Assembly: GCA_030704615.1 (NCBI GenBank) | Contig: CM060734.1 | Location: 5,890,001-5,954,000, forward strand | Direction: 5' to 3' | Origin: Takakia lepidozioides | Lineage: Eukaryota > Plantae > Bryophyta | DNA length: 64,000 bases | In this document: piece after piece, positions 1-64,000 of the stretch | Layout: each line of letters begins with the position of its first letter | Position numbering within the stretch: the first letter of the stretch is position 1 | Made by a program: the position numbers and the translations under genes | The notes under the pieces: model-generated | The model's database searches: none | What the model was told of the DNA's origin: nothing | What the model saw: only the letters and a program-made list of their open reading frames with translations

Positions 1-3000
1 GCGAAAACCCATTGGGTAGAACGATGGTCTTGGTGCTGGACGGTGTCCCGCCAGTAATGCTCGCTGAGGCATCCAGCATCGTAATATCTGCTGCTTCTGA
101 CGAAACAACGGCAGGAGGGCCATTCTCCTTGACCAAAGGCTTCTCCCGTAAATTTTCTGATGCAGAACAGATATGCTGTGATATCCACTCAAGCACTTGC
201 ACCAGTAGTGCAGGGGCAGGTGGCATAGCTGGGTCCAAGTCGGCAAAAAAGGGGACTGCTTGAGTGAGGGGCACTGACTTTGAGTCTGCATCTTTTGCTC
301 GAAGAAGAAACCCAAGATGCTCAAACTTCTCTGCCGTTATCACCTGGAAAGACAAGCACAATGTAACACCATCACACTTGTTATTATGCTTATTATGAAA
401 ATTATGCTTGCCCTGCCGTGATGACAACCGAAGACACAGGCTATCTGCATATATTGCACAGGCTTTAGATCATATCAGCCCGTGTATGGTTTCCCAGGAT
501 AAGGCGTCCATGTTGTTGAAGCAGCTTTGCCAGCCATATTTATTGCTTATTTAAAATCTGGGACTGTTGATTGTAAGAGGCCATCTTAAGGGTGTAGAAC
601 AAAATTCTTCTGTGTTATAAAAATAGCGATATAATGTACTCATAAGAGCAAAAGGAGCGAGAGAGAGATAGGTGATTGACCTTCCTCTCTGAATGTTGGC
701 TATGACATATCACTCAGGGTATAGTCCGATGTTGAATGGGTATCACCTCTTCTGGGTATTAGGATAAAAAGACTTGCGTTGGTTATCAGTAATGTCATAA
801 TTTCAGAATACAGTTATCAACTATCCTGGGTACCTAAGGAAATTTATCTGTCGGTTATGCATACCGGTTACCAACTCAGATATTGAAAACCCTTTAATAA
901 CCAGTGCTTCCCAGGGTGGATCAACAATAACATTAGCTCAGAGGGAAAGGGAGAAACTAGAAAATAGAGGGAGTTATCCTGATACCCAGGTTGATACTCT
1001 GAATTTACTACCACAGTTCTCTATTGAGTTGATACCGGGCATCCTACAATGTATCCGGAGAATCTGGGTATCAGGGGGTCCTTTGAAGGTCCTCAATCCC
1101 CATCATGGATAACCAGGTTAATACCTGGGCCAACACTGGTATAGTCTCCGACGGATATAAAACCCTACTGAAGTAGAGTTATTGCCCAACAGCTATTGAA
1201 ATTAACATATTTTCCATACACAACAACTGACAAACAAGTTACAGGGAATTGACTTTTGACTTTCAGCCTAGGACAGACATCATGCTAGAAAAAACAATGT
1301 TAACCAGCACTGCTGAACTCCTAATCTGCTAGAAACTGGCAGAGGAAGAGAGAGGAGATAGCAACGATCAGAGACACGAGAAGGTAAATAGTAGGGCACA
1401 TCAGAACTAGAGGACCTGCCCATATGATTGACCTACAATGCTGCGCCCCTGTTCAGCAGAGACAGATTCCCTACCTTAGCATCACTTTCTTCCTCATGTG
1501 TCGACTCTGCCAACAGACTAAGCAAGTTCAGCAAATGCTTCTGGACATATGCCAGCTGATGAGCCTCCTCCTCTGCTTGGCAAGGCATCGATCGTCGAGC
1601 AAGTGCTGCTGCCCTTGCCTGCGGCGAGCCAACCCCAAATCACTAACTCCTTCAAAAGAATTGCTTCCGATAGAGTCTTGATTTACGGCATTCTTCTTTG
1701 TACACGACTCTTCGGGAGCAGGTGTCGTCAGTTAGCAGTATAGCACTTGTTTTGACACTTTGCAGCCAAGTGAACTGAGGATTCACAAGTACAAACACAA
1801 ACAAAGAGACCAGCTATATAGCTAACTGCCTGAGGTTTGCTATGTTCCACATACAACTGCAAATAAGATGGCATCTAGTTGCTCAATTGTGTCATCAAAC
1901 CCTAAAGGTAAGCTAGGGTTAGTGGCAGACAGAAACCCACAGGTGGAGAAGATACTCAGTAACCAGAATTACAGGTATATTATTTATCTAACGATATGGG
2001 ACAACTGGGCTGCCTCCAAATCTGCAACCATACGCCATAAGTTCTCAGTTTGAACACCCAGAGACATAAATATATGTTCTCCAATAAACCTGGATGGGGG
2101 GAAGTAAAATTTGCGACTGCTCCAGACAGTATACAGTGTCAATATATGGTCAAGGCTCGTTTGATTACCAATAACAAATGAAGTTCTCATATTCGATAGA
2201 AAACTAGAATTCGTGACAACTTCTCCACAACATAAATTGCACTTGGTATTCATTGTCCGCCCTGAACAGTGTATTCCTAATTGGTCTCGAAGGGCACACC
2301 ACAGGATGTTCTGCTCCACAGAAAAACTTCCTAATTAAACATAAAACATTTTCCTATTTGATCTGCAAGCTCATTTGATCGTCCTCCAGGCAAGATTCCC
2401 TTTGGAGGGGAGGAACAAGAGGGGAAGAGGTTTGGGGCAAGAGGGAGGGAGATACCAATGATGGGAAGAAGTAGGACCAAGATAACCACCTGTAAGGAAG
2501 AAATGGCTGGAAGAAATCCATCAATTGCTGAAATTGAGGGCCACACGTCAGCTACAGCTGCAGCATCACGGTGCGGACGGGGAGGAACCCTTTTGTAGGT
2601 TTGAATGTACAAGAATAATAACAAATCATCAACATCAGCACCTATAGAATCAATATCTGTGACCGGACAGCGAGCCAAGCCATCGGCCCCTTCACCCTCG
2701 TGAGATAAGACAGAAGCCAACGTATCAAGTACCAAATGTGCGTAAGTCTCTGGCAGGCCCAAGCTTGTGGCTATGCCAGCTGTGGCCACACGTTTTTGAC
2801 CTCCGTGTGATCCAGTATTAAAGGCAGTACTGTCATTATTGTTGATGGACCAAGTGGAAATGGGCGGGGCTTGCTCAAGAAGTTTACTGCGGAGCACTCG
2901 TAATCCAGCCACGCCGTCAGAGTGCATTAGGCTGGGAATTGGAAGAAGGCCATACTCAAATGGTTCCCGCCGCACGTGCAGCCATGGTGGCTCCCTCCCT

Positions 3001-3038
3001 GCAGAAGTGCTGTTGCACAATGCTGTCCCAGCACTCAT
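1..3038 (-). CDS. TBCCD1: TBCC domain-containing protein 1 (5' part; coding exons 3038-2490, 1618-1475, 343-<1; continues beyond window start)
   Basis: Spliced translation gives REPFEYGLLPIP...DLLLFLYIQTYKR...AAVADVWPS|...SMPCQAEEEAHQLAYVQKHL|VITAEKFEHLGFL...QAVPFFADLDPAMP, matching the plant TBCCD1 N-terminus. GT-AG boundaries are in phase 0. Probable 5'UTR acceptor near 3109 and UTR exon near 4119-4247. Confidence 0.9.
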
Positions 3039-3169
3039 CTTCTTCTAACGGTCATTCACTGCACCTCTCTGCTCCAACACGTCTTCAACAATCAAGTGAA
3101 CCTCAACCCTGCAAGTAGAGACGAGTTTAAGAATGCACTGAGCAAACATTTCAACTGCATTGACCCCTA

Positions 3170-3260
3170 GAACAGTCTGACATTTTTTCCGCACCACTTC
3201 TCGGGATCATCCTGAGGCCGATGGCTTGGCAGAGAGGGTTGTTTAGACAGTAAAGAGGGT
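3170..3260 (+). mobile_element. Tiny Ty3/gypsy integrase fragment in the TBCCD1 5'UTR intron
   Basis: Translates RTTSRDHPEADGLAERVV*TVKR (HPxxDGxxER integrase motif). Confidence 0.55.
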
Positions 3261-5111
3261 TGTCACGTCACCAACACACTAAACACGTGTTTTATATACT
3301 GTGATGAACCAGTAACGGCCCTAGTTTTCCAGGTGGATGACAGCTCAATAGAAGTAGCGAAGCAGTTATAACCGCTACACTCCCGTCTGTGGGCTACTCA
3401 GCGTGTCAAAACCTCTGTATCATGAGAGCTGGAGTAGCGGAATCAAGCGTTGTCCAACCCACTTCGATTTCTTTCTGATACAATTGTGCAGAATTTATGG
3501 CTGATGTTATGAGACACTGGGAATAATTGAATACGGAAGTCAGCTAGCTCCAATCGACCCAGATGCGAGGTAGCACTAGTGACCATTACGTAAAGCTTAG
3601 ACGTACCCTTTCCAGACAAAGGCCTCCAACAATACTACCCTTTAAAACTAGTTAGGTGATTTTACCCACCAGAGTGAGATACTCAAGCCCAGAATACAAG
3701 CAGTTATATTTCCTGGTGTAAGGGTTGGCAGAGACATCACAATGAAAGCATCATGTTGATCCTGTATTGCAACTATAGCACTCTCCTGACCATAGATGGG
3801 ACACAAGTGGTTTTAGATGAACGCCGGTGGGAAAAGGAGAGACGGATAAAAGAATTAGCCGTACTTTTCAAAACACCAGCATAGATTATAAAGAACTGCA
3901 GACCGCACTCACCCTGAGAACAAACGCTGTCCACGACACAGCTTCCCAACCAATCCAGCACCGCACTGCCGCTGCCAACCTAACCCTAACCTCAATTGCA
4001 CCAGACAAGCTCATCCCCTGGCATTGGCTACTCTGCAGCAATCACTTTGCTGCCATCATGGGCCACAAAAATCCCTGGTAAAAAATTAAGCATCTTCCCA
4101 CTAATTTGGAGTCATACCTGCTCATCTCGACGACATAAATTCATGCCTGAGAGTACGACTGAGGTTGTAGGGTTTGCAAATCACTGAAACGTATTCTCAG
4201 CACCACAAACGACGTCATCCTGACGAGGCATTGTTTTCGTTAAAACTGCCGGCAATCACGCAGAAATGATGCAAGAGGGAGGACAGACGGGAGCACAGAG
4301 AGACACTAGCACACACAGAGATAGGCACTCGTTATGGAGAAAGCGTCTCTCTCTCTCACACACACTGCACAGAGCAAAAACCTGGACGAAAAGAAACCTA
4401 AACAGGGTTCTACGACGTCCAAGAGGACATCTTGAGAGCCCCAAAGCCAAAGCCGGTACACGCAGAATCTGCAGAGCGCTGTTGTTTTCCGCAGAGCGCC
4501 TCCGAACGACGGTGGCGATACGCGCGAGAAGACATATCCGCTGTGCGCTCAACCGTGCGGGAGTCCGCGCGGCCAACTGCGCAGCCAACTGGATTCATAA
4601 AAATACATGGCTGCAGCAGCCGCGCGGCGCAAATATAGCCGCGGACGCGGAGAAGATTACTACTCCTCCGCCGCAGGTGCGGGGCATAGCAGCTCTGCAG
4701 GCTCAGTCGGCCCGGCAACCGTTTCGTCGGTTATGTTTCCCTCGCAGATGAACATATGGATGCCCACATTCATCCAAAGTGTCGTCTTATGAGGCGCCCA
4801 CCCTCGGCACACTGTCCCAGCCACTACGAAGGATAGTGTTGGGGATGCCGGGGCAAAAACTGCCCGCCCTACCACGTACTCCGTGCCACGTTGGCGCATA
4901 GCCCTTGCCCTCCTCCCTGTTGACTCCCTACTCCCCAGCACCACGCGGGCACAAGCCTGGCTGTGGGAACCACCTAGCCTTCCTCGCAGGCCCAGGCCCA
5001 CGTCTTGCCACGTGAGGGCCTCCCTACCCGCCACGTGAGGGCCTCCCACAGCCTGATGCAGGACAGGCTCTCCTATCCACGGTATTTATTTTGAAGAATG
5101 CAACGCCCTTC

Positions 5112-6037
5112 TGTCGAGCGGCTTTTACTCACCCATCCCTTCGCTATCCGAGGTGGGAACTCCAAGATAGAAGAGTTGAAAATCTCTAAGCACTCAGCCC
5201 GCTCAAAACAATTAGTCATGACCTACAGCTAGTGTATCAAGTATCAGGCCGAAGGCATGGTGTCTCTAATCTGCTCTATAGTGCATCTCTACAGCTTGCA
5301 TGTATCAAGCATCAACAGATCGTCTCTCCTCCATCACCGTGCTCTTCATCCTTGCGCTCCAGTTCGTGCTCTCCGCCTGATCTCCTCTCCTGATGACCAA
5401 GTCGTGATCCAAGAAGTGTCCCCCTCCATGTTGCTACTCTGCCTATTCTACCTGCAAGTTGTTCTAACCGCCTAACTTACTAACTGTCATTCAAGACAGA
5501 ATGCACGCTCCTTGTGCAGATGTCGTTCCCACACAGTCGTTCCCTGCCAATGATAACCATTTCTTGTGTACGCTGTGACGGGCTGTGCCAAGCTGTGTCG
5601 GGCTGTGACTGTGCTGAGCTGTGTCGGACTGTGGCTGACTGTGTCGGGCTGTGACTGGCTGTATGAAGCTGTGTCGGGTTGTGACTGACTGTGTAAGGCT
5701 GTGTCAGGCTGTGACTAACTGTGTGAGGCTGTGTCAGACTGTGTTAGGTTGTGTCTGACTGTGGTAGGCTATGGTAGACTGTGTAAGGCTGTGTCAGGCT
5801 GTGACAGGCTGTGTCAAGCTGTGTCTAACTGTGTAAGACTGTGACAAGCTGTGTCAGCTGTGTCAGGCTGTATAAGCCTGTGACTGGCTGTGTGAGCCTG
5901 CCTACCACCCCTAAGGCCTGTGGCTGTCACCCCTAAGGCCTCTGTTGGTCTGAGCCTACCATTCGTAAGTCCGCGCAAAATTAAGGGTATGCCACAGAAC
6001 ACGTAAAACTGTCTAAGTCCCAGACAGCCCTCTAACA
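5112..6037 (-). mobile_element. LTR (3' LTR of a minus-strand gypsy-like element)
   Basis: Minus strand TGTTAGAG...CTCGACA termini, immediately preceded by polypurine tract GAGAGGGGGAGGGATAA (6038-6054). Confidence 0.6.
5570..5900. repeat. Degenerate ~10-bp tandem repeat (GGCTGTGTCA-like) inside the LTR
   Basis: About 30 imperfect ctgtg-containing units, directly visible. Confidence 0.9.
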
Positions 6038-8319
6038 TTATCCCTCCCCCTCTCAAAAAGTCGTGTCCTCACGGTTTACTATTTAGGATCAGCAAACCTT
6101 TGTGAACGAGCACCCTTCTGTCGATGAGAGTCCCTTGGCCTATATACTCGGGCATCCCCTTCCTTGCTACATGCAAATACTTCCAGCAATGCCGTCTTCC
6201 CAATTTGCAAATCGTAAAGTGGAAAAGAGGAAGCTACTACCATTGAACTACCACTTTATGAAACATGACTTTGCGTTATATATATTACCCAAAAATCCTG
6301 AAAGTCTTCTGCACAAAAACCTTCCAAATGTGATTGGCTTCAAAGTTGTGCCACGTCCACTGGCAGATTTTATGTGGCTTCCACCATAAACAACCTCTTC
6401 TGTGTAGGAAGTGCATTTATGTCCTGGAATACTAAAAAAGTCTCATACTTGTAGTGTACATTTGCATGCTTCATTCATAGTAATGTCCAGCATGTGCTTA
6501 CAGATGGAGATTTTGTAGGTGACGGGCGTTTCAGGAAGTGAGGGTGCAGGAGCTGGATGACGAAGGAGATCTTTGTTGGAATCGCCAGTGTGCTCGCCCG
6601 CAGGGATACACAGCGAATCCTCCTCGTCCTCTTCATCCACGTACTGGCGTGCCTCCGCGGCCATGGTTTCTAGCCTTCTGCTGCATCTAGGTGGAGCAAT
6701 GGGTAGTGGAGGTCGACGGCAAGTACGCTTAGGTTTGGGAGCAACAAGCCTGCAAGCCCGGCCCGATCAACAAGTTAACCAATCCCGCAAATTGCATGGT
6801 GCGCCATGAAAGTGTAGAAAGAGACGAACCCTTACAAACAAATTTCCCACTTAGCAACGCAATCCCAACACTGGGAATCCAGCTAAACCAGAAAACCCAA
6901 AAGACATGAAGGCGGGCATTTTCAGGCGAAACCATAAGCCCCTCACATTTTCAATAAAAACCCTAATGAGAAGCCCCTACAATTTTTTCTCTGACAACTG
7001 TAAACTAAAGTCCGGTCAGACGAGCACTCCGGTTGAGCACAAATGCTCTCCTGCGAGACAACGCCCACAACAATAGGGTGAGCCGCCCGTCACTGAACTC
7101 ACAGTGGGTGCGAACCAAACAACTCCGCCTCAACGTCCTTGTTGCGAGCAATGCAGCTCTCCCTTAGCTTTTCATACGCAGTTAGAGGACCGCACGGGGA
7201 GGGCCTGACCATGGTAGTCTAACATCACCTGGAAAGACCCTTGCATACCCCCTGTATAAGTACGATGTATATAGCGAGAGCGGGGTTTCGGGTGATGGCT
7301 CAACAACTTCGTCTACGCAGGAAAGATGACAAACTCTGGTGATTAGAGGAGGCGCAGGCCATTGCACATGGACAAAGCAAAATGTTGTGCAACTGCAGAG
7401 TCTGTCATGGAGGCATCCCGCAGTTTCTACACATGGCCAAAAAGCACCTTACGAAGTATGGCAGGGACCCTAACTTGCTGCACTGTACACTCCCGGTACG
7501 CCTTGCACAATGCATGCACTCTGACATGCTCGAAGCACGCCCGCGCATGTCTGTATGTTTTTGGCTATTTTCTGAATCCTTCTCCAGTCATGAGAATGAC
7601 TGGAGTTTGAATTACGTGTTGTTCTTCCGTTGGTTGTATTGGAGTCATGGAGTCCAAGTGATGGAGTCATGGAGTCGGGAGTGCCTCATAGTAGTCATGT
7701 CCATGACTTCATGACCGCGGATGATGGACATGTTAACTACGTGGCGTTCTTCCGTTGGTTGTACTGGAGTTTTGTAGTCGTAGTCATGAAGTGATGTAGT
7801 CGGGAATGCCTCTGAGGAGTAGTCAGGGCCATGACTACATGATCCCGGTTGATTGCCATGTGTCAAGCCTTCACGCATTTTGGGCTTTTGGTAGTTTGCT
7901 GCCATGTGTCATGCCTTAAACGCATTGCCCACTTGGGCATATTTGATGAGAGCTTTCACTTTGTCGGTATTTGTGTGTGTATTCTCACATAGTGTGTGTC
8001 GGGATGTCTTCCTCTATCACAGATGGTATGTTTGCTTTGTTTTTCGATCAAAACGGAGTTCCTAGAAAGCCCTATCATACATGTGTAGTTCTCATTCTTC
8101 TTTGTATGTGAGCTGCACAAGCTGCTTTGAAGTCAAGTCTGTGCTTCACAATGTCGTGTCCAGTTTCACAAGTGCGGGGGAGACTTGCAGCATTCACCTG
8201 TAGTGAACTAGCAAAATTGTTGAAAGTGTTTGCTTACAATACATGATTTAAAATAAATCTCAAAGTGTATGGGAGTTTTCAAATATGCGTCCTCATCAGA
8301 AGACAATTTGTGATGTGAT

Positions 8320-9810
8320 TTGAATTGGCAGGGCTACATTACATCCGATGATGAAGTGGAGGCTGAAACTAGTGGAGAGAATGTTGCTTACGATGACCAT
8401 TTCGAGGGAGAAGCAGGGAATGGGCTACGGGGCCAGATTGCCCGTGCTGTGCAAGATGCTTTTGAAATATCAGATAACCTCAGGCAAAATCCTACACCTG
8501 CCCCAAATGGCCCTCATAGAATGAGGATGGTGTTGAGAATGGTGAAAATCCCTCTGGAATGCATGATGGCGAAAATATCGGCAGAGAGGAAGCAAGCGCG
8601 CCAATGATTTTCACCATGAAAAACTCATGCGAGAGTCTCAAATCCTCTTATACAATGGGTGCAGTCACAACCATTTGACAGCCGCATTGGTGTTGCTCAA
8701 TTCGTGCGCCACTCAGAGATGTACTAACGCATTTGTGGATGAGTTATTTTCATTGTTGAGGCTGAAGATTTTGCCCAAACAGAACACCTTGCCAAATCGC
8801 ATTACGAGGCCAAAAATATGATCGTCATGATGGGCCTAGGATACTAACAGATCCATGCTTGTGAACGTGGATGTGTATTGTTTCGTGGAGAGCTCGAAAA
8901 GGCAACAATTTGCCAGAGTCCCCGATATTAAGGCGGCTGTGGAAAGGTGCCCAAGAAGGTGCTGCGACACTTTCCTCTCATACCTAGATTGAAACGGATG
9001 TTCTGAGCTAAGTCGCTCGCACAGCTGATGAAGTGGCACAGCAATCGCAGAAGTGCAGATGGCATGGTCCGACATGCTGCAGACACTAAGGCTTGGTGCC
9101 ATATTGACAACACATGATGGCCGGAGTTTGCATCAAATCCACGAAATCTGCGTCTTGGATTGGCGCTGGATGGGGTGAATCCTTATGGCACAAAATCCGC
9201 CTCTTGGTCCACGTAGCCCATCATGGTGCTCAATTATAATCTGCCTCCATGGTTGGTAACGAAGAATTTTTTTGTCATGTTAACACTCATGATTCCTGGA
9301 AAGGAATCTGTGACAAGTGAGAATCTGGATGTTTACCTTCAACCACTAGTGGAGGAGCTAGCGACGTTGTGGGTGGGAATTCCAGCCTTGGATGTGGCAG
9401 CCAATGAAGGACAACGGGCATTTACCATGCGGGCAGTCCTCATGTGGTCCATACATGACTTCCCCGCCTATGGCTTGCTATCAAGTCAGGTTCACCAAGG
9501 GTACATTGCTTGTCCAACATGTGGACCTCAAGTCAATTCCAGATATTCCCCAGCTTGTATTAAATTGATATTCCAGGGGCATCGACGATATCTTCCCCAC
9601 AATCATGCCTATAGAAGATCCAGACTTTTTAATGGGGTGCGAGACATGAGACCTGCTCCACATACAGTGATAGCCATCGAAATCATGGAGCGTGCAAGGC
9701 ATTACAAACAATGGATTGATGATGTTGGGACTGCAGGCGCATATGACGATCCCTCCAAGCTCCATGGCATAAAACGACTGTCCATTCTGTTTGACTTGCA
9801 TTATTGGGAG
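8320..9810 (+). mobile_element. CACTA/EnSpm Tnp2-family (Transposase_21) transposase pseudogene
   Basis: KVLRHFPLIPRLKRMF, FASNPRNLRLGLALDGVNP, YNLPPWL, LDVYLQPLVEELATLW, WSIHDFPAYG, YIACPTC, GHRRYLPHNHAYR. Several stops and frameshifts. Confidence 0.92.
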
Positions 9811-9819
9811 GTGCGATTG

Positions 9820-10180
9820 TCGCATGCTAAAAACAACGCGACCCCCGGACGTCGGATACGTAAAAAAACCCCGTCGCAGGGGAGGCGGTCTCTGCGACGC
9901 CCGGCCGTGGGTTTGAGCGACTCCCGGGAGTCGCATATTTATAAAAATGTTGTTTAAAAAGAAAACGCGGGGCAGGGCGGGAGTGGGAACAGCTACGCTG
10001 CGGCGTCGCTCCTAGCGACCCCCGGAGGTCGCCAAGGAAAAAAACCAGTCGCAGGGGGGGGGGGGGGGGTCGGCCGTTGCTACACAATGGGTTGTGGCGA
10101 CGGCGTGACGTCGCCTCTTGCGACCCCCTCCCGTGGCAAGCCAGAAATTCCCGTCGCATGGGCGCTGTTGATGGCATGCC
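9820..10180. repeat. GCGAC/GTCGC-rich CACTA-type subterminal-repeat element
   Basis: Dense GCGAC/GTCGC motifs and poly-G/poly-A runs; same style as 48060-48556. Confidence 0.55.
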
Positions 10181-11032
10181 GCTTGGTGGGGTGTTGGGGG
10201 GTTGATTTTGGGGGGTGAATTGGGGGTGATTTTTGGTTTTTCCCTGGTTTGTTTTTGGTGTGTTGGAAGAATGCAGACAGTAGGTAAAGATGATCTAGTC
10301 TAGGATGTCGTGAGAGACAATGCCCCTTACATGTCATATGTAGAGCAGACTCAGTCACTTGCCATGGATACTGAGTCTAGCCCCAGGGTTACGTTACAGC
10401 CGGAGATGTCTGGTCGTCATGTCAAGAGATGATGAACCTCTTGATAGGGAAAGCGATGGAGCCGCATTGAGCTTGGGGCAAGTAGCCAAGTCACCGTTAT
10501 CTTCACTCAGAGAGTTTCGAGACGCGGGATAGATGTTCATTGCAGCTGAAGACACTATGGGGATAGGCGTTCCCCAATCGGGTCAAATGGTATCTGGTGT
10601 AAATACTATTATGTGTGAGCCATCTTCCTCCCCCTATTTCTTTACCACTTATTATTGGAGCTCCGGGAATGGCAACCTGGGGTGTGGGGCAACAAAGTTG
10701 CAATAATTAAGTGAATTCTCCACTGGGAGGAAGGCAATAGGGCTCCTACTCATAGTTTGTTTGTTTTTTCTTTCTTTCTCACCATTTGTTGGAGTATTTT
10801 ACAGGTCATCATCAGTTCAAGTTCCGGAGAGGGTACCAACGATATTCTCTCTATCTTTTATTTATTTGGTTGTTCGCTTATTATTATTAACAATGTACAA
10901 ATCTTGTGCAGGGTTTGAAAACGACGTCAGTGTTTGCATCCATATGTCACCTGCATTATTGCCGATCAATCATAAGGTATCTGATTCTGATATAAGGCAT
11001 CGGCTACAGGAGACTAGCTAACAAACGGATCA

Positions 11033-11483
11033 TGTATAAGGTGTACACATACTCCCGTAAGCTGTCTTACCAGGGCTTAGCTCATAATATCGGCATTCAG
11101 AAGTCCTTTAGATGCTCTATGCTTATTTCAGATATCATCAAGGATGCCTTACTTTTCATACCCAATCAATCAACCATACTATTGCTGGAGAAGATCATAC
11201 CTGGCCAAGGGAGATTCATACCCCAGGGCTTTCAGTTCATCATTCCAGTTTGGAATGTGTTTGTTGCCTATCTGCCAAGGCCCTTCAAAAAATATTGTTA
11301 GTACATCAAAATGAGAAGGTGAAACGGGAAAGGAGAAGGGTAGATGGTGTGTACAAAAACCACTAAGTACACTGATCAGATAAAGAGAGGGAAGATATAC
11401 ATGTCATGTCAAGACATGGACAAGACCGCTAAGGTCATTGTCATTGAAAGACAATGCAGCCCTTTACAGGGCACCATCTAACA
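11033..11483 (-). mobile_element. Probable 3' LTR of the minus-strand gypsy element at 12408-16620
   Basis: Minus strand AAAAAAAAGGGGT PPT then TGTTAGATGG; likely ends ...CCTTATACA. Left boundary less certain. Confidence 0.5.
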
Positions 11484-12407
11484 ACCCCTTTTTTTTAACC
11501 CTCTCATTTGAATACCTCGTTACATTTCAGGGTATCTGAAAAAACAGGGTGGGAGGGCGGGATTCATGGTCATTCATATCATGAAAGCACCATGGGTTGA
11601 CATCAAACATTCATCACCATACTTGTAGATTGTAATCTCATTTCAAAAACCCAGATTGCAGGTCTGGAGATAAATCTCCAGAGCCAAGCATATAGTACTT
11701 AAAATTGAAATTGAAACATTAAGACATACATGTCTTAAGCATATTCCAGCCAACCCATACTGGTACATCTGGATCTGGTATTTCTATTGCAGGCCAGCGG
11801 AGATGCAAAGCAAGCACAATATAGGGAGTATATTAAGAGACCATATAGAGCTTACCAATTTTTTGTCCCAAGAGTTTAGAAAACAGTTTGTAGTCTAAAA
11901 AGAGCCCAACAATGTGATGCTTGTTAGTCTATAAATAACCACAATGTCTGTTTTACAAGACATAAGACACAAGCAGGATTCATAAAATAAAAACAGGGCC
12001 AAGTCTTTTTAAGCAGATACAAGTCTGGAGTGGTATTCCAGGGTCTTAAGAACAGCTCTGCCAGGGTAGAAAGGTAATTCAAAAACCCTGTTTGCAGTCC
12101 ATCGTATGAAATCAAAGTGAAATGAAGGTCTTGCAGAATGTGTGTTGTCTAGTAAGGCACAACGGTCCGTCTTAATAACCAGCCAAGAGGTTTCATTGTA
12201 GAGCCGAATTTCAGTGCAGCCAAGGTACCGACTGCCACATTGTACCCGCATTGAAACATGAAAAAAAATAGTAGATAAATCGGTAGATTTGTATTCTATG
12301 AGTTCTCATGTCTGCCCTACCTCCTGCCATGTAGATATGGTTGCAAGAAACCACAAACAAGGTAAGGAACAGAAGTAGATCCTCATTGGAGCCAAGTTGA
12401 AGCAGGT

Positions 12408-15400
12408 CTACATCCGTATGCTGGCAGTTTTGAAGCAGCCATCTTGGAAAGATTTTACTTTCCCTTTTGATACTCTCTTTTTCCGCTGCTCTTGAATTCG
12501 TGCCATATTATCTGCAGCGTCTGCTCGAACTTCTTCCAAGTGGAACAATTCGTGTTCCCTGACTTGTAGTGATTCCTCCAAACCCCATCGTTCACGAGTC
12601 GAGGTTCTTAATGTGGGTACCATACACTCAATTGGTAGTAGTGCTTCGACTCCATACACCAGTTGAAATGGTGTATGTTTCGTGGTCACCTTGTATGAGG
12701 TCCTAAATGCCCATAGTGCCGTATTCATCTTGGTATCCCAATCTGTGCGATTGGCATTTACTATCTTTGTCAAGATAGTGCATAATATTTTGTTTGTAGA
12801 TTCTACTTGGCCATTACCCTGAGGGTAATAAGCAGTACTCTTGTGATGCACAATCATGAATTCTTCCGTCAAGCATTTTATGGTATCATTCATAAAATGT
12901 GAACCTTGATCACTGACAAACTCCAGTGGGCAACCGAATCGTGTGATTATGTTCTCATATAAGAACTTGGTTGTTGACTTGGCAGTGTTGTCTCTTAATG
13001 CCTTGGCCTCTACCCACATGGTAGTGTAATCGGTGGCTGTGAGAATGTATTGGTTCTGTGTATATCTTGCTGGAGGTTTAATGGGTCCTACGAAGTCTAG
13101 CCCCCAACGCTGAAATGGCTCTGTTGGTAATATTGGGTGCATAGTTCCTTTCCCCGTTTTTTCTACTGGTCCCATCCTTTGGTAGACATCACACTTTTGA
13201 CAGTGTTCATATGTGTCTCCGAAAACAGTAGGCCACCAGTATCTGCTAATAATATCTTCTTTGCTGTCAGGTCTGCACTGAAGTGTCCTCCTGCAATTCC
13301 TTCATGTAACTCCTGCATCACTGTTTTGGCTTGTTCTTTGTTCACACATCTTCTCATTATGGAGTCAATTCCTCTTTTGTACATAATTCCTCTGATCACT
13401 GTGTATGGCTTGCTTTTCATTGAAAGTTTTCTCCTGTCATCTTTGGTGTAATCCTCAGGAAATTTTCCTGTGTTCAGATAGTACTTGATTGGCCATTGCC
13501 AATCATCTGGATCTTGATCTTGATCCTGGAAGTCTTCTGATTTTTCCTTGGTAACTGCATAAGCTCCAATGCTAATATTGGCCAATTCTTGATTATTTGG
13601 CTCCTCGTTTTCCTTGTCATCCTCTTCTTCTGGATCTGGCTCGTCTTCAATAAAAGGTCCTTCATCAAGAGGTTCGTCTTCATCTGATGAGTCCTCTTCT
13701 TCATCAGTTTCATCATCAGCTTAAGAGAGTCTGGTAGGTCATAGTCTCCTTGAAACACTCCCAGAGCGTCTAGAGGGTCTGTTTCTGTTTCTTGTGCTTC
13801 TGGTTGAACAGCAAACGGAAATGCATCGGGAAGTTGATCCTCTACTCCTGTTGCTGGTTCTCCAGTAGTACTTCTTGATAGATGATCTGCCGTAACATGT
13901 AATCTTCCAGGTTTATGAACAACTTCAAAATCATACTCATGAAGAAGTAATAACCATGGAGCAACCCTCCCACTAGCCAGTGGTCAATTTGCCAAATGAA
14001 CCAAAGCCTGATGATCCACAATAAATTTAAAACGATTGCCAAGTAAATAATGCCGAAACTTTTGAGCAACATAAATCATTGCCAATGCTTCCCTTTCCGT
14101 AGTGCTATAGTTTTTCTCCGCTGCTGTCAGTAATCTGCTTGCATAATAGATTGGTGAATCTATTGTGCCTGTCACATTCTGAGCCAGAACTGCCCCCAAA
14201 GCAATGCCTGATGCATCACTGTGTACATGAAATGGTAAATCTCATCTTGGATTTATTAGAATTGGTGCTGCTGTGAGTGCCCTTTTCAATGAATCAAATG
14301 ATTCCTGGCAAGCTGGAGACCATCGGTATTCGGCATCCTTCTACAACAGTCTATAGACTGGTGCCGCTCTGTGAGCATATTTGGCCATGTACCTTTTGTA
14401 ATAGCTTGTCTGTCCTAGAAATCTCTTGAGTTTCTTGGGATTTTCTGGTGGTGGTATAATCTGGATAACATCCACCTTCTTCGGATCTACCAAAATTCCC
14501 TGTTGGCACACAATGTGTCCCAACAGTAATCCTGAATTCACACAAAATGTACATTTTTCCGGGGAGACTTACTCCATTGTCTCTGCAGGCTTGTAGGAAA
14601 AGTTTTAACTGTGCCAAGTGTTTGGATTTCTGTCCGAAGACACTGAAATCATCCAAGAATACCTGCATAAGGTCATTGAGATAACTCTTGAATATCTCAG
14701 ATATTGCTCTCTGAAACGTGGCTGGTGCGTTGCAAAGTCCAAATGACATGACTTTGTAAGCGTAGTCTCCCCATTCAGTGATGAATGCGGTCTTTTCTCG
14801 GTCTTCTTTTGCCATCTGTACCTGATTATACCCACTGAATCCATCCATGAATGAGTACATCTCATGTCCCGCTACTATGTCTAACACTATCTCTGTGAAA
14901 GGCAGTGGAAAGGGGTATTTCTTGGTTCATGCATTTAATTTGCGGTAGTCCACACGTACTCGTAATTTACCATTATTCTTGGGTACTATCACAATGGGTG
15001 ACAACCATTGTGGTGTTTCTACTGGGTATATAAATCCTGCATCCAATAATTTCTTGATTTCTTCCCAAACCTTAGTTGCAATAGTTGGGGTTCATTCTGT
15101 AACGGTTCTGACGAACTGGTTTCGTGTCAACTTCCAATTCAATTTGGTGCTGACAGATGTTGGAAGGTATGCCCTTCAAATCTTTGTAGTTCCAAGTGAA
15201 TACATCCTTGTATTCAGTGAATAATGCAGTGGCTTCTTGTAGAAATGATTCTTCAAGACCTGCACTTACTCGTATTATCTGTGGTTCTGCCACTGTTCCG
15301 AGATTCACTTGAATCAATTGGGTTTCTTCCGTTACTGTCCATCCTGCAATCTCCTGTCCGATGGTTGCAATCATGGCAGGTACTTCACTGATGTTAATGT

Positions 15401-16620
15401 CTTTTTCTCTTTCTTGATAAAAACGGGCAGGGTGCTGAGGTGTGTCCATAGCTTCTTCCGGTATTGGAGTACTTGGTTCTCCTTGGGTGTTCACCATGTG
15501 ACATCCTACTGTTGTGGTATTTTTGACCACTAATTGACTAATGGGTTCTAACTGTGGATGTGCTACATATACTGTGGCTTCTTCTTCATCCGACAGTCCA
15601 CTGGACCAATCATACTCTTCCACTATACAAGGTCGTTTCTCTCGTGGAATCGCGTCTCGTTGCTTCGTGGTGATAGTGACTTGTTCTGATTCTTTTTTGA
15701 TCGTGAGAGTTTGGCTTCCCCAATCGTGGTGCGATTGGGTTTGTGTTAACCATGGTCGGCCAAGTAGTAGCGAATATCCTTCTGCCACATCCTCCATTAT
15801 GAGAATGGTTACTGATACTTCGTATACCAGTCCTGCTACTTCCATCGCAAGGCGTCTGATGATACCCAACAGTTGTACTTTCCGTTGATTGGCCATTCGT
15901 ACTGTGAATGGAGCAGGTTCCATGTGCCCCAATCCTAGTGACTTCTTCATCCTTTCCGTCATGATGTTCACTCCCGATCCTCCATCGATGAGTACATCCG
16001 TTATCAGTTTCCGTCCAATACGTACTTGTATTACTGGTATCGCCTCATCGTAGTCTGGAGCTCGTTGTATAATTGTGGGTTTAATCGTGTAAGCCTCTGG
16101 TATTGGTTTGTGTTTTGGTGTAGGGGTCAATGCCTCAATTGCCTGTAATAAAGTTTTCTTGCAGTGTGGAGCAATTTGTAATAATTGTCCAATGGTAATC
16201 TGGGTCTTGGTCTGGCATATTACTTCAGCCAATTTTGTTTCCGTGGTTTCATTCGTGGTCTTCGTCGTTGGTCTGATTTGATTATCTGGAGTTGGATCTC
16301 CAGAAGGTATATGGGTTCCTTCTTGCATTTGAACTATGGCTTTGCTTACCTCCTGGTGTACGCTCTTTTCTTCCTGCCATGCCGCACTTTCTGGATATTG
16401 TTTCCGTTCTTCTTCAAATTCCTTGTCTGGAGGTTTCTGTTTCTTGGCCCGAGTTCGGGTTACCGCAAGGGTATCCAGTACAGGTGTTACCACACTCATG
16501 GCTACACTTGGTCCGGCTTCCCAATTCTGCCTCATGCTTGATTCGTAACTAGCATTCATGTTTCCAGTGTCCCTCTTTCTTGCAATAGTGGCATCTCTTG
16601 GTTTCCTTGTGAGGACTCTA
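12408..16620 (-). mobile_element. Ty3/gypsy non-chromovirus pol pseudogene (zinc knuckle-PR-RT-RH-INT)
   Basis: CHYCKKEGHWKHEC; LIDGGSGVN (PR); YSFMDGFSGYNQV, FGLCNAPATFQ, VFLDDF (RT); YYASRLL...YSTTEREALA (RH); [33 protein letters not shown] (INT). Frameshifted. Confidence 0.95.
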
Positions 16621-16809
16621 AAGTAAAGCCATGCTATTCCAAGCATCTCTGTGTAGCGTGATTGTGAGATAGAGAGAATGTGCATCATCTCAAAATAACT
16701 CTTGGTTATCTTGTATACTGTATGGCTATATGAACAAAGAGGCTTCAGCCTTTCCAACTAAGATCGTTTGGGCTAAAGGGACTGCAGGTCAGGCTTAATC
16801 AGTAGGATT

Positions 16810-17554
16810 AAGCAACCTGCAGAGATGGTGATTCATACAACTGCCAGGTTTTAGCTTCTGTAGCATATTTCTCTATTCTTTCAGCTCTGTCTTGCTTAGC
16901 TTTTTCCTTATTTTCCTCATTCATTCTCACATTATATATAGAATTCATTTTTTTAAGTACCCTTTAATAGCCTTGGTATGTTAGTAAAGAAAATTATAGT
17001 GGTCTCTACCCTTTCCCAAGATTACACCATCCTGCCAGAATCCGTATTACGACTTAATTTTCCTTTACTGATTGATCACCAATCTTCTAATGGGCACAAT
17101 AATACCATTTGTCCTTCTCAGTGTATCTGCCTTGTAATAAGTCTTTGGGTATCCAGTACTCTACTGCTTCTATGATCATATGACAATATTCATAATTTGA
17201 ACATCCCTCCCTGAAGATATAACTAGTGTAGCAAACTTTTCTGATTGGTAATAGAGTAATCAATAAAGCTAGGCGAGACAGCCACTCTTCACTTCTGTTT
17301 TTACATTCCCAAGGTGCTCGCGCAATATTGATCACTCCTCCCTTTAATCCCCATTTGTCATCTTCTTTCGCAATTGAAAGAAAGATCTTCTGTTGTATTG
17401 CTACTGGTAAGCCATGAAATTTTTCCAGGAATGCTTTCCATTCCTCTGCTTCCGTTGACTCGTTCTTTCGTGATTTCAAGAAATCACTGAGTAGCCATCC
17501 TTCCTTGAGTTCTCTTGAACTCAACATACCGTTAGTCCCCAGTATGGTCGTCAA
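16810..17554 (-). pseudogene. Degenerate unknown ORF antisense to, and upstream of, the + strand gag (retrotransposon extra ORF?)
   Basis: 155-aa ORF, with protein-like sequence continuing past several stops to ~16810 (…NEENKEKAKQDRAERIEKYA…). Confidence 0.4.
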
Positions 17555-18399
17555 ATGTTAACCGCTGGTTTATGACTTAGACAAAACATGCTCTCAGTAC
17601 TACTGCCCATTTCCCAAGACATGCAACAGAGGTTGTCCGACGGTATGCTTTCGGAAACGACTACAGAGTAATCGTTTTAAGAAAGGAAATCTGATCTCCG
17701 GAAAGTGAGAACACTTCTTCTTTTATAGCTAAGTTAAAAGTTCCTTGAAAATAACATAAATCTACACTACAACGTTCCATGATCATGTATCATTTATATC
17801 TTTTGTTATGATAAACTCGATATATATGAATAATAGTATGATGAAAAATATGAACTTGATATACATTAGTAAGATTATATATGTCTCGTTTATAGCTAAG
17901 TTAAAAGTATTTATTTGTAATAAGTGTTAAATGATGGATGGGTTTAAGAATATGGTGCAACTATAGCGTTTGAAAATATGGTGAAGAATGACACACAAAA
18001 GTAATATTCATGTTGATGGACTGCACTACAATGACACACAAAATAATAATGGTAAACGGTTTGCACTACAATGTTCCATTTTCAGCAATCATTTATATCT
18101 TTTTTTATGATGAACTCATTATATTTCAATAATAGTATGATGAATAATATGAACTTGATATACATTAGTAAGATTGTTAATGTCTCATTTATAGCTAAGT
18201 CAAAAGTCTTTTGAAAATAAACTAAAACGTGAATGGTTACCACAGGAAAGATCTGAGGGCCCTCTACAGTAACAAGTCCAAATCGAGGTTTTGCTGAAAT
18301 ATTGGAAGAAAAGTTTGAGAATATTCTAAGTGAAGAAGGCGAGAGAAGTGAAACTGCTTCTCCAGAAAGGATAATCAGAACCGCACCCAAAGCTTTTAA

Positions 18400-19550
18400 A
18401 GATTCATTAAGCTTAGTAGGGACAACAGCTGGAAGATAGCTATCCCTGGGACAAAGACCTCCTAGTTTTGAATCATTGTTTGGGAGACAACACCAACAGC
18501 ACCACCAGTCTTAACAATCCCAACACCAACACAGTCAACAGCAGCTGGAACATTTCAGTTTGGACAGCCGGTTGCACCAGCAGCACCAGTTGTACCAGCA
18601 ACACCGATGGCTTTAGTAACAAGCAAAACCAGACCACCATTTCCTTTATATGATGGGAAATCTGATCCAGATATCCATCTCAATCAATTTGAGAACATGT
18701 GCACCATTTACAATGAAGCAACAGACCTGGAAAAGATCCGATTGTTTCCTTGTTCAATGGCCAGAAAAGGCATTGAATGGTTGGCAACATTTCCAGCCAA
18801 TCACTTTGCAAATTGGGCAGATATGATAGCAGCATTCCAAGAATGATATCGATCCAACAAATCCACGTCTGAAATCTTCACAGGATTACAGAACCTGAGA
18901 CCCAAAAAAAAAGAATTGGTAGTTGACTACCTGAAGAGAATGAAGACTCTGATCAGGAAGCTACCTCAAGCACCAGGTGATGACTTACAGAAGGCATGGT
19001 TCATCAACGGACTTCGTCCTAAATATGTAACCATGGTTACAGTCATGCTTAACAACACTTTGGCTGAAGCAGTAGGAACTGCAAAGAAGTTGGAACTGGG
19101 ATTCCATCAGAGCAGAAGTAAAGATTCCAAGGATCCCTTGGAAGAAGAAGACTCTGATGATGAAGAAAAGCCCAAGCAAAAGAAAAAAGAAGTGATTGAC
19201 AAAACCACCTTGGATCAGAAGATAGCAGAGGCTATCACGAATTTTAAAGATGAAGGACCACGAAAGGCAACATGGTGTCACAAATGCGGGACTGCAGGAC
19301 ACCTGGCAACAGAATGCCACATGAAAGACAAATACTGTGATATTTGTCATATGAACAATCATAATACCAGCCATTGTGTTTATAATCAACGGACCAAGAA
19401 GAGTGGGTACACACGAGAGGTGGGGGTACACTAAGTCCAAGTCCGACGGGGAGGATTGGATGGACCAAGGCGATACAATATGGGTAATCGTTATCAGAGG
19501 CCACGAGATTACTATCCACCACGGGATAGAGAACATCAACCCAGTTGAAT
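18400..19550 (+). mobile_element. Ty3/gypsy gag pseudogene
   Basis: FPLYDGKSDPDIHLNQF, IRLFPCSM, AWFINGLRP, two knuckles CHKCGTAGHLATEC and CDICHMNNHNTSHC. Confidence 0.88.
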
Positions 19551-20131
19551 CACTCTGATTCCACTGGATACACACTGATCCGTTCTAAGTTGCATGCAGT
19601 TCTCTTATACTACGCTCAAAAGAGCCATTTACAGTCTGCGGTCGTTAATGACCATTGTCTAACTGCCTACGCAACCTAAAAGGTTTGCAAAAAAGTGGCC
19701 CGTGGCCGTGGTCGTGGCTCGTGGCTCGTGTGTCTGTCGTGGTACACGGCCCACGGCCCTTCACTACCATTTCTACTAGTAAAGCCTATGCTACCGTGGC
19801 CGTGTAATATTGTGGTTCACGGCCCACGGCTGCTACGCTACCCACTACTGCTCCCGTGGTAGTGTACCTTTGTTCCGCTGTTGCTAAGTGTCGAGCACTT
19901 AGCCTTTTCTACTCGTGGCCGGGTAGTGTAAACCAATCACTACCCGCTATGTCCCATCGTGACTCCCGCTGCCCAGCCCTCGTAGTTGTGTCACTTAGCC
20001 GTTATCATGGAGGACAATCCGAACACAGGGAGGAGGACGAGGGCATTGAGGGTAACGAGGGCCACGAGGGAATCAATGCAGACCCTTGGGAGGCTGGACA
20101 CCTTGATGTGATTCAGGACTTCAGAACTCAG

Positions 20132-20465
20132 TCAATGGATGGACTTGATCATTGCCAAAGCTTCTCTTTCGGTGGTGCTATAGTTCTTTTTAGCACTACT
20201 CAACAGTCTGCTAGCATAGTACACCGGTGAATCTATGTTTCCTGTAACATTTTGGGCTAACACAGCTCCCAATGCTTCTCCGAAGGCATCACAGTGTACA
20301 TGAAATACCATATGCCAATGTGCGTTAATCAACACAGGTGTAGTTGTTACTGACAATGTAAGTTCCTCGAAGGCGTGTTGGCACTCAGCTGTCCATGCAA
20401 ACCCTGCATCCTTCTTCAGGAGTTTACTCATTGGTACAGCCATCTGTGCATACCGTCTGACGGTA
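20132..20465 (-). mobile_element. Gypsy RT/RNase H fragment
   Basis: WTAECQHAFEEL...FHVHCDA...LGAVLAQ...YYASRLLSSAKKNYSTTEREALA. Confidence 0.85.
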
Positions 20466-21637
20466 GGAAGCTGAAACCTGCATAAACCCACAAATCAACA
20501 AGTATCTGGAAGCCAGATCGCAATGCCACACAAGGGAGTCAGGTGAGCCTGGATTGAGATCTTACAACGCACTGGAAATTAAGGTGCAACATCTAAGAAG
20601 GCCAGGCCGAGGGGAAATAAGATAAAGAAGAGCACTACTTGAAGGGACTATTAAAACCTCGAACTAGACACTGACAAACCCCCCGACCACCCGACCGAGA
20701 CTAAGCTCGCAAAGAGCAGAAAGAAAACAGCCTAGAAACCCTGCGAAGCGGCTAACCTGAAGTCTAAAGAAAGCTAAGATCAGTCTGGAGTAGAGAAAAA
20801 AGAGACGAAGCTGGAGGCGGGAGAACTAAAAGAGAGCAAAGTACAGACGAAAGCTGTCCCTATTAACATAAAACAGACAGAGTCCCACAAACTAACCCTC
20901 ACCGCGACATGTGGAGCCCAGCGGACACATCGCCACCCCCTACGCATCTTCTGTAGTATTGTACTCACGCACTTCTGTTAGGTAGATGTAAGGGAAATTT
21001 CAAAGATCATAAAATACGACATTAGGTAGATATCACTAAGATGAGATTGAGTATTTCGGAATAAAAATTCAATCATTTTGAAGGTGTTTCTATAGAAAAA
21101 CAATAGGAATAATGTAAGAACTTAATCCAAGTGTGCAATCTGATGGTACTTTCACCGGATTTAGGCAGCTACTACTCCGACAGGACCACTGTCAAATCAT
21201 CCCCAGCCCCTCTTACCCGAGACTCACTTTTAAATATTGTCGCCCAAATTTGTGTCGCCCCTCAGCTCCTGGGTTAGTGTTACCCCAACTCTTGTGGTTC
21301 GTGTCACCCCATGTTTGGTGTAATATTGTGACACCAAGTGGGAGTTACACCGAGGACGATGGTGCCACCCGGTCCGTGTCACCCCAATCTGTGTCACTCT
21401 CAAGAGGGGATAGAGAAGATTTGACATACCAAAACCGGCATACCGTGCTGTGTGGAGACTGCCAGTGTGCATTAAGTTCTTACATTATTCCTATTGTTCT
21501 CCATTTTATCAAGGCCATCAAGATCAATGGCCTAAAAAGTGTTTGGTACATACTAATAAGGTTCTTACTCTAGTAAGATATAGGAGGCTTCAATTCGAAG
21601 CTTACAATTCTTGGTGTCCAATGACCATAATCTTTAA

Positions 21638-24600
21638 CTATCCTATCCCCTGATCTTTCTGGTGTAACCTATTATTGTTTACACCATTGGTGAGAACAGC
21701 ATCCCTGGAATCGCTGCCCACATTTTCAAGTGGAATACTGTCAGAGAAAGGTGAGCTTTCATCTGAAGATTTCGCCCACTCCAAGTTTTTGTTACCTCCA
21801 CAATCATGAGAAGCCCCTGCCTCCCCATTCTCATTCCTAGGGCTTGGGGTTCCCACCTCCACTTTGATACTCTTGGCAAAAGATGGTACAGGGCAACCAG
21901 ATGCGTCCTCAGTCACTGGGAAATCCTCCTCAGTTGGTCGGCGCCAGAGATACTGCGCAGCTTCAACCCAGCTAGGATGAACCAAATACCGGCCATGCTG
22001 CTTTGCCCAACGGGCCTTGTCAGTTCCTTGGTCAAGAGCAACAATGTGAGTGGTGGATTCATTGCAAGCAGTCGAGCATTGGGCACCAAGATCCTCCGTA
22101 AGCTGCCAGAATGGGTGGGAATTCGGGCTGGGGAGCCCTGTTGGAAAAATCCTGCTGAACACAATCCGGCAGCCAGCCAGGATCTTTTCCCGCATGCCTC
22201 GAATGACCTAAAATTTCAGAGTTAGTCACAGTTAGCTCTGGAACGTTACATACATGAAAAGAATCTCCACCCTTCTGTTACTTTCTACCAGCTTTGAACA
22301 GTAACTGATCAACTAATAGAACATCCCTCATCCTTGCAATGGAAACAAGAAAAAGCTTAACGATATACCTGCCGAACATCATGGGTGTCCGAAGCTGCAG
22401 GAGGCCTCCGCTTCCCACCCTGCATACAAAAGAGAGGCCCACCAATCACATCCTTAGTGCAGTTACACATAGTATCTCGCGCCTCTCACCCAGAAGGTGA
22501 ATATAGCGCACGGTTACTAAGGAGGCTAAGCTAATGCTATCAACTATACTGAGGAAGTTTGTCCTTCACTAAAAAGACAAGAATTATCTTCATTGAGAGT
22601 CCACGAGCAAGCAGCAGTGTTGACTTGGGGAAGAAAGAAATGAAATGAAACTTTAGACATCCATGGAAAGCGCAAAGAGCTTATGGGGAGGAGAAAGCAT
22701 GAAACAAGAAAGAGAGGGACCCTCCACAAGCAGCCAATAAACAACTGCTCAACGGATTGTCTACGAGTCAACATCTCATGCAGATATGCTGCCAACCATT
22801 TTCCGATCCCTGTAATGGAAGACCTCTGGGAGAGATTGGCTATCTTGAAATAGACAATTGCATCTCCCAAGGATCTCATACTAGAAAGGACAGTGAAAGA
22901 AGAAATGTTCTTCACTTTTGATTTCCCTCCTGCCGTCCCCGGTGCAAGGGGGCACAGCAAGTTTTCACGCTGCAGGTTGTCCAACCTACCAGTCTCTATC
23001 TGCAGATTTGTAAACCTCCCCAATGCTCTTAGAAGAGAGGGAGATAGAGCTCGGCCAGGTAATTGGGCCGCAAGATTCTATCATCACAGAGGACCAAGAA
23101 TGTCTCCGATAGAGCCTTGGTTGATATAAGATTGGCTGGTTTCCGGGTTTGTCTGACGTGAAATCCCATAAGCTCCCGTCTGATACATCTGTTGTGGTCA
23201 TGCCGGGAGGAAATTTCCACCCCCTCCATATTTTGTGGCAGCAGGGAAGCAACAGAGAGTCATTGGCGCTCAAAGAAGTTTTGAGACTCGAAGCATTCCA
23301 GGAGGTCTTGAAACAAGCATTTTCGAGTCTGATAGAGGTTGCGAGGGCCCGGGATGGTAGCCATTTGTGTAGTAGGGCTTGCAAACTTGCTAGAAAGATG
23401 GCCTCAGTTAGAAGCGGTACACATGTAAATCCCCATATAAAATCCGTGTGCAAATTCGACATAAAAAATCTGCGATGGTGTCATACCTCTAGCCCCAAGC
23501 ATTCCTTTGAAGGAAAGACGACTGCAGGGGTTCCAGGCTTTTCTCCCACCAGGAAACTGGGTCAGCAGTGGCCCAAAACTCAAATATTGCTAGCATTATG
23601 AAGTGCCATAGGACAGGAAGATGACATATGATGACTCTTCAACTTAATGAAAACTCATACCTATGCTTTACTGGAAGTGCAAAGAATTTTTGTACTCGTG
23701 AAAAGCTTCAAGTTTGGAGGTACCAACCGGAGCTAAGTTTGCATGGAAGAACCCACGGTGCACGCGGCGAAGAGTGTGGAGGGCAGTTGCTAGAGAACCC
23801 TCACTCTCACTCTCATCCCTGTGGGCCTCTGCTAGCGAAGGTGACTTAACACCAAACTGACGGCAGCTGGAGGTGAAAAAGTGATAGCGCTCCATCAGTA
23901 TCAAGTTTTCCCTATGCTTTGGCCACACCTGCAGAGAACAAATGGGCACCACTAGCTTTGAATGTGAGGGAATGACATAACGTGGCACTACACAGATGCC
24001 ATGCATTGAACACAAAGAAGCCCTATTAGTATGTCATGGTTCTAGTCATCCACCCTTAGATGAAAGGTTTTAAGCAGGCCAATCTTCGTTTGATCATACT
24101 AAGCCATAACATCAACAATGGAATCTGATGTCAATTTAAGGGAATCTGGCCACACCTTACCTCAGCTGGCAGTGTACACCAAGGTGACAGGATTCTCTGC
24201 ATTAGCACTACTGGTAGACTGAAATGAAGAGACACATGGCACAGAAGAGGAGAGAGAGAGAAGGAGATTCTATTTAGGTTCACGAACGCTCTCCTCTTTT
24301 GTTTGAAAATTTGAGGAAAAAGGATGGTAATGGACGGGGTAAGAGGCATACGCCTTCAGTGTCGTCCAGAATGACAACTGCTGATTCTGCCCCAAGGACA
24401 ACGTCAAGGTCCTTGGTGTTCCGGCGTGTGCTGTCAACTTGCGATATTACGCGGTCTCCAAATAACCGGCCTGTAGGATCCAAAAGCTGCGCCATAGCCA
24501 GGGCATATATTCGCTCACCCATGGTATATACATACATTTCAAACATCTTGCTTGCCTCCTCTAGAAACTCATGCACGAAAGGTCGCAGTTTTGTAAACAT

Positions 24601-27600
24601 TTGTAATCGGGGCAGCCTGTGCAGACTGCTCTGGCGCCCTTGCTCCTCACCTAAGGACCCACAAGAGGACCTTGTAAATCACCCATTCTCACCAAGTAGA
24701 CGGCATGTAAAGACATGTCAATGCATTCACTTTCACCTGAATCACCAACAAAAGAGGGCACTAGGGCTCGAGATGCTAGTGAGCAAAGCATCTCCTTCAC
24801 ACAATCTATATGGTTTTTTTGTAAAGCAGGCCATATAGAGTGTGCATGCTGCGACATCCAATAGATAGCCCAGTGCTTAGGGCATAATACCATTTCATTA
24901 GTGGTTATGGGTTCAAAACCACAGAGGTGTGTTGGATGTCATGAAGGTGTCCCCTTCCTGTCAGAAGGCAGTAGCCCTTCGGGGTCAAGTGACACCATAA
25001 GGTATCTTGCTTCGGCAAGAGTCCACATATTTTTAATTTTACTTTTCTTATTTATATGTTTTGTGCATAGCTGCACTATGAAAGAAGAAATGAAGGATAG
25101 GAAAGAAATTTAATACCTCCACAGGATGAATCAGAGACCATATGGGACATAGTAGAACCTCAAGGGAAACACAAATAAGTGTATCACAGATCTGGCCTGG
25201 CACAATTACCTGTTGCGACTTCACTACTTGAGGCAAAGTAGGTGGCCATAAGATAAGATTCTTCCTCTGGTGGGACTTCCACAAAGCGCACAGAGTTGAG
25301 CACGGTGTGGTCAAGATCCACCACCAGATACAATTTCTGCTTCGCTGTCACTCGCTTGAGCTCATCACGACGCATACGAGCTGCCTCCATCTCTGTGACC
25401 TCCAGCCCCTGACGCAGACAAGGAGTGTTTCAAGCTGCCCTAGCTCTCCCTCTGTCATATGGTACTGGCTCTTAAGTTCCTTCCTTTCTTTGTTCCTAAT
25501 GACCACTTTTTGTTCTGCACTTTGCATGGTCATGAAATGAAACTCCATCGAACGAGTTCCAGGTTCCAAGCAGTGAAGTCCCGTCCTTAGCCACTCGTGT
25601 CTTTTTTGATAACATGAAAGTTCAAGCCCCTATTAAGCCTCTAAAGCTAACAACTTACACACATGGAAAGGGTGGAAAACAAGCCTCATGAATGTAGCGA
25701 AGAGACACCCCTGCCTCCACGGGATCATTGGAAGGCTTTGATGACTTGTGCTGCCCACACCGAATGCAGACCCCCCACATGAACCCTGGATGTGGTGGGC
25801 ATGATCCATTACCTCCCTCAGCCTGCCTGCCATCTAGCAGTCACCCTCATCCCATGCAACTTGTCACTCATTGTACCATAAACAGAGGAAAAGAGAAAAC
25901 AAAACTCAAGAGTTGGGCCCCCATATAAGACTGCCCACCTCCCAGTTTAAGAAGAGCTTTCAAAGATGAAAACAAAGGCACCAGAACAAAGTCAAGTAAA
26001 GTCCACACAAGAAGAAACGATAAAAGGAGGAAGGAAACCAGAAAGAATGATGTCTCACAACTTCAAGAGAGTTAATCTAAGGGTACAAGACAATTCAATG
26101 ACATCTTGTATAACAGTGACCAGCTGCTATAACTCCCAACTGACTTCGTTAGTTCCAATAGTGTGCAGATGTAGTGAGTTTCTGTGTCAACATGGGAAGA
26201 CTCAGCCAAGACATAGTTCTAGAACTGAAAGCATAGAGTACATCATAGACTTGAAGACACAAACACAAACATGCACAGAGAGACACAGGAAACCTAACTG
26301 ACACAAGTGGCTTGGAGAATGCTCCCCACTAAAGACTTAAAACATCTGTTCTTGATCATTTTTGCAGGCTTCAACCTTTGGTCTCTCTTCGCTATATTCA
26401 GGTTTGAATAAAAAAGAAAAAACCAAAGGCAAACCGCCATATCCGTACTTGCGAATATGGTCGAAATAGACCAAAAGAGAAACCTCCAAGGAAAGGAAAC
26501 AGAGCAGACATCTGACACACACCACATGCATCTAGCACGTTGTGGAAAAGGTGTACGAGTAGGGGTAGGGGATGCATTTTAAGATCAAGAAAGTCACAAA
26601 ATGGTCCTACCTGAGGACCCTGGTTGTCCTTCATCCATGCCTACTTCGCGCTTGCGTTTGCGTCCTCCATCTCTGTTTCTCTCCACCGTCCAGAGCAGTA
26701 CCATACATTTAGACAATACTACAATATTGCTATTGTCGGAACATTTTACCCTCATTTTATGTCACATAATCTCTTAAATGTGTTGAAGAAGTAAAAACAG
26801 TGACACTTAGGAAGTGACAGGGAAAATGCCAAGGACATTCTCCCACAAAAGGCCTCTCTTCAGGATGAACGCACAGCAATCTTGACCTATTTGTAGAGTC
26901 CTTATGGGTACTTTTTCCCTTCAATGCATCAATACAGCATGCACTACAGATACTTACTAACTAGGTTGCATCATCTTCCTAATCTGCCGTTGGTAGTTAG
27001 TCCAAGTAGCTGAGGCGTCCATAGGTAGTCTGCAACGAAAATGCGATCCTAAAGTTCTTATCAGCTGTTTTATTTCTAGATGAGATTCCTAAAGATGAAA
27101 AGCATGTTTGTGCCTATTGAGCTACAAATATACTAGATTGCCCTTAAGAGCTGTGAAGACTACTGGGCATAAGAAGTCTTCCATTACAAGGGCAAATGCC
27201 CTCACTGGTCCTTGTCCTTCCTCCCACCCTGCCAACACTGACCTCACAGGTTGATTCCAAGTTAAACCCTAATGCAGGGTTGCCCAGTTGGGTTGAAATA
27301 TTCCAGCCTAAGAGAACTGCAAGGCAACTCTATTCCACAAAACTGCCCATATGTTGACAACAGGTGCAGCTACTGAGACTCTAATCATTGGAAAGGCAGT
27401 ACTGTCAGTGAAGAACATTGTGGGAGCAAATCTATGACACCCAGGATGAGATTACTACCTACTTTACTATCCCTGAAGGATGGCAGAGGCAGAAAAGTTT
27501 CTTTTTAATAGCAAGTCCGTCACAAAAGCATCCGGCAAACTGCAAGGCCATTAAAGGCCCTAGAATACAGTCATTGAATGGCCCTATTCTACAAATAATC

Positions 27601-28264
27601 AATCATAGCGAGTAGCGCACAAAATTGGACAAATGCCAGACAATTTTGACAAAAGTTGTGCATAGCCACTCAAACTCCTAAAGAAACTAAGAGAACCCCC
27701 GATCATTAGGAAAGGCAGCATAGTGAGTGAAGAAAATCGTGCGAGAAAATTCATGACGCCCGATGAGAAAATGAAGAACTAATTCATCATCCCTGCAGGA
27801 CCGGCACCAGGCAGAAAGGTTTCATTGCGAGGGGAAAATCTGTCACAAATAAAGCCGGGCCACTACTTTCCACCCTTCACAAAGGCGCCACATTGTCCAC
27901 AAGAGAGGAAGAAAATATAGAAATCGCACCTAAGTTCTTGTAATGCGTCCCCACCAGTGGCAAGAAACTCAATTGGTTCTCCCTCTGTATTCAACGCACC
28001 CTCTAGCTCAAGCTCCTCAGAGGTTCCCACAGCCCCATCTTCCAATCCAGATTCTTCATCGTCCCCATCTTCACTTTCACTCGCGTCGAGTTCTTCACTC
28101 CCACTCTCCACTTCCGCACCTTCCTCCTCCCGATCAGACCTGACGTTGCCCTCGGGCGATGCATCGGACGACGTGGAATGGTGGTCAGACTGCAGCTCTG
28201 CGTCCAGGAGGGCGGCAAAGTCGTCGCTTGCAGACGAGGGCGATGGCGAAGATGGCAGGCTCAT
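21638..28264 (-). CDS. CPL4: RNA polymerase II CTD phosphatase-like 4 (FCP1-like, FCPH + BRCT); exons 28264-27930, 26672-26611, 25833-25685, 25408-25210, 24650-24352, 23928-23728, 22419-22369, 22207-21638
   Basis: DDFAALLDAEL N-terminus, CPPHPGFMWGVCIRCG, catalytic DLDHT, KLRPFVHEFLEEAS, VVILDDTE, ERYHFF, BRCT (THIVA...TDKARWA...VHPSWVEAA). Exon phases join into one frame; the exon-3 donor is non-canonical or shifted. Confidence 0.93.
24853..25061 (+). mobile_element. tRNA-derived SINE in CPL4 intron 4 (antisense)
   Basis: A-box-like TAGCCCAGTG, B-box GGTTCAAAACC, 9-bp stem GACATCCAA/TTGGATGTC, structured 3' part, AT-rich tail, TSD TGTGCAT(A)GCTGC at 24841-24852 and 25062-25074. Confidence 0.8.
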
Positions 28265-28519
28265 CGCTGCCACACCACCTCTGCTCGTCTCTTCCCTTTG
28301 GCAACTGGGCTCGGCCTGCGAGACGACCTTACGCCGCAGTCTTTCGTTATATACAGCTGTTATCTTACAATACAGGTAATTCCTTAACATTTTGCTTTTT
28401 AAGTTTTTCACTTACAAGTTTGTGTGTGACGGTCAGGCTACCCGACGACATGCTCATTCCACTTTTTTTTTTTTTTTTTTAAATAAAATTTAAATAAGGG
28501 ATTGAAGCCCTAAGTTGAA

Positions 28520-29125
28520 CTATATAACAAGTACGTAGGAAAGCCCAGGGAGTACAAAGAGGAAAAAATAACCTATGTGAGAGTGCCATAGAGGCGGATG
28601 AGGGAAGACATTGCTTCGTAGCCAAATGCAGCTAAGAGAAAAGGGAAGTGAGACAAAAAGAAGAAAAAGGCAGGAACAACTAATAGGTAAACCACTTCCT
28701 CCTATAAGGTTCGAAAGATAGATGGGCTTTTGATGTTCCTTTTCTAAAAGATTTACAATGTCTCCAATTAACTTCAGAGTCCTCGTTGTCCAAAGAGGAA
28801 CATCTTGCACTATGCAAACTGCCCCAGCTTGGTTGATGATGTCGCGCCATTGAATTCTCGTAGCCGATTCTCTATTACATGTGAGGGCTCCCTTTGCCCC
28901 AAGTGTAATCAAATTCAAAGAGTAATTATGTTCTCCTTCTTTGATTACATCTGCAAAGAGCTTCCCCCAAGACCCGCCAAGCCTTACAAGCCTCAGATAA
29001 TAGGTTTGAGTGAACCTTAAACAAAATAGCTCTTACACTAGACGGTTTGTCATCAAAGATGAATGAGCACCCAGATTTCCAAATATTCCAGTGTGAGCCC
29101 TTAGAGTGGACCACACAGGACATTT
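28520..29125 (-). mobile_element. L1-like LINE 3' remnant
   Basis: WNIWKSGCSFIFD resembles the L1 ORF2 C-terminal W..W..R...F motif; heavily decayed. Confidence 0.45.
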
Positions 29126-29131
29126 ACACCA

Positions 29132-29235
29132 CAAAAGGTGTCCACCTTCTTGCTGGAAGGCAGTAGCCCTTCGGTGTCAAGAGACACCATAATTTACGCT
29201 TCTTTCGGGAGGCATTATATATATATATATATATA
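29132..29235 (+). mobile_element. 5'-truncated copy of the SINE/LINE tail with (TA)n
   Basis: Homologous to 24944-25020; (TA)n tail; TSD TACACCA at 29125-29131 and 29236-29242. Confidence 0.75.
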
Positions 29236-32200
29236 TACACCATGTCAAGTTAAATAAACACAGTGTGAAACTAACTAGAATAAAGCTAGTTATTTGTATT
29301 TAACACTTGGATTTAGTTCAAATGTTAAGTCAGGTGTCAAGTTTAGTTTGACACCTGAACCGTCTTATCTTCACGAGAGCGGCGGCTCATCTCTTTCGAG
29401 TTGAGCCTGCACGACCGAGCTCCTTCATCGTTCAGAATCTGAGTGTGCTTATGAAGGGAGGATAGGTTGTTGTGGGGTGGAGTCCCCATAGCTTGGGGTG
29501 CCCCTGGCTTGACTACTATTTTTAAAGAGTGATGGTGTTGGATTTCATGTTTCTTGTGTGAACAATGTGTTCTTAGTTTTCTATCACTCGAGAGAGATGA
29601 GCCGATCTAGTTTTCTAGTGCTAAGCTAGATATGATGTTTTTGTTTTTAAGCACTATTAGAATATAGCTTGGTCACGGGGAGCCTGCGGTTAGACTGGCT
29701 ATGTGTGCCGAGTGGAGCAGAACAGGAAGGCGGAAACCATTTGAAGTGTTGCTGGGGATGCCCGTTTGTTTGAGGCTGGTGGAAGCATTCGCAGGGGTTG
29801 CCTACACATTCTCATTTTGGAGTGTGCGCTGCAGGTAATCCTGTTGCGGTGGGGTCCCTGGTGTCAAAACCAAGCTGTTGCGGTGGTAGGAGGATCAGCG
29901 TGGCCGCGGCGGATGGTTTTGCTGCAGAGCTCGTGATTCCCAGACGAGGGGATCAGCGTGATGGAATTCCAGCAGGGCAAGTGGGTTGTATCCACCCGTC
30001 GTTGCTTCCGGTATCATGCTTGCATCTCCCAGCACTAAGGGATGAGTGGCCGAGCTGTTGGGAGGGGGAAGCTTAGCGAGAACCACATTGGCGTGATTGT
30101 AGAAGTTGGCGAGGTGGAGCAGGTCCGTTCAGACTGTGGATGTGCGGGCCGAACTTGACCAATCAATCAATGACAAGGGATGGAGGCTTATTGCACCATT
30201 GGAGACTCGCTTGTCATGTACAGGGAGAGGTAGTCGGTAGTGGCGAGGAGGTCGTATGCTTTCTTTACTTTTCTTTGCACCGGGGTCCCGGAGGCCATCT
30301 CCATGACGAACGCCATGTTGCCTTTCAAGAGCGTGATGCCATCAGTCGCAGGGTGTAGCAGTTCGATTTTGAGGATCCCATACCACATCTTGTTTCTATT
30401 TTGTGAATGCCGTGATTGGATTGTACAAGACAGTTCCCAGGGGGCGGCTATGTCTTCATACCTGACTGCATGAGCTTCTGCTGGTGTGAATGGTGGCTGC
30501 TAGGTGCTTTTACTGCAGGAATCCGAAGCATTTGAGCCTGATTCCAGGCCTAATCGCTGGTCTCGCATGTGCGTGGGCGGCTATGTCTTCATACCTGATT
30601 GCATGAGACCACATGAGACCCCCTGCTTGATACTCTGCATAGAAAAGGGTCTTGAATGCAAAGGAACCCGACCAAGGAAGCCACGCAGTTGGGTTAACAA
30701 TTGCTCTCAAATGTACCGTGCGAGAATCTAATTTCCAGGGTCGCTCCATATACGTTGGGAACTGGTATGAATTCTTTGTGAGATGGGTTGTTCCACCGAA
30801 GGTAAAGTGCTGGCAGGAAAGACCCCTATTTGATTTGGATGTATTCTACCCTTGGCTGCATATGTGTTTTGTTGGCGGATCAAACCAGTCTCGGCCAAGA
30901 TGGTGCATGTTTCAAACATTGCGGCTGCATGAATTGACGGTGCCATAGATTGTACAATCTTGGTAAAACCAACGGAGGAAGCAGCATACGTGGTCTTGGG
31001 AAATGATCAATGCACTGGTCTGATCCAGAAATTTCCCTTCCAGCATTATCGACATCAGTTCTGCCCAATAACCAAGCGAGTGTAGCTGTGGCACTTTGAA
31101 CGTCAATTGAAAGGCTTGTAAGCTGGAATCTGATGCGGCTTGAAGAATCTGACCGTGGAGGGGTCAGATAAAAAGGAGCAGGGAAGGATGACAATTTAGG
31201 CATTAATGTGGTGTCATCTGAAACTGCCGGTCCCTTGAAGACAGAAGGGGCCCAACTCACTACACGACCTGCTCGGCCTATGTTAACAATCTAGAACTTG
31301 AGGGCAGCCTATGTCAATTCCATGTAAAGGCTTACACAATCAGTGATAGCGGATCTGCCACCTTGAAAAATCAGCACGCATGAAGGGCTGTAAGCGTTCT
31401 TGATCAAGTTATTAAGCTCTGGTGCTTTCCGGGGTTGCATTGTAAGTGCTCCTGCTTTTGTTGGGAATATTGGTGCAAAGGATTAAGGCTCGACATAGCC
31501 ATAGGTCTCGGCTGGAGATGACAACATCTGCGGATAGCAGTTCGGTGAGAGCTAGGAGGTAAGAAGCTGCAAGATGGAGTGGAGGCGAAGGATCGAAGCT
31601 CGGGAGTCGGCATAGCTACAGATCTCGACTGGAGGAGAGCAGGTCACTGGGAACCAAGAGCTGTTGTGGTGCATTTGTAAACACAATTGAAATCCTGGGA
31701 AATATAGGTCACGCTGCCAGGGAGTCTGTGGTGAGAACTACATGAACACGTTTAAGATAATGTGGGAACAGTGTTTAATGGCGAGAACGTTTTGGTGTTA
31801 AAAAATTTATTAAAATAAATAAATAAAAAATAAAATAAAAATAAAAATAAACCTTTTTGATCTAATTTCAATTATTTAGAGCCTAATTGGTCATATCTTT
31901 GTCAAATGGACTCTGTTTGACTCAGTTTTTGGGGAGATAGCTGCAGAAAGGGGAAATCTATCTAATTAGACCTGGTTTTAGTTTTTTGGACTTTGCTAAA
32001 AATCTATGGAATTTTTTGAGTGTGAGTGTGCTATGAAAGATCCACAATTCTGTTTTTACAACCTGTTGTGGTCTATATGAGAGACAAATCTGGGGATGTC
32101 CTCCTTGTATGGCTGGGGGAAATGAGGACGTAATTGAAGGGCAGGTCTCTTCTCTTAGCATGTGCACACAAGGGGACAAGATTTATGTTTCTCAAGGAAC

Positions 32201-33339
32201 TCAGACTGATTTGACTGGAGAGCAGTTGGACGAGTTGATTGCATACTGGGAGTCAGGCATTAGCAGTAGATAACAAACTGCTGTAGTTGGCGTTGAGGGC
32301 CTCAATATTGCTTTGGACAGTCAGAACTCTGTTGGAGCCAGCAGTTCTGCAGCTGTAGGTGAAATACCAAAGTGGGTGAAAGCTAGGCTTGGAACACAGC
32401 CAAAGACAGCCCCGGGGACCAAGGTGTTCAGCCACAAGGCCGGGGTGTACTGGAGCAGAGGAGCAGGAGCTACACAAGTTTGTGCAATCAGACATGGTTG
32501 TAGCCGGACACGCTCTGCACAAGGCAACCACCAGCGGGGGTTCATTAGCAATGACAAGTTTGTTCTGCTTGAAGAAGATGCAGTCATTCGCAATGAGGAC
32601 ACCCGCAACCGTCTCAAAGCTTTCGAGTTGAGAGACTGTCAGACCCTACCTTTATTTTCTTTAGTGTCCAGTGAGCGAGAGATATGGGAGTATTGCTTTG
32701 TCTCTACCTGGCAGAAAGAGGAGGAGGGTTGGTTAGAGCGAGCTACTATAGCTTGGGACAAGGTTAGTGGCAGGTTTCTGGACATAGATATACCTCCTAC
32801 ACCTTACCATCATGCAGAGCGAGGCACTTTGAGAGAAAGTCTGGCAGTTGATAGCATAGATCAGGATTAGATCTTGCTTGGTCGGGCTTCTATTCTTCCC
32901 CTCCCTCTCTTTACCATTTTCATTACTTTGTACTTGTAGTTGCCAAAGCCTCTCTTGGTGGAGGCCAGTCAGTCCGGGGTTTTGGGCTGGGATATTCTGC
33001 AGGATCAGCATTGCAGATGGATTTTGGTGTGGGGGTGTTGATGTTTTGATTTCTTGTGTTTGGATCCCCCAACACCTGCATGCTTGACTGTGCCGCCATG
33101 TTGGTTTTGTGTGGGCGCTTGCTTTCATAGGGATTAGGCCGGATTTGATCACCGATCAATCCTAGAGTATGCTGTCAGTGGTGAGGCTGAAGTGATGACT
33201 AGCAAGACCACCAGTGTTTTTTCTATGGTGAGACTGGGTTGATGACCAGCCAACCATAGGAGTTCTTGCGGTGGATGCAAGTGCAGGTGCCCTGAGCCAC
33301 TGGGATATGACCCTTAAACTGCAACAGGTGCCCACCCGT

Positions 33340-35934
33340 GTCCCAGAGCAGTCCATTTTGCAAGTGGAACTGCGATTTAACCCCCATCCTCAAGTCCCGC
33401 ATCACGGACTTTGTCATCTCATCCTTCCGGTAAGCCTTCCGGATCTTCCTTTGGAGCGCCGTCTCGCCCCTGTACACCAACATGAGCTGCTGCTTTCTAC
33501 TTAAAGCATCGGCCACCACATTATCCCGTCCCGGTTTGTACTGGATATCCACGTGGAACACTGCCAAAGTATCTTGCCACCTAAGTTGTTTTGGGGACAA
33601 CTTAGGCTGCGTGGCAAAATACTTCACCGTGACATTGTCCGTTAACACCTTCACCGGGTTGGAACCAACATAGTGGCGCCAAAGCTCAAGGCAATGCACC
33701 ACCGCCTTCATTTCCTTCTCATGCGTAGGCCACCGTCGCTCCACTTCATTCAGTTTCTTACTTTTGTAAGTCACTGGACGTCCATCCTGCATGATTACAC
33801 CCCCTATAGCGAAGTCCGACGCATCCGTATGAATCTCAAATGGACGGTTGAACTCCGGGATCTTGAGGACTGGAGCTTCCGCCATCCGCTGCTTTAACTC
33901 GGCAAAAGCTTGACCACAAAAGGTGTTCCATACCCAAACTTTGGATTTACACAGAAGGTCTGACAGTGGCCCCGCGATCTTGGCAAAATTTCTCACATAC
34001 TTCTGGTAATAAGAGACGAGTCCTAGTAAGGATCGCACTCCCGGGACCGAAGTCGGAGGCTCCCAGTCCAAGATCGCCCTCACCTTTTTGTCATCCATTT
34101 TGATCCCATTCTGTGTAATCACATGCCACAGGAACTCCACTTTTGTGACCCCGGATTCGCACTTTGAAGCTTTGGCATACAGCTTCCCTTCCCGCAATTT
34201 TTGGAACACCCTTTTGAGGTGTTTCAGGTGCTCTTCCTTTGTTTTCGAGTACACCAATATGTCGTCGATGTATACGATCACAAAATCATCCAACCTCTCC
34301 TGGAAAAGGCTGTTCATTAGCATGCTAAAGGTCGCGGGTGCGTTGGTGAGCCCAAAAGGCATCACCAAGAACTCATACGAACCATATCTTGTCCTGCACG
34401 CGGTCTTCTCCTCATCTTCTTCCGCCACTCGGATCTGATGATACCCGGAGCGCAAATCGATCCGGCTGAATACTTCGCTCCTACCAACCGATCGAAGAGG
34501 TCGTCGATCCTTGACAAAGGGTACCGGTTCTTGATAGTCACCTTATTCAGGGCCCTGTAATCTTCACACATCCGCAGCGTCCCATCCTTCTTGTCTGCGA
34601 ATAGCACCGGGGCTCCGTAAGGTGACTTACTCGGCCGGATGTACCCCTTTGACATTAAATCCTTGAGCTGAGCCTTCAGCTCGACCAACTCTCTGTGGCT
34701 CAACTGGTAGGACGCCTTGGTAGGCGGCTCCGATCCCGGTATCACCTCAATCTTGTGGTCAACTCCTCTTCACGGTGGCAAGCCGCTTGGTAAATCCTTC
34801 GGCATCACATCCTGGTATTTCTCCAAAATCCCCTTGATCCAATCTGGGCTCGGCTCCCCATCGCTTTCTCCCTTCACTTGTCTTACATAAAGCAAAAACT
34901 GGGGCTCGTGTGACTCCTCCACGGCCCACTCCTTTGCTGACAACAGGTTTATTCGCCCTCCCACTGGGTTGGGCGTTTCCGACACTCTTAAAACTTCGCC
35001 ACCATTCCCACACGGTAGCGTGACTATTCTCTTGCGGCCATCTATAACCGCTCCGGATTTGCTCAAAAAGGTCATCCCCAAAATGAGATCCACTCCATCG
35101 ATCTCGCAAATGGTGAAGTTCTCACGTCCCTCCCAACTCCCGAGCTGAAGAGGAACATCGAACGCCAACCTTGTCGCCAATTGTGGTTCTCCTTTGGCAG
35201 AACGCACCTCAATAGAGGTCCCTACATCACTTGTCAGGCGTCCCAGCTTCCGTGCCGTTGCCGATATCATGAAGGAGTGCGACGCTTCTGTGTCCACCAA
35301 CAACGACACGTTAGTTCCGGAAATTATCCCACTCACGAACAATAACTAACTCCATTTACGCAGGGCGTCAGTTTCTTGATACAACTCACAAGAGTAGTTG
35401 TCTACCTTGCAAGTCTTGGTGACCACCGCTTCCACTAAGCGGCTGATGGAATCTTCCGACAGCTCTGTAGTCGCCCGAGTCATGTTCAATTGTCGGGGTT
35501 TTGCGCACTTCTTAGCCATGTGCCCGGGCTCCCCGCAATTAAAACACACTCCATCGAAGGTCATCTTTTGTCCGCCATAAGCCGTCGCACCTGATTTTCC
35601 TTTCGGAGCACCGGGTGTCGTCTTGGCGTGTGAAGGCCCTCCCTTCGATTTCCACGTGTCATTGTCGCCGCGTGGCCTATCCTACTTCTTTTTTGGTAAA
35701 AAAGAGTCACTATCCCGCCGGATCTTCTTGTGGTTCAGCTCCGTATGGCCTTGTCTTTCTCCCCTAGGGACATCCGAGAAACATTCAGCCCTCTCAATTG
35801 CCTCGTTCAAAGTCTTAGATGGCTTCTCCTCCAACTTCCGCCTGGCCCATGGGGCCAGTCCCGCCACAAAGTTGAAGACCATTTCTGGTTCTGCCATGTC
35901 CGCGACTTCGAGCAACAGCACATTGAAAACCTGA
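33340..35934 (-). mobile_element. Ty3/gypsy chromovirus (Galadriel-like) gag C-term-PR-RT-RH, truncated at start of INT
   Basis: CFNCGEPGHMAKKC; LLVDTEASHSF; [45 protein letters not shown]; HTDASDFAIGG, ERRWPTHEKEM. Confidence 0.93.
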
Positions 35935-36236
35935 CCCGGGGGGTGCACTCTTTATAAACTGTGCGTATCACGTGCGTTCGTCGCCTAATAAAAAAACCCC
36001 CTGTATACGGGTCCTTGGATAATTTATACCCCCTCTGTACATACTTTTTGAAGATTATAAAATCCCCTCCTGTAAATATACAAAAATTTACAATTTTTGA
36101 AAAGTACCCCTTCTGTATGTATATTCTCATTTTTCATCATTAAAAATAACCCTCCAATATGTATATGTATGTTTTTATATTATATCGAATTTATTCATTT
36201 AAAACATAATAAAATCTAACAAATTAATTAAAAAAA

Positions 36237-39200
36237 TTATTTGCCTTTGATAAAGTTGTCAAAGACTTTTCGGTCATTTGCATCAAGAACATATGTGTTT
36301 GACTTGACATTGTACTTTAAACATGCTAACGCGATAATGGAATCCAAATCAACCATCATGTTATCCGTCAAATCGTACGTATAGACCCCTCCTCGAATTT
36401 TTTGGTACCATGCTAACCCAATCTCCATATGAGAAGGACGCTCCAATAAATCAACAGAATCCCTACATTCTACAAACCGCTTATTGATTTTCTTCCGCAT
36501 TCTTTGAACCCTGCCCAAATACCAAGTGCCTTTGGTTGCTCCTCTGCAGGTTTTCCCTGGTCTACCTTTCCTGTTTGTAGTTTGGATCGCAGTCTCCCAT
36601 CAACAAAAAATACAGCACAATCCGAACCCAATCCCAAGCTCGTGGCTTTGTTGCTGGTAGTTGGTTTGTTTTCTCGGCAAAACAACATCGATGCACTTCT
36701 TACTCGTGTCAATCTATCCTTGGATAGAGTAGGGTTGCCATTGAGTTGGCTAACCAAAGTGCTTTTGAATATGGTCTTCCCGTCTACTTTGACAAATGGA
36801 ACCACTGCCTTCGATCCATCTTTCTCTTGTTCAAACTCATCAATGACAGCATCCAGAGTATGTCTCAATTCACTTTGAACAAGTACCTCTTCCGCATGAT
36901 CATCCAAAGGTTGGCTCAAAACATCCTCCATTGAATTCGAAGGCCCGCACACCAATTCATCTTCCACGACCTCATTTTGAATATGTGTGTCTGCATTAAG
37001 AGGACAAATAGAATCTATGGCATGACATCATCACCCTCCTCTTCCATGCTTTTGAATAGCTCGACCTCCATTTGTCTCTCAATTGTCCATGGCTCATTCC
37101 ACCAATCCAAGTTTGTTGCTTTGTTTGGTTTCATCCCAAGTTTATGGCATAAAAGTTGCTTCTAGAAATCCAGTTTTCAAAGCCTCCACAATGCAATCAT
37201 CCGATTGGACAGTAGAAAAGTCGGACAAATCAGCAAGGGGGATACCTGGCTTCTTCTCCAAAGAAGACCATATGTGTTCTTGTTTCTTGTGAGCTCTTGA
37301 GAACTTGGGTCCTTTTGGATTCGCCTCGAACTCGGATATGCGTGTTAATGCTCCCGCACTCTCAATCAAATCACACCCGTCATATGTCCTCTCATTCCGT
37401 GACATACCTCCCACTTTGCTGAAGAATATTTCACACACATCTGAACCAACAAGGCTCAAAGGAACTTGCACATGATTAAACTTATCCTTGAACAATTTGA
37501 TAAGTAGAACCACGTAGTGGCATGAAATTTGTAAATCCAAGTATGCTTCCCTGCTAATGAAGAAGGATTTCAGATTATACACCTCGTGCTGGAATAGCCA
37601 CAACTTCCACAATCTGAAAAAAAAATGATACCTTCGCAGCAGATTGTACCCTCTCACACAATGACATGTGAGGAGAAAAAAAATGTCGATGTAGCATGAA
37701 ATGATGTATAGGTAAATTTCAGTACCTTTGGTCCTCTCTCTTCGATGATTCACAGTTGATTGTAACTCCCTCAAACAAGCTTGCACCTTCCGAGATGCCA
37801 GTCGTTGAGCTGCTGCCCAATTCTGTCGATCTTCTCTTTTGATATCACATTCCCGAAGTCCATGCTTGTCCACTGAAAATGAATGGTAGACCAATAACAC
37901 ATGATTCAATGTAGCAACCTCATCACCCAACACCAAAGTCCGTGATGCACTGTCCAAGGGATTTACCAATTTTTTCCCATTGTGGATGAAGTCCTGATCA
38001 TGGAGTCCGTATATATCTCCCCCGTTGCACACTCGACCTGTAAACAACCATCCTTCCCAAGGGATGCAAAATCTATTTCCAGCCCCATTGGCATAATCTT
38101 CTAACACTTTTCTCTCCTACTATCTCCGTCTGAAGCATGCCCAATTATAGGCCCAACCACGTCCCTCACATATTTGTCCCACAACTGTCTCACCACTTCC
38201 CATTGTGATCTCACAAAATTGTTGTCAAATCTATTGCAAGTGAGCTGGATTACCAATACCAATCGAGGTAACCGTACATGTAGAGGATTTGCTATCAACA
38301 CTCTAGCATAATGGGCAACCACATTGTTTTTGAATGCCTCCACAATATGTTTGTACCCTGATTCCCCTTCTCCCCTTGCACCACAAAATTTGAAATACAT
38401 ACATGGTTGTCTTGAAGCCCACAAAACCCGAGAAGGGTGTCATCCCTAGCAATCCAACGTACCAATCGCTTCACAACAGTTTCATCTTCGGCCACCATCA
38501 CTGGGATGCTTCCCAATGGAATATTTGCATCTTCCATCACATCTCTGTAAATTCCAGCCACATGCTGAAATATATCATCCGTTTCTCCCGCTCTATACTT
38601 CAAACCTTTCCTCAAAGACCGTCTTGTAGTATCAATAGAAGGACCCCCCACATTTGAAGCCAAAAATGATGCAATCTCGGACCCCCCCAAAGCTGCACAG
38701 TCTCAAACATTGTTTTTGTGCTAGTACCATACCTCTTCCCTTGTGGAGACCTGTCAATATTCTTGCCCATATCAACAAGAAAATCCCACAAACTTTCTTT
38801 TCCTTCAAAATCCCCCCTCCTATGTGCATCAACAATATCACGACAAAATTTGAGAACATCTCCTCTTCAATTGCCTCAATCCCAGACTCCTTCAAACTCC
38901 TACATCGCACAGACAATGATGCCACTTTGGTCCTGGCCTCCCACAATTTGAACCTCAACTGCCTCAACTCCTGTCTGTTTTTGTAAACTTGTTTGACAAT
39001 CTCCGCATTTCCAAGATATGACAACCTTCTTCCCTTGCCAGTATCTCTCTCCCCTCTACATTCCATGGCACCTCTTTCTATATACCCTCATTCTGAAGTC
39101 ATTTTCCAAGGGAATGGAAGAACATGCTGAACATCTCAAGTTTGAAATGGCTCCCCATCCAATGACACTCTAAAACAATCCGCGTGCCGAAACGTACCAA

Positions 39201-40640
39201 CAACCTTATGCTCTTGATTGTTTAGAGTGATGGTTGCATTTGTCAACGGCTCGACATACCACTTCTTTCCTCCCTTGCTATCTTGAAGGAATGGTTTCAG
39301 ACTTATTCTCTGCTGGTTGTACTCCCACCATTCATCCCATAGGCCCCAACACAAACTGTCTCTTCCTTTGTTGCATTGGGACCTTTGCTGTAATTGTCAA
39401 TCCTCGATCAGATCTCCCCGTTGGGCAGCGTCAACAAGCGTATGGAGTTTGTGACGAGGATGCTCCCATTGTTGATGCCACAATTGGATTGTCAAGTGGT
39501 GGGGACGGCAACACAGGTTGACTGACCAAGAAAGAGCTTAGATCCCGTTGCTTTACATCTTTGGCAATCATAGGCTTTGGAGGCCTTCCTCTCTTTTTGC
39601 AAGGTCCTTCACTACTTCCAACCTTCTGGCAAATCTCTGCATCGATGAGTTTTTCCTTTCACATGCTCTGTCAAAGAAGATTGCACCTGTCCTTGGAAAC
39701 AAGAGTAGCCACTTCGAATCCAGTGGGCACCTAATCCTTATGGAACCCAACTGCGAATAGTCTCCAATTGTGGCTTCCACAATCTCAAATCTGTTTCCAG
39801 GATTGTCCTCACAAAACCGAGCGACTTCCTCTAATGCCTCCTTCACCCTGTTCTTCTTTGCGTCTAATGCTTCATCTGCATTTACAGGGCTGATGACACA
39901 TTGTGATGAACCCTTCCCATGACGCCTCTCATAGGCTATGCGATGCCCCTCACTCCTCAAATGAGATCTCATAAAGTTTGCACATGCATCATATGGTTTG
40001 TTTTTCCCAGACCGTGCATAAACATCCTCACACTCAACACACCATATGTGGAACATTGCTTGTCCTTGTTGATCCTTTGTCATCAGCTCAAACTTGTCAC
40101 ATCGTCCTTCTGCAGAGATTTTCCTTTCAACGGCTCTAATCTCTTTCTGCCATTTTTGAATATCGTTGGATGTAGCCAACGTGCTGCACAATCTACCAGA
40201 TCTCTGCTGAAGTGCATCATGTGCATGGTCTTCATTTCCACCATCGCCAGCAAAGGGTGTATCAGGGTCCATCCTCATCTTGGTAGACACTGGTGCCGGG
40301 TCCTCGCCTGGTCTGTCCTCATGCAAGATCGTAGAACCACTGGAAGATAGAGGTCTTTTCAATCCTTGGTCCCCATCATTTTGGTCTGAAATCTTAATGT
40401 GTACAGTATCCCCTTTCAGAACCATCTCTCTCTTCTTGCTTGGCTGAAAGGACACTACCCCCCATGGAAAGGAAATGAAATTTTGCTGAGACAAGCTCAT
40501 CACCTATAATTTCTGCTCGGATGCATTTGTATGTGACACCTTGCATAGTGAACACAGAACCAAGCCTGTTTGGTGATGCATCTCCTCCAACAAGCAGGAC
40601 TTTTACTTCCAACTCTTCTTCCATGATGAGTTCACCTGCA
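36237..40640 (-). pseudogene. Large P-superfamily-like DDE transposase (frameshifted; probable further 5' exons to ~41600)
   Basis: VAEDETVVK (D1 ~38485), HASDGDSRR (D2 ~38129), QDFIHNGKKLVN (DxxH), DRQNWAAAQRLAS, SDVCEIFFSK (E ~37431); N-terminal CVEC...HLRSEGH finger. Confidence 0.75.
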
Positions 40641-41689
40641 AAATGCAATGAAAACATTTCAAATCAGACCTTGATAGACCAATAACAAAGCACCCGGGTT
40701 GGAAGGTTCCAAAGTCTGTTTTATACAACCCTATAGGCTGTCCAAGTAGGAACTACGTTCATAAGAGGATGAAATGTATACAGAAGCAAGTACCTGATTG
40801 ATGAGTTTGATGTTTTTTGCTGCTGCTATTGACCAAATGCTGCTACTTCCACTGCTGGTAGCCCTCTTGGGTGATCCTGAACCCACAGTCCATCCTTGCA
40901 TCAGCGGCTAGCCCTCCCTCCACACTAACATATTTAAATACAAAGTTCTGTCAAAACCCTACGATGTTGCATGAAGAAAGCTCACCTTGTTGACAATATT
41001 GTCCCACCGCTGTGGATCAAATTTATAGAACTCCTGCCAGCGCTTCCTTGCTCCAAATCTGGCCCTCTTGGATGATTTTGCACCCACGATCCTCTCCCTG
41101 CATCAACAGCTACCCCTCCCTCCACACTAACAATGCGTACATCATGCCTCTGCAGCTACTACTGTGGCTTCCAGTTGACCATCTACCCATCCAGGTTTCT
41201 TGTAGCTATCATTCACATGGAATCATAGGTAATCTGGAGCTTGGAATCCGCCATCTGGAAATCTAGGGACGACTCTGATAATAGGGAAAAACAGGCTGAA
41301 ATGTGTTGAAGAAGGTACCTTCATTAGCAGTCCCTTGTTCTATCTATTATCTTTTTTTAGGTACTGTCATGCTACCACCTCGGCAGCAACTTGCAAAGTC
41401 ACTCCAGAGCACCGCAGATCCACCCAACGAGCTAACTTACAGAATTCAATACATATGCTTCAGGGCTGAGTCTGATGAGAGGGAAAAACAGGCTGAAACA
41501 GGTCAAACCAGAAGGTGCCCTCAGGCTGAAATACGTTGAAGAAGGTACCTTTCATCAGCAGTGCCTTGCTTTATCAATTGCGCTTGCCGCTGCTGTTTCC
41601 AGTTGACCATCCACCCACATTGTCCCACCATTGACTGGGGTCAGAAAAGTGTCTCATTCCAAAGCTTCTCTTCATCTCTGTGGTGCTAT

Positions 41690-42312
41690 TGTAGGGTGAC
41701 TTCAATGCCCAAGTGGGCAAAGGGCTCCATCAGGACGATATCATTGGGTCTTCTGGTGAGGACGAGCTGAATTCTAATGGCAGACGGTTAATTAACTGTC
41801 TGGAAGAGCTTCAGCTTTTGACCTTGATTAACAAGACAAGAGGTGACCAAGTGCAGTGGACTCGTGAGAAATCCCAAACTGGGGAACGTTCCATTGTGGA
41901 CTATCATAATGGACAAAAATTTGTTCCCCCAGTGTGCCAATGTGTTGATCGACAGAACTGATATTGGTACCTCTGACCACTTTGGACTGAGATCAAAAGG
42001 TGTTTTCCCAAGGCCAGAGTAGAAGAGATTCTCAAGGACCTGGACCTGGATCCGCAAGTTGACCCTGCTGGATAAATCAGACTTAGAGGCTGTAGTGTCC
42101 AAAGCCATGTCTATTGCCATGAGATTGTCTGATGAAAATGAAGTTAGGCATAAAACTTCCCTGAACTTGTTTCTAGTCAGTGACATGGGGGAGGACATCT
42201 TGGATGACCTCAAGGGTCCACCCACTCTCGGCACTAGACTGAAATTTAAACTCAGGGAAGGAAGCCTACCTTTGAACATGAAACAGAAGCAGAGAGGAAA
42301 GGGGGAGTGCAC
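41690..42312 (+). mobile_element. Internally deleted RTEX-like LINE fragment nested in the P-like element
   Basis: GDFNAQVG...GEDELNSNGRRL...SIVDY...GTSDH endonuclease part fused to the C-terminal LGTRLKFKLREG region. Confidence 0.8.
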
Positions 42313-42854
42313 TCTCCCAAGTGAACCTGCATCATTCAGTTGGCAAGACCGTGTCTGAAAAATTGATCCATTTGAAGACACCACGGTGCAGCTGAGCACA
42401 GCCTGACATGACAACAATTAACATCATACTGAGACAAGAGAAGCAGTCAAGGACACAGTCATGCATATGGCAGCAAGTGATCACCCTTCAAACATGATTG
42501 AAAACATACATGAGGTCAAAGGCAATAAGAAATCAGCGAAGGGTACTGCAGCTAACAGTTGGAGTGTCTTTAAAGACAAAGGGAAGAGAAAGAAACACTT
42601 CACTGGCAATGAGGGGAGGCTGTGGAAACGCCAAGAGGATGGCACAAATGATAGAAATAACAGGGCTGGGCAAAGGATCCTGCAGGAAGAAGAAAGGGTA
42701 TGTCAGCATGGAAAGGACGTGCGGCTCATTCCAACAGAAAGGGGAACATTCGTGCAGTTAAGTACAACAACCAATTGCCCTTCAATTATGGCTGGAATTT
42801 TCCAAAAGGCGAGGGATGATAAGGATGAGATGTACTCATAAGACGTTGTTTGCC

Positions 42855-45330
42855 GTAGCCTTGTGGCCATTGACCCCGCGCCCAGTTTCAGTGGGAACAA
42901 AAGGAACAGGGCTGACGTTGGTAGTAAGACTTACCATCGTATAAGGAATTAATCCGGGTTTTCCAGATATCCTCTAGAAAACCCTTCACACAAGCATCAA
43001 TCTGCTGTGTGTGATTTGCCCAAAAACTAGGCCTCAGGAGGGCCTGGGCTTTTGGCTCAGCCTCGAGACTTTCAAAGTTGGTAAACAGGGGTACAGGCAC
43101 AATTCCCTTGATAGAATTGAAGAGAGCCTCTCTTTGGTGAGAGAACCCGGACAGCGTATCAGAAAATGAATACTGTCTTCAGATTGCCCACACAACGGAC
43201 AATTGCACTCTCCCTTTCCTCTCTGCTTCTGTTTGCTGTTCAAAGGTAGGCTTCCTGCCTGAGTTTAAATTTCAGTCTAGTGCCGAGAGTGGGTAGACCC
43301 TTGAGGTCATCCAAGATGTCCACCCCCATGTCACTGACTGGAAACAAGTTCAGGGAAGTTCTCTGCCTAACTTCATTTTCATCAGACAATCTCATGGCAA
43401 CAGACATGGCCTCAGACACTACAGCCTCTAAGGCAGATTTATCCAGCAGGGTCAAGACTTGCGGATCCAGGTCCAGGTCCTTGAGAATCTTTTTCTACTC
43501 TCTTCTGCCAGGACTTAGCCTGTTTGACAGGGCGGTCCTGTTTCCAAGATATAGAGTCAATCAACTTAGGATATCTGGTGTTGGGCATATGTTGCAGCTG
43601 ACCCCACCATCTGACCTTGAATTCATCTCGTCGGGAGCTTAAGGATGGAATGCCAAACTCACCCCGAACAGCCACATTGGCTGTTTTGGAGCATGCTGAC
43701 ATACACTCCTTAAGCACCCCCACTTGAATGGATTCTAGAGACTTAGCCTGGTTGGAGTTATCAACCCATATAGCAGATCCGTACTCCAAGGCAGGTCTAA
43801 TAACGCGACAAAGCATGGTTTTCTTAACCTCAGAGATGACCCCTCTGCAGTGGAAAAATTTAGTGAGCCCCAGAGCTTTGCCCTTGCCAGTTCGAACAAC
43901 TTTCCGGATATGTGCATCCCAATTACAATTGGAGGAAAACTCAACGCCCAGGTAAGTGTAGGAAGGGAGGACCGGGATCTCTTGGCTACCCCACTGCCAC
44001 TTAAGATCACTTCCTCCCTCTCCTCTGTCGTTGAATGCTACCACTGCACATTTGCTGACATTAGCCTCTAGCCCCAAAGATCAAAGTATCTCTTCGCGCA
44101 ATTAATCAACTCCTGAGTGTGATGCCACGGTAGTTCCCCGGTTCTTCTCTGTCACCCTTCTTGTATAGACTGACAATGACCCCCTGTCGCCAGCGAAAGG
44201 GGATCATTTCAGTCTTCCAGATAAGGTTAAAGAGGAGAACTAGGGCCTCTATCATGGGATCGCCACCGTGCTTGATAAGCTCGTTGACAATACCATCAGG
44301 TCCACCAGCTTTATATCCATTTAAATGTTCAATTGCTTCCACAATCTCAGAAGAACTAATGGGAGCGTTATAAGCCATTGAAATATACTCCAGTTCATCA
44401 GGGCTGTTTTGAATCATAGGAACAAATTTTCCAACTGTGTCCCTCCATTCAGCAGAAGACCCCTCACTGTTAGACCTAGAAGTTCTGCCAAGGATACTGT
44501 AGTGATTTTCAAAGGTTTTGACAATGTCAACCGATGAAGTCACCACTGCACCTTTAGTAGTCTTCAGCGCTTGTACTTGCTGACCGTTTTTAGGCTTGTA
44601 CAAACGTTGAAGGGCCAACCATAATTTCTTGTCATTACCACCATGGTGGTTTGAGTTTATTTCACTGTAACTTATCCCAGTATAATTTCTTCTGAGACCT
44701 AACAAGCTGATTGATATCTTTCCGGAGCTGATAGTACCTCGCCCACAATTCTCTGTTGGTTTTCAAATTGCAGCACTCTTTATAGAGGGCTCGTCCTCAC
44801 CAAAAGGCCCAATGATATCGTCCTGATGGAGCCCTTTGCCCACCCGGGCATTGAAGTCACCCAATAGCACTACCTGACCTTTGGCAAGGAACGAAGCACA
44901 GTCCAGCTTTACATCTTCGAAGGCTTTGTCTGCGTCAGCACTAAGGGTCCCCTCTGTGGGCATGTAAACACAACCCACAAAGAGGTCCTTCGTACTCATG
45001 CCGCCCTTCAGATTCAGTTTTAGCCAGATACTATGTTCGTACCTCAAACCCTTGTTGATAATTTCACAATTATCAAACAAGAAATCACGGACAAAGAATC
45101 CAACCCCTTTTTGACCGTTTGGCAGAGGCTGCCTTGAGAGTACACATCCTACCTGCCCATTTATAACCATTGACATCTCCAACCAGTTTATCCGAAGTTT
45201 CCCATGTTTCTTGCCCAGCACAGATATGAATATCATTAGTCCGAAGGACTTGTCCCACTTCGAGTTGTTTCCTTTGGTTAGTAAGCCCTGAGAAGTTGAA
45301 AGTGGCCAGCCGCAAGCCAGCCCTTTGCAT
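42855..45330 (-). mobile_element. RTEX-like non-LTR retrotransposon ORF2, internally deleted, nested in the P-like element
   Basis: APE (LATFNFSGL, GQETW, VLLGDFNARVG); RT N-term (KAGGPDGI, YKKGDREEPGNYRGITL); RT core missing; thumb (YTYLGV, RPALEYGSAIW, NVAVRGEFG); CPLC...H...C finger. Clade is inferred. Confidence 0.85.
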
Positions 45331-46620
45331 GTGAATTGTTTTCGTCTAGGTAGCTTGGGATTGCTCCTGGACGCCCAAACCGTTCTGCAAAGGGGGGACA
45401 GTTACCCCATGTGTAGATTTTGCTCGTCTTGTGTAAACTCTTGAGTACCAAATCCTTCAGATTCAGGACGTTCAGGTTCTGTACACTTAGGGGCATCTTG
45501 TCCCTCTGGCTGTTTGGATTCAATAAGGATGAGAATAGGCCTGATACAGTGAGTACAACCATTGTGTCACGCCAATCATTATTAGGAAAGAAAATAGGCC
45601 TAATGTGCTCATTACCTCTGATGACTGGGAATCTTGATGCCCATGTCCTCCTGTCATTGCTGCACAACAATCCGCCACCACACCCGCATATCATCACCGA
45701 TCAGCCCAGGCCTGCCCCACATTCCCGCGCACTTACTTCATCCCCTTCGATTCCTGCCCTCTACATACATCACAACCTCAAACCTTCTCCCAAGTCAGTG
45801 CCCTCACCACATTCTGGTGCCCTCACCACATTGTCCTACCATGCCCTGTGGAGAGGAGGGGAGAGGAGAGGAGGAAAAAGAGAAAGCCCGCGGAAGGGAA
45901 GGCGAACGCGGGAGAGGAGGAGAAAGAAAAGAGAAAGCCGCGGGAGGTCAGGGGAGAAAGATCGTGGAGCGAAAAAAAAAAAAAAAAAAAAAAACATACA
46001 AAACGACGATTCCACGATTCGATCCCGGGATGCATCGCGGCGGAATCGCCATTCTTACCACTACACTATCCCTAAAAACTCAACAACCCCCTCCTGTAAA
46101 ATATATTTAAGGTGTTTTAAACCCCCTCTGTATGTATAATGTTGTACATGGGGGGGTTTAAAATACCCCCTCCTGTGCACGCACGTGGCTGGTACATTTA
46201 ATGAGGAGTGCACCCCTCGGGGCTCAAAGATCTTATGGGATAAGAGGAAAAAAGAAACAAGAAAGAGAGGGGGTCACAAAGCTCATGGCATGCTAAGACC
46301 ATGCTGACACAGAAGGGGTGCGGGGGAGGAGGGAAAAAAGAGCCCGCGGGAGACAGATCGCGGGGAGAAAAGAAAAAAAAGAAAAGCAAAAAAACATTGC
46401 ATCGCAATTTGATCCCGTGATGTGTCACGCCACATTCTACGCCCTTACCACTAGACTACTCCTAAAACTTAGTAACCTCCTCCTGTAAGATTATATTTAA
46501 GGTGATATAAACCCCCCTCTATATGTATAATGTTGTACATGGAGGGGTTTAAAATACCCCCTCCTGTGCATGCACGTGGCTGGTACATATTGGCTGGAGT
46601 GCACCCCCCGGGAAACCTGA

Positions 46621-47306
46621 ACATATCCCCGAATGTCATCAGTTTGCTTCAGATTCCTCATCTTGTCTCGGGCGAGCCAGGACGCGTTGAGAGGCACAAA
46701 CTGTCTCTTCATCAGTTCCTTGAACCCACTCCAGTTCAAGGTTTCCGGGTTTGGACCTCGGTCATGAGTTGTTTCTGCCACCATTGTTGAGCATAGCCCC
46801 TCAAATAGGTGGGAGGCACTTCCACCCGATCTTTGTCACTCAACTTGGCCGCCCGGAAGTACTGCTTTAGTTCCAAGAGCCAGGTGTTGAGTGCCTTCCG
46901 ATTTCGGACGCCATCGAAGATGTCGGGTTCCTTAGGCTTCACCTTAAACTTTGTCTTAGTGGAAGTGGCATTAGCCGCCTTCAACACGTCTTTCAACGTC
47001 CCGCCAAACTGCGCCAACAACCCTTCCCAAAAGGCTGCTGGCATGAGAGGCATTTGTTGGTCTGTCGGAGCTCTCAGGGATTCCTCGGGCTCCGACTCCT
47101 CAGATTCCTACCGTTCTTGAGCGGCCTCGTTTTCAAAAGCATGCATCGCTTCCTCAAATGGCCGCTTCGGTGACAAGTCGCCCCCATCGGGCTCACTAGG
47201 ATCATCATCTTTCAGGCCGTTCCGCTTTCATTTTGGCTTGCCCGACCCCATGATGAGGCCGATCCCAAGTACGACCGCGTACTGAACTCTAGGCTCCGAT
47301 ACCAAG
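46621..47306 (-). mobile_element. 5' part (PBS, gag N-term) of the Galadriel-like element split by the P-like transposon
   Basis: KPKEPDIFDGVRNRKALNTWL...YLRGYAQQWW; PBS TGGTATCGGAGC (tRNAiMet) at 47293-47304. Confidence 0.9.
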
Positions 47307-48016
47307 TGTCGCACACCTCCCTTCAAGTCATAGTTACTCGCTTTGATGCGCGCGCCTAACTCCCAACCTGGCTGCCGGGCCAACTCGGAGCTTCGGTTGC
47401 TCACCGGGATATAATGGTCCCCCTTTTCTCCCCCAACAGACCCTCCACCAATTTGGGCCTAGTGGAAATTCCCTCGGTAGTTGGCAGTCCGGAATAGCTC
47501 CCCACTTCTTGGTCGCTTTCCGGCTCGCTCGCTTACTCACTAGTTTTTGGTCACCAATGGGCTTGCATGGTTCTCGGGGTTACTACTCCCTATATATACT
47601 TCTATGACTGTCCGCGGGGGTTTCACAAACAACCATGCCATTTTATGGCAAACCACCACGAAGACCCTCGATTCCCGGTGATGAGTCGCGGTGAGTCTTG
47701 GCCCACCCACCATGGTCCCATTGGACCGTGATGAGTCCCAAGACTCCCCACGACTCCCACCACAAGGTCTCCGCCCCATGGTGAGTCATATGCCACCCCC
47801 ACTAAGTCTCGCTAAGCTACCACCACCCCTTGTGGAGCCACCCCCACCGCAACCCGGTGTGTGGGGCTCCACCTAGTGATCGCCTCCGCCTCCTTGAGTG
47901 CTTTGGGCACTCAAGGGTGCTTCAGCCCCCCGTACCTATCGCTGCCACTGCCCCCACCACAGGGGTAGCCCCTCCTGCGTCCCGACCCCCTGCCCTCAAG
48001 GCAAAGGGCCGCGACA
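47307..48016 (-). mobile_element. 5' LTR of the Galadriel-like element
   Basis: TGTCGCGG...GTGCGACA termini, adjacent to PBS, highly similar to 62072-62799. Confidence 0.92.
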
Positions 48017-48059
48017 ATATATATATACATATAAAGATTTTCTTCAAGTTCCTTCTAAG

Positions 48060-48556
48060 GGGGTCTCTCTTGTGATGTCGGGGAGTTGCAACCTCCACAG
48101 CCCTTAGTGCCCAGCCCCAGCCCCAGCCCCAGCTCAGCGTCGTCGCCGTTGTTGCAACCCCCCACCGCCAGGTGCCCCAAGCGACGTCCTTGTGATGACC
48201 TAAGCTGACCACAACACCATTGCGACCCCCTATGGCGACCCCCTCGCGTCGCAACGTTGGGCGACCCAACGACGCTTTTGTGAAGTTGGGGGCCGCAAAG
48301 CCCCAAAAAAAAAAAAAAAAAAAATCCGACGCCGAGGCGTCGCAAGAAAAAAAATCCATCGCAGCGAGGACCCTCTTTCCCCCTTCATGCCACCTTACGA
48401 CGGCTGGGCGTCGTAATGGTGCCGCAACGGGGGATTGCGATGTCGGGGCATCGCAAAAAAACGTCGCGGCTCGGCGTCGTGGGCTCAGTGCCGCGCGGGG
48501 CGGGGGGCGGGGCTGGCGTCGCAAACACCCCCCCCCCCCCCCCATTTGTTGTAGTG
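48060..48556 (-). mobile_element. CACTA element terminus with GCGAC subterminal repeats
   Basis: Minus strand begins CACTACAACAAAT at 48556; many GCGAC/GTCGC motifs. Confidence 0.8.
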
Positions 48557-49900
48557 GATGACCAGCAGATCATAGAAGTTTTTACAGTGGATGCAGGTGC
48601 AGGTGCCCTAGCCATTGGGATATGACCCTTAAGCCACAGTGTCCACCCGTGTCAGTGCAATTAGAGCTAGTTGTAGAGCCTTATAGTGTCACATAGAGAG
48701 GATCGGACAGCAACGGGCATCACGGAGTTGTCAGAGGGTTAAGAATGAAGGGCTAATACAAACATCAGCATTGTCAGTGGGTTTAAGGCGAGACATTCGG
48801 TTTAGACCACCCTCACCTCTACCCTCATCTGGTTCGGAGTATAACGTCGATTTTGAGTTCACACCAATAGGTGTAGTGTTTCCTTCACCATTGTTGTGGG
48901 ATGACATGGAGGAGATGTACACAAAAGGACCACGTCGATATTCAGGGGCAGTTGGCACAATATTTGAGCTGGACAATTTTATCCAGGAAGTTGAAAGTTG
49001 TGCGATTTGCAACAAATGCGCGATCCACAGCTGTTCACGGCATGGAAGAGGCTATTCCACCTCCTTGAGGGGCCACCTATAGAGGATTATCATGAGTTTA
49101 GGTTGCGATCGAGGTGCACATTGAAGAATGGAGGCAGTACTGGTCACCACATTACGTCTCTCCATTACACAAGGCACGGGGGTCAACTGCTACACCAACA
49201 ACTTCAAGCAGTAGATTCTAGTGGCTCTGCAAGTGCTACTAGTTTTGGAGGTAGTATCGGTTCTGGAGGTGCTACCAATCTCTGCTACGATTACAGCACA
49301 TGTGTTTGGATTCAACCCGGCGGTGGAGTTCTTCCAAGAGTTGTGGAGGAACTACCAAGGGGTGCGGATGGAGAAGCTGCGGAGTTTATAGGACTTCCAA
49401 TGTAAGTCCAGTGAGAGCTTGCAAGAGGCTTGCACTCGTATAAGCGCTTGATAAGGGTCACGGTCACTGAAGCTCAGGCAGTCCAATTCTGGTATGGAAT
49501 TTTGGACAAAGAGCTCATGAAAAGGGTACGGGATGCAACCCTGTTATAAGCGGCCCAACCCACCTTAGCAGATGTGTTTTTATTGAGCGGATTGAGCTCA
49601 ATATGGTGGAGGAGCGTGTAGTGACCATTGCGTTCGGCAAAGACATGTCACGGGGTATGTCTGCCAATCAACAAACGTAGCATACTGCACAACAGCGTGG
49701 TCAAGGGGGCAACGTTGCCCAACCCAAATTCCTTGGAACTTATAAGGGACCTCAGGTGCAGAGGCCAGTGGCTTTTTTTGCAGGCCAACAGCAGCCGAGG
49801 GTGGTGTGATGGTTATGTAGAGGACCCCATCTCAAGAAGGTTTTCCCAGATAAGGACAAGAAGCAAACACACTAATATGAATCTTGGATTTTACGACTCA
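48557..49900 (+). mobile_element. Decayed LTR-retrotransposon LTR fragment plus gag
   Basis: 48557-48650 repeats 33241-33343; downstream DNFIQEVE...LFHLLEGPP, AVQFWYGILDKEL gag-like remnants. Confidence 0.5.
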
Positions 49901-50579
49901 TTTACGACTGAAAACTGTTTCGGACATATGCGACTTGAACACTCTGAGTCCGAACAGACTAGTTGGTTCGGACAGGGAAGTCGCAACGGACATTACGTGG
50001 TGGAAGTGGTATCAATCAGTCGTGCATGTAACTTTGCAAAAAATAAATAAGGTGTAGCCATGTGGCGCCACCGCGCGAAGCGTTGATTCTGTCTTGGACC
50101 TTGACCACAGTGGACTTTTGACCGGGGGGGCGCGACTTCACTACGGTCTTGACTGTGGACATACACCCGCGTGACTATGCACCGAAACTACACGTATTCT
50201 CTTGGAGGCACGACACGTGTCGTGGCCGCACTGCACCACACATGTGTATATGAGTTCTTTAATACGACACGAATGCAGGCTACTTAGTTACTGAAAGAAC
50301 TGGCAAGTTATTTCAACGATTGTGAAAGGCAAAGTACGATCGGCCACGTGCACATTGTTGGCACTGCCACGTGCCACGGTCATTAGAATGCTTTTGGCTA
50401 GTTGGCTTCATGACTGCTAAGTTCTTCAATACCTCTCGTGGTAATTACTACCTAGTTTAAGCGACAAAACTAGTAGTATGATGGCATTGTCATGTAGGAG
50501 TATGATAATTTACCACTATTCTATGTTTGGAAAAAATAGTGTTGTGACAACAAAAAATGGACACTGTAGGCTGTAATGA

Positions 50580-51970
50580 CCCCGTTACACTTTCTAAACT
50601 TACCGACAAAAGCTTAGCCCTACTCAAATCCCAGATCTCCATACGCCCAAATTAGATATCATCCAAAAAGTCCTCAAACCATAAGTCCAATACGCCCCCT
50701 TCTCTCTACCTGACATCAAACAACTTGACAGAATAATTACCCAACTCAACAAACGTATCTGTGGTCTGCCCACCAGTACTCCGAACGCCCTAACTTAGCT
50801 TCCCCAAGACAGCTATGGAATCGGATCTAGTCCTCTACTTATCTCATATGCCCGTACCCTGGGCTCCCAATTCCTAGAAGCCCTCAATGACCCCGGACGC
50901 CTTGGAGAGATTTTCAAAGGGCTCCTCAAACACCTGGCTTCTAAATTCAATGGATTTTACTCTCTCCCATTGCTTCACCCCCAATCTTGCCTCCACTCCC
51001 CCACATCCTGCACTCTGCTCATTTTACGTCAAATGGAAATTCACATATAAACTGACCTTCCAGGATACCCTAACACCATCCCACCACTTGAACGTGCTTG
51101 GATTAATAGCCCTTTCCATTCACAATTCGACATCTCATACCCCCCTAAAAAAAAACTCATCCTCGCCAGCTACTTCAAAGCACGCCATATCACTAATCTC
51201 ACCCAACTCACTACGCCACGGGATCTAGACTAGTAACCCCATGTCAATTTACCTTGAAACATTCTCGGACCACCATCAAAACACGCAGATATTTCTCACA
51301 TCTCCGTTCTCTATTTTGTCACCCGACAGCCTCTTGCACCCTCGATTGCGAACTGCCGTGCTCACTCTTCCCACACAACAAACAAGACCTCCTCCCAGAT
51401 TTTAGATCATCCCCAGCCCCTTCAATACTCCAACAGCTTAAAGCCGTCCAGCGCACCCCTGCTTACCCCCTCTCGGGCTTCCCCTCCCATCTCTCACCCG
51501 ATCCACCTCCCCCTTCACCCGCCACGGACACAACTCAATATCAACGCACCCCAACTAGCTCCTCACTGTCGATAGCCTCCACACCTAACCCCTACCCAAC
51601 CAACCCTGACCACCCCCAAGCCTTCGTCATTGAGGCTATCCTTGGCACCAAAACCCAAACCTCACTAGACGCCCTCGGCGCCACTTGTGTTGACACTTAT
51701 TATCTCTGTAAATGGGTTGGTTTCCCCACCGAAGACAATACTTGGCAAATCGAAGACGACCTCTTTGGGACCCATGAAGACTGCGACCCTACCCACAATC
51801 GTTATCTCCTCACCACATTCCACAAAACAACCAACACCAACTACCTGACGCACACCCACCAACACCATGCCACCCAAACCCAATAGATAGACGCTCGATA
51901 CATTCGTAAATCCATCGTCGCCCCAAATATTCACACCTCCGAATGCAACCCTGACAAATATATTGCACGA
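50580..51970 (+). mobile_element. Dualen/RandI-like LINE remnant (post-RT region) containing a chromodomain
   Basis: ICGLPTSTPNALT.LP...YG...ALNDPGRLGEIFKGL; chromodomain FVIEAIL...YLCKWVGFPTEDNTWQIEDDL (~51620-51765); ECNPDKYI. Clade is inferred from remembered motifs. Confidence 0.6.
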
Positions 51971-52859
51971 AAACTTCCCATCATATGCCCTAGGTGTGCT
52001 AAATGTAATTGAAATCTCCATATGAAGGCGAAATTTTGAATTCTTCTTTTAGCCGCATGTGTATTTATCATATTTATTTATTTCATTTGGTTGTTGAATC
52101 TCGGACCGTTGGATGCATATCTCGGACTCATCGCACTGATATTTGTTGTTTCTCTCCTTTTGGCGTCCTGTTCGGGCTTCATTGCTCAGTAACTATCATT
52201 GTGTGCACCCAACAACCAGCTACTTGAGACTGTTTTTAGGGTAGAAGCGCGACAAGAGTTCGAAGTCGAGAGAGATTATCAAAGGAGGCGATGATGAAGT
52301 TGTGGTGAGGCTGCCATGGTAGATTGAGGAATGGCGCTCGCGGTTGAGTTCACAGATGATGTATTTCATATGTCAAGAGCTTAAGGAGCAAGATACTTGG
52401 GAGGGTTGAGACTGTGGCTGCTGATCAGATTCTCCTTGGTTGTTTTCATAGAGTACCCCAAGGTTATTTGTGGAGCATTGGAGCAGAGCCAACCGAGGAG
52501 GTATCTCTGCAGATATAGATGCCTAGTTTTTTTCTCTTGCAGAAGTGCATTGAGTCGATGAAAAGGCCAGGAAGTTGGAAAGCATGTGCATGCTCAAACA
52601 TGATCATGTTCTTTTGTGTTTGTAATGCATGCATGAGCATGGCAGCTGGGCAAGGAAAAGGGTCAAGAGGTTCATGGTGATGTTGTCAATGCTAAACTAT
52701 ACCAATATAGTTGGAGTTTTCAGCCCATACAACACATGCGTACTACAAGGAATGAGGTATGATGTTGCAAAGCATGGTCCTTTTAACTTCAGTATTAATC
52801 CCAATGTAGAGGAAGAATCTAGTGAAATCCTAAGCCTTGCGCTTAGCTGATTTCAAATC

Positions 52860-53720
52860 ACCTTTTGTAAATGCGCATCTACAGTTGGAAGAAAACTGAA
52901 TGCTAAGATAAGTGTAGAACGGGTGTACAGGGATGTCTTCCTCACCCCACTTCCATTTGAGATCATATCCTCCCTCTTCACGGTCGGTGAATGTCACCAC
53001 TACGTATTCACTAACATCAGCTTCTAGCACAGGCAAGTCAAGGAACCTCTTCGTGTGCAATCAATCAGCTCCTGAAGATTGGATGGGATATCCTACAGGC
53101 CTGCAAAGTCTTCTACAAACAAAAGAGCTGGTATGGTCCTCATTTAGCCCCAATCCCCAACTTTCCACATCTTCAAGAAGCTCATTAATGAGAACATTGA
53201 ATGATCTTTGCATTTGCTTATTGTTCAAAGGTAGGCTTTCTGCCTTGAGTTTAGATTTTAGTCTATTGCCCAAGGATGGTAGGCCCTTCAGATCATCCTT
53301 AAGGTCCTCGCCCATGTGGAGTACTGCAAACAAGTTTAGGGAAGTTTTATGCCCAAGTTCATTTTCAGTGGGACAAATTGGGGGTGGCTGCACATTACAT
53401 GGATGTGTTGTGGGGCCTCCCATCATGTGCTGACTTATGTGTGTTTATACTGTGCATGCCTTAGGGTTTTTGATATTAGGCATGAGATGGCGCTGACCCC
53501 ACCATTTTCCCTTGACTTCATCACGTTGAGAGATTAAGGGAGGTATGTTGAACTTGCCCCAAGAAACCACATTAGCTGTTCTAGAACACGCTGACATGCT
53601 CTTGTTGAGCACTACGACCTGAATGGATTCTACATTCAACATGGTTGGAGTCTTCAACCCATACATCAGATGCGTACTCCGAAGGTAGGCCTAATAATGT
53701 TGCAAAGCATGGTCTTTTTA
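52860..53720 (-). mobile_element. Decayed, scrambled RTEX-like LINE fragment (same family as 42855-45330)
   Basis: DLKWKWGEEDIPV.PFYTYL, HKTSLNLF...DDLKGLPSLGNRLK, SACSRTANV. Confidence 0.75.
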
Positions 53721-53755
53721 TGTGGACAGAAATAATTGTCAAGAAAAGTAGGAAA

Positions 53756-54030
53756 GGGCTGACGCCTCTTGACTTCATGTCATAGAAACATCAGCACTCT
53801 ACTACCTACCTTGTTGAATTATGAAAGCAACAAGGGGGTTGTAAAGCCATTGGGAATGGTGATCTGGCGCAGCTTCGTCTCAATCTTCACTTTTTTCATA
53901 CCAACCTCTTCGACAAATAACTATCAATAAAGGTAGTAGAGGGCTGAAGCCTCTTGACTTCATGTCATACAAGCATCAACACTTTACTACTATCTAACAG
54001 AATTATGAGAGCAACGAGGGGGTTGTACAT
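53756..54030. repeat. Two-copy direct repeat (~90 bp, ~185-bp spacing)
   Basis: GGGCTGA.GCCTCTTGACTTCATGTCATA...GAATTATGA.AGCAAC.AGGGGGTTGTA occurs twice. Confidence 0.8.
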
Positions 54031-55009
54031 GCGTTTGGAATCCATTGGTATTATTACTCTATGGGCATGTTCATGTCATGTTTGTTCATTCTTTAAAATC
54101 TGGAGATGGTCTAGGAGCTGAGATGAGGAACGAGTTCATATTGTGCCTAGGTTTGTTTTCTTGCCTACATGCATAAAGGGATTGCAAAGAAGGAGTGACG
54201 AAGAAATTATAACTCTTCGCTTTCTGGTGAGTTCAAGTTTGTTTCATGCGTATTCGTCATGGCAAACAAACGAAACTGGGTGAATGGAGCTACAAGGCTT
54301 GGACAAGGCACTAGGGCACGCATGGCTGCATCTGCCACTATCTCACGGACCAACAGTGAGGAAGTGGAGAGAAGAGCCATTGCAGCAAAAAGACAAAGAG
54401 ATTATAGAGCTACCTTAAAAGTCAGACAAGCGGCGCTGAAAACTGGAAGTAATAGCACTATAACGACGTCTTTGACAGGGCGAGCACTCGGGAGAAAGTA
54501 CTTGCTATCACGTCACATAATTGTAGTATATCCTTGTGTAGCCTTGGGGATGTGGAAGTCCAAAAAGAGGTTTGGGGTAGAGTCATAGATCACAGTTTGT
54601 TGAGGCATGCTCGGCCAAGCCATTTTCTTTCTGCAAAAGTACATTGCCTTCATATTCTGATTCAAGGTAAGTCCATAGTTGTCATGAACTACTGTTCAAG
54701 GTATTCTAATAGTAGGACTGTTCCAGGGTATTTCTTCCAGTACTGCTAGTGTACCTAGTACAGTTCACTTGGAGTTCTGGAAGTACTGTGCTAATGTGCT
54801 ATGGTACATTTGGATGCATAGGATAATGATGAAAACTAATATCATGGCATGTAGTGCACATGCAGACTTCGTTCTTCTTGCGATCGAAGACAAAATTTCC
54901 AGATATCAAGATTGTACAACGTACATTACTTACAGCCTGAGAAAGGCTGCCGGTGTGGAGTGAGGTTTAAGTTAGCTGCAGGAGAACCATATACACAAGC
55001 TTGTATTTT

Positions 55010-55832
55010 CGTTAATATCGGAGCTTTGGTTAAACGAAGTTTAAGATCATGAAAAGCTTGGGTACAATCATCCGTCCATACAGGCTTTTCATCTTTCCGT
55101 AAAAGTTTTGTCAATGGGGAAGCTATGACAACATACCTATAAATGAAACGACGGTAATGTCCTGTGTGATCCAAAAAACCTCTAACTTGAGTAACAAAAG
55201 TAGGAATGAGCAATTGCACAATAATCTCCACCTTCTCCGATCCATGGAAATTCCATTGATTGACACAATATGGCCCAATAGTCTGCCCTTAGTAACCAAA
55301 AATTTGCATTTACCAGCATTAAGAGATATACCACTCCTTCCATTTTTCAAAACACAATTGCAACATCTCTGCATGGGTACTTCGGCTACTATAAATACAA
55401 AAGTCATCCAAGAAAATTTCCATAAACACCCTCAAATAATCTTGAAAGGCATTACCTTATAGGCAAAAGTTCCCCAATCAGTAGTAAATGTGGTTTTGGG
55501 TCGATCTTCTTCAGCAATGGATATTTGGTTATATCCAGAGCCCATCTAAGAAAGAATAGCACTCATGTCCAGCAACTGCATCCAAAATACTATCGGTGAA
55601 AGGAAGAGGAAAATAGTCCTTTCTGGTAACTGCAAAGTCTTAGCAAATCCTAATTTGTCCATTCTTCTTCGGCACCATGACAATTGGAGATACCCACTCA
55701 CTATGGGGAACTGGGTAAATGAATCCCACCTTCAACAATTTATCCACTTCTTCCTTCACCATCAATGAATATTTTGGGTTCAACCGGTGCTGTCTTTGTC
55801 TCACTGGAACTGCCCCTTCCTCCAAAATTATA
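55010..55832 (-). mobile_element. Gypsy RT fragment
   Basis: PVRQRQHRLNPKYSLMVKEEVDKLL..GFIYPV..SEWVSPIV.VPKKNG; LLGHIVS; GHYRRFI; WTDDCTQAF. Confidence 0.88.
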
Positions 55833-58800
55833 GTAAACTGAATCTGCTCCAGTCAGGGCTTCTTCTATAGTAGTAGGTTCTTTGATAGATGTTTGTGATA
55901 GGAGTGCTTTCCAAGGTTTTCTCCCTTCTATTGTCTCTATGAGCCTATCAGGTTTCTTTCTATTCCTTACAGGTCTCTCTGGCACAGGCGTGTGGGATCT
56001 ATGTTTAAGATCTCGTGCACTTAATGGTGAACTATCTTGTCCCCTTGAAGGAGCAAGTGCTCTTGTTATTTACTCTATTTGTTCATAAGGAGGTTGTGAG
56101 TTTCTATTACTCGAACCTGAACTCATGGTTGTTCATGTAGGTGTTGCTCCCACAACTCGACTCATTACTTGGTTGTGATAATATCTGAGGTTGTGCTAAT
56201 GGAATTTGTGTGTTTCTTTGTGGGATTTTAGACACTTGACCATTGTTTGGGTATTGTTTAAGAAAGATGGGGTCAAGAGTAGCTCCTCTATCACTGATGG
56301 ATCTTCCTCTTCTTTATCTTCTCCCACTGTCTCATGACTAGTTTCTTTAAACACCACATCTCTTGAGATTATTATCTTTCTATTAGCCTTTGATACTAAT
56401 CTATATCCTTTTGTTTCATCACTGTAGCCCAAGAAAATACACTCTATTGTGTGTGTATCTAATTTCTGCCTATTATCCTTTTGGCACCAAAATACACCAA
56501 AATACACTTAAGTGAGAGAGATTAGGTTTAACCCATGTCCATACTTCTACAGGTGTTTTGTGTTCTTTTAATGCTTTTGTAGGTGATCTGTTCTGTAGAT
56601 AGTTTGTTGTCGTCAAAGCCTCTCCCCAGTATGAGTTACGTAAACTAGAGTGATGTAACATTGCCAAGACTGAGCCCATTAAGGTTCTATTCTTCCTATC
56701 TGAGACATCGTTTTGTTGAGGTGTATAAGCTACGGTAAACTGTCTTTTAATATCGTGTTCTTGGCATAATAGATTAAACTCTGTGGACATATACTCTCTA
56801 CCCCCATCAGTCCTTAGCAGCTTGATTCTCTTACTTAACTGATTTTCTACCATTAGTTTATATTGTCTAAACTTCTCGAAGGCCTCTGATTTATTTCTCA
56901 GTAAATACACTACTATATACCTAGAGAAGTCATCAATCAATGTTAAAAAATATCTATAACTGTTGTGAGTGGCTGTTTGCATAGGACCCCAAATATCAGA
57001 GTGGACTAACCCTAGCAGTTCAGTTGCCCGTGTTCCACCTTCTACTAGAAATTTCTCCTTATGTTGCTTCCCAGAGATACAGGCTTTGCATAAGGTTAGT
57101 TTCTTAATATCAATTACTTCTAACCCTTTCACCATAGAGTTAGTCTGTAATTGATTCATCCTAGCCTGATTTATGTGTCCCAGCCTATGATGCCAGAGAT
57201 TGGCTTTATTAGACTCCATTACGGCTGGCATGGCAGTAATATTCTTGCTTTGGATGGCAGTCCCCAATCTATAGAGGTCATTTTATAGTTTGCAACTAGC
57301 TACTAGCATCCCTTTTCCATTTTTCAGAGTACACCAGCCTTGTTTGATGTGCATCTCTTCACCAGCCCTGTCAAATTGTTTTGCTGAAAACAAATTTACC
57401 TTGTCCAGCTATATCATGTGTGGTATCGTCTCCGAGATATACCACCTGACCTCTCGTCCAAGTCTGATAAGACACAAATGATTGTATATCAAGTGCCATA
57501 TGTTGTGTGGCACCTGTGTCAATATACCAGGTTGGATCCTTCCCTCTTCTCGAAATCAAATGTCGTCACATATAATTGATTGCACTAGTTCCACTCAGCC
57601 ACCGCTACATTCCCGTGCTTTGCAACCTCGGCTGCTATTCTCTTTCGGCAAGTCTTTATCATGTGCCCCAATTTCTTGCAGAAAAAACACTTAATCTTTA
57701 GTTTCTTCTTGCTTGAATTTGACCCAGATGAACCATCATCACTCTTAATTGTATAGGATTCGTTTTCTTCACTATCCTTCCAATTATGGCCTCCCTGTGG
57801 TTTCTTCTTGTTATTATATGTAGGCTTCTTTCCTGCATATAATACTGACCTAGAATCTGTTGAGGGACCTAGACTCTTCATCAAGGTCTCTTCCTCAATT
57901 AAGTCAGTGATTAGGGATTGTAATGTCAAGTTGGGTTGACGTCTTAGAGAGCCTATGAATGTTCTATAACTCATGGGCATACTTCTCATAAAAGATAAGA
58001 ATGCATCTTCATCTACTACAGGTGAACAAGCCGCTGATAATTGTTCAAGCAATGATCTAAAAGCATGTATATGCTTTTGACACTTTCATTTTCTTTCATC
58101 TTTAGTGATTGCATCTTATCTCTCAGGTACATCTTAGTCACTGTATCTTTCGACTCATACAGCCGTGCTAACTCAGTCCAAGCACCATGGGCTGAGAGAC
58201 ATGATTGTACATGTGAAACTACGCTATTGTCAAGGCAGTTATTAATTATCGTGAGAGAAAGACAATCTCTCTCATCCCAGTTTGCTACACTACCAGCCCC
58301 TGTAGCTGGAAGTGCTTGTGCTCCAGCAGTAATTTGTGCCGCTGTTGGAGCTACTGGTTTGACTTCAGTCCCTTCAACTAAAACCCACAATTTTTCCGCC
58401 TTCATTAATAGCGTCAGCCTATGCTTCCACACATGGAAGTAATTCCCATCAAATTTGGGAATGTGACTGATGTCTACCATTTGAGCCATGTGAGTATCTT
58501 TTCTCTATCTCAATACATCTCAATAGTCACTTCTCAAGCGAGCATAGACCTCGCTCCAATCAGACCACATAACTACACTTTCTCTCTGTAAGAATAAGTG
58601 TACTGCCTCACTGCTGCTTCGAATAGTTTTGTTAGTTCTCCCCTCCAAATACTATCGACTCTTCTTAAATACATTGTGAGTAGCTTATCTATTGGTAGTT
58701 CATCAAGTTATAATCTACCTATCTCCTTAGGTAGGCTAGAGATTATATTGATACCAGGCCCTCAGGCTCTAATACCATGTTGGAATATTATCATCTTACC

Positions 58801-59010
58801 TACTCAGACACAACTTTATGTTGAAGACATGATAAGATTAATATCAGGACACATTACATACTGCCAGAGCTCATGAGAGCTTCACTCTGTCTCTCATCTC
58901 TAGACAAGTACCTCTCGTGTGTGTAGACTACCACCGAGCTTCACACCCTTGATATCCTGGACACGAAGAGTCCTATGTAACTACAACAACCAACTCACAG
59001 ACTCCTAACA
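55833..59010 (-). mobile_element. Ty1/copia element (5' LTR 58778-59010, PBS, gag-PR-INT; truncated just before RT)
   Basis: PBS TGGTATTAGAGC; FDGNYFHVWK; CFFCKKLGHMIKTC; WYIDTGATQHM; LWHHRLGH, LVHSDIWGP, RTDGGREY, YTPQQN; EPTTIEEAL. Confidence 0.93.
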
Positions 59011-59805
59011 ATATAATGACAGAGAATTTATCATTCATCTCTTCAGAATGGACAAACTGATATCGAAATTTTTACGTGAGGAGGAATGCCCCTGCCCAGG
59101 GCATTCATGGGCGGGAGGTACCTCACGCCAGCTATTTCAGGTATTAGAGTTATCCGTAAATTCCATCAACTCACGACGACTCGACCCACTTCAAGGCAAA
59201 ACTCGCATCCGGGTAGGATGTGCTTTTGTTTTTGGCAATTTTTGTGGTATTCAACTCGGGTCCAAACTCCAAACTCAAAACACCTGCCCAACTGCACAAA
59301 GAGGGCCCGCTGCGAGAGCCACAGCCATAGGTGTTTGGTCGAGTCGCTCCACTTTGCATAAACTCACGACCAGTCAACCTGTGTTTAACGATTCCTAACA
59401 CATTTAAGGAAATTTGCAAAGGGAAAGCAAACTCTCGTCTAAATTTAACACGATGAAACTCAGGTCTGAATTTACGGATAACTCTATTTAAAGCACCAGT
59501 TTTAACAGTCTTCCTACTCTCTGCCAGGAAATTAGTCAGGTGCCGCACTTCACCGTCTCATGTCTTTGTGTGCAAGCGGCATGTTTTGAAATACAGTTTG
59601 CTGAATTGCTTGCACCGTGAATGTGTGAAGGTTGCTTGCGCCATCTCTTCATGAAAGTAAGACTCAAACCCACTTTCCTTTCTACATTCAAGTTACACTC
59701 GTCAAAGAAAGAGTGCTCCTCCCGGAGGAAGCGTAAATTAAGTTGTCTCTTCATCCCTGGAAATTAATATTTTGGTGTACTGGCATGATTTTGGTATGTG
59801 TACAG

Positions 59806-60931
59806 ATATGATAATGTGGATTTCAGTGGCGATAATAGTCGTGCTCTTCTGCGTCCAACGAATCGGCACTGATAAAGTGGGCTACACATTTGCACCATGT
59901 GTGTTGACTTGGTTTATCTGTATTGCCATCATCGGGGTCTACAACATCGTCAAGTGGGATCCCACATTCTTCAGAGCGTTCAACCCATATTACATCTATG
60001 CATTCTTCCAGAACAATAAAAAGGGCGCTTGGATCTCCCTTGGAGGCGTTGTAGTGTGCATTACAGGTACGTCTTTTTTGGAGTAAGTTTTCATGATCGG
60101 AATACTAAACTACTCAGATTCGAAAGCTCTGTACCTAGGCCTAGACTTTTGAAATCGAATATTTATTACATGCAAGTGCAAGGAGAAAGGGAGACTTCAG
60201 AGCTTCAGAGAATCTAGACAAGTTGAGGCAATTCAAAGCATAAACTGGACTGATCAGTCCAATTGACGCAAATATTCTTTGCCCCGAAAACCAATCTTAC
60301 TGCATTACCCAGTCGGACATAATACACTCGATCCAAGATTAACGGAATTATGTATGACGCTCAACTGATTTGGACTGTGTAACATGTGAACAGGGATGGA
60401 AGCAATGTTTGCGGATATGGGTCATTTCTCAGTTCGATCAATTCAAGTAAATGCAACGTGCAGCTGCCTAATTAATATACCTTCTTACGTGTACCTTCAT
60501 GCACTAATATCGACCTAGATCTACCTGAACCAAACTGCTTGGAACTCTCTGGAGCGGAACATTATTCTCTTCAATCAAGTCCTGCCAAAATTTGAGTTAG
60601 ATTACAGATCCCGCATGTTTCACAGTGCTCGCTCGAGAAATTATATAATTTTCATAGGCTCGAGAATCAATCTTCTCTAGATATGAAGTTGCATACCGCG
60701 CAGACAAAAATGCAGTTGAAGGATGTATATTTTGTCCAAATGCATGATCTTCCAATCGATCTTAGTCGCGAAAACAGAAAATTTCTGACTGGTGCTTGCT
60801 CTTGCGATGGATGCAGCTTGGATTTTCGACCTTGGTATATCCCAGCCTACTTTGTGCTTACATTGGCCAAGCTTCTTACCTCATGAAAAATCTCGGGGAT
60901 CTATCATAAACATTCTATAAATCAATTCCAA
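59806..60931 (+). pseudogene. HAK/KUP/KT potassium transporter fragment (exons 59806-60066, 60394-60446, 60817-60931)
   Basis: QRIGTDKVGYTFAP, WISLGGVVVCITG|MEAMFADMGHFSVRSIQ|...[15 protein letters not shown]...FYKSIP. In-frame TAA at 60907-60909; flanked by copia insertions. Confidence 0.9.
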
Positions 60932-60983
60932 GTAATTAAGCTAATGCTTATCTAGACTAGTAGCGAAGATTGAGAGACATATA

Positions 60984-62071
60984 TGTTGGCATTAACAGCC
61001 GCACTTGAGTTGAGCTCGGCTGGTAGTTGCGGCCAACGTAGATAAGGTCAGACTTAGATTTGTTAGGTGAAGGCATAGATAACTTTTGGAGTTGCACCGT
61101 TTAATCACTATAGTTTCTCCGTAGTTCTCTCCACTGCTTTAGGTACTGCTCAAGTATATTTGTGACTCAATTTCTCTCTATTTCATGTTCAATGAAGCGC
61201 TCAACTATTCCTATTCCTGCAATCATTGTTCTTCCATAGTACTTTCTTCACAGTGTGACAGAGAGTTCAGTAGATGTAGATCTGTTCTTCTCAAGCTCGT
61301 ATTCTGCTATCTAGTTTACGTCTTGTCTTGCAAGAGATTAGATATGGCAGATGCTTACCATTCACAGGTTATGGGCCCACTCTAGGGGCGCGTTGATAAG
61401 TTTGAGGGAAATGATTACATGCTTTGGAAGTTTAAGATGGAATCTTCTCTAAAGGCTAGAGAGATGTGGGATCTTGTTAGAGGCAAGGAAATGAGGCCAC
61501 CTGAAACATCTACTACTGAGTTTGCTGCTTATACCAAGAAAGAAAATAAAGCCGGTAATCTCATTATTCAAAGTCTCTCTGACAACCAGCTTATGAGTGT
61601 TCGAAAAGAGAGTACAGCGCAAGGAGTTTGGGAGGCTCTGGAATAGCGACATGTAGACACTGGGCGAGGAACTGTAGGAAGAGAAAGTTTGACCAGAGAA
61701 ATGGAAAGAAGGAGGAAAGAAATAGTGTCGACAGTGGTGAGGCATTCGTTTCTGCTTTGTCGGTATCTTCTTGTGATGATGTGTTACATAGACTCTGGGG
61801 CTTCTGTACATCTTTCTCATCGCAGGGAATGGATCAGTGACTACGAGGAGATTTCACCCATGAAGATCTACATGGGAGATAACTCAGTCCAGGAAGCTGT
61901 TGGCAAAGTAACGTGGAGATATCCATGACAGTGCGAGTGAATGTCACTCGTGGAAAACTGACTGAAGTTTTCTTTGTTCCTAGGCTGGCCAAGAACCTCT
62001 TCTCTGTGAGTAAGGCAACATCCCAAGGCTACAGTATCGAGTTTGGAAACAGTATGTGCATAGTGAAGGAC
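60984..62071 (+). mobile_element. Ty1/copia element (LTR ~60984-61366, half-tRNA-Met PBS, gag/PR remnant)
   Basis: TGTTGG...TTCACA then GGTTATGGGCCC; KFEGNDY.LWKFKME; YIDSGASVHL; VPRLAKNLFSVSK. Confidence 0.85.
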
Positions 62072-62799
62072 TGTCACGCACCTCACTTCGGTAAGCTCCC
62101 CTTCAAGTCATAGTTACTCGCTTTGATGCGCACGCCTGACTCCCAACCTGGCCGTCGGGCCAACTCGGAGCTTCGGCTGCTCACCGGGACATAACGGTCC
62201 CCCTTCGCTCTCCCGAAAGACCCTCCACCTATTTGGGCCTAGTGGAATTCCCTTTGGTAGATGGCAGTCCGGAACAGCTCCCCACTCTTTGGTCGCTTTC
62301 CGGCTCGCTTGCTTACTCATTAGTTTTTGGACACCAACGGGCTTGCACCGTTCTTGGGGTTACTACTCCCTATATATACTTCTGTAGCTGTCCGCGGGGG
62401 TTTCACAACCAGCCATGCCATTTTATGGCGAACCACCACGAAGACCCTCGACTCCCGGTGGTGAGTCGCGGTGAGTCTTGGCCCTCTCACCACGACCCCA
62501 TTGGGCCGTGATGAGTCCCAAGACTCCCCACGACTCCCACCACGAGGTCTCCACCCTATGGTGAGTCCTATGCCACCCCCACTAAGACCCGCTAAGCTAC
62601 CACCACCCCTTGTGGAGCCACCCCCACCGCAACCCGGTGTGCAGGGCTCCACCTAGTGAGCGCCTCCGCCTCCTTGAGTGCCTTGGACACTCAAGGGTGC
62701 TTCAGCCCCCCCCCATACCTATCGCTGCCGCTGCCCCACCACAGGGGCAGCCCCTCATGTGTCCCGACCCCCCCGCCCTCAATGCAAAGGGCCGCGACA
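62072..62799 (-). mobile_element. 3' LTR of a second Galadriel-like copy, inserted in the copia element
   Basis: Aligns end to end with 47307-48016; preceded on the minus strand by a G-rich PPT-like GGTAGGGGTGTG. Confidence 0.88.
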
Positions 62800-63552
62800 C
62801 ACACCCCTACCAACAGGGAGTCGATGTCCTCATCGACTTGTCCATTTTGAAGAAACGAACATCCAAGTTGTGGCGTCCCACATCAAGGAGTTTGTTTCCG
62901 CACCATGGCGTCCCATGGCAAAGAACCAAACCCCACACTTGACTCTACTCTCCAGAATAGCCCCCTTAAACAAATGCCATCTGATGTAACCGCGGGTCAA
63001 AGAAGGCCCCGCAACGTGGCGGGGCGCAGGGCCTCACGGGCCAGACAATAGCGCGGACCGCTGCGGATAAAGGCGGCGACCGCCGGTCCGCAGGCCGGAG
63101 CTTTACCCAGCGATTAATAACTCAGATTTGGCATGCGGCTGTTTTTGTCAGTGTCCTGGCCACGCAGGCCGTCCTTTTGTGCACGTACGACTAGGGTCAG
63201 CACCCCGCCTTCTCAGCGCCGAGGCGTGGGGCCGCGACTGCTCCCCGCGTTTCCGCCGTTGGGTCCCTGGCTCCTGGGCGCACCAGTCGGGGCTTTCCCG
63301 CACTGCTGGCGACCCGTGGGCAGCTCCTACACTCCAAAAAACCAAGGTCCAAAAAAATACAAATCCCCCCCCCCCCCCCTTCCTTGTATTCAAGGTCCCT
63401 TAGTGGGGTAACTAGAGAAGGTTATCAGGGCCTTCCTAGGCCTTTCAATAGGTAGTCTAGCTTCTGGTTAGAACTTCTTAGAGCTATATATCAACTCCTC
63501 TTCATCAATAATAGAGCCAGTGCCTCTTTTGTACCCTCTCCTATGATGAACA

Positions 63553-64000
63553 TAGAGTACGGAGTATTGATTATGAAATCGGCGCCTATTTCATGTAATA
63601 CACAAAAGTACATTCCCACGCCGTCCCTGCATTCATGGAGTTCAAGCATTCCCCCAATTCATGGACAAATCCCAAATATAATTTTCTGGCAGTTACCGCA
63701 CACTGCTTACGTATGTGTTGGAAACCAGAGTAGGGAGTATGGATGTTCTAATCGGCGCCGATTTCATGTAATAGTGAAAAGTACATTCCCTCGCCGTCCC
63801 TGCATTCATGGAGTACATGCATTCCCCTTGTTTCATGGACAAATAAGAAATAAATTTATACGACAGTTACATGACACTGCCTAATGTATGTTTGGAAAAT
63901 CAGAGTATGGAGTATGGATGTGGGAAATCAGCGCCGATTTCTTCTTCTAGCCAAGACTACATTCCCTCGCCGTCCCTGCATTCAAAATCAATCATTGCCT
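63553..64000. repeat. Tandem repeat, ~174-bp unit (units start 63553, 63727, 63902)
   Basis: Shared blocks AGAGTA.GGAGTAT, AATC.GCGCC.ATTTC and TACATTCCC.CGCCGTCCCTGCATTCA. Confidence 0.9.

Follow-up and report, generated by a model that had tools for sequence, protein, structure and literature searches.

A 10.7-kb DNA transposon of Takakia lepidozioides as a probable deep relative of the P-element superfamily

In this study, we describe an element of 10.7 kb, located at 35935-46612 of a 64-kb window of Takakia lepidozioides DNA (the window being the whole stretch of 64,000 nucleotides that was analysed), which is very probably a cut-and-paste DNA transposon of a deep-branching lineage akin to the P-element superfamily. 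The element ends, the target-site duplication (TSD) and the catalytic motifs recorded in an earlier note on this DNA are confirmed, and the P-related interpretation offered there is supported. P elements, a classic model of transposition, are treated in reviews as essentially an animal family; P-fold transposases with 8-bp duplications in liverworts and ferns would bring the known host range of the superfamily to the land plants.

Results

Element ends and insertion site

The element is bounded by terminal inverted repeats (TIRs) of 16 bp, CCCGGGGGGTGCACTC, the left one at 35935-35950 on the plus strand (the 3' end with respect to the gene) and the right one at 46597-46612 on the minus strand (the 5' end with respect to the gene). 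The repeats had been called perfect, and indeed they are complementary at 16/16 positions with 0 mismatches; at ≤3 mismatches the 16-mer has four matches in the 64-kb window against a chance expectation of 0.41. The exact 8-bp TSD claimed in the same place was also found, with AAACCTGA standing at both 35927-35934 and 46613-46620. Removal of the element and one TSD copy in silico gives an uninterrupted minus-strand gag frame of 155 residues that spans the junction, the right part of which matches Pfam Retrotrans_gag PF03732 (25.1 bits against a cut-off of 24.1), so that the proposed clean split of a retroelement gag by cut-and-paste insertion holds.

Next to the left TIR lies an AT-rich subterminal region (35951-36236) with an ACGTGCG motif and with CCCCTCCTGTA-type motifs at 36064-36074 and 36107-36117. 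At ≤1 mismatch CCCCTCCTGTA has six matches in the window (0.9 expected), every one of them on the plus strand and about 180 bp or less from a copy of the terminal 16-mer, be it at the two ends or in the duplicated internal right end. The right subterminal region (45830-46596) is part of a tandem duplication with units of about 390 bp (45830-46221 and 46222-46612), spaced 390-391 bp apart and 72-92% identical, and the inner unit is terminated by an extra internal right-end 16-mer with one mismatch (46206-46221).

The description of the element as structurally complete is correct for both ends and the TSD and has to be qualified for the interior, where this copy contains the duplicated right end and fragments of a LINE (non-LTR retrotransposon). 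The latter occupy 41694-45330, with a main copy at about 43204-45330 on the minus strand and a partial inverted duplicate at 41694-42311. An ORF at 44106-44705 matches residues 375-535 of LINE-1 ORF2p (E 1.4e-8), the region has a weak Exo_endo_phos match (E 0.054), and inverted pairs join 42059-42256 to 43258-43455 (94%) and 41694-41767 to 44789-44862 (95%). The LINE fragments are a non-conserved part of the element, because it has no cargo in common with the related element of Calypogeia outside the transposase gene. The upstream non-coding region (40794-41693) holds two direct-repeat pairs of about 200 bp (40861-41132 and 41265-41551), for which no counterpart was found in the Calypogeia element.

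Transposase gene

The transposase coding region lies on the minus strand at 36237-40624 and comprises about 1460-1470 codons, with the ATG at 40624-40622 and the stop at 36237-36239. In the assembly it is split into about nine frames, the pieces of which span positions 44-971 of a 979-position family profile in order. Public reads from two studies of the same species contain small insertions at many frame breaks of the window copy, and the frameshifts may therefore be assembly errors or private decay. Ten read-supported indels, applied for ORF counting only, fuse the pieces into ORFs of 365, 186, 200 and 627 residues; the reads of the species favour an open frame longer than the assembled one. 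For Pfam and homologue searches the nine window ORF pieces were taken separately, and for searching and folding alike they were used as assembled, with no frameshift repair or joining. A GT..AG intron of 158 nt with a pyrimidine-rich acceptor is placed in the 5' UTR at 40636-40793 on the minus strand (GT at 40793-40792, AG at 40637-40636, exon 1 at 40794 and upstream), and these 158 nt are skipped by one contig of a sequencing run that is only guessed to be RNA. The intron, the read-supported indels, the internal right-end copy and the LINE fragments are additions to the earlier note.

Catalytic motifs and protein architecture

All catalytic motifs that had been listed for the internal minus-strand frames were found. 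The N-terminal half of the RNase H-like catalytic core (38107-38693, minus strand) contains AEDET (38478-38492) as the first acidic motif and SDGDSRR (38113-38133) as the second, both located by motif search of the minus strand. It is followed on the same strand by an alpha-helical insertion domain with the fold of the P GTP-binding domain together with the last RNase H part (37142-38107, modelled as a window piece of 321 residues), in which DQDFIHNGKK (37970-37999) provides a DxxHxxK motif, DRQNW (37817-37831) a motif of the D-x-x-N type (DRQN) and GSDVCEIFFS (37418-37447) the D-x-x-E. Among 21 full-length relatives DET, SDGD, DxxHxxK and DxxE show no or almost no variation, and all of them occur in the window; in the numbering of the full-length relative P0061, D292/E293 and D412/D414 are likewise invariant or nearly so in relatives. 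The catalytic acidic triad of the P superfamily (D230, D303 and E531 of the fly enzyme) has counterparts in the window, where the core aligns to the Drosophila P transposase structure 6P5A. Judged by its residues, the DRQN motif could mirror D444/N447 of the fly enzyme (PMC7776569).

N-terminal to the catalytic core lies a region with a long helix and a helix-turn-helix (HTH; 38663-39142, minus strand). Its equivalent in the relative P0138 is matched by Pfam PF12017 (P transposase HTH) with 23.7 bits, just over the cut-off of 23, and weaker matches were seen in two further members out of 21 scanned. The window pieces span the HTH profile region, and the P0061 model aligns to 6P5A from chain residue 128.

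The remaining N-terminal extension (39143-40624, minus strand) is specific to liverwort-type proteins and contains two Cys-rich stretches and an AT-hook. The first stretch is a C2H2-like finger of the form CxxC-x22-H-x5-H (CVEC...SHLRSEGH, 39943-40041), which aligns with residues ~210-252 of the Calypogeia protein P0265; the second, at about 39718-39738, is a second finger common to the relative P0244, and the AT-hook RGRPPKP (39572-39592) has its equivalent there in a GRPRK hook. The Cys/His module motifs CWGLW (39337-39351) and FRHADC (39175-39192) stand just upstream of the HTH region, on the minus strand as are all the others. The extension has no Pfam match, its 311-residue piece has no homologue within the searchable length range (longer proteins being outside that scope), and the upstream ORFs of marine relatives are unrelated to it. 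At the other end of the protein, a C-terminal extension (36243-36877, minus strand) aligns to profile positions 778-971 and forms a beta-barrel. The non-THAP N-terminus with its C2H2-like finger and the long extra C-terminus that had been pointed out are real and conserved. In the P0061 model, residues 880-988 match BAH domains (EBS, SHL, DNMT1, ZMET2) at Z 7-8, and a PTM/DIR17 Tudor domain is found C-terminally in the marine relative P0072 (E 9.7e-10). These matches are only suggestive of a BAH- or Tudor-like chromatin-reader domain.

Fold comparison

The P transposase is the best structural match by a wide margin. The 321-residue window piece, folded with homologues (pLDDT 90.7), aligns to 6P5A with Z 14.5 and rmsd 3.9 over 238 residues at chain positions 308-565, which are the GTP-binding insertion domain and the catalytic E; the next match is RAG1 with Z 6.0, and no other fold exceeds 6.0. 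The insertion between beta5 and alpha4 of the core that marks the P superfamily is thereby present in the window piece. The model of the full-length relative P0061 (pLDDT 85) aligns to 6P5A with VIA Z 23.3 and rmsd 5.1 over 416/442 residues (chain 128-565), and with E 4.7e-8 and TM 0.66 by target in Foldseek; its next matches are Transib (Z 10.7), RAG1 (9.5) and Hermes (8.3). The neighbours in the ESM Atlas are TNP-like/THAP9 clusters both by features (0.89-0.95) and by shape (TM 0.5-0.8), and the ten best named ones are all TNP-like. The structural check that had been proposed therefore found P as the best fold among solved structures, at Z 23.3 for P0061 and 14.5 for the window piece, and not hAT, MuDR, Kolobok or KDZ.

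Duplications of 8 bp and a BED-type zinc finger are also typical of the hAT superfamily, which is common in plants. The element shares with hAT transposons such as Hermes and Ac the duplication length, an N-terminal zinc finger (here CxxC...H-x5-H, with BED-like spacing) and an RNase H core interrupted by an insertion domain. Nevertheless, Hermes is matched at Z 8.0-8.3 with an rmsd of 8-9 against 23.3 for P, neither the dimerisation domain (PF05699) nor zf-BED is matched by Pfam in any piece or relative, no hAT protein is among the top structures for the window-piece insertion domain, and the end sequences are different. We consider it very improbable that the element is a hAT transposon.

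Still fainter is the probability of a CACTA, KDZ (Zisupton-like) or Kolobok element. CACTA-type enzymes also have the DxxHxxK motif, Zisupton makes 8-bp duplications, and these three groups, in which the DxxH motif is present as well, have no solved structure to compare. Against them stand the ten best Atlas names, all TNP-like, and the failure of Pfam to find a KDZ or Tnp2 family. Kolobok duplicates TTAA and CACTA duplicates 3 bp, whereas 8-bp duplications (not TTAA) are observed in the window and in Calypogeia.

Sequence searches

At the level of sequence the link to P is faint. Pfam gave no relevant match for the nine window ORF pieces, and the P-element profiles that the earlier note had proposed as a check found nothing in them. 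The TNP-like catalytic models PF21787, PF21788 and PF21789 stayed below threshold in every member tested, with nothing for the window pieces or the liverwort proteins; the best result was PF21787 in the fern protein P0052 (E 0.0022), where the score of 18.7 bits falls short of the 24.6 required. When two family alignments were used as profiles to search the sequences of the PDB, 6P5A was not retrieved even at E≤10. A THAP domain was found by Pfam neither in the window pieces nor in any relative scanned.

Searches of the literature, as distinct from Repbase and Dfam, brought up no P-like element of bryophytes or ferns, and in the papers examined P is missing from the superfamilies given for land-plant TIR elements. 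In a survey of 1007 plant genomes the screen included P, yet the superfamilies recovered were seven others; the survey also had its own Novosib profile and reported no Novosib (PMC12973397).

Metagenome contigs were scanned for the end sequence and gave six matches, none with element sequence past the pattern; five of the six lie in contigs of 57-71% G+C. They were taken as chance matches, probably bacterial, and rejected as copies.

Relatives and a second species

The family search returned 1203 relatives at E≤1e-3. In the tree, the window sequence (entered as three window pieces joined by X) shares a clade of land plants, with support 1.0, with proteins of the liverworts Calypogeia and Riccia and of the fern Adiantum. 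In Calypogeia fissa an element at L011:5750-15856 has related ends, CCCTGGGCCCTCACTC and CTCTAGGCCCTCACTC, an 8-bp duplication, TGTACAAG, and an intact ORF of 1529 residues, and the subterminal CACTCTTyATAAA, ACGTGCG and CCCCCTGT motifs of the window element recur in its ends. The 8-bp TSD expected of other copies is thus found in a second one, the comparison covering two elements, one per species. Ends were not recognisable in contigs of the relatives L001 (the closest one), L010 and L009, and the Riccia locus (L012) has palindromic arrays in place of ends.

Discussion

The findings presented here indicate that the element very probably represents a divergent land-plant lineage, a deep relative of P and not a typical member. 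As in the Drosophila P transposase (6P5A/6PE2) and THAP9, an HTH precedes a D,D,E core of the RNase H-like type, into which a large alpha-helical domain is inserted after the second D and before the E, and the D-x-x-E at the catalytic glutamate has the spacing of fly D528/E531 (PMC7776569). Also in common with P are the 8-bp target duplication, the short TIRs and the subterminal motifs of binding type. On the other hand, the identity is 13-15% only, the first two acidic residues are about 120 apart in comparison to 73 in P, the protein is extended by about 500 residues at the N-terminus and by a BAH-like barrel at the C-terminus, and the ends start with CCCGGG instead of the CATG of P. The lack of a significant sequence match, the lack of THAP and ends that start with CCC and not CA count against P; the last two were rightly noted as unusual. 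Fingers of the form CxxC...H-x5-H and an AT-hook are found at the N-terminus of the window protein in place of THAP, a domain that according to a review (PMC7776569) is restricted to animals and therefore cannot define the non-animal members. Since the Pfam catalytic models are never at threshold, membership is a matter of fold, architecture and duplication length, and since the link to P is visible only through the fold and marginal Pfam matches, the P-related lineage that had been proposed stands, by its P fold and 8-bp TSD, as a deep relative of the superfamily.

The closest predicted structures are unannotated P-like clusters of Basidiomycota, rotifers, diatoms and Parabasalia in the ESM Atlas (TM 0.68-0.80 by row, feature scores 0.91-0.95), of which only a minority of members have Pfam TNP-like domains. 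Their hosts differ from that of the window element, and the likeness comes from predicted structure and features.

It is also conceivable, albeit unlikely, that the element represents a separate superfamily (Novosib or an unnamed one) with an ancient P-like fold and 8-bp duplication, outside P as databases define it. Novosib makes 8-bp duplications, and the length observed here agrees with that. The absence of a sequence-level link to fly P, the failure of the Pfam catalytic models in all members and N- and C-terminal domains unlike those of P would fit such an origin. Novosib has Archaeplastida as its main host and thus shares plant-lineage hosts with the element (bioRxiv 10.1101/2021.09.26.461848). 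Conversely, the fold match at Z 23.3 extends over the whole resolved fly enzyme with an identical domain order (HTH, RNase H, insertion, RNase H), one member is matched by Pfam PF12017, there is a gradual passage from the nearest Atlas clusters to those annotated as P/THAP9, and the survey cited above had no Novosib in its 1007 genomes.

Under the preferred reading of a deep P relative, one minus-strand gene with a 5' UTR intron would encode a transposase of ~1470 residues, in which zinc-finger/AT-hook modules, a long helix, the HTH, the split D,D,E core with its insertion domain and the BAH-like barrel would follow each other from N- to C-terminus. The N-terminal modules and the HTH may bind to the TIRs of 16 bp and, in the subterminal regions, to the CCCCTCCTGTA and ACGTGCG motifs, and the two element ends would then be paired. 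The D,D,E site would excise the element and join it to target strands staggered by 8 bp, the repair of which would leave the 8-bp duplication. In the P superfamily, donor cleavage is staggered and leaves 3' extensions of 17 nt. DNA binding by these modules, GTP use, a role of the C-terminal domain in chromatin targeting and activity at the present day are inferences only. We hold it possible, if rather doubtful, that the element stands for an undescribed P-related clade of land plants, intact and transcribed, in which THAP was replaced by zinc-finger/AT-hook modules and a BAH-like C-terminal reader was gained, and that this reader or a sequence preference may steer insertion.

If the element is a deep relative of P, plant transposon surveys based on Pfam miss an entire lineage. 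Moreover, a land-plant family makes it possible to test in nature whether the unusual mechanism that depends on GTP predates the animals, an intact copy would be a candidate plant-native cut-and-paste tool, and the BAH-like tail leads to the testable idea of chromatin-guided insertion. As to the insertion sites, Calypogeia has no recognisable gag in its flanks beyond a 17-nt match; the window and Calypogeia insertions both adjoin this identical stretch of 17 nt, and the window copy of it belongs to the gag gene. The sequence adjoining the insertions, GCCATGTCCGCGACTTC, is a candidate for targeting.

Results and discussion

In this study, we show that the P-element-like transposon at 35935-46612 encodes a D,D,E RNase H-type transposase with P architecture, and that it has defined ends and an 8-bp target duplication. 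The left terminal 16-mer CCCGGGGGGTGCACTC (35935-35950, plus strand) has an exact inverted partner at the right end (46597-46612, minus strand), and a pattern search of the 64-kb window returned four matches to it at ≤3 mismatches against 0.41 expected. The element is bordered on both sides by the 8 bp AAACCTGA, and removing it in silico together with one copy of the duplication joins the flanks into a single minus-strand frame of 155 residues, the right part of which exceeds the Pfam Retrotrans_gag cut-off. Because of the duplication, the rejoined frame and the gag match, we infer a cut-and-paste type insertion into a retrotransposon gag gene; the earlier note was correct on the 16-bp inverted ends (16/16), the duplication and the split gene.

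A second element was found in the liverwort Calypogeia fissa (L011:5750-15856; 10,107 bp), with ends CCCTGGGCCCTCACTC and CTCTAGGCCCTCACTC (14/16), an exact 8-bp duplication TGTACAAG, and an intact transposase gene without introns encoding 1529 residues. The two transposases are only about 44% identical, and both elements carry the subterminal motifs CACTCTTyATAAA, ACGTGCG and CCCCCTGT. The Calypogeia ends and duplication independently support the 8-bp length, which now rests on two elements, and functional ends. Moreover, an exact 17-mer, GCCATGTCCGCGACTTC, lies 25 bp beyond the left end of the window element (35893-35909) and at L011:15864-15880, where its first base is also the final base of the right-hand target duplication (flank comparison, blastn E 7e-5). 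The window copy codes for EVADMA of the gag gene, and the Calypogeia flanks show no gag similarity apart from this 17-mer; a target preference is possible, with n = 2. A variant with three mismatches at 7694-7710 of the window probably sits in a second copy of the same retrotransposon family.

Taken in order, the minus-strand frames from 40624 to 36237 align to a profile of 979 positions, made from full-length relatives, over its positions 44-971, with about nine frame changes in the window assembly. Same-species public contigs from two studies match the gene stretch with almost zero substitutions, and differ from it by small insertions at 36597, 37023, 37157, 38374, 38865, 39076, 39433 and 40216, and by the loss of 1 nt at 40427. 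Applied locally, the ten listed contig differences, out of a set with seventeen more, gave merged open reading frames of 365, 186, 200 and 627 residues. So many missing letters with very few substitutions fit either indel errors in the window assembly or reads from intact sister copies, and under both explanations the T. lepidozioides genome very probably contains a long open frame. A single contig, whose run was guessed to be RNA, omits 158 nt (40636-40793) bounded by GT..AG on the coding strand, which puts the start codon at 40624.

Searches and folding used separate window pieces, neither frameshift-repaired nor joined. A model of the relative P0061 (64 sequences, pLDDT 85) had Drosophila P element transposase as its best solved match (Foldseek E 4.7e-8), with Z 23.3, rmsd 5.1 and 416/442 residues aligned over chain 128-565 in VIA-align, against Z 10.7 for Transib, 9.5 for RAG1 and 8.3 for the hAT enzyme Hermes; this ranking holds among superfamilies with a solved structure, to which CACTA, KDZ and Kolobok do not belong, and does not extend to Novosib. 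A 321-residue window piece (61 sequences, pLDDT 90.7) matched only P transposase (Z 14.5 over 238 residues; RAG1 next, 6.0), at chain 308-565, which comprises the GTP-binding insertion domain plus the stretch bearing the catalytic glutamate. The structural comparison that the earlier note had proposed thus places P first for both models. ESM Atlas neighbours by features and shape were TNP-like or THAP9 clusters and unannotated fungal clusters. At the sequence level the link to P is marginal: the Pfam search proposed in the same note gave zero matches for the window pieces, while among relatives PF12017 (P transposase HTH) was slightly over cut-off in one and weaker in two more, PF21787 reached E 0.0022 in a fern protein, and profile searches of PDB sequences did not recover 6P5A, the solved P transposase structure.

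When the 321-residue piece was searched exhaustively with phmmer, 1203 relatives came up at E≤1e-3, of which many are 1000-1120 residues long. The 21 full-length relatives compared keep the motifs (A)EDET, SDGDsRRR, DQDyIHNxKKL and GxDxCExxFS unchanged or almost unchanged, and the window carries the DE, SDGD, DxxHxxK and DxxE motifs that the earlier note had read from it. Named relatives are from the liverworts C. fissa and Riccia sorocarpa, the fern Adiantum nelumboides and the cnidarian Clytia; unlabelled assemblies, Tara Oceans contigs among them, supplied many more. A maximum-likelihood tree of the core, built on 59 rows after exclusion of two short Adiantum fragments, places the window sequence in a clade (support 1.0) whose named members are all land plants. 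The Riccia homologue is flanked on both sides by arrays of the palindrome GGGAGCGGGACGTTCAGTCCCGCTCCC (L012:8979-9060 and 12853-13522), an end structure unlike that of either the window or the Calypogeia element. At the marine loci L002 (a Tara Oceans contig) and L009, relatives of 1119-1123 residues lie downstream of other long ORFs, one with a weak dual-specificity phosphatase match.

In contrast to fly P, no THAP domain was found in any family member, and the family carries different DNA-binding and C-terminal modules; according to a review of P transposition, THAP domains are restricted to animals (PMC7776569). The finger-bearing N-terminus held up: about 500 extra N-terminal residues of the window protein include a CxxC-x22-H-x5-H finger (39943-40041, minus strand), which aligns with that of the Calypogeia protein, and a second Cys-rich stretch and an RGRPPKP AT-hook, common to the relative P0244. 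Ahead of the core, every family member has a Cys/His module (CWGLW...TCxxC) together with a long helix and the HTH. The long extra C-terminus was likewise confirmed, and forms a beta-barrel matching BAH domains (Z 7-8); one marine relative has a PTM/DIR17-like Tudor domain at this position (E 9.7e-10), and together these are suggestive of a BAH/Tudor-type domain. We propose that the finger, AT-hook and HTH modules bind the subterminal motifs, whereupon the enzyme would pair the two ends, excise the element and integrate it with an 8-bp stagger. The modelled barrel may guide target choice, and GTP is a candidate cofactor. The D-x-x-E spacing at the catalytic glutamate equals that of D528 (GTP contact) and E531 in fly P (PMC7776569).

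In the published papers covered, as distinct from Repbase and Dfam, no autonomous P-type element is described in land plants. P-MITE mentions P-type MITEs only for 'lower plants' (PMC3964958), and a 2025 survey covering 1007 plant genomes, which screened for P by Pfam profiles, reported seven other superfamilies (PMC12973397); the failure of the window family in Pfam would account for its being missed there. In our assessment the family is a deep lineage related to P in which the DNA-binding and C-terminal modules differ.

Outside the transposase gene, the window element contains LINE fragments, in part as an inverted duplication (about 41694-45330; one ORF matches LINE-1 ORF2p, E 1.4e-8), pairing 42023-42311 with 43204-43493 and 41694-41767 with 44789-44862; this region has no counterpart in the Calypogeia element, and about 0.9 kb between the inverted fragments is without assignment. 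Direct repeats of about 200 bp are also present. The rightmost ~390 bp are tandemly duplicated (45830-46612; copies 72-92% identical), which accounts for an extra, near-perfect internal terminus (46206-46221), beside which no matching duplication lies. The subterminal motif CCCCTCCTGTA has six matches at ≤1 mismatch in the window, all on the plus strand (zones 36064-36117, 46088-46177 and 46477-46568), none farther than about 180 bp from a copy of the terminal 16-mer, whether at the ends proper or at the duplicated internal right end; since it keeps one orientation at both ends rather than being inverted, the ends are asymmetric. In the public run X1, summed contig depth, a poor measure, is about three times that of the gene body at the left terminus (36000-36163), which could reflect extra short non-autonomous copies with the same ends. 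A contig from run X6, another sample, has the reverse complement of the left end fused directly to internal position 36408, which suggests that a copy of the family has been rearranged or has inserted into itself.
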